A stretch of DNA of 64,000 nucleotides from contig LN717261.1 in the NCBI GenBank assembly GCA_001244265.2, positions 930,001 through 994,000 on the forward strand, in the 5' to 3' direction. Origin of the DNA: Microbotryum violaceum (Eukaryota). The notes below the pieces were generated by a model. The model worked only from the letters and a program-made list of their open reading frames with translations, did no database searches and was not told the DNA's origin. Each line of letters begins with the position of its first letter. Within the stretch, counting starts at the first letter, position 1. A program made the position numbers and the translations under genes. Of this stretch, positions 1 through 64,000 are shown one piece after another.

Positions 1-201
1 ACACACCTGATCTGATGCAGAGCCAAACATGAGGAAAAGACCCAGTCTGGCGCCCGCGGGATCAGGCTGTAAGGCAAGTTTGCCTTACACACCTTATGTG
101 GCACCCGATATTTGAATTACATCAATTCAAATTGCTTTACTTTTGGATCAGGCGTTAGGGTGCCACGCTTGCCTTTCACAGGCCTATCAAATTCCATTCA
201 C

Positions 202-2231
202 TCACGCATACGCCACACAGACCTCCTCGACCTCTTGCCTCTCCTTCCAACTTGCCCCTTCACGCGATGCATCTGCCAAACCCATTGCGTGTACAAAATC
301 CCAGTGTTTCCTCGACCCGAGCCCCTTTGTCAGGACGTCCGTGGCCATTGTGTTTAATGGGATCCAGACCATCTCAATTGTACCTTCGGCAATGTGGTCC
401 TGGATGAAGTGGAAGTGAATCCCAATGTGTTTTGTGCGAGCATGGAAAGCAGGGTGTTTCACAAGCCAAATCGCCAATTGATTGTCACCATGGAGTCTTG
501 TCGGCTCCGTCTGAGGGAAGCCCAGTTCGGATAGGAGGCGGCAAAGCAAGATCCCTTTGCGGGTGGCAAACGACATAGCGACATACTTGTCTTTGGTGCT
601 GGAGACGGTGACAAGTGCCTGTCGCTTGGACATCCACGAGATCGCTCTCGAGCCTCACTGATTCCGAGTTCAAACAGAAAGGATCAAACGGTGTAATCGC
701 AGGCGAAGATAAACTACTCAAAAGACTAAGGTCAAGAGGCGCCCATGGCGCCGCGCGCAGGGTGGCTTGAGGCGGTTGTGAGGCGCTAGTGGAGCCGCGC
801 CTTACAAGGAATAGGAGCTTGCCAACAATCACGCGGTAAGGCTTTGTTGAGGCATCAAAAGTCGAGTCTTTACAAGAGTGAGACTTGTAGAGCATTATTG
901 GGGTGAGCCTTGGATTGCAACCCACCATGTTGTGGTCCTTGAGGCTCAACGAGATGAAGTGAGGTTGATGAACAATGGCCACTCCCGTTTTGCCGTCCCT
1001 CATGATCCGTTGGCCAAGGAAGAAGGTTGCCTTGTCCAAGCTTTTTGCTTCGAATCGAGACTTGAGTTGTTGAATGAAACCATCGAGGTTGCCATCACCG
1101 GTGAGGAGGCTGTCGTTGACGTGGATTGAGAGGAAGAGCTTGCACACCCCTTCAGTTTTGACAAGCACAGTGTGGTCACTCTCGGTTTGGACAAATCCAA
1201 CCAATTTGATCCATCCCGCAAAGACTTTGTACCACTCTCGACCTGCTTGGCATGTCCGGCAGCCGCATGTGGACAACGACGTCACCCATCTCCCCATTGA
1301 GGTATGCTGAAGAGATGTTGAATTGGCGTGTTTCCCATTTGTTCTCGACAGCTAAACCGAGCAGAAGTCGGTGTGAAGCTGCGCGACCGGTAGGTGAGAA
1401 CAGTTCTTTGTAGTTGCGCCCGTCCTTTTGCATGTTGCCGCAAGCAACAAGACGAGCCTTGTACTTTTAAATACACCCTTCACTGTTGCGCTTGATAGCA
1501 AGAACCCACTTGCTGCTGATGATTGGTGTGCCCGGAGAGAGGTGGAAGAGCGGGGGAGAGAACGTCCCCTTCGCTGCGAGCGCAGCCTTTTTGGTCTTGG
1601 TTGCCAGCAACCACATCCCCTGTTCTTTGCTTGACATCGCCTCCCAATAGGTCGGAGCGTCAGGATTTGGCCGGGCAGTGAAGGCCCATTGGAAGTCAAT
1701 GATCTTGACCGCATGTGCTTTGTCGGCGCCAAATTTGGTGACAGCTGTCGCTGCCATTGCAAACTCGCCAAAACGTGCCGGGGGTCCGCGGTTACGAGTT
1801 GACCAATCACCAACTGGCTCTGACCAGGCCGGTCCCGGATTATTGAAGCCGAGCCCAGGTGGGGGCAGTGGAAAAGGAGGGGCGGGCGCGTAGGGAGGAG
1901 CCAACGCCAATGAATTCACCGGGGGAGCCAATTTGTTGTCGTCAATGTCGTCATCGAGATATGCAGAGGTGGTTGAAACCCCATCATGGATCATACTGTT
2001 CCACCATCAAAGCGTTCAAGTTTCTTTTGCGTTGTGAGTGCGACCAAATTCCCGCTCGTAGAAGGTGGCTTGTGACGACTCAAAGACCTTGTGGCAAGCG
2101 GGATCATAAAAGCCCCACACCCTTGATGTCTGCGAGTAGCCAACAAAGAAGCAGTGGCGTGACCGGGGTGCGAGCTTGTGCCCACATTGTTCCGGCAGCA
2201 GTGGAATGAGCGCGTGACAGCCCCAAATGCG
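202..2231 (-). pseudogene. Degenerate copia pol remnant (family E): IN C-terminus, RT, RNase H
   Basis: Fragmented ORFs with copia motifs FFVGYSQTSRVWGFYDP, ISSKWVLAIKRNSEG, FNISSAYLNG, SIHVNDSL, HPAFHARTKHIGIHFHFI; many stops and frameshifts. Confidence 0.85.
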
Positions 2232-4760
<2,529 letters not shown>

Positions 4761-7270
4761 TTGTTGAGCGCAGCAATCGCACCATCAAGGAGGGCATCCT
4801 TGCTCTGCTCTACTCCTCTGGCGCTGATTCACACCTCTGGGGTGAGGCTGCCTTGTACTACGTGCACTGCAAAAACCTGATGCCTCACGCCGGCATTGGT
4901 GGTGAGATCCCGACACCCGTTGGCACGGCTTTGCGCCTGACATCTCCACCCTTCGCGCATTTGGCTGCCCCGCTTGGCACCACCTTCCCTCGGCCAAGCG
5001 CACGGACCTCGACCCCAAGGCTGTACCCCTCCTGTTTGTTGGTTTTGACCACCATGCCAAGGCTTTCCGACTCTTCGAGCCGTCCACGCGCAGGATACAA
5101 CTCAGCCGCAATGTTGTCTTCCGTGAATCCGAGTTCCCTGCACTCTGGCCAGCCACCGACGTTCGCGCTGAACCAATCCCACTCCCCGTCACTGTTGACG
5201 CATACCCTGACCAGGTAGACCCCCTTGAGCCTTCGCTCGTTGCTTCCCCTCGCTCACTCGCGCCTCGCGCTGAGCCAGCTCGACCCGTGCCGGCAGCCCC
5301 TGACCAGGGCCCGCACCGTCCCGCCCCTGCCTGCAAGGTCCCTGACCAGGACTCACTCGCACCCCCTGCCCCTGACCAAGGCTCCCCTGCTTGTGAGCTC
5401 CCTGACCCGGAATCACCTGCATCAAGCGCCTCTGACCAAGGTAGCTCTGACTCGGCCATCTCCACGCCTTGTCCTTCCCCGCGCCCCGTGGCCTCCCGTG
5501 CGTTGCCAGCGCCACCCTCACCCGCTCGGTCCGACTCCCCGGACCGATCGATCTCCTGCCACGCCCACGCGATGTTGCTTCGCTATGCCAGGCGCAGGAG
5601 TTTCCCGACGACGTGGATGACGCACTCCACTCACCCTCTGCCGTGGCCTACCTTGCCTCTGGCGCTGCCGCCCTCATTGAGACCTCGCCCGCCGACCCTG
5701 CGGAACTGATTGCCCCGCTCGCGACCCACCTCACTGGCGAGCGGCCATGGCCACTCCTCAAGCGGATGAATGGCGTCTTGCGGCCCGCGACGAGTTTGAC
5801 TCACTCTTGCGAGATTTTTCGGCGTTCACACCGATTGACGAGTCCCTTGTCCCAGCAGACGCCAAGGTCCTGGGCTCCCGCTTTGTCTTCCGCACCAAAC
5901 GCGACCAGCATGGCCAAGTCAAGTCCTACAAGGGCCGTCTCGTTGCTCGTGGTGACTCCCAACGCTCTGGCATTGACTTTGACGAGACCTTTGCACCCGT
6001 GGCCAAATTCACCTCCATCCGCGCACTCCTGGCTCTTGCTGCTGCTCATGGGTACCACGTCCACCAGGCCGACATCGACAAAGCCTACCTGCACGACAAA
6101 CTCGACGCACCCCTGTACAATTGTGTGCCTGATGGCATCTACATGCCAGGCAAGGTCCTCCAACTGCATCGGTCCCTCTATGGTTTGCGCCAGGCCGGTC
6201 ACATCTGGAACGACGAGATTGACTCTGCCTTGTCCGCACTCGGCTACGTCGCCACCAAATCCGACCACTGCGTCTACGTCAGGACAACGGGTGATGTGCA
6301 CCACTACATTGCGCTCTATGTCGACGACCTGCTCATGATCAGCCCCTCTCTCCCTGAGATTGAGCGTACCCTTCAGGGTCTTGAGCAGCGCTATGGTGTC
6401 AAACGGCTCGGTGAGGCAGAATACATCCTCGGCATCCAGATCCGGCGCTCTCCAGACGGTTCCATCTCTCTGAGTCAGGAACAATACCTCAAGGACGTCC
6501 TTGCCCGATTTGGAATGTCCGATGCCCATCCCGTTGCCACGCCCATGCAGCCCGATCTCCGCCTCGAAGTCGAGCTGCAGCCCACCCCATTCCCGGATCG
6601 CACTCGGTACCTGCAGGCCATTGGTTCCCTTATGTACGCGTCCACTGGTACTCGGCCCGACCTGGCTTACACCGTCGGTTACTTGGCTCGCTTCTCTCAC
6701 TCGCCTTCCGCTGCTGCTTGGGGAGCTGTCAAACACGCCTTCCGTTACCTCGCTGGCACTCTTTCTCACGGCTTACGCTACGCTCGTGGGAATCCGGCAC
6801 CGCTCTTGGGCTACTCCGACTGCAACTGGGGTGCATGCGTCCTCTCTTCCAAGTCGACCATGGGTTACACTTTCGTCTATGCAGGTGCTGCCGTCTCATG
6901 GTCCTCCCGGCTTCAATCGCGCGTTGCCGACTCCACTTGTGACGCCGAGTACCTCGCACTGTCACACGCTGGTAAGGAGGCAATCTTTCTGCGTCAGCTC
7001 TTTGGTGAGCTTGGCCTTTCGTCTTCAAAGCCCGTCCTCATCTACGGCGACAACCAAGGCGCCAATGCTCTCACCAAGAATCCGGTATTTCATGCTCGGA
7101 CTCGGCACATCCGCCTGCGCGAACACTTCGTCCGGGATATGGTTTCCATGGGCGACATTGTTGTCCAGTACATCAACACTGGTGAGATGACAGCGGACAT
7201 CTTCACCAAAGCATTGTCACGCGACCTCTTTGCTTGGCACCGCGGTCGACTCGGTATCTGTGCTCCCTGA
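4761..7270 (+). pseudogene. Family A pol 3' part: IN C-terminus, linker, RT-RNase H (open ORF 5747-7270)
   Basis: [44 protein letters not shown] at 7281-7288. Confidence 0.92.
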
Positions 7271-7288
7271 TACTCGAAGTAGGGGGGG

Positions 7289-7723
7289 TGTGAGATCAAA
7301 TATCTCCTTCATGTCCTTCATGTATCTTGTACCTACCTCAACATCCTCCTCTCTTCGTTTTGATCACTTTTGGCCTACTTTTCACCACCTTAGCTCTCCC
7401 ACTCTGGGCCTGGTCTCTGCACCTGGGCCAGGTCCGTGCGCCTGACTTTGGCTGGGCTGACTTGGGCCCAGCCAAATGGCCCCACTCTGGTTTCTCTCCT
7501 GCTCAAGCAACTTCTTGGTCTGGTCTCCCTTGGTCCTTCGATCAGAGACTTACCACCGCTTGAGCAGGTGATCACTACTCTTCCTATCATCTTTCACCCC
7601 TCTAGATGTGGTAACTTACTGTAGTGCTTGAGCAGGTGTGTAACAAGCAACTTCTTGGTCTGGTCTCCCTTGGTCCTTCGATCAGAGACTTACCACCGCT
7701 TGAGCAGGCGTGACATCATCACA
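7289..7723 (+). repeat. Family A LTR (TG...CA) shared by two tandem elements
   Basis: Preceded by PPT AGGGGGGG and followed directly by a PBS and gag. Confidence 0.92.
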
Positions 7724-7735
7724 GGTTATGAGCCC
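7724..7735 (+). promoter_or_regulatory. Primer binding site GGTTATGAGCCC (Ty5/copia-type half-tRNA-iMet PBS)
   Basis: Abuts the LTR end; complementary to the iMet anticodon arm GGGCUCAUAACC. Confidence 0.85.
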
Positions 7736-7801
7736 AAACCGAGCTACCAGTGCGGCCACCTCCGTGCCCGCCCTTCGCTCTACTTTTTCACCCTTCGCAA
7801 C

Positions 7802-9313
7802 ATGTCCGACGCCGGCGCCTCCGCGCCTGAAGCCAAGCTCCGCGAGCCCATGCCCGATGCGCCGCCCTTGCGCCCGCCCACCCACTCTGCGGCCTTCCCA
7901 ACGACCGAGCTGCTTCGCAACTCGTCCGGCTACCGAGACTGGGTCCTCGCCATCCGTTCACGCCTGCCCTCCGGCGTCGTCCGTTACCTCAACACGGGCG
8001 TACCACTCGAGTCTTGGCCTGCTTCGTATGTCCCTCTCTGGGACCACTACGCCTGCTCCTCCATTTGCGCCTCCGTCGATTCGCAAACCGTCCTCCCGGG
8101 CCTGTCACCTTACCTCGACGAACCGCTCGCAGCACCCAAGGTCTGGCAGGCACTTCGCGAACGCTATGGCACCGTCTCTGCTGTCGATCTGCTACCGGTC
8201 ATCCAACGCCTCTTCAGCTCTGACCCTGTGCCCGTCACTCCCGACCTGTTCCTGCAATTCCGCGACAGCTTCGAGAACGACGCCCGGCTGCTGCAGGACT
8301 CGCAGGTCACTGTGAACGCTCTTCTCGCCTCGCACTTGCTTGCTCGCCTTCCTTCGTCCTTCGACGCCTGGCGCACCACCTTTGTCGCTGCCCAGGGTGA
8401 CTCCACTGCAATGCCCCCTGCCACCGAGATCTTCACGCGCCTTTATCGTGATGTCAAAGCCCGCCCGTCGACACTCCCGTTGCTGCCGTCGCCACGCCGC
8501 AGGCCCGCCACGGTTGCTCAAGGCCGTGCCCAAATCCGTCTTGTCGCAAGATGCACTGGCTCAGGGAATGCCCCGACACCGTCTGGGCCGCCGCCTACCG
8601 AGCTCGCCGCACCGCCGAGAAGAAGGCCTCCCAATCAGTCGCTTCACCCGCCGCAGTCGACACACCCTGTACGCCCAAAGCCCTCCTCGCCATCCCTACC
8701 AAAGTGTCCTTGCTGACTCTGCACCGTCGCCTTGCGCACTTGCCCGTTGCGCAAATCAAAAACATTGTGCAGAAAGGCTTGGTTACTGGGGTGGATTGGG
8801 TGTATAAGGATCAGGAGCTCCGGGATTTTTACTGCAATGCTTGTCTTGCTTCCAAAGCGCATGCCCTCCCCTTTGCCCGGTCCAAGTCCATCGCCTTTGG
8901 CCGTCTGGATCTCCTCCACGTCAATGTAGCACAAATGCCTCGCCCTACATTTGGTGGACATCGGTACATGCTGGTCATCATTGATGACTTCTCTTGCAAG
9001 CACTGGTGTCTCCTCCTGGCACTCAAAAGTGACGTCTTCCCTTGCCTTCGCGACTGGATCCTTGAAGTCGAGAATGCCACCGGCAACAAGGTGAAGACCA
9101 TCCGCTCTGACAATGGAGGCGAGTTCACTCTGCGCAACTTTGTCGACTTCTGTACAAGCAAAGGCATTCCTCGGGAACTCACCATCCCTTACACACCCCA
9201 ACAAAATGGGCGTGTCGAGCGCAGCAATCGCACCATCAAGGAGGGCATCCTTGCTCTGCTCTACTCCTCTGGCGCTGATTCACGCCTCTGGGGTGAGGCT
9301 GCCTTGTACTACG
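7802..9313 (+). pseudogene. Family A gag plus integrase with the protease region deleted; truncated by a family B LTR
   Basis: MSDAGASAPE start, Zn knuckle C-PNPS-C-RKM-H-WLRE-C, LHRRLAH..CNAC, RSDNGGEF, PQQNGRVER; about 410 bp missing relative to 40550-40960. Confidence 0.88.
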
Positions 9314-9606
9314 TATAAGACGATCACCACAACTGTCAGGAGAGGTTGAGAGTCAAACAGCAGTGATGAAAAGGAAGCTAAGAAACAAAAGAGGGGCCCG
9401 CGCTGGGATAGGCCCAGCCGCGGGTGAAATCGCTAGGGCGCTGAGGCAGCTGCGCGCGTCTAAGTCGCCACCTCAAGGGGGCGGCCTAGCGGGCGCCTGC
9501 TCGCTGAGGCAGTCGCGCGCGCCTAAGTCCCCACCGCAAGGGGGCGGGCTAGCGGTGCGCGCGACGACCGAGGCGCCTCTGTCGAGCTGAGAGTGGACTC
9601 TTCACA
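9314..9606 (-). repeat. Family B variant 3' LTR (one module), TG...TA
   Basis: Homologous to 2232-2523; PPT at 9607-9614. Confidence 0.88.
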
Positions 9607-9647
9607 CCCCCCCCACGCGAATGCGAGGCAGACCCGAGGCGCGGGTG

Positions 9648-16983
<7,336 letters not shown>

Positions 16984-17319
16984 TATTCGATCAACTCTAC
17001 TACGTCAGCGATGTAGTTATAGCCAAGAGTGATGAATAGGAAGCTAACAACAAGAGAGCCGCGCGCCTCACGTCCTCAGGCTGCGAACCTTGGGGCTGAG
17101 CCAATGGCCCAGGCTCGCCCTGTGTGCCTAAGTCCTGGGGCTGTGTGCGCCTGCCTCGCTCCGCGCGCCTAAGTCCTGAGCCAATGCGCCTTGCTTGTTC
17201 CGCGCGCCTAAGTCCTGGGCCGGTGCGCCAGGCAAGCGCGCGCCTAAGTCCTGGGCCGGTGCGCCAGGCTCGCTCTGCGCGCCTAAGTCCTGAGCCGAGC
17301 GGAGAGTGGATTCCTCACA
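16984..17319 (-). repeat. Family D 3' LTR (one terminal module), TG...TA
   Basis: Minus strand TGTGAGGAATCC...GATCGAATA; PPT at 17320-17329; RNase H tail at 17330-17458. Confidence 0.9.
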
Positions 17320-17458
17320 CCCCCCCCCCACGCGAACGCGAGGTAGACTTGAGCCGTGGGTGTCGCGTCCGGAGGCCCAGAGCATAGCAATGCGTACCAA
17401 AAATCTTGGGACCTAGCGCTTTGGTGAATAGGTCCGCAACCATGTTCGCTGTGCCAAC

Positions 17459-22570
<5,112 letters not shown>

Positions 22571-22692
22571 ATGGTTTCCATGGGCGACATTGTTGTCCAG
22601 TACATCAACACTGGTGAGATGACAGCGGACATCTTCACCAAAGCATTGTCACGCGACCTCTTTGCTCGGCAGCCGGTCGACTCGGTATCTGT
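22571..22692 (+). pseudogene. Family A RNase H tail fragment
   Basis: Near-identical to 7139-7261. Confidence 0.8.
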
Positions 22693-23119
22693 TGTGATGT
22701 TGTCACGCCTGCTCAAGCGGTGGTAAGTCTCTGATCGAAGGACCAAGGGAGACAAGACCAAGAAGTTGCTTGTTACACACCTGCTCAAGCACTACAGTAA
22801 GTTACACGTCTAGAGGGGTGAAAGATGATAGGAAGAGTAGTGCTCACCTGCTCAAGCGGTGGTAAGTCTCTGATCGAAGGACCAAGGGAGACCAGACCAA
22901 GAAGTTGCTTGAGCAGGAGAGAAACCAGAGTGGGGCCATTTGGCTGGGCCCAAGTCAGCCCAGCCAAAGTCAGGCGCACGCGACCTGGCCCAGGTGCAGA
23001 GACCAGGCCCAGAGTGGGAGAGCTAAGGTGGTGAAAAGTAGGCCAAAAGTGATCAAAACGAAGAGAGGAGGATGTTGAGGTAGGTACAAGATACAAGAAG
23101 GACATGAAGGAGATATTTG
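22693..23119 (-). repeat. Family A LTR, first bases cut off by a family B LTR
   Basis: Reverse complement of 7289-7723, ends ...ACATCACA. Confidence 0.88.
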
Positions 23120-29287
<6,168 letters not shown>

Positions 29288-32200
29288 TCGGCAACCCGCG
29301 ATTGACGCTTGAGGACCAGGACACAGCGGAGCCGGCAATGTAGAAGACGAAACCCATGGTGAGACCGATGTGTCGACGCAGGCACCCAGTTGGCATCGGA
29401 GTAACCTACCACGCCCGTGATGTCCGTCTTACACGAGTGTAGAGAAGCTCGTCGCGATAAAGTGGCTCGGAGGTAGCGTAGGACGTGCTTGACGGCAATC
29501 CAATGGCGCTGACCCGGGTTGTTGGCGAAGCGGGCCAGGTAAGATACGGCGAAGGCGATGTCGGGGCGAGTGCCAAGCGAGATGTAGAGGAGCGAGCCGA
29601 TTGCCTGTAGATACCACGACCTGATCTGTTCCGTGCCTTGGCCCGGAATGGCGGTGAGCGAAAGACCGGGGGTCATCGGGATGGTAGCGCCGCGAGTCGT
29701 AGTGTCGAAGTGGAACCGAGCGAGCACGTCCATGATGTACCGTTCCTGGCATAGGGCGATAGAGCCGTCGTTGAGACGCCTGATCTGGATGCCGAGGATG
29801 TACTCGGCCGGTCCAAGGCGTTTGACACTGTAACGTTGTTCCAGGCCCGAGATGACGCGTTCGATTTCGGCCAGGTCCGGGCTGATCATCAGAAGGTCGT
29901 CGACGTACAGTGCGATGTAGTGTGGGCTTTGACGATTGTCGAGCCGAGAGTAGACGCAGTGATCGGTGCCCGTCGCCGTGTACCCGAGAGCACGAAGCGA
30001 AGCATCGATGTGTCGATTCCAGATGCGGCCGGCCTGTTTGAGCCCGTAGATGGAACGGCGCAGTCGAAGCACCTTGTCGCTGGGAAGGTCGAAGCCGCGT
30101 GGTGCCGTCATCCAGATGTCGTGATTGAGGTCGCCGTGAAGATAGGCTTTGTCAATGTCCGCTTGGTGTACATGCAGGCCGTTGGCAGCCGCGAGCGCGA
30201 GGAGTGAGCGTATCGAAGAGAAGCGGGCGACGGGTGCGAACGTCTCGTTGAAGTCAATGCCGTCCCGTTGCCGATTGCCCTGCGCTACCAAATGTGCCTT
30301 GTGGCCAGTGATTTCGCCAAGTGCGTTCCGTTTCGTTTTCCAGACGAACTTGGACGTGACGATGGTCGCGCCCATGGGTGCCGTAGAGCGGTCCTCGATG
30401 GTGAAAACCTTGAAGTCGTCGCGCATGGAATTGAACTCATCATCGGCGGCCTTGGCCCACACTTCACGTTTGTCGCTCGACATTGCCTCGCGCCAGGTCT
30501 GTGGGTCGCTTGTGATGGACTTGACTGGCTGGATGGCCTCAGCGTCAGAGGTGTCGTCGTCGGTCGCGATGAAAGCGCGGTGGTGTCGGGTGAGGAAATC
30601 GATTTCGTCCGGCGATTCGTCACGAGAGTGGCGCCCAATGAGGTCGAGTTTGTCGGGCGACTCCTCAGCCGATGCGGGCTCGCGGAACGTGCTGAAGTCG
30701 GGGCGGTGCACGTCTGGTGGGTTGAGGCGAACCTGGGGCTGTGAGCTGATGAGGTCGAGAGGATCGGCGGAATATTCAGAGTCGGTTGGCAAGGCCGAAG
30801 GTGACCACAATGCGGCCAAAGACGGTGAGGGCGCGGACGATGGTGCAGCCGACGGGGACGAGGCCGGTTCAGGAGACAGTGACGAGGACGGCGCAGGCGA
30901 CGGTGACGCGGGCGATTCGGCATCTGTGGGATTAAGTAAGGATCCGCCAGTGTACCCTGGGGCCACGTCAACGGCGCTCATGGAAGAATCATCAAGAGGG
31001 GATGAGACGTCCATGTGCGCCGACCTTACTAGTGGGGTCCATGATTCGACGGTGGTTTGAGGGTCGGCAAAGGGAGCGCTGGCGAAGTGCGTGTCATCGT
31101 CTGGCTCGGCGGAGTTGCCACATAAACCGGGGAATTCAGTGTCGAGGAAGGTGGCATTTCTGCCCAGGGTGACCTTCTTTGTTGTAGTGTCGTAGAAGCG
31201 GAAGGCTTTGGAAGCCAAGTCGTAGCCGGTGAACAGAACGCGAACCGCTTTCGGGTCGAGTTTAGAGCAAAGTTCGGGCGCGACCGTGAGCCAAGCCGCA
31301 CAGCCGAACGGGTGAAGCGCGGAGGCTGTGGTGCGTCCGCCTTGCCAGACCGAGGTCGGTGTTGCCTTGTCGAGAGCCGAGTGTTGAACCAGGTTCTTGC
31401 AGTAAACGAAGTAAGCCGCAGCCTCCTCCCAGAATGTCTTGGGTAGATGGGCGTCCGCCAGAAGGGCAAGAATACCTTCAACAATGGACCGATTGACCCG
31501 CTCCGCCCGACCGTTTTGTTGAGGCATGCGAGGGATAGAGTATTGTCGACGCGTACCTCGCACCTTGCAGAACTCCGTGAATGCTCTCGAGCAATACTCG
31601 CCACCATTGTCAGTTTGGAGGACCTTCAGTATTGCACCTGTCTCAAGCTCGACCTCGGCAAGCCAAGTCTTGAACACGCTGAAGACTTCGCTTTTATGTC
31701 CGATTGCGTAGGCCCACAGTTTGCGCGAGTAGTCGTCGAGGAACGTGACCAGGTATCGTTTGCCGGTCAAGGAACGCTCCGGGAGGGAAAGTACATCACT
31801 GTGTACGAGGCCGAGTCTCTCGGAGGAGTGCAAATCCGAATCGGGAAAAGGAAGACGATGGCCCTTGGCGCTGAGGCAAGCATTGCAGACAAACTTCTCT
31901 ACCTCTTCGTCACTATATCCGGCCCCGAGACCCTCCAGCAAACCAGCGGCAACCATCTTCTGTATGGACGACGGTGCGAGATGGCCGAGGCAGCGGTGGA
32001 GAGTCAGCAGGGGCACGGAAGACTGTGAACGAGAGAGGAGAGCAAGGTGCTGACATTTGGAATGATCAGCGTCGAGCAAGTCGAGTCCCTCGTTGAGCCT
32101 CGTGCCTTCAGCGATGTTGTTGCCGTCTTTGTCGATGTCAATGCATGTTTCGTGAAGGCAACACGGACGTCGTTGGTGTCGCAAAGTCGAGAGACCGAGA

Positions 32201-32473
32201 GGAGATTGACGAACAGGCCGGGAGTGTGCAGCACGCCAGTGAGCGTGATTGGATGGCCCGAGGCAGCAACGAAGGCGATGTTTCCCGTTCCGATGGCGTT
32301 GATGCCCCCTGCAATGCCTCCAATCTTTGTGGGAGCGATGTGGCGATAGGTCGTGAACAGCGACTTGTCCGAGACCATGTGCGAGGTGGCCCCCGAGTCA
32401 ACGACGAAAGAGTTGGTGCGAAGCTGGCGGCGACGTGCGAGAAAACTGGTGGCGATACATCCGACATGGTGTT
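29288..32473 (-). CDS. Family B pol (PR-IN-RT-partial RNase H); longest open frame 29203-32184
   Basis: 993-aa ORF with IN and RT continuous in one frame; gag continues at 38484-39166. Confidence 0.92.
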
Positions 32474-32959
32474 TATGAACCACACAACTGCTCAAGCGGT
32501 GGTGAGTCTCTGATCGACGGACCAGGGAGACCAGACCAATGAAGTTGCTTGGATTACACACCTGCTCAAGTGCTACAGTAAGTTACCATGGCTATGGAAG
32601 GGAGAGAGGAACTAGAAAGTGTAGTGCTCACCTGCTCAAGCGGTGGTGAGTCTCTGATCGACGGACCAGGGAGACCAGACCAATGAAGTTGCTTGAGCAG
32701 GAGAGTGAGAAGCGCGGAGCCAGTTGGCTGGGGCAAGTGCGCAACCAGGTCCGTGCCCCAGTGCCAAGCGCACGGACCCAGCCTAGAGGCAAGGGGAGCC
32801 AGGCAGAGAGTGACTAGGTCCGTGCACTTGATGCAGGTGCACAGACCAAGCCCAGTGATGATAGAGCAGGGTGAAGGACAGGCCAAAAATCACAGAGAGG
32901 ACAAGACAGAAAGAGGGAGATGATGTGAGAAGGAAGTACAGAGAGTTGTAACTCTCACA
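32474..32959 (-). repeat. Family C 3' LTR, long form (486 bp), TG...TA
   Basis: TGTGAGAGTTAC...GGTTCATA; PPT at 32960-32968. Confidence 0.9.
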
Positions 32960-32977
32960 CCCCCCCTACTTCGAACA

Positions 32978-35900
32978 TCAGGGAGCACAGACACCAAGTC
33001 GGCCGCGGTGCTGAGCAAAGAGGTCACGAGACAAGGCCTTGGTGAAGATATCCGCCGTCATCTCGCTGGTGGCAATGTATTGGACGACGATGTCGCCCAT
33101 GGAGACCATATCCCGGACAAAGTGTTCGCGAAGCCGAATGTGTCGAGTGCGAGCATGGAAGACCGGGTTTTTGGTGAGAGCATTGACACCCTGATTGTCG
33201 CCGTAGATGAGGACGGGCTGTGAAGAAGGGAGACCAAGCTCACCAAAGAGTTGACGTAGGAAAATGGCCTCCTTGCCGGCGTGGGACAGAGCGAGGTACT
33301 CGGCGTCGCAAGTGGAGTCGGCGACGCGTGACTGTAGACGGGAGGACCAGGAGACGGCGGCACCTGCGTAGGTAAAGTTGTAGCCCATAGTCGATCTGGA
33401 GGATAAGAGGCATGCACCCCAATTGCAGTCCGAGTAGCCGACCAAGGGAGCCGGATCACCACGGGTGTAGCGTAAGCCGTGAGATAGGGTGCCGGCAACG
33501 TAGCGGAAGGCGTGCTTGATCGCACCCCAGGCAGCAGCAGACGGTGAACGAGAGAAGCGAGCCAGATATCCGACGGTGTAGGCGAGGTCGGGACGTGTAC
33601 CGGTAGAAGCATACATAAGAGAGCCGATCGCTTGCAGGTACCGAGTTCGATCCGGGAATGGGGTGGGTTGGAGTTCGACTTCGAGGCGGAGATCGGGCTG
33701 CATGGGTGTGGCGACAGAGTGAGCATCGGACATACCGAAGCGAGCAAGAACGTCCTTGAGGTACTGCTCCTGACTGAGAGTGATGGAGCCGTCGTTGGAG
33801 CGCCGAATTTGGATGCCGAGGATGTATTCTGCCTGACCAAGTCGTTTGACGCCGTAACGCTGCTCGAGACCATGGAGGGTACGCTCGATCTCTGGGAGAG
33901 AAGGGCTGATCATGAGCAAGTCGTCAACGTAGAGCGCAATATAGTGACGCTCATCACCGGCCGCCCGAACGTAAACGCAGTGGTCCGACTCCGTGGCGGT
34001 GTAGCGAGAGCCGACAAGGCAGAGTCGATCTCGTCGTTCCAAATACGTCCAGCCTGGCGCAAGCCGTAGAGAGAGCGGTGCAGCTGGAGAACCTTGCCCG
34101 GCATGTAGACTCCATCGGGTACGCGAATGTAGAGTGGCTTGTCCAATTTACCGTGGAGGTAGGCCTTGTCAATGTCGGCCTGATGAATGTGGTAACCATG
34201 GACGGCTGCGAGGGCGAGGAGTGCGCGAATGGATGTGAACTTAGCGACGGGTGCGAAGGTCTCGTCAAAATCGATGCCCGAGCGCTGAGAGTCGCCACGG
34301 GCAACAAGTCGGCCTTTGTAAGACTTGACCTGACCGTGCTGGTCGCGTTTTGTACGGAAGACGAATCGAGAGCCGAGGATCCTAGCATCTGCAGGCACGA
34401 GGGACTCATCAATTGGTGTGAAAGCGGAGAAATCGCGAGAAAGTGAGTCGAATTCGGCCTGGGCAGCGAGACGCCACTCGTCAGCTTGAGGGGTTGCCAT
34501 GGCAGCACGCCAGTGAGGGGGATCCCGGGCGGGCGCGATCAGTTCCGTCGAGTCCGTAGGCGCGGTGTTGAGCAAGGCGACGGCGCCGGAGGCAAGGTGG
34601 GCGACAGGTGGAGGCGAGTGGAGGGCGTCGTCCAGGTCGTCGGGGAATTCAGGTGCGAGACAGACGGAAGCGATATCACCCGAGCGTGGCAAGAGGTCGA
34701 TAGGGTCGGGGGACTCGGATCGAGCGGGCGAGGACGGCGCGGGCAACGGACGTGGCACCACCGGTCGAGGGGATGGACAAGGTGTGGAGATTGCCGAGTC
34801 GGAGCTGCCCTGGTCAGAGGCGTGGGTGTCGGGGGAGTCCTGGTCAGGGAGGCCACCCGTACGGTTGATGAGGGAGCCTTGGTCAGAGGCAGGAAGAGAG
34901 CCTTGGTCAGAGGCAGGAAGAGAGCCTTGGTCAGAGGCAGGAGAGCCTTGGTCAGAGGCAGGGCGCGCGCGTGAGTCCTGGTCAGGGAGGACGCGGGCGG
35001 GAGTGGACGGCGCGGGCCTTGGTCAAAGGCAGCGGGCGCGGGTCCTGGGGCTTGGCGCGAGGCGCCAGAGAGTGAGGGGAAGCAACGAGCGACGGCTCAG
35101 AGTGGTCTACCTGGTCGGGGTGAATGTCGGCGGCCACAGGAAGTGGAGTGGTGCCAGTGTGGGTGTCGGCCACGCTCTGCAAGGCAGGGAACTCGGATTC
35201 ACGAAAGACGACGTTGCGACTGAGGAGGATTTTGCGTGTAGCCGGGTCGAATAGGCGATACGCCTTCGCGTGGTCGTCGAGCCCTACGAACATGAGCGGC
35301 ACAGCCTTGGGATCGAGGGCGGTGCGCTTAACCGAGGGAAGGTAGTGCCACGCACGACAACCGAAGGCATGTAATGAGGATACATCCGGTGCAATGCCAT
35401 ACCAACGAGTGTCAGGGATATCACCGCGAATGCCTGCGTGCGGCATCAAGTTCTTGCAGTGTACGAAGTACGTGGCGGCCTCGGCCCAGAGGCGCGTGTC
35501 AGCACCTGCCGAGTAGAGTAAAGCAAGGATACCCTCTTTGATGGTGCGGTTGGTGCGTTCAACACGTCCGTTTTGTTGAGGGGTGTACAGAATAGTGAGC
35601 TCGCGACGTATACCCTTGGCCACACAGAAATCGACAAAGTTCCGAAGAGTGAACTCGCCACCATTGTCGGAGCAAATAGTCTTTACCCGGTCACCCGTGA
35701 CGTTCTCTACCTCAAGAATCCAGGCGCGGAGACGGTGAAAGACGTCACTTTTGTGAGTGAGGAGGATGCACCAATGTTTGCGGGTGTAGTCGTCGACAAT
35801 CACAAGCATGTAGCGATGACCGCCGAAGCTGGCCCGAGGCATTTGGGCGACGTCGACGTGGACGAGGTCCAGGCGGCCGGACGCAATGGACTTGGAACGA

Positions 35901-36132
35901 GCAAAAGGGAGGGCATGCGCTTTGGAAGCGAGACAAGCATTGCAATTGAAAGACCTAACCTCTTCCTCTGAATATACCCAATCCACCCCAGTGACCAAAC
36001 CTTTCTGCACGACGCTCTTGAGTTGCGCGACGGGTAAATGCGCGAAGCGACGGTGCATAGTCAGTAAGGAAACTCTGTGAGGGGTGGCTAGGAGGGCATT
36101 GGGCATACAGGGTGAGGGTGCGACAGTTAACG
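32978..36132 (-). CDS. Family C pol (IN-RT-RNase H), split by two frameshifts
   Basis: ORFs 34982-36106, 33910-34761, 32978-34042 with HRRFAH..CNAC, SDNGGEF, YVDDLL, ADIFTK. Confidence 0.9.
34800..34990 (-). repeat. Tandem CTGACCA(A/G)GG repeats in the family C IN-RT linker
   Basis: GCCTCTGACCAAGGCTCTCTTCCT-like 21-24 bp units; dispersed equivalents in family A at 5205-5455 and 41948-42195. Confidence 0.8.
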
Positions 36133-36474
36133 TGTGAGAGTTACAACTCTCTGTACTTCCTTCTCACATCATCTCCCTCTTTCTGTCTTGTCCTCTCTGT
36201 GATTTTTGGCCTGTCCTTCACCCTGCTCTATCATCACTGGGCTTGGTCTGTGCACCTGCATCAAGTGCACGGACCTAGTCACTCTCTGCCTGGCTCCCCT
36301 TGCCTCTAGGCTGGGTCCGTGCGCTTGGCACTGGGGCACGGACCTGGTTGCGCACTTGCCCCAGCCAACTGGCTCCGCGCTTCTCACTCTCCTGCTCAAG
36401 CAACTTCATTGGTCTGGTCTCCCTGGTCCGTCGATCAGAGACTCACCACCGCTTGAGCAGTTGTGTGGTTCATA
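36133..36474 (+). repeat. Family C LTR, short form (342 bp), followed by PBS GGTTATAAGCC
   Basis: Same as 32474-32959 minus exactly 144 bp. Confidence 0.9.
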
Positions 36475-36588
36475 GGTTATAAGCCACAACAAGCTACCAG
36501 CGCGGTCACCTCCGTGCCCGCCCTCGTCGTTTTTTTTTTTTTCGCGCTTCGCACGACTCAGCCTCGCCCTGCACCCTGCACGCCTGGC

Positions 36589-37854
36589 ATGTCCGACGAC
36601 GCCAAGTCCTCAACGCTCGCGTCCCCCACCGCGCCCTCCCACACAGGTCGCAGCCTTCGCTGCTTCCGACCTTCTGCGCGACACCAACGGCTATCAAGAC
36701 TGGGTCCTGACGCTATGCTCCCGTCTGCCCTCCGACGTTATCGACTACCTTCAGTCTGGCGTCCCTTCGTCGTCCTGGCCGCCATCTTACGTTTCATTAT
36801 GGGATCACTACGCCCGCGCCTCGATCTGCGCCGCCGTCGACCCTCGGATGGTTCTTCCCGGCCTCTCGCAATACTTCGGCGACCCTCGCAGCGGTCACAA
36901 GATTTGGGTAGCTCTGCGCATGCGATATGGCGCTGTTTCGGCGGTCGATCTTCTCCCTGTCATCTCTCGACTCTTCAGTCCCAACCCTATGCCCGACACC
37001 GTCGACGAGTTCCTTCAGTTTCGCGACCGATTCGAGAACGACTCCCGCCTCCTCGACGACTCAAAGGTGACGACGGACTCCCTACTAGCGTCACACTTGC
37101 TCGCCCGGATGCCCTCCTCCCTCTCCGCCTGGCGCACTACGTTTGTCAATTCTCAGGGCACATCCCGTACACTGCCCCTGCCGCCGAGATCCTCGACCGT
37201 ATCTACCGCGAGATCAAGGCTCGTTCGGTCGACTCCCCCGTTGCCGCCACTACCACCTCTCAGCAACGCGTTCCCCATAGCCCTTGCCCCAACCCCTCTT
37301 GCCGAAAGATGCACTGGCTTCGGGACTGTCCCGACACCGCCTGGGCCGCCGCCTTCCGCGCCCGCAAGGCTGCCGCCGGAGCGACTTCGCGAAATCACAA
37401 GAAGGGTTCCCGCGCCGTCGCCTCTCCTGCCGTCACCTCCCCTGCCGTCGACGAGACGTCAGAACCCGCCACCTTCACAGCGTGCCTCCTCGCCACCCCG
37501 TCTTCCTTTCCTAAGTCGGCTTGGCTCCTCGACTCCGGCGCTAATCGCCACATGGCCAACGACAGCCAGCTCTTCTCCACCCTCCGGCCGTTCGCTGGCC
37601 CGCACGTTGCTGGAGTTGCCGGTTCTCTTCCGTCCACCGGTTGTGCCTCCGTCTGCCTCTCGACGTCAGCTGGCCCCGTTGTAGCGACCGACGTCCTCTT
37701 GGTACCTTCGCTCCCGTGCAACTTATTATCGGTCCGCCGTCTGGATCGACTCGGCTTCACCACCTCCTTCGGTTCCGGCCGCGCCACGATCCGCAACTCC
37801 TCAGGCACCGTCGTCGCCACGGCACAAGCAATCGCAAATGACCTATACGCGTTA
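36589..37854 (+). pseudogene. Family C gag-protease (inverted relative to its pol)
   Basis: MSDDAKSS start, CPNPSCRKMHWLRDC, WLLDSGANRHM; ends at target site CGTTA. Confidence 0.88.
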
Positions 37855-38141
37855 TATGAACCACACACCTGCTCAAGCGGTGGTGAGGACGGGAGCATAG
37901 CGTCAGGACCCAGTCTTGATAGCCGTTGGTGTCGCGCAGAAGGTCGGAAGCAGCGAAGGCTGCGACCTGTGTGGGAGGGCGCGGTGGGGGACCGCGAGCG
38001 TTGAGGACTTGGCGTCGTCGGACATGCCAGGCGTGCAGGGTGCAGGGCGAGGCTGAGTCGTGCGAAGCGCGAAAAAAAAACAAAAACGACGAGGGCGGGC
38101 ACGGAGGTGACCGCGCTGGTAGCTTGTTGTGGCTTATAACC

Positions 38142-38483
38142 TATGAACCACACAACTGCTCAAGCGGTGGTGAGTCTCTGATCGACGGACCAGGGAGACC
38201 AGACCAATGAAGTTGCTTGAGCAGGAGAGTGAGAAGCGCGGAGCCAGTTGGCTGGGGCAAGTGCGCAACCAGGTCCGTGCCCCAGTGCCAAGCGCACGGA
38301 CCCAGCCTAGAGGCAAGGGGAGCCAGGCAGAGAGTGACTAGGTCCGTGCACTTGATGCAGGTGCACAGACCAAGCCCAGTGATGATAGAGCAGGGTGAAG
38401 GACAGGCCAAAAATCACAGAGAGGACAAGACAGAAAGAGGGAGATGATGTGAGAAGGAAGTACAGAGAGTTGTAACTCTCACA
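38142..38483 (-). repeat. Family C 5' LTR, short form (342 bp), with PBS and about 250 bp of leader/gag to 37888
   Basis: Reverse complement of 36133-36474. Confidence 0.9.
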
Positions 38484-39166
38484 GTGTTGCGAGTTGGCGG
38501 TTGAGTTCGCCGTGTCGGCCTTTTTGCCGTTCTCGAGAGCCTGTTTGCAGTCGAAAGACCCGTGATTCTGCTTGCAGGAGCGACAGGGTCCTGCGGCGGG
38601 TGTTTGGCTCTCACAGGGCACTCCGCCACACAGTGCGAAGGGCTGCGACAGGCGAGACACTTGGGACGGGTAGGACGTGACGACGACGAGGCAAGAAGGG
38701 CCGATTGGGTGCTGGAGACGTTGGTGGACCGGAGTTGAACACGCATGCGGTCGGCGAGCGAATCAATGACGGGGAGAGCTCGTTGAGTGCGCTGTTCATC
38801 GGTGAACGACGCCTTGAAACTCTCGAGGGACGGGTGAGCGATGGCGAGGAGGAGTGTGGCGAGAACATCGTTGATCGTGGTATTCGTATCGATGATTTCT
38901 TGCGCAATAGCTTTGAACTCCATGATCCAGCCGTCAAATTCGCCAACGGTGCCGGGCATGGGCCGGAAACTCCACAGTTGGGAGAAGAGCTCGAGCGTGC
39001 GAGTGGCGTCGTCAGGAGCATACCGCGATTTCAGCGTCGAGTACATTTTGGGCGCTGTGAGGTCAGCGGTAGGGATTGCGTCGAGGACTGCCGAGACTTC
39101 GGCCGAGTCGATCGAGTTTGCAAGAAGCTCACGTGCCACGACATCGCGGGCAGAGCGGTGCGAAGG
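38484..39166 (-). pseudogene. Family B gag fragment
   Basis: ORF 38414-39193 matches gag at 13932 onward. Confidence 0.85.
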
Positions 39167-39169
39167 TAC

Positions 39170-42100
39170 TGTGAGATCAAATATCTCCTTCATGTCCTTC
39201 TTGTATCTTGTACCTACCTCAACATCCTCCTCTCTTCGTTTTGATCACTTTTGGCCTACTTTTCACCACCTTAGCTCTCCCACTCTGGGCCTGGTCTCTG
39301 CACCTGGGCCAGGTCCGTGCGCCTGACTTTGGCTGGGCTGACTTGGGCCCAGCCAAATGGCCCCACTCTGGTTTCTCTCCTGCTCAAGCAACTTCTTGGT
39401 CTGGTCTCCCTCGGTCCTTCGATCAGAGACTTACCACCGCTTGAGCAGGTGAGCACTACTCTTCCTATCATCTTTCACCCCTCTAGATGTGGTAACTTAC
39501 TGTAGTGCTTGAGCAGGTGTGTAAAAAGCAACTTCTTGGTCTGGTCTCCCTCGGTCCTTCGATCAGAGACTTACCACCGCTTGAGCAGGTGTGCGTGACA
39601 ACGTCATAGGTTATTAGCCCAACCGAGCTACCAGTGCGGCCACCTCTGTGCCCGCCCTTCGCTCTATTTTTTCACCCTTCGCAACATGTCCGACGCCGGC
39701 GCCTCCGCGCCTGAAGCCAAGCTCCGCGAGCCCACGCCCGATGCGCCGCCCTTGCGCCCGCCCACCCACTCTGCGGCCTTCGCAACGACCGAGCTGCTTC
39801 GCAACTCGTCCGGCTACCGAGACTGGGTCCTCGCCATCCGTTCACGCCTGCCCTCCGGCGTCGTCCGTTACCTCAACACGGGCGTACCACTCGAGTCTTG
39901 GCCTGCTTCGTATGTCCCTCTCTGGGACCACTACGCCTGCTCCTCCATTTGCGCCTCCGTCGATTCGCAAACTGTCCTCCCGGGCCTGTCACCTTACCTC
40001 GACGAATCGCTCGCAGCACCCAAGGTCTGGCAGGCACTTCGCGAACGCTACGGCACCGTCTCTGCTGTCGATCTGCTACCGGTCATCCAACGCCTCTTCA
40101 GCTCCGACCCTGTGCCCGTCACTCCCGACCTGTTCCTGCAATTCCGCGGCAGTTTCGAAAACAACGCCCGGCTGCTGCAGGACTCGCAGGTCACCGTGAA
40201 CGCCCTTCTCGCCTCGCACTTGCTTGCTCGCCTTCCTTCGTCCTTCGACGCCTGGCGCACCACCTTCGTTGCTGACCAGGGCGATTCCACTGCGATGCCC
40301 TCCGCCACCGAGATCTTCACGCGCCTTTACCGCGATGTCAAAGCCCGCCCCGTCGATACTCCTGTTGCCGCCGTCGCCACCCGCAGGCCCGCCGCGGCTG
40401 TTCCAGGCCGTGCCCAAATCCGTCTTGTCGCAAGTTGCACTGGCTCCGGGAATGCCCCGACACCGCCTGGGCCGCCGCCTACCGAGCTTGTCGCACCGCC
40501 GAGAAGAAGGCCTCCCAGCCAGTCGCGTCACCAGCCGCAGTGGACACACCCAACTCTGTGTCGTTCACGGCCTGTCTCCTCGCAACACCTTCGCCATTTC
40601 GCAAATCGGCTTGGCTTCTTGACTCGGGCGCTAATCGCCATATGACGAACGACAGGGGCCTTTTTTCCGAGCTTCGCACGGTCGCAGGCCCACGAGTTGG
40701 AGGCGTCGCCGGCTCCCTCCCTTCCACCGGCTGTGGCACCATTTGCATCCAGACTTCAACGGGTCCCATCACTGTGTCCAATGTCCTCCTGGTACCGGAT
40801 CTCCCATGCAACCTGCTGTCCGTCTTCCAGTTGGATCAACTTGGCTACCGCGTCTCCTTCGCATCTCGTTGTGCAAGCATCGCCCGTCCCTCGGGTGCCG
40901 TTGTCGCTACCGCTCAAGCCATCGGAACAACCTGTACGCCTTGGCACTTGGACCTACACCCTGTACGCCCACAGCCCTCCTCGCCATCCCTACCAAAGTG
41001 TCCTTGCTGACTCTGCACCGTCGCCTCGCGCACTTGCCCGTTGCGCAAATCAAAAACGTTGTGCAGAAAGGCTTGGTTACTGGGGTGGATTGGGTGTATA
41101 AGGATCAGGAGCTCCGGGATTTTTACTGCAATGCTTGTCTCGCTTCCAAAGCGCATGCCCTCCCTTTGCCCGGTCCAAGTCCATTGCCTCTGGCCGCCTG
41201 GATCTCCTCCATGTCGATGTAGCGCAAATGCCTCGCCCTACATTTGGTGGACATCGGTACATGCTGGTCATCATTGATGACTTCTCACGCAAGCACTGGT
41301 GTCTCCTCCTGGCACTCAAAAGTGACGTCTTCCTCGCCTTCGCGACTGGATCCTTGAAGTCGAGAATGCCACCGGCACCAAGGTGAAGACCATCCGCTCT
41401 GACAATGGAGGCAAGTTCACTCTGCGCAACTTTGTCGACTTCTGTGCAAGCAAAGGCATTCGTCGGGAACTCACCATCCCTTACACTCCCAACAAAATGG
41501 GCGTGTCGAGCGCAGCAATCGCACCATCAAGGAGGGCATCCTTGCTCTGCTCTACTCCTCCGGCGCTGATTCACGCCTCTGGGGTGAGGCTGCCTTGTAC
41601 TACGTGCACTGCAAAAACCTGATGCCTCACGCCGGCATTGGTGGTGAAATCCCCGACACCCGTTGGCACGGCTTTGCGCCTGATATCTCCACCCTTCGCG
41701 CATTTGGCTGCCGCGCTTGGCACCACCTTCCCTCGGCCAAGCGCACGGACCTTGACCCCAAGGCTGTACCCCTCCTGTTCGTTGGTTTTGACCACCATGC
41801 CAAGGCTTTCCGACTCTTCGAGCCGTCCACGCGCAGGATACAACTCAGCCGCAATGTTGTCTTCCGTGAATCCGAGTTCCCTGCACTCCGGCCAGCCACC
41901 GACGTTCGCGCTGAACCAATCCCACTCCCCGTCACTGTTGACGCATACCCTGACCAGGTAGACCCCCTTGAGCCTTCGCTTGTTGCTTCCCCTCGCTCAC
42001 TCGCGCCTCACCCTGAGCCACCTCGACCCGTGCCGGCAGCCCCTGACCAGGGCCCGCACCGTCCCGCCCCTGCCTGCGAGGTCGCTGACCAGGACTCACT

Positions 42101-44807
42101 CGCACCCCCTGCCCCTGACCAAGGCTCCCCTGCTTGTGAGCTCCCTGACCCGGAATCACCTGCATCAAGCGCCTCTGACCAAGGTAGCTCTGACTCGGCC
42201 ATCTCCACGCCTTGTCCTTCCCGCGCCCCGTGGCCTCCCGTGCGTTGCCAGCGCCACCCTCACCCGCTCGGTCCGACTCCCCGGACCCGATCGATCTCCT
42301 GCCACGCCCACGCGATGTTGCTTTGCTATGCCAGGCGCAGGAGTTTCCCGACGACGTGGATGACGCACTCCACTCACCCTCTGCCGTGGCCTACCTTGCC
42401 TCTGGCGCTGCCGCCCTCATTGAGAGCTCGCCCGCCGACCCTGCGGAACTGATTGCCCCCGCTCGCGACCCACCTCACTGGCGAGCGGCCATGGCCACTC
42501 CTCAAGCGGATGAATGGCGTCTTGCGGCCCGCGACGAGTTTGACTCACTCTTGCGAGATTTTTCGGCGTTCACACGATTGACGAGTCCCTTGTCCCAGCA
42601 GACGCCAAAGTCCTGGCTCCCGCTTTGTCTTCCGCACCAAACGCGACCAGCATGGCCAAGTCAAGTCCTACAAGGGCCGTCTCGTTGCTCGTGGTGACTC
42701 CCAACGCTCTGGCATTGACTTTGACGAGACCTTTGCACCCGTGGCCAAATTCACCTCCATCCGCGCACTCCTGGCTCTTGCTGCTGCTCATGGGTACCAC
42801 GTCCACCAGGCCGACATCGACAAAGCCTACCTGCACGACAAACTCGACGCACCCCTGTACAATTGTGTGCCTGATGGCATCTACATGCCAGGCAAGGTCC
42901 TCCAACTGCATCGGTCCCTCTATGGTTTGCGCCAGGCCGGTCGCATCTGGATATTCGATCAACTCTACTACGTCAGCAATGTAGTTATAGCCAAGAGTGA
43001 TGAATCATTTCAACATACCTATTCGATCAACTCTACTACGTCAGCAATGTAGTTATAGCCAAGAGTGATGAATAGGAAGCTAACAGTGAATGAGCCGCGC
43101 GCCCCAATTTCTCAGCCAGTGAGCCTCAGGGCTGACCCAATAGGCCAGGCTCGTTCCGCGCGCCTAAGTCCGGAGCCATTTCGCCCGGCTCGCTCCGCGC
43201 GCCTAAGTCCCGACCTGATGCGCCCGGCTCGCTCCGCGCGCCTAAGTCCCGAGCCGAGGCGCCAGGCTCGCTCCGCGCGCATAGGTCCGTGCGCGATGCG
43301 CCCGGCTCGCTCCGCGCGCCTAAGTCCTGGACCGAGCGGAGAGTGCATTCCTCACACTGGAACGACGAGATTGACTCTGCCTTGTCCGCACTCGGCTACG
43401 TCGCCACCGAATCCGACCACTGCGTCTACGTCAGGACAACGGGTGATGTGCACCACTACATTGCGCTCTATGTCGACGACCTGCTCATGATCAGCCCCTC
43501 TCTCCCTGAGATTGAGCGTACCCTTCAGGGTCTTGAGCAGCGCTATGGTGTCAAACGGCTCGGTGAGGCAGAATACGTCCTCGGCATCCAGATCCGGCGC
43601 TCTCCAGACGGTTCCATCTCTCTGAGTCAGGAACAATACCTCAAGGACGTCCTTGCCCGATTTGGAATGTCCGATGCCCATCCCGTTGCCACGCCCATGC
43701 AGCCCGATCTCCGCCTCGAAGTCGAGCTGCAGCCCACCCCATTCCCGGATCGCACTCGGTACCTGCAGGCCATTGGTTCCCTTATGTACGCGTCCACTGG
43801 TACTCGGCCCGACCTGGCTTACACCGTCGGTTACTTGGCTCGCTTCTCTCACTCACCTTCCGCTGCTGCTTGGGGAGCTGTCAAACACGCCTTCCGTTAC
43901 CTCGCTGGCACTCTTTCTCACGGCTTACGCTACGCTCGTGGAATCCGGCACCGCTCTTGGGCTACTCCGACTGCAACTGGGGTGCATGCGTCCTCTCTTC
44001 CAAGTCGACCATGGGTTACACTTTCGTCTATGCAGGTGCTGCCGTCTCATGGTCCTCCCGGCTTCAATCGCGCGTTGCTGACTCCACTTGTGACGCCGAG
44101 TACCTCGCACTGTCACACGCTGGTAAGGAGGCAATCTTTCTGTGTCAGCTCTTTGGTGAGCTTGGCCTTTCGTCTTCAAAGCCCGTCCTCATCTACGGCA
44201 ACAACCAAGGCGCCAATGCTCTCACCAAGAATCCGGTATTTCATGCTCGGACTCGGCACATCCGCCTGCGCGAACACTTCGTCCGGATATGGTTTCCATG
44301 GGCGACATTGTCGTCCAGTACATCAACACTGGTGAGATGACAGCGGACATCTTCACCAAAGCATTGTCACGCGACCTCTTTGCTTGGCACCGCGGTCGAC
44401 TCGGTATCTGTGCTCCCTGATACTCGAAGTAGGGGGGGTGTGAGATCAAATATCTCCTTCATGTCCTTCTTGTATCTTGTACCTACCTCAACATCCTCCT
44501 CTCTTCGTTTGATCACTTTTGGCCTACTTTTCACCACCTTAGCTCTCCCACTCTGGGCCTGGTCTCTGCACCTGGGCCAGGTCCGTGCGCCTGACTTTGG
44601 CTGGGCTGACTTGGCCCAGCCAAATGGCCCCACTCTGGTTTCTCTCCTGCTCAAGCAACTTCTTGGTCTGGTCTCCCTCGGTCCTTCGATCAGAGACTTA
44701 CCACCGCTTGAGCAGGTGTGTAAAAAGCAACTTCTTGGTCTGGTCTCCCTCGGTCCTTCGATCAGAGACTTACCACCGCTTGAGCAGGTGTGCGTGACAA
44801 CATCACA
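39170..44807 (+). mobile_element. Full-length family A element (LTRs 39170-39608 and 44439-44807) carrying a solo D LTR
   Basis: Matching TSD GGTAC; PBS GGTTATTAGCCC at 39609-39620; gag ATG 39686; pol stop about 44420; PPT 44431-44438. Confidence 0.92.
42952..43356 (-). repeat. Solo family D LTR (two modules)
   Basis: Matching TSD CTGGA inside family A RT. Confidence 0.93.
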
Positions 44808-45393
44808 GGTACTTGCCACTCACGTGCTTGCCATGGTCCCATCATGCCTTGACAGCTTCCGACTCACGTTCACGGACGAGCAACGCAACCAACGCGACCT
44901 TCCCGAGCTGACGACGCTGACCGACCGCATTCGCGTCCAACTTCGTTCGGTGGGACTCTCCACCTCGCACTCGGCCATGCTTGCTACCGCCTCCCTCTGC
45001 CCCGCCTGCCGCCCCCGGTCACCGCCTTCGTGACTGCACCTCACGCGCTCAACACCCCCCACCGGCCCCTGCCGTCGCTGCCACAAGAAGGGTCACTGGC
45101 CCTCGACTGCAAACCGAGAGGCGACCAAAAACAAACCGGCGACGACAACCAGGACAACACACCCTCATCGGCGGCTCAACAACCAAATGTCGGCTATTTC
45201 GCCTCCTGCCTGCTCGCTCGCCGCCATCTCCCGACCGACGCCTTCGTCGTCGACTCGGGCGCCACGACACACATGGTCGCCGATCGCTCGCTGTTCACGG
45301 CTTATCGTCAGACGGCGCACACCAGGGTCGGCGGTATCGCAGGCGGCATCACGGCCATTTGCATGGGGGACGTGGCGTTCATTACCAAGACCG
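44808..45393 (+). pseudogene. Family D gag C-terminus/protease fragment
   Basis: [12 protein letters not shown]..., [11 protein letters not shown]; closest to 59940-60520. Confidence 0.82.
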
Positions 45394-45844
45394 TGTGACA
45401 AGTCCACTCTCAGCTCGGCAGAGGCGCCTCGGTCGTTGCGCGCACCCGCTAGCCCCCCCCCTGCGCTGGGGACTTAGACGCGCGCGACTGACTCAGCGCG
45501 CCAGCGCCGGTGGATCCGTGCGCGTGCCCACTAGGCCGCCCCCTTGCGGTGGGGACTTAGGCGCGCGCGAGTGCCTTAGCGCGCTAGCAACTTCACCCGC
45601 GACTGGGCCTATCTCAGCGCGGGCCCCCTTTCAGTTTCTTAGCTTCCCTCTCACCACTTCTGTTCAACAATGAACCTCTCCTGACAGTAGTGGTGATCGT
45701 CTCATAGGTATGCTGAAATAGACCACTTCTGTTCAACAATGAACCTCTCCTGACAGTAGTGGTGATTGTCTCATAGGTATGCTGAAATAGACCACTTCTG
45801 TTCAACAATCGACCTCTCCTGACAGTAGTGGTGATTGTCTCATA
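45394..45844 (+). repeat. Family B 5' LTR with three terminal modules, PBS at 45845-45856
   Basis: Module ACCACTTCTG...GTCTCATA x3 separated by GGTATGCTGAAATAG. Confidence 0.92.
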
Positions 45845-48800
45845 GGTTATTCGCCCATCGACCTACCGCTGGCATGGACACGTCGTCGCCCCTAACGACG
45901 GGTGCCCACCCAACAATCCCCGCCGAACAGCTCGCCGCACTTACGTCGCTGCTGTCGGGTCTCACCACTGCCACATCCGCCACGTCGTCCGGCACCTCTC
46001 GCCCGCGCCTTTCCCAAGCACGCACGCTTGGATGGGCCCAAGATGTTTGCGAGCTGGACACGCCAGCTTCGCCTCTGCCTCGCGGACGACATCCGCTCAT
46101 ACGTCCTCGACGGGATTGTGCCCGCCAACTGGACACCTTCGCACCGCTCTGCCCGCGATGTCGTGGCACGTGAGCTCCTAGCGAACTCGATCGACTCAGC
46201 TGACGTCTCGGCAGTCCTCGACCAAATCCCTACCGCCGACCTCACAGCGCCCAAAATGTACTCGACACTGAAATCGCGGTATGCTCCTGACGACGCCACT
46301 CGCACGCTCGAGCTCTTCTCCCGACTGTGGAGCTTCCGGCCCATGCCTGGCACCGTTGGCGAATTCAACGGCTGGATCATGGAGTTCAAAGCTATTGCGC
46401 AAGAAATCATCGATACGAAGACCACGATCAACGATGTTCTCGCCACACTCCTCCTCGCCATCGCTCACCCGTCCCTCGAGAGTTTCAAGGCGTCGTTCAC
46501 CGATGAACAGCGCACTCAACGATCTCTCCCTGCCATCGATTCGCTCGCCGACCGCATGCGTGTTCAACTCCGGTCCACCAACGTCCCCAGCACCCAATCG
46601 GCCCTTCTTGCCTCGTCGTCGTCACGTCCTACCCGTCCCAAGTGTCTCGCCTGTCGCAGCCCTTCGCACCGTGTGGCGGAGTGCCCTGTGAGAGCGACAC
46701 ACCCGCCGCCAGGACCCTGTCGCTCCTGCAAGCAGAATCACTGGTCTTTTGACTGCAAAAAGGCTCTCGGGAACAGCAAAAGGCCGACACGGCGAACTCG
46801 ACCGCCGACCCGCAACACCATGTGGGATGTATCGCCACCGGTCTTCTCGCTCGTCGCCGCCAGCTTTGCACCAACTCTTTTGTCGTTGACTCGGGGGCCA
46901 CCTCGCACATGGTCTCGGACAAGTCGCTGTTCACGACCTATCGCCACATCGCTCCCACAAAGATTGGAGGCATTGCAGGGGGCATCAACGCCATCGGAAC
47001 GGGAAACATCGCCTTCGTTGCCGCCTCGGGCCATCCGATCACGCTCACTGGCGTGCTGCACACTCCCGGCCTGTTCGTCAATCTCCTCTCGGTCTCTCGA
47101 CTTTGCGACTGTGAGGAATCCACTCTCCGCTCGGCTCAGGACTTAGGCGCGCGGAGCGAACCGGGCGCGGACTTAGGCGCGCGGAGCGAGCCGGGCGCCC
47201 CGGCCCAGGACTTAGGCGCACAGAGCGAGGCAGGGACTTAGGCGCGCGGAGCGAGCCTGGGCCATTGGCTCAGCCCCCAGGCTCGCTGGCTGTGGACTTG
47301 GCGCGCGCGGCTCTTTTGTTGTTAGCTTCCTATTCATCACTCTTGGCTATAACTACACCGCTGACGTAGTAGAGTTGATTGAATAGGTATGTTGAAATGG
47401 ATTCATCACTCTTGGCTATAACTACACCGCTGACGTAGTAGAGTTGATCGAATAGGTTATAAGCCCACGAGCTACCAGCCCCGCCGCTTGCGTTTTTTTC
47501 GCTCGAGCCCAGCCACTCGAGCCGCACACGTCCATCGCACCATCACATCATGGACAGCTCTCCCGCCTCGCCTTTGGCCCCAGGGATCCCAGCTCCCCTG
47601 AATCTTCGATCGGCGAACAAATCGCCACTCTACAGGCCCAGCTTGCCGCTCTGCAGGCCTTGCAACCCGCCGCCGCCGCCGCCGCCGCCGCCGCAACCCC
47701 GGCCGTCACCGCCGTGCCGGGAACGCCGCCACCGCATCCAAGGTCGTGTTTCCCAAGCACGCTCGTCTGGACGGCCCCAAGTCGTTCACCAACTGGTTGC
47801 GCCAACTCCGTCTTGCGCTTCCCAACCAGGTTCGCGGTTACGTTCTCGACGGTGTCATGCCCCCGACCTGGACCGCCGACCAGCTTGCCGCCCGTGACGA
47901 CGCCGCCCGGGAAATCATTGTTGGCTCGATCGACTCCGCCGACGTATCGGCCACCCTCGACGCCATCCCCAGCGACGACCTGTCGGCACCGCGCATCTTT
48001 GCCGCTCTCAAGGCTCGTTTTGCACCGGACGACGCTACACGCACTCTCGAGTTGTTCGCTCGCCTTTGGGACTTCAGGAAGATGCCTGCCTCCGTCGAGG
48101 CCTACGACACTTGGCTACGCGAGTACATGTCGATTGCTCAGGAAATACGCGACGCCAAAACATCGCTCAACGACGTGCTCGCCACCCACGTGCTCGCCAT
48201 GGTCCCGTCTTGCCTCGACAGCTTCCGACTCACGTTCACGGACGAGCAGCGAAACCGACGCGACCTTCCCGAACTCACGACGCTTACGGACCGCATTCGC
48301 ATCCAGCTTCGTTCGGCAGGACTCTCGCCCTCGCATTCGACCATGCTTGCCACCAGCTCCCCTGCCCCGCCTGCCGCGCTCCCGGTCACCGCCTGCGCGA
48401 CTGCACTTCACGTGCGAAGCACCCGCCCACCGGCCCCTTCCGCCGATGCCACAAGACAGGTCACTGGACACTTGACTGCAAGAACCGGGGTGAACAGGCA
48501 CGTCGCAGCGACGACACTCAGGACGACACGTCTTCCTCCGCGGCTTTGCAACCGAACGTCGGCTATTTCGCCTCCTGCCTGTTCGCTCGTCGCCAACTCC
48601 CGACTGACGCCTTTGTAGTCGATTCGGGCGCCACGACACACATGGTCGCCGACCGATCTATGTTCACGACTTATCGTCAGACGGCACACACCAAGATCGG
48701 CGGCATCGCGGGTGGCATCACGGCTATCGGCATGGGGGACGTGGCATTCGTCGCCAAGACTGGACACCCGATCACACTCCGTGGTGTTCTCCACACGCCT

Positions 48801-49991
48801 GGCCTCCACGTCAACCTCCTCTCTGTCGCTCGCCTCTGCGACACCGACCGTGTTCGCCTCGCCTTCACCAGCGATGGCATCGACATCGCCAAGGACGGCC
48901 AGGCCATCGCTCACGGTACCAGGGTCAACGATGGTCTTTACCTTTTGGACGCGGATCACACCAAGTGTCAGCATCTTGCCTTTCTCTCACGCTCTGAGTC
49001 CCCCGTGCCCCTGCTTACCCTACACCGCTGCCTCGGCCATCTTGCCCCATCCTCTATACAGAAGATGATTGCTGCAGGTTTGCTGGACGGGTTTGGGGCC
49101 GGGTACAGTGACAAAGACGTAGAAGAGTTTGTTTGCAATGCTTGCCTTGGTTCCAAAGGCCACCGTCTCCCTTTTCCTGACTCTGAGTCGCATTCCCCAA
49201 GAGACTTGGCCTCGTGCACAGCGATGTCCTGTCGTTTCCCACTCCGTCCTTGACCGGGAAGCGCTACCTTGTCACATTCCTCGACGACCACTCTCGCAAA
49301 CTCTGGGCATATGCGATCGATCACAAGAGCGACGTCTTCCCGATCTTCCAGACTTGGCTCGCCGAAGTGGAGTTAGAGACGAACGCGCGTTTGAGAATCC
49401 TTCGAACCGACAATGGCGGGGAGTATCGATCAAACGCATTTACGGAGTTCTGCAAGTCCAAGGGCATACGTCGTCAATATTCTATCCCTTACACGCCTCA
49501 GCAAAACGGTCGCGCCGAACGTGTCAACCTCTCCATCGTCGAGGGCGTCCTCGCTCTCCTTGCGGACGCCCGCCTGCCGGCCACCTTTTGGGATGAAGCG
49601 GCTGCGTATTTCGTTTATTGCAAAAACAGATGCTCACACTCAGCTTTGGCCAAACAGACTCCAGAATTCGTTTGGAACGGCCAACGCACCACCGCCACCG
49701 CCCTCCACCCGTTCGGCTGCACAGCCTGGCTCACAGTCGCCCCGGACCGTCGCAGCAAGCTCGACCCCAAGGCCGCGCGCGTGATCTTCACAGGTTATGA
49801 CCTCGCCTCCAAAGCTTTCCGTTTTTTTGACCATTCCATCAATAAGATTGTGCTTGGTCGCAATGCCACCTTCCTCGACAACGACTTCCCCGGCCTCCCA
49901 GTCACCACGGCCGTCGATGCGGACGACACCGACCGTCAGTTCGTCGTTCCCGCCGACACGCCCGCCCTGCCGTCAAGACGAGGACCCCACT

Positions 49992-50098
49992 AGTAAGGTC
50001 GGCGCACATGGACGTCTCATCCTCCCTTGATGATTCTGCCATGAGCGCCGTTGACGTGGCCCCAGGGTACACTGGCGGATCCTTACTTAATTCTACAG
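49992..50098 (+). other. Conserved structured element in the IN-RT linker (copies near 11621-11730, 16315-16421, 19786-19894, 26523-26630, 30922-31031, 52517-52624, 62517-62624)
   Basis: Nested inverted repeats AGTAAGG/CCTTACT, GGCGCACATGG/CCATGAGCGCC, TCATC/GATGA, CCAG/CTGG; near-invariant in families B and D. Confidence 0.7.
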
Positions 50099-50186
50099 AC
50101 ACTCGCTCTTCGTCGTCTCCATCGCTTTCCCCATTTTCGTCGCCGGCCACGTCCTCGGCCAGGGATCCGTCCCTCGACGACTCGGA

Positions 50187-55567
<5,381 letters not shown>

Positions 55568-55772
55568 TCGGATGACCCGCTTGATCTCCTCAGCTCCAAC
55601 ACCGCGGTTCGCCTCAACTTGATGGACTTGCATCGATCCGACGACGACACACCAGAGACGCAGGCACCCGCCGTTGACCCCGTTGGGCAGCCCTCCGATG
55701 ACGACTCCCCGATGAGATCGATTTCCTCTCTCGTCACCACCGCGCTTTCATTGCCACAGACGACGACGACCC

Positions 55773-56256
55773 TATGAAGCGCACAACTGCTCAAGCGGTG
55801 GTGAGTCTCTGATCAACGGACCAAGGAGACCAGACCAATGAAGTTGCTTTGCACACACCTGCTCAGATGCTACAGTAAGTTACCCTGGCTATCAAAGTGA
55901 GAGAGGTACTAGGAAGTGTAGTGCTCACCTGCTCAAGCGGTGGTGAGTCTCTGATCAACGGACCAAGGAGACCAGACCAATGAAGTTGCTTGAGCAGGAG
56001 AGAGAGAAGCGCGGAGCCAGTTGGCTGGGGTAGTGCGCAACCAGGTCCGTGCCCCAGTGTTAAGCGCACGGACCCAGCCTGAAGATAGAAGGAGCCAGGC
56101 AGAGCATGGCTTGGTCGTGCGCTTGATGCAGGTGCACAGACCCAGCCAGAGATGGGAGAGCAGGGTGAAGGGAAAGGCCAAAAATCACAGAAAGAATAAG
56201 GCAGAGAAAGGGTGAGACGGTGTGAGAAGGAAATACAAAGAGTTGTAACTCTTACA
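55773..56256 (-). repeat. Solo LTR of a family C relative (long form), TG...TA
   Basis: Matching TSD GACCC; TGTAAGAGTTAC...GCTTCATA. Confidence 0.92.
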
Positions 56257-56986
56257 GACCCCACCCTCGACGCCATCGAGCCCGTCAAATCGATCACTAG
56301 CGACCCCCAAACCTGGCGCGAAGCAATGTCCAGCGACGAGCACAACATCTGGGCTGAGGCTGCCGCCACCGAGTTCACCGCCATGCGCGACGACTTCGAG
56401 GTGTTCACCATCGAGCCTCGCTCATCCGTACCGCCGGGCGCCACCATCGTCACCTCCAAATTCGTCTGGAAGACCAAGCGCAACGCCAGCGGTGAAGTCA
56501 CGGGCGGAAGGCGCGTCTTGTAGCGCAGGGTAACCGACAGCGCAACGGCATCGACTTCTCAGAAACCTTCGCACCCGTCGCCCGCTTCTCCTCCATTCGC
56601 TGCCTCTTGGCTCTTGCCGCTGCCAACGGCTACCACGTTCATCAGGCCGACATCGACAAGGCTTACCTCCACGGCGAGCTCGATCATGATATCTGGATGA
56701 CGACACCACAAGGTTTCGACTTCCCGAGCGATAAGGTTCTCCGGCTGCGACGTTCAATCTACGGTCTCAAGCAGGCCGGTCGCATCTGGAATCGTCACAT
56801 TGACACATCGCTCAGGAATCTCGGGTACAAGGCAACAGGCACTGATCACTGCATTTACTCTCGCATTGACGATCAGCAGCGGCCTCACTATATCGCCTTG
56901 TATGTCGACGACCTCCTCATTGTCAGTCCCCACCTCGACGAGATCGAACGTGTCATCTGCGGCCTTGAACAGCGATACAGCGTTAA

Positions 56987-57514
<528 letters not shown>

Positions 57515-58237
57515 TAGCGGACTCCACCACTGATGCCGAGTACCTGGCCTTGTCGCACGCGGGTAAGGAAGCGATCTACCTTACCCAACTCCTCTCCGAG
57601 CTCCACGTTTCACCAATCGCTGCAGCTCACATCTTCACCGACAACGAAGCCGCGGCCGCCGTCGCTCACGACCCCGTTCGCACCTCCGGCACCCGGCACA
57701 TTCGCCTCCGCGAACATTTTGTCCGTGACATGGTCAATCGAGGTGACATCTCTCTCTCACACGTTGGCACAGCGGACATGGTTGCGGACGTATTCACCAA
57801 AGCGCTAGGCCCCAAGATTTTTGGTACACATTGCTTTGCTCTAGGCCTCCGGACGCGACATCCACGGCTCAAGTCTACCTCGCGTTCGCGTGGGGGGGGG
57901 TGTGAGGAATCCACTCTCCGCTCGGCTCAGGACTTAGGCGCGCGGAGCGAACCGGGCGTGGACTTAGGCGCGCGGAGCGTGCCGGGCGCCCCGGCCCAGG
58001 ACTTAGGCGCACAGAGCGAGGCAGGGACTTAGGCGCGCGGAGCGAGCCTGGGCCATTGGCTCAGCCCCCAGGCTCGCTGGCTGTGGACTTGGCGCGCGCG
58101 GCTCTTTTGTTGTTAGCTTCCTATTCATCACTCTTGGCTATAACTACACCGCTGACGTAGTAGAGTTGATCGAATAGGTATGTTGAAATGATTCATCACT
58201 CTTGGCTATAACTACACCGCTGACATAGTAGAGTTGA

Positions 58238-58656
<419 letters not shown>

Positions 58657-59302
58657 TGACTGGCAAACGATACCTGGTCACGTTCCTCGACGACTACTCA
58701 CGCAAACTGTGGGCCTACGCAATCGGACATAAAAGCGAAGTCTTCAGCGTGTTCAAGACTTGGCTTGCCGAGGTCGAGCTCGAGACAGGTGCAACACTGA
58801 AGGTCCTCCGAACTGACAATGGTGGCGAGTACTGCTCGAGAGCATTCACGGAGTTCTGCAAGGTGCGAGGTACGCGTCGACAATACTCTATCCCTCGCAC
58901 GCCTCAACAAAACGGTCGGGCGGAGCGGGTCAATCGTTCCATTGTTGAAGGTATTCTTGCCCTTCTGGCGGACGCCCATCTACCCAAGACATTCTGGGAG
59001 GAGGCTGCGGCTTACTTCGTTTACTGCAAGAACCTGGTTCAACACTCGGCTCTCGACAAGGCAACACCGAACTCGGTCTGGCAGGGCGGACGCACTACAG
59101 CCTCCGCGCTTCACCTGTTCGGCTGTGCGGCTTGGCTCACGGTCGCGCCCGAACTTCGCTCTAAACTCGACCCGAAAGCGGTTCGCGTTCTGTTCACCGG
59201 CTACGACTTGGCTTCCAAAGCCTTCCGCTTCTACGACACTACAACAAAGAAGGTCACCCTGGGCAGAAATGCCACCTTCCTCGACACCGAATTCCCGGGT
59301 TT

Positions 59303-60609
59303 CTTCAATCGCGCGTTTGTCTCTAATTCTACCTCGGCGAGCCAAGTCTTGAAGATTGGGAAGACATCGCTTTTGTGATCGATCGCGTATGCCCAGAGTT
59401 TACGGGAGTGGTCGTCAAGAAATGTGACAAGGTAGCGCTTCCCAGTCAAGGACGGAGTGGGAAAGGACAAGACGTCGCTGTGCACGAGACCAAGTCTCTC
59501 GGGGAATGCGACTCAGAGTCGGGAAAAGGAAGACGGTGGCCTTTGGAACCAAGGCAAGCATTGCAAACAAACTCGTCTACGTCTTTGTCACTGTACCCGG
59601 CCCCGAAACCGTCCAGCAAACCTGCAGCAATCATCTTTTGTATGGAGGATGGGCAAGATGGCCGAGGCAGCGGTGAAGGGTAAGCAGGGGCACGGGAGAC
59701 TCAGAACGTGAGAGCAAGGCAAGCTGCTGACATTGGGTGTGGTCCGCATCCAAAAGGTAGAGACTGTCGTTGACGCGAGTCCCGTGAGCGATGGCCTGGC
59801 CGTCCTTGGCAATGTCGATCCCGTCGCTGGTGAAGACGAGTCGAACGCGGTCGGTGTCGCAGAGGCAAGAGACAGAGAGAAGGTTGACGTGAAGACCAGG
59901 CGTGTGAAGAACGCCACGCAACGTGATTGGGTGTCCGGTCTTGGTAATGAACGCCACGTCCCCCATGCCAATGGCCGTGATGCCTCCTGCGATACCGCCG
60001 ACCCTGGTGTGCGCCGTCTGACGATAAGTCGTGAACAGTGAGCGATCGGCGACCATGTGTGTCGTGGCGCCCGAGTCGACGACGAAGGCGTCGGTCGGGA
60101 GATGGCGGCGAGCGAATAGGCAGGAGGCGAAATAGCCGACATTCGGTTGTTGAGCCGCCGATGAGGGTGTGTTGTCCTGGTTGTCGTTGCCGGTTCGTTT
60201 TTGGTCGCCTCGCGGTTTGCAGTCGAGGGCCCAGTGACCCTTCTTGTGGCAGCGACGGCAGGGGCCGGTGGGGGGGTGTTGAGCGCGTGAGGTGCAGTCA
60301 CGAAGGCGGTGACCGGAGGCGCGGCAGGCGGGGCATAGGGAGGCGGTAGCAAGCATGGCGAGTGCGAGGTGGAGAGTCCGGCCGAACGAAGTTGGACGCG
60401 AATGCGGTCGGTCAGCGTCGTCAGCTCGGGAAGGTCGCGTTGGTGGCGTTGCTCGTCCGTGAACGTGAGTTGGAAGCTGTCGAGGCACGATGGGACCATG
60501 GCAAGCACGTGAGTGGCGAGTACGTCGTTGAGCGAAGTTTTGGCGTCGCGAATTTCTTGTACGATGGACATGTACTTGTGCAGCCAGGTGTCGTATGCCT
60601 CGACGGAGG
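59303..60609 (-). pseudogene. Family D gag-PR-IN N-terminal fragment
   Basis: ORF 59631-60620 with Zn knuckles, [17 protein letters not shown]. Confidence 0.85.
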
Positions 60610-60700
60610 TATTCGATCAACTCTACTACGTCAGCGGTGTAGTTATAGCCAAGAGTGATAAATCCATTTCAACATACCTATTTGATCAAGTCTACTACGT
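60610..60700 (-). repeat. 3' tip of a family D LTR joined to RNase H by a deletion
   Basis: One full module, spacer and partial module; junction at ACGTC microhomology. Confidence 0.82.
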
Positions 60701-63700
60701 CCGCAACCATGTCTGCTGTGCCAACGTGTGAGAGAGAGATATCACCTCGATTGACCATGTCACGGACAAAATGCTCGCGGAGGCGAATGTGCCGGGTGCC
60801 GGAGGTGCGAACGGGGTCGTGAGCGACGGCGGCCGCGGCCTTGTTGTCGGTGAAGATGTGAGCTGCAGCGATTGGTGAAACGTGGAGCTCGGAGAGGAGT
60901 TGGGTAAGGTAGATCGCTTCCTTACCCGCGTGCGACAAGGCCAGGTACTCGGCATCAGTGGTGGAATCCGCTACCCGAGTCTGACGCTTCGACGACCAAG
61001 AGATGGCGGCGCCTGCCAAGTAAAATATGTAGCCCATCGTTGAGATGGATGTGTCGACGCAGGCGCCCCAGTTTGCATCAGAATAACCAACCACACCCGT
61101 GACTTTTGCTGGGCCGCGGGCATAGAGAAGCTCATCGTGGTACGTGGCGCAAAGGTAGCGAAGGACGTGTTTGACGGCAATCCAATGGCGGCGGCCGGGT
61201 TGTTGGCGAACCGGGACAGGTACGAGACGGCGAAGGCAATGTCGGGTCGAGTGCCAAGGGAGATGTAAAGGAGGGAGCCGATGGCCTGTAGGTACCACGT
61301 ACGAATGCGCTCCGTTCCTTGACCCGGAATTGCCGTGAGCGAGAGGCCGGGCGTCATTGGCACCGTAGTGCCGCGTGTCGTGGTGTCAAAGTGGAAACGG
61401 GCTAGCACGTCCATGATGTAGCGCTCCTGGGATAGAGCAATGGAGCCGTCGTCCAGGCGGCGGATTTGGATTCCGAGGATGTACTCCGCCGGGCCGAGTC
61501 GTTTAATGCCGTATCGCTGTTCAAGGCCGCAGATGACACATTCGATCTCGTCGAGGTGGGGACTGACAATGAGGAGGTTGTCGACATACAAGGCGATATA
61601 GTGAGGCCGCTGCTGATCGTCAATGCGAGAGTAAATGCAGTGATCAGTGCCTGTTGCCTTGTACCGAGATTCCTGAGCGATGTGTCAATGTGACGATTCC
61701 AGATGCGACCGGCCTGCTTGAGACCGTAGATTGAACGTCGCAGCCGGAGAACCTTATCGCTCGGGAAGTCGAAACCTCGTGGTGTCGTCATCCAGATATC
61801 ATGATCGAGCTCGCCGTGGAGGTAAGCCTTGTCGATGTCGGCCTGATGAACGTGGTAGCCGTTGGCAGCGGCAAGAGCCAAGAGGCAGCGAATGGAGGAG
61901 AAGCGGGCGACGGGTGCGAAGGTTTCTGAGAAGTCGATGCCGTTTCGCTGTCGGTTACCCTGCGCTACAAGACGTGCCTTCCGCCCCGTGACTTCACCGC
62001 TGGCGTTGCGCTTGGTCTTCCAGACGAATTTGGAGGTGACGATGGTGGCGCCCGGCGGTACGGATGAGCGAGGCTCGATGGTGAACACCTTGAAGTCGTC
62101 GCGCATGGCGGTGAACTCGGCGGCGGCAGCCTCAACCCAGATGTTGTGCTCGTTGCTGGACATTGCTTCGCGCCAGGTTTGGGGGTCGCTAGTGATCAAT
62201 TTGACGGGCTCGATGGCGTCGAGGGTGGGGTCGTCGTCGTCTGTGGCGATGAAAGCGCGGTGGTGACGAGAGAGGAAATTGATCTCATCGGGGGAGTCGT
62301 CATCGGAGGGCTGCCCAACGGGGTCAACGGCTGGTGCCCGCGTCCCTGGTGTGTCGTCGTCGGATCGATGCACGTCCATCAGGTTGAGGCGAACCGCGGT
62401 GTTGGAGCTGAGGAGATCAAGCGGGTCATCCGAGTCGTTGAGGGACGGATCCCTGGCCGAGGACGTGGCCGGCGACGAAAATGGGGAAAGCGATGGAGAC
62501 GACGAAGAGCGAGTGTCTGTAGAATTAAGTAAGGATCCGCCAGTGTACCCTGGGGCCACATCAACGGCGCTCATGGCAGAATCATCAAGGGAGGATGAGA
62601 CGTCCATGTGCGCCGACCTTACTAGTGGGGTCCTCGTCTTGACGGCAGGGCGGGCGTGTCGGCGGGAACGACGAACTGACGGTCGGTGTCGTCCGCATCG
62701 ACGGGCGTGGTGACTGGCAGGCCGGGGAAGTCGTTGTCGAGGAAGGTGGCATTGCGACCAAGCACAATCTTATTGATGGAATGGTCAAAAAAACGGAAAG
62801 CTTTGGAGGCGAGGTCGTAACCTGTGAAGATCACGCGCGCGGCCTTGGGGTCGAGCTTGCTGCGAAGGTCCGGGGCGACCGTGAGCCAGGCTGTGCAGCC
62901 GAACGGGTGGAGGGCGGTGGTGGTGGTGCGTTGGCCGTTCCAAACGAATTCTGGAGTCTGTTTGGCCAAAGCTGAGTGTGGGCATCTGTTTTTGCAATAA
63001 ACGAAATACGCAGCCGCTTCATCCCAAAAGGTGGCCGGCAGACGGGCGTCCGCAAGGAGAGCGAGGACGCCCTCGACAATGGAGAGGTTGACACGTTCGG
63101 TGCGACCGTTTTGCTGAGGCGTGTAAGGGATAGAATATTGACGACGTATGCCCTTGGACTTGCAGAACTCCGTAAATGCGTTTGATTGATACTCCCCGCC
63201 ATTGTCGGTTCGAAGGATTCTCAAACGCGCGTTCGTCTCTAACTCCACTTCGGCGAGCCAAGTCTGGAAGATCGGGAAGATGTTGCTCTTGTGATCGATC
63301 GCATATGCCCAGAGTTTGCGAGAGTGGTCGTCGAGGAATGTGACAAGGTAGCGCTTCCCGGTCAAGGACGGAGTGGGAAACGACAGGACATCGCTGTGCA
63401 CGAGGCCAAGTCTCTCGGGGGAATGCGACTCAGAGTCAGGAAAAGGGAGACGGTGGCCTTTGGAACCAAGGCAAGCATTGCAAACAAACTCTTCCACGTC
63501 TTTGTCACTGTACCCGGCCCCAAACCCGTCCAGCAAACCTGCAGCAATCATCTTCTGTATAGAGGATGGGGCAAGATGGCCGAGGCAGCGGTGTAGGGTA
63601 AGCAGGGGCACGGGGGACTCAGAGCGTGGGAGAAAGGCAAGATGCTGACACTTGGTGTGATCCGCGTCCAAAAGGTAAAGACCATCGTTGACCCTGGTAC

Positions 63701-64000
63701 CGTGAGCGATGGCCTGGCCGTCCTTGGCGATGTCGATGCCATCGCTGGTGAAGGCGAGGCGAACACGGTCGGTGTCGCAGAGGCGAGCGACAGAGAGGAG
63801 GTTGACGTGGAGGCCAGGCGTGTGGAGAACACCACGGAGTGTGATCGGGTGTCCAGTCTTGGCGACGAATGCCACGTCCCCCATGCCGATAGCCGTCATG
63901 CCACCCGCGATGCCGCCGATCTTGGTGTGTGCCGTCTGACGATAAGTCGTGAACAGAGATCGGTCGGCGACCATGTGTGTCGTGGCGCCCGAATCGACTA
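60701..64000 (-). CDS. Family D pol (PR-IN-RT-RNase H), runs off the window end, frameshifted
   Basis: ORFs 62622-63974, 61402-62607, 60971-61591, 60678-61298. Confidence 0.9.

Follow-up and report, generated by a model that had tools for sequence, protein, structure and literature searches.

The window, the whole 64,000-nucleotide stretch of Microbotryum violaceum DNA analysed here, carries elements of four related Ty1/copia families, termed A, A', B and D. Among named sequences, Gag-Pol proteins of Microbotryum are closest to them. The assignment follows from the 5-bp target-site duplications that flank the LTR pairs (GCGAC for D1, TCCGA for D2, GGTAC for A, AACAC for A') and a solo D LTR (TCCAG), from an integrase upstream of RVT_2, and from a polypurine tract together with a primer binding site (PBS). 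Indeed, in a 993-aa open reading frame (29203-32184, reverse strand) rve occupies residues 125-221 and RVT_2 residues 602-838, i.e. the integrase precedes the reverse transcriptase; the polypurine tract GGGGGGGGG/TGTGAGG leads into the 3' LTRs and GGTTAT... follows the 5' LTRs. All LTRs terminate in TA or CA, with TG...TA ends in B, D and A', and the PBS starts with GGTTAT throughout. The ends of the D1, D2 and solo D LTRs were set by their 5-bp duplications.

The LTRs of these four families end in a hairpin-forming module of 54-64 nt, which occurs singly or in two or three tandem copies separated by a short spacer and is located directly upstream of the PBS in B and D and 14-20 nt upstream of it in A and A'. 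The tandem LTR-terminal hairpin modules, with a donor-like spacer adjoining the PBS, are confirmed as a real sequence feature. In family D, the following features were resolved:

47110..47454, forward strand: D1 5' LTR (TGTGAGG...GAATA), two modules, 98.3% identical to 57901-58245; duplication GCGAC at 47105-47109 and 58245-58249
47329..47387, forward strand: hairpin of the last U3 bases (CCUA) and module 1 of D, minimum free energy -17.9 kcal/mol
47333..47386, forward strand: module 1, 54 nt, ending ..GAATAG, 53/54 identical to module 2
47387..47401, forward strand: spacer GTATGTTGAAATGGA, with a donor-like hexamer and an upstream ATG, 13/15 identical to the B spacer
47402..47454, forward strand: module 2 of the D1 5' LTR
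47387..47455, forward strand: 69-nt repeat unit and candidate intron (spacer, module 2 and first G of the PBS)
47455..47479, forward strand: PBS of D1 (GGTTATAAGCCC...), complementary to the part of initiator tRNA-Met from the D loop to the anticodon loop
57901..58244, forward strand: D1 3' LTR, two modules, spacer GAAATGATT shorter by one base
55164..55567, reverse strand: D2 5' LTR, two modules, PBS from 55163; duplication TCCGA
50187..50590, reverse strand: D2 3' LTR, two modules; the next base is T, which gives no AG
42952..43356, reverse strand: solo D LTR, two modules; duplication TCCAG
16984..17319, reverse strand: D-type 3' LTR, single module, preceded by a polypurine tract
60610..60700, reverse strand: D3 fragment, in which the 3' end of pol is joined to the end of module 1, followed by spacer and module 2

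Comparison with D1 and D2 places the deletion in D3 between GCGGACGTA in pol and GCTGACGTA in module 1. Five of the six complete D LTRs in the window have two modules and one (17319-16984) has a single module; one further fragment has spacer and module 2. Family B has the same layout, as seen in these features:

45394..45844, forward strand: B 5' LTR, three modules, units 45708-45776 and 45777-45845, PBS from 45845
24040..24438, forward strand: B LTR, two modules, unit 24371-24439 with its final G contributed by flanking DNA
13672..13902, forward strand: B 5' LTR, one module directly before the PBS
29287-29057 and 22570-22202, reverse strand: two further one-module B LTRs before a PBS
22237..22358, reverse strand: 60-nt tandem duplication in a B LTR, comprising the U3 end and the first 25 nt of the module (TRF period 60, 98% matches)

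The 69-nt D unit agrees with a preliminary description of this DNA: it starts with GTATGT, contains GCTGAC and ends in TAG, the final base of which belongs to the PBS. The three 69-nt B units of like design (GTATGC...CCTGAC...CATAG) named there are equally present. The count of one-, two- and three-module LTRs, proposed there for the whole genome, was obtained for families D and B within the window. Among the ten B LTRs, eight have one module, one has two and one has three; three of the one-module copies are 5' LTRs that abut the PBS (at 13903 and, on the reverse strand, 22201 and 29056). In a tree of U3 sequences, whose supports are only 0.77-0.78, the two- and three-module B copies are not sisters and lie scattered among one-module copies. 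Since a spacer, once lost, cannot be regained, this placement means that multi-module elements may be the propagating lineage.

Module 1 together with the end of U3 is predicted to fold better than shuffled sequences in D (z -2.93, 0/200 shuffles folding as well), B (z -1.88 with 13/200 and z -2.74 with 1/200), A (z -5.17, 0/200) and A' (z -4.31, 0/200). Module 2 of D in its own context gave z -0.02, 91 of 200 shuffles being as good. The stem sequences vary between families, and one stem pair, read from the alignment, is U-A in D, U-G in B9606 and C-G in the remaining B copies. Modules of the same LTR are 53/54 identical in D1 and 53/55 and 52/54 in B, compared to 36/61 between D and B; in the D2 lineage, both modules of three LTRs carry ACATTG where D1 has ACACCG. 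This near-identity within one LTR, while families diverge, shows concerted evolution of the modules. A search of Rfam returned nothing above threshold and one sub-threshold snoRNA match (E 0.63), and a scan for bacterial promoters and terminators, a method not relevant to a fungus, found none.

The PBS is the complement of the 5' half of initiator tRNA-Met, an internal stretch that ends just 3' of the anticodon loop. A pattern derived from it matched 119 metagenome stretches, of which 11 of 12 checked with ARAGORN are tRNA-Met(CAT) genes on the reverse strand, the identification being based on these metagenome tRNA genes. In one of these loci (L001) the pattern spans tRNA positions 17-41, and among the contexts listed all matches but one (L022) continue as a tRNA gene; fungal relatives of the elements were absent from the 119 stretches, and a scan of viral contigs with Pol found no relatives either. 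As in Ty5 of Saccharomyces and copia of Drosophila, the PBS starts with GGTTAT and complements the anticodon loop and D arm of initiator tRNA-Met, the target-site duplications are 5 bp long and the integrase precedes RVT_2. The available part of PMC10886601 describes anticodon-loop priming for Ty5, copia and fungal Copia families, and a cleaved tRNA fragment may prime reverse transcription in the present families. They differ from Ty5 and copia in their TG...TA ends (B, D and A'), in the one to three tandem hairpin modules and in the conserved donor-like spacer by the PBS.

Is the number of modules the same in the two LTRs of one insertion? Elements of families A and A', in which a further segment, X, can lie between modules, speak directly to this question:

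39170..39608, forward strand: A 5' LTR, with module, X (39449-39516), spacer plus module (39517-39588) and a 20-nt tail
44439..44807, forward strand: 3' LTR of the same A element, with module, spacer plus module and tail, without X
38142..38483, reverse strand: A' 5' LTR, single module
32474..32959, reverse strand: 3' LTR of the same A' element, with module, X (32631-32562), spacer plus module (32561-32488) and a 14-nt tail

The A element is bounded by GGTAC at 39165-39169 and 44808-44812, and the A' element by AACAC at 38488-38484 and 32473-32469. In A, a module-X-module 5' LTR is paired with a module-module 3' LTR, and in A' a one-module 5' LTR with a module-X-module 3' LTR, the A' LTRs being 99.7-100% identical outside this difference. 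A whole-unit difference between the two LTRs of one insertion is thus seen in two of the four elements verified by target-site duplications. Another A LTR, at 4258, has one extra unit. Copy number varies between LTRs, including the LTR pair of one insertion. Tandem duplications also arise outside the GT..AG register, as shown by the 60-nt duplication in B (22237-22358).

The two LTRs of an insertion derive from one and the same minus strand. An LTR pair therefore cannot come to differ through splicing of the genomic RNA, and the DNA forms are no evidence for splicing. The proposal that one-module DNA forms derive from spliced RNA does not withstand this observation. Removal of the unit does recreate module plus PBS, as had been claimed; however, this is true of every tandem repeat in any register, and since any tandem repeat minus one period equals the one-copy form, the argument proves little.

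We consider the units to be repeats of an R/U5 hairpin rather than a proven intron, and assign this reading a probability of roughly 0.5. We infer that template switching of the reverse transcriptase between direct repeats, during strong-stop synthesis or strand transfer, would make, lose and homogenise the units. The AG of the unit consists of the final LTR base and the G that opens the PBS, and its GT is a copy of the GGT at the PBS start. Indeed, an acceptor of the form YAG/G results where an LTR ending in TA or CA adjoins a PBS starting with GG, and the AG/GT at the joint of module and spacer repeats the ..TA/GGT of LTR end and PBS; the intron-like look of the units is partly automatic. 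For plain repeats count the eight of ten B LTRs with one module, the extra unit at 4258, the off-register duplication and a weak acceptor; against them count the two modules kept in five of six complete D LTRs, the rarity of the signal combination in shuffles, the intron-like length and the conserved ends of X (see below). If this reading holds, the modules are a neat case of ordinary LTR repeat dynamics in copia elements primed by half a tRNA.

The spacer is the interesting residue of the finding, for its conservation (13/15 between B and D, compared to 36/61 for the modules and 41/69 for the U3 end, both about 59%) is not accounted for by slippage alone. It is as conserved as the tRNA-constrained PBS, and it is donor-like in all four families: it starts with GTATGT in 6/6 D copies, GTATGC in 3/3 B copies and GTGTGT in 8/8 copies of A and A'. 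It is also the sole A+T-rich stretch within a G+C-rich LTR end. The constraint on the 15 nucleotides is real and calls for a role in the RNA leader, where they could serve as a 5' splice site, a U1 site or a three-codon upstream ORF (ATG-YTG-AAA-stop).

Two further ideas about the spacer were tried and rejected. An origin of spacer plus module from the LTR 5' end, through an LTR-LTR junction, gave alignments no better than shuffles (489, 773, 347 and 837 of 2000). In a search for a long-range partner, no complement of at least 9 nt to the spacer lay outside the spacers, and AGGTATGCTGAA at about 1300 is coding sequence.

How intron-like are the units? They have GT..AG borders with a 5' site of the form GTRNGY, the 5' splice-site consensus used for the donor match; our literature search found no splice consensus for Pucciniomycotina. 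Each D and B module seen contains CTGAC, at a distance of 21-23 nt from the terminal AG, and A and A' have only YTNAY-type branch motifs (ACTTAC, ACTCAC, TAACTTAC). Recurrence of donor-like and branch-like motifs in all four families agrees with the preliminary description, which had made their conservation in related families a test of its reading. With the criterion of AG/GTRNGY plus CTRAY 8-45 nt before AG, in circular register, 20000 shuffles per unit produced the combination 58 times for D and 47 times for B. Segment X starts with GTGAGC in 4/6 copies and with GTGATC, lacking the +5 G, in 2/6; between A and A' its first 11/11 and last 27/29 positions are identical (56/72 overall), the ends being conserved and the middle variable and pyrimidine-rich. 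In two A LTRs, CAG/GTGTGC also follows the last module just 20 nt from the LTR end, which is too short for an intron. The unit length of 68-73 nt compares with a mean of 65 nt for introns of Cryptococcus given in the available part of PMC5851062.

Signals of this kind make splicing of the units from RNA conceivable, though doubtful. Short Logan contigs over 44400-48400, from three sets guessed to be RNA and one DNA, showed no 69-nt skip in the B and D LTRs and no informative starts or ends; one contig, from a set guessed to be RNA, skips 47262-47400, but its intervening letters are not given and it has 15 mismatches, so that it allows no interpretation.

In its ordinary form, which we regard as a tentative and rather unlikely reading, the unit (or X in A and A') would be a retained 5'-UTR intron spliced from part of the transcripts. 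Splicing would aid mRNA accumulation, export or translation and remove upstream ATGs, which occur in the spacer and X and not in the D module or the D1 leader up to gag. The unspliced RNA would be the reverse-transcribed template, so that the intron is kept, and spliced templates together with slippage would yield one-module copies. The predicted junction joins ..AATAG of module 1 to GTTATNAGCCC. The donor-like hexamer at every spacer start, the CTGAC of D and B and the YTNAY of A and A' fit this proposal, as do the shuffle counts, the conserved spacer and the build of X. Several observations fit it poorly. In D, the A of CTGAC is followed by three AGs (+4/5, +7/8 and +9/10) before the proposed one (+21/22) is reached, and in B two AGs (+2/3 and +5/6) precede the proposed acceptor; in both families a pyrimidine tract before it is lacking. 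Conservation covers the whole 15-nt spacer, more than a donor requires, and two of six X copies lack the +5 G. Furthermore, eight of ten B LTRs, among them three 5' LTRs with a PBS, are without the unit, and the LTR pairs of single insertions differ by units.

Precedents for such an intron exist. According to the available parts of PMC3744415 and PMC5851062, intron removal sharply cuts mRNA accumulation in Cryptococcus. The available text of PMC2377424 reports that Penelope-like elements retain, through retrotransposition, a 75-bp intron located 46 bp downstream of the start site in a repeated or promoter region, deletion of which abolishes reporter expression. Penelope, however, lies outside the LTR elements and works by a different mechanism. 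Its splicing was established by RT-PCR, whereas that of the present units is a prediction, and no tandem exon-like modules are reported in that text. The SCANR work in Cryptococcus (Dumesic 2013), as far as PMC5851062 is available, likewise concerns basidiomycete transposon RNAs with introns whose splicing efficiency matters for their fate, poor introns feeding RNAi; those introns are not described there as LTR-terminal tandem units. If the unit is spliced, these LTR retrotransposons would carry an intron of the leader within the LTR itself, and would do so in a phylum whose mRNA accumulation can depend on introns and whose poor transposon introns can trigger RNAi. The tandem-R layout would then allow an intron to be inherited even though the template is spliced.

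Could the spacer act in another way, the GT..AG being incidental? It might signal polyadenylation or 3'-end formation, or else be a very short upstream ORF by which Gag translation is adjusted; we judge such a role improbable. Its A+T-richness and its conservation beyond the donor hexamer are in keeping with such a role, and it reads ATG-TTG-AAA-TGA in 4/6 D copies and ATG-CTG-AAA-TAG in 3/3 B copies, the two differences between B and D falling on a synonymous Leu position and the stop codon. The synonymous pattern comprises two substitutions only, however, two of the six D copies read through into a 10-codon ORF, and the spacers of A and A' (GTGTGTAA) have no ATG. As there are one-module LTRs without any spacer, the spacer cannot be an essential poly(A) signal.

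The self-regenerating intron of the preliminary description appears least probable, and regeneration through reverse transcription is unsupported. There, R of these copia elements would be a tandem, exon-like hairpin module, and the 5' copy would be spliced with its donor at the end of module 1 and its acceptor at the TA/G of the PBS joint. Strong-stop DNA from the remaining module would anneal to module 2 at the RNA 3' end, this first-strand transfer onto the distal module and extension through spacer and module 1 would rebuild the two-module LTR and restore the intron, and mis-registered jumps would yield one or three modules. The proposal shares all evidence for an ordinary intron, and the layout of module, GT-spacer and module recurs in four families. 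It also predicts the near identity of modules in an LTR, since parental module 1 would give rise to both modules of the progeny; slippage from two to three and back to two modules explains this homogeneity equally well. The claim that the 3' LTR usually lacks the acceptor held for three of five multi-module ends without a PBS, where C or T comes next (60610, 50186 and 42951), and failed for the other two, which continue with G (58245 and 24439). Transcription would have to begin at precisely the first base of the repeat (47333 in D1), yet the hairpin of module 1 includes the four bases before it (CCUA), a mild argument for a start farther upstream. Polyadenylation would have to fall beyond module 2, leaving practically no U5. 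Finally, regeneration cannot yield the LTR pairs that differ by units in two of four verified elements and is superfluous if unspliced RNA is the template.

Retroviral LTRs offer partial parallels: HIV-1 carries the TAR and poly(A) hairpins, and the major splice donors of HTLV-1 and foamy viruses lie in R. A structured start of R or U5 aids strand transfer, and a 5' splice site is possible in the LTR upstream of the PBS. In these viruses, the acceptor lies far downstream, the genomic RNA is unspliced and the R hairpin is not known to be tandemly repeated. Among yeast elements, the lariat/Dbr1 model for Ty1 (Cheng and Menees 2004) resembles the regeneration proposal in tying splicing-type RNA chemistry near R to minus-strand transfer. 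It invokes a branch of the RNA 5' end to the U3/R border, unlike the excision of a short unit considered here, and the available part of PMC5399748 states that Dbr1 is required for Ty1 and Ty3 cDNA and that the lariat model is disputed. Should regeneration prove true, an LTR retrotransposon would gain intron-dependent expression and yet pass the intron on via a spliced template, and splice-like signals by R could bear on this old, disputed link between Dbr1 debranching and minus-strand transfer. In the literature available to us, we found neither a tandem intron at an LTR end nor the present modules of Microbotryum LTRs described; these LTRs may be among the repeat libraries of PMC4469406.

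Apart from the terminal modules, U3 contains 39-nt repeats, in two to five copies.

The 64 kb of sequence (G+C 59%) consist of nested Ty1/copia LTR retrotransposons. In a 993-aa ORF the integrase (rve, residues 125-221) precedes RVT_2 (residues 602-838), and its closest named relatives are Gag-Pol of Microbotryum saponariae, M. silenes-dioicae and M. intermedium. The LTRs of four families (A, A', B and D) end in one to three tandem copies of a hairpin-forming segment, the module, separated by a short spacer that starts with GT. The ends of element D1 illustrate this layout:

47110-47454, 5' LTR, TGTGAGG...GAATA, target-site duplication GCGAC
47333-47386, module 1
47387-47401, spacer GTATGTTGAAATGGA
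47402-47454, module 2
from 47455, primer binding site (PBS) GGTTATAAGCCC...
57901-58244, 3' LTR, target-site duplication GCGAC

The preliminary description proposed for families D and B that spacer plus module, with the first G of the PBS, form an intronic unit. The D unit at 47387-47455 is indeed 69 nt long, starts with GTATGT, contains GCTGAC and ends in TAG, whose G is a PBS base. The 69-nt B units (GTATGC..CCTGAC..CATAG; 45708-45776, 45777-45845, 24371-24439) were likewise confirmed, as were one-module B LTRs directly adjoining the PBS (13903, 22201(-), 29056(-)). An AG|GTRNGY register with CTRAY 8-45 nt upstream of AG was reached in only 58/20000 shuffles for the D unit and 47/20000 for the B unit; thus, the intron-like appearance of a single unit exceeds chance.

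Families A and A' share a layout in which a 64-nt module ending GCTTGAGCAG is followed by an extra segment X (68-70 nt), by GTGTGTAA with a second module, and by a tail of 14-20 nt before the PBS. X begins with GTGAGC or GTGATC, ends in ..TAACTTACTGTAG..CTTGAGCAG, and is a diverged copy of the unit according to TRF. A donor-like hexamer opens all spacers (D 6/6, B 3/3, A and A' together 8/8) and X in 4/6 cases, so that the proposal does not fall for want of motif conservation in related families, which its author had named as a ground for rejecting it. The module-repeat structure is real and broader than first described, extending over four families.

LTR-end arrangements in the window, by family
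D: two modules in 5/6 complete LTRs, one module in 1/6; in addition a fragment with spacer and module 2
B: one module in 8/10, two in 1/10, three in 1/10
A: module-X-module 3, module-X-module-module 1, module-module 1
A': one module 2, module-X-module 2

What is repeated here? The best-supported reading is an R/U5 hairpin in tandem, accompanied by a constrained spacer, whose copy number would be altered and homogenised by template switching. In each of the four families, module 1 joined to the final bases of U3 gives a more stable fold than its shuffled versions (D, z -2.93 with 0/200 shuffles equal; B, z -1.88 and -2.74; A, z -5.17; A', z -4.31); D module 2 in its own context is no better than shuffles (z -0.02). 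The stem sequences differ from family to family, and one stem pair reads in the alignment as U-A in D, U-G in the B copy B9606 and C-G in the remaining B copies. The folding in four families, together with a module identity between A and A' (61/66 and 68/75) above that of U3 (162/273), shows the module to be a constrained R/U5 structure, whatever its further role.

Units are gained and lost in ways that splicing does not account for. LTR pairs differ by whole units in 2/4 elements verified by target-site duplications: X is confined to the 5' LTR in the A element 39170-44807, and the A' element 38483-32474(-) combines a one-module 5' LTR with a module-X-module 3' LTR, this pair being 99.7-100% identical outside the units. 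In the standard scheme of reverse transcription, a single minus-strand U3-R-U5 templates both LTRs of an insertion, and splicing of the template is therefore unable to make a pair differ; plus-strand slippage or later deletion can explain it. Such instability shows elsewhere as well: a B LTR (22237-22358) carries a 60-nt tandem duplication whose register is not GT..AG, and in the D fragment D3 (60610-60700 (-)) a deletion between the 9-nt near-repeats GCGGACGTA and GCTGACGTA took out the C-terminal end of pol together with the polypurine tract, U3 and the greater part of module 1. The 39-nt U3 repeats vary in number; in D they have the core GGACTTAGGCGCGCGGAGCGAGCC and form 2.6-4.9 tandem copies (17109-17297, 43137-43327, 50371-50561, 55357-55538), and related motifs are also present in B U3.

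Modules inside one LTR are identical at 52-53 of 54-55 positions (D vs B, 36/61), and lineage-specific changes are found in both modules of an LTR. This likeness is concerted evolution, as repeated gain and loss of units should give. At GATCG/GATTG near module ends (e.g. 47379, 45697, 45766), TCG is often TTG in one of an LTR's modules; TCG to TTG is the target motif of Microbotryum repeat hypermutation, which this variation fits. Hypermutation of repeats is mentioned for Microbotryum (PMC4469406).

That the unit is spliced as an intron is plausible on the sequence, though we consider it distinctly the less likely case. Its removal does recreate module plus PBS, as had been noted, but this says nothing about splicing, since a one-period deletion of a tandem repeat yields the same product in every register. 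All LTRs here end in TA or CA and all PBS begin with GG, so the LTR end necessarily gives YAG|G, and the module/spacer AG|GT is a repeat of ..TA|GGT. Two A LTRs have CAG|GTGTGC after the last module, merely 20 nt from the LTR end, which leaves no room for an intron. The proposed acceptor is separated from the A of CTGAC by three other AGs in D and by two in B; as the first usable AG is the usual acceptor, the proposed one is not an obvious choice. Splicing is favoured by the spacer, 13/15 identical between B and D and thus comparable to the tRNA-constrained PBS (21/26; modules and U3 end, ~59%), by X, whose ends are conserved and whose pyrimidine-rich middle varies, and by ATGs that are present in spacer and X and absent from module and leader of D. 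It is also favoured by the B copies: a spacer once lost cannot be remade, yet in the U3 tree (supports only 0.77-0.78) the two copies with several modules do not group as sisters, so that multi-module elements may be the propagating lineage. The unit length (68-73 nt) is near the Cryptococcus intron average of 65 nt (PMC5851062), introns contribute to Cryptococcus mRNA accumulation (PMC3744415), which also counts in favour, and Penelope offers a parallel, retaining close to its start a 75-bp intron on which expression depends (PMC2377424). However, the spacer is conserved over all 15 bases, against a pure donor role, and is a 3-codon ORF (ATG-YTG-AAA-stop) in 7/9 D and B copies. This upstream ORF, Met-Leu-Lys-stop, occurs in D 4/6 and B 3/3 copies (47389-47400; 45710-45721); the two B/D spacer differences are a synonymous Leu and a stop-to-stop change.

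Improbable on the same material is regeneration, in which a spliced leader intron would be rebuilt at first-strand transfer: it requires a particular transcription start and poly(A) site, is superfluous for every DNA form seen and cannot explain the differing LTR pairs. Titles and abstract openings in the literature held no earlier description of such an LTR-terminal module/intron arrangement.

The PBS belongs to the half-tRNA type. A search pattern derived from it matched 119 metagenome stretches, all but one of which continue as a tRNA gene in the printed contexts; the opposite strand carries tRNA-Met(CAT) in 11/12 loci checked (ARAGORN), and in one locus (L001) the match spans tRNA positions 17-41. 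The sole match without the rest of a tRNA gene (L022:200-224 (-); no tRNA by ARAGORN) may represent a tRNA-Met gene that was interrupted. Initiator tRNA-Met is described as priming from its anticodon loop in fungal Copia families as well as in Ty5 and Drosophila copia, and these elements likewise make 5-bp duplications (PMC10886601). PBS base 7, which faces the first anticodon base, varies among otherwise near-identical copies (D1 A, 47461; D2 C, 55157(-); A copies G, 7730, and T, 39615; B TC, 13909-13910), and G alone matches tRNA-Met. At D 47455-47488 complementarity, by visual comparison limited to bacterial tRNA genes, seems to extend beyond the D arm (..GCTACCAGCCCCGCCGCT), perhaps spanning the entire tRNA 5' half.

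LTR termini are TG...TA in D (47454), B (45844), A' (38142) and one A copy (39608), and TG...CA in other A copies (7723, 44807); this base is not the same in the 5' and 3' LTRs of the A element 39170-44807. The A LTR 7289-7723, with a polypurine tract before and a PBS after it, appears common to two tandem elements. Within the A' element, 36133-36725 is an inverted duplication of 38483-37888 (99.5% identical) comprising the 5' LTR, leader and gag start.

Follow-up and report, generated by a model that had tools for sequence, protein, structure and literature searches.

A block of about 116 nt in the IN-RT linker of Ty1/copia elements is likely a cis element that acts at the level of its nucleotides, as judged from patterns of sequence conservation. 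The block was found at positions 49982-50098 of the 64-kb window, by which we mean the whole stretch of DNA that was analyzed, and its hosts would be families of Ty1/copia elements that recombine with one another in Microbotryum. Selection probably acts on the nucleotides of the block, and we propose that it would be a cis-acting nucleic-acid element held by purifying selection inside a linker that is translated and fast-evolving. As for its function, we favor, tentatively and by analogy with the BARE1 element of barley, the reading that the block may be a selected RNA element that serves as a weak, stem-masked, optional intron of 106 nt.

Copies of the block and the elements that carry them

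A search with a 25-nt probe that allowed up to three mismatches recovered the block at 49982-50098 and seven further copies, eight in the 64-kb window where 0.00 were expected, and neither nhmmer nor blastn found a block copy across the window beyond these eight. Pfam annotation placed all eight between the SH3-like integrase end and the RVT_2 domain of Ty1/copia elements, i.e., in the IN-RT linker. Five copies belong to family B (by anchor and strand, 11728-, 16315+, 19893-, 26628-, and 31030-) and three to family D, which is divided into D1 (49992+ and 62623-, 98% alike) and D2 (52623-, about 88% alike). The reported copy, c49992p of D1, covers 49965-50098 on the plus strand, its near-invariant core of ~116 nt being preceded, from about 49967, by a 5' lead in which conservation is partial. 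Among the family B copies, c11728m (11622-11738, minus strand), c16315p (16305-16421, plus strand), and c19893m (19787-19903, minus strand) are matches to the 25-nt probe, c26628m (26524-26637, minus strand, ends approximate) is decayed and bears three 1-nt deletions, and c31030m (30924-31040, minus strand) lies inside an uninterrupted frame at 29203-32184. The other copies of family D are c52623m of D2 (52518-52633, minus strand), with one 1-nt deletion in hairpin 1 of the fold described below, and c62623m of D1 (62517-62633, minus strand), again a probe match. An independent mobile insert of the MITE or introner kind was rejected as the origin of the block, given that all eight copies in the 64 kb occupy the homologous copia site and that no duplication flanks them. 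Block peptides compared with metagenomes gave 154 pattern matches, of which 0 were confirmed.

Nested LTR retrotransposons make up the window. The reported copy is housed in a complete D1 element on the plus strand at 47110-58244 (345-nt LTRs at 47110-47454 and 57901-58244; 5-bp target duplication GCGAC), and a D2 element on the minus strand at 50187-55567 (target duplication TCGGA) is nested in the D1 linker, where it splits D1 84 nt after the block. The target duplications, 5 bp each, are intact in both the nested and the outer element. A central polypurine tract (cPPT) was dismissed as an identity for the block, which holds no purine run; the real 3' PPT of the D1 element is a run of nine Gs at 57892-57900, adjoining the LTR. 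The string TGGCGGATCC in the block was also considered as a primer-binding site (PBS) and discarded, the real PBS of the D element (47455-47472) being different.

Several further features of these elements were observed. The D-element PBS (47455-47472, and 55146-55163 on the minus strand) follows an LTR ending in TA, not CA, and its complement resembles the anticodon-arm region of a tRNA, not a tRNA 3' end, which suggests, by analogy with copia, that an internal fragment of a tRNA serves as the primer. This PBS has no family B copy in the window, and the window contains 0 tRNA genes. The LTRs at 47140-47260, 43064-43396, 50298-50630, and 55314-55568 carry two to five tandem copies of a GC-rich unit of ~39 nt (GGACTTAGGCGCGCGGAGCGAGCC...) and a duplicated unit of ~57 nt near the LTR end, the copy number varying between LTRs. 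Two family B copies at 11416-13536 and 14508-16627 stand head to head as an inverted repeat of ~1-2 kb, 97-99% identical, with 971 nt between the arms; as both are missing their 5' ends, a rearrangement rather than two insertions is suggested.

Conservation of the block between families B and D

Families B and D were compared by sliding 100-nt identity, with c31030m representing B and c62623m representing D. Identity peaked at 96/100 in the block and reached at most 84/100 elsewhere, catalytic cores included, falling to about 50/100 just upstream of the block and 15-16/100 just downstream (15-40% across the downstream side); no second peak was found in the LTR, 5'UTR, gag, PR, or IN. When all 15 B-D pairs were counted, mismatches numbered 5-8 among the 113-117 positions of the block and 114-128 among 346-350 in the 350 nt upstream. 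Fourfold-degenerate sites, which were compared only where the amino acids are identical, differ between B and D at 0/22 in the block, as against 92/149 in IN, 19/29 in the linker, and 47/89 in RT, and the chance of 0/22 at the pooled IN+RT rate is ~4e-9 by our own arithmetic. These comparisons bear out the original prediction that the block is near-invariant in a setting of diverged IN synonymous sites and unalignable flanks. B and D have no common LTR or 5'UTR, their 5'UTRs being unalignable, and are hardly similar in gag. What few B-D differences the block contains are mostly amino-acid changing (Pro/Ser, Ser/Ala, Pro/Ser).

The same slow pace is seen between D1 and D2, which differ at 3-4/116 positions in the block vs 43-44/352 (12%) upstream. 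At the variable sites of the block, D1 and D2 agree with each other against B, which fits a topology of ((D1,D2),B), i.e., vertical descent. Among young B copies, the block differs at 0-4/114-117 positions and the flanks at 0-13/345-350; since the block decays like its flanks in these copies, it is no mutational cold spot.

An intron-like layout

The putative optional intron occupies 49993-50098 on the plus strand, with a GTAAGG donor at 49993-49998 and an ACAG acceptor ending at 50098, for a length of 106 nt (3 x 35 + 1). GT (49993-49994) and AG (50097-50098) are present in 8/8 copies, a branch-like CTTAC places its A (50085) 12 nt ahead of the AG, and a pyrimidine-rich tail (TTAATTCYAC) lies at 50088-50096 between CTTAC and AG, so the GTAAGG...CTTAC...ACAG arrangement is present as it was first described. 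The 3' edge of conservation is sharp and falls exactly at the AG; the 5' edge lies about 10-28 nt ahead of the donor. CTTAC is the other arm of the stem in which the donor sits, and the branch motif is thus not independent of the donor and adds little. Judged by the general fungal consensus, the GTAAGG donor is weak at -1 (an A) and beyond +5 (a G at +6).

Removal of 106 nt, which is not a multiple of three, would put RT out of frame, and frame analysis upheld the original prediction on this point. The product would be Gag-PR-IN followed by an out-of-frame tail of 45 aa in D and roughly 210 aa in c31030m of B. A weak test for the post-removal frame in database proteins, with the B tail sought among proteins of 361-1150 aa and the D tail among those of 80-2000 aa, found none, and the segment is kept in 8/8 copies of the window. 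Contigs of runs X1, X2, X10, and X3 over 29203-32184 yielded four joints, all in X3 and none across the block, and have no bearing on expression or splicing. In the same region, where the element is on the minus strand, one X3 contig skips 95 nt at 31959-32055 in the pre-integrase region, with GT..AG ends on the sense strand of the element; the short side of this joint has only 27 letters and the kind of run is uncertain, and the skip may be a deletion variant or an assembly artefact.

A decayed linker offers a further observation. In c11728m, a 1-nt deletion further down the linker (11365-11669) opens an alternative frame from the putative acceptor into RT, such that IN and RT would be joined in frame if the 106 nt were removed. 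We judged this fusion to be a coincidence of decay because the Ser/Pro-rich frame holds DPLDL, which is common to family D. An intron on the antisense strand (GTAAGG...CTTACTAG) was rejected, its branch motif being only 3 nt from the AG and the antisense strand folding with a z of -0.72.

Predicted RNA structure

The minimum free energy (MFE) fold is three-way, with a closing stem and two hairpins, and recurs in B and D; it reproduces the multi-way junction closed by AGTAAGG/CCTTACT that had been proposed from inspection. On the plus strand, the 5' arm AGTAAGG (49992-49998) contains the donor-like GTAAG and the 3' arm CCTTACT (50081-50087) the branch-like CTTAC, and the seven pairs between them are invariant in 8/8 copies. 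Hairpin 1 (CGGCGC.CATGG...CCATG.GCGCCG, 50000-50050, plus strand) has an inner TCATC/GATGA stem, a variable pyrimidine loop, and an ATG at 50008-50010, and gave self-antisense matches in nhmmer; hairpin 2 (CCCCAG...CTGG.GG, 50060-50078, plus strand) is likewise part of the MFE fold.

Such a fold invites a reading in which the block is a structured RNA that is never spliced, a three-way junction serving dimerization or packaging, the binding of a host protein (e.g., for export), or a pausing of RT that promotes template switching, with the donor-like GTAAG being incidental and kept harmless by its pairing. We regard this reading as rather unlikely, though it would leave the same nucleotide-level conservation as a masked intron and accounts for where variation falls on a fold whose closing stem and two hairpins are shared by B and D. 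The fixed B-D differences (alignment columns 42, 44, 57, and 113) and the common Ser/Thr variant of the relatives are at unpaired positions. The fixed differences are distributed over the hairpin loop, one end of a stem, and the 3' tail, in agreement with the original prediction, which had named a hairpin loop and a stem end. The letters of the single-stranded junction and loops are invariant too, as they are in elements that contact protein or RNA.

Tests of the fold itself did not lend it support. No predicted pair carries a double change (0/30), and with 25/30 pairs never varying, variation is too scant for a covariation test; folding z was -1.45 and -2.17, with 20/200 and 7/200 shuffles folding as well. 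A search of Rfam 15, named in the original prediction as a check, returned three matches with E of 3.4-8.1, all far below gathering scores, and hence no family. Of the prediction of a cis-acting RNA element, the nucleotide-level conservation, the fold, and the intron-like signals held up; covariation, exceptional folding stability, and an Rfam family did not emerge. A packaging signal recognized by Gag is at odds with two families whose 5'UTRs are unalignable and whose gag is very different, and to our knowledge there is no Ty1/copia cis element at the IN-RT junction. The lack of a shared LTR or 5'UTR and the scant similarity in gag also make a signal read by the host, whether by the spliceosome or by a host RNA-binding protein, more plausible than one read by the element's own Gag. 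In favor of a never-spliced element, the mosaic relatives described next break at the block, and recombination breakpoints in HIV-1 likewise lie in constant regions (PMC1636437, in the part available to us).

Relatives and recombination at the block

Thirty-four relatives were found in the protein database, from Microbotryum wherever a source was named, and 31/34 carry rve and RVT_2 with the block peptide between the two domains. When 35 polyproteins were aligned, 34 of which came from other Microbotryum genomes, the block peptide was the part that varied least. Three of the relatives (P0018, P0020, and P0021; 1527-1595 aa) carry gag-pre-integrase, rve, and RVT_2 in one protein, and residues 1-1576 of P0020 map on the D1 element. 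In a related family (P0040, P0041, and P0120), only the first third of the block peptide is kept. Among the 150 listed relatives, 22 were aligned, comprising one with the whole block, three with the first third, two broken models, and 16 more distant ones with none, from which it follows that the block is not needed by all relatives.

In relatives P0018-P0029, IN (98% to the D reference), the pre-block, and RT are all of D type, but the linker is B-like from the end of the block onward. In other genomes, B-type proteins end in an RNase H that resembles that of D. The three to four variable sites of the peptide also cut across families: the B-type P0003-P0006 have a D-like block and the D-type P0010-P0017 share a Pro with B. 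As judged from these protein sequences, crossovers between families occur at the block. P0001-P0034, which derive from other genomes, are modular mosaics, and family labels based on a single domain consequently disagree with those from another domain.

Frequent recombination of this kind raises the prospect that the block is a functionless island of homology, whose likeness is maintained, or was recently created, when co-packaged RNAs of the two families undergo template switching or gene conversion, and the P0018-P0029 mosaics, the B-type proteins with a D-like RNase H end, and the peptide states that cross families are what such exchange would leave behind. We nonetheless think this explanation rather unlikely. 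A patch confined to the block would require both switches to fall within 116 nt, between flanks that are 50% identical upstream and 15-40% downstream, and a larger patch would have brought the flanks along, yet the flanks differ. Exchange can spread variants; it can neither create an island nor halt mutation at 22 silent sites. The block is slow to change between D1 and D2 as well. Homology-driven exchange should be easiest in the conserved IN and RT cores, yet the block is found where the protein is under the least constraint. The suggestion in the original prediction that gene conversion between families might account for the conservation finds partial backing: the relatives are mosaic with a junction at the block, but a block-only patch needs homology that the flanks do not have.

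Reading frame and codon use

In c31030m, IN, block, linker, and RT are read in a single frame of 993 aa, and because these parts share one frame in intact copies, the block is translated, contrary to the notion that it is an untranslated spacer. The stop (TAG/TAA) first noticed at the start of the block in family D is attributed, by comparison with intact relatives, to an indel that the D copies of the window carry near 49966, ~25 nt upstream. Programmed frameshifting and readthrough were rejected, given the one frame of c31030m, the occurrence of rve and RVT_2 in one protein in 31/34 relatives, and the indel behind the D stop, as was termination-reinitiation at the TAG-TAA...ATG of the D copies, whose intact relatives are in frame. 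A recoding element, one of the roles first proposed, is thus unlikely, since intact copies need no frame change. An overlapping ORF was also discarded: both other sense frames have tandem stops in the block, and an antisense ORF spans it in one copy only.

Compared with intact relatives, the two D1 copies have the same frame break (about 49966 and 62649), located in a C-rich run ~25 nt ahead of the block. D2, too, is out of frame at this place, where it carries 35 additional nt that include a 17-nt tandem duplication. This pre-block region is a hot spot for indels.

Translation of the block opens a further alternative, that the peptide itself is constrained, e.g., as a protease cleavage site between IN and RT or as a docking motif, with codons fixed for translation. 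This is very improbable: although the block is translated in the intact copy, 31/34 database matches carry rve and RVT_2, and the peptide is the most invariant in the alignment, a protein constraint should leave silent sites free, yet 0/22 fourfold sites differ and the changes that did occur alter amino acids, while the catalytic cores of IN and RT still differ at 53-62% of their fourfold sites. The codons of the block are moreover among the rarest of the ORF, and the rare CTA, GTA, AGG, and TTA coincide with the putative splice signals; block GC3 is 0.53 vs 0.67 for the ORF, a value as low being seen in only 37/956 windows. The fourfold sites, the mostly amino-acid-changing differences, and the rare codons with low GC3 together place the constraint on nucleotides, not on the peptide.

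A proposed role in splicing and module exchange

Of the roles offered in the original prediction (intron, packaging, dimerization, recoding), recoding is made unlikely by intact copies that are in frame, and the signals of an intron are present. Under the masked-intron reading that we favor, the GTAAGG donor would be paired with the CTTAC branch region in a 7-bp stem that limits splicing. Most transcripts would retain the segment and double as genomic RNA and as the message that encodes the complete Gag-PR-IN-RT-RH polyprotein, and a fraction would be spliced, putting RT-RH out of frame and yielding mRNA for Gag-PR-IN only, so that splicing would act as a dosage device of the BARE1 kind. Three constraints would overlap in the block, namely the reading frame, the stems, and the signals read by the host, and their overlap could explain why almost no position is free. 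The block would also be the place where template switching joins modules of different families, as it is the only long stretch of identity between them. A more specific version is possible but doubtful: that the block is an "exonic intron" of fungal copia elements whose donor is paired to its own branch region, that folding decides whether it is retained or spliced, and that the module is in addition a fixed joint at which IN and RT are swapped.

Other points count against the masked intron. The interior of the block is frozen throughout, although its signals are all that an intron requires, and truncation after IN rather than after Gag departs from the known logic of dosage.

If a structure-masked intron is the correct reading, splicing-based dosage in Ty1/copia elements would extend from plants and flies to basidiomycete fungi, at a new position where RT rather than all of Pol is titrated, and the block would provide a compact natural case of an intron gated by pairing between its own donor and branch. 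If the block is instead an RNA module that is not spliced, the IN-RT junction, from which we know of no cis element in the superfamily, would have gained one. In both cases, the block marks a point of module exchange in abundant Microbotryum families, which matters for their classification and for the dating of bursts on non-recombining mating-type chromosomes. Should it be no more than a recombination island, the finding would be an ordinary one.

Comparison with known systems

In HIV-1, a stem encloses the major splice donor and restrains it, which allows genomic RNA to persist unspliced; in the block, the partner strand would differ in being the intron's own branch region. Removal of the intron of Ogre joins ORFs, whereas removal in the block breaks the frame, and the two differ in superfamily and host kingdom as well. 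Ogre, a Ty3/gypsy element of legumes, is cited in the part of PMC3735527 that was available as having its intron within the coding region of an LTR retrotransposon. In the portions of the literature available to us, no intron or RNA element is described from the IN-RT junction of copia elements in fungi.

HIV-1 recombination breakpoints between subtypes cluster in constant regions, according to the accessible part of PMC1636437, and the block resembles them in that crossovers between diverged, co-packaged RNAs fall in stretches that stay alike. The clustering of retroviral breakpoints is a consequence of conservation, not a function.

Parallels also come from Ty1/copia elements without a gag-pol frameshift, among them Arabidopsis EVD with its shGAG RNA, in which splicing sets the ratio of products (PMC5580714, seen in part), and from Drosophila copia, in which alternative splicing removes nearly all of pol (as cited in the available part of PMC3735527). 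EVD-type introns center on the protease region, and EVD splicing is coupled to premature termination (PMC5580714, same portion), whereas the segment in the block is tiny and lies at the IN-RT junction. The present elements have the single gag-pol ORF without frameshift that goes with dosage by splicing in Ty1/copia; their candidate segment lies between the SH3-like domain of integrase and RVT_2 instead of at the gag/PR boundary, where splicing would leave Gag alone.

The nearest counterpart is BARE1 of barley, a Copia element with a single ORF, from which a 104-nt GT-AG segment is spliced in a small share of transcripts, shifting the frame (PMC3735527, in the part available). The intron of BARE1 sits where PR begins and its removal leaves Gag only, and the segment in the block lies after IN and would leave Gag-PR-IN; splicing in BARE1 was demonstrated by RT-PCR, while the block is known from its sequence. 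Conservation of interior nucleotides and a stem between donor and branch, both features of the block, are not mentioned for BARE1 in the portion of that paper available to us. What the two share, on the same partial text, is a small GT...AG segment (104 vs 106 nt) within a single ORF, which is translated when retained and whose removal truncates, or in the block would truncate, the polyprotein.
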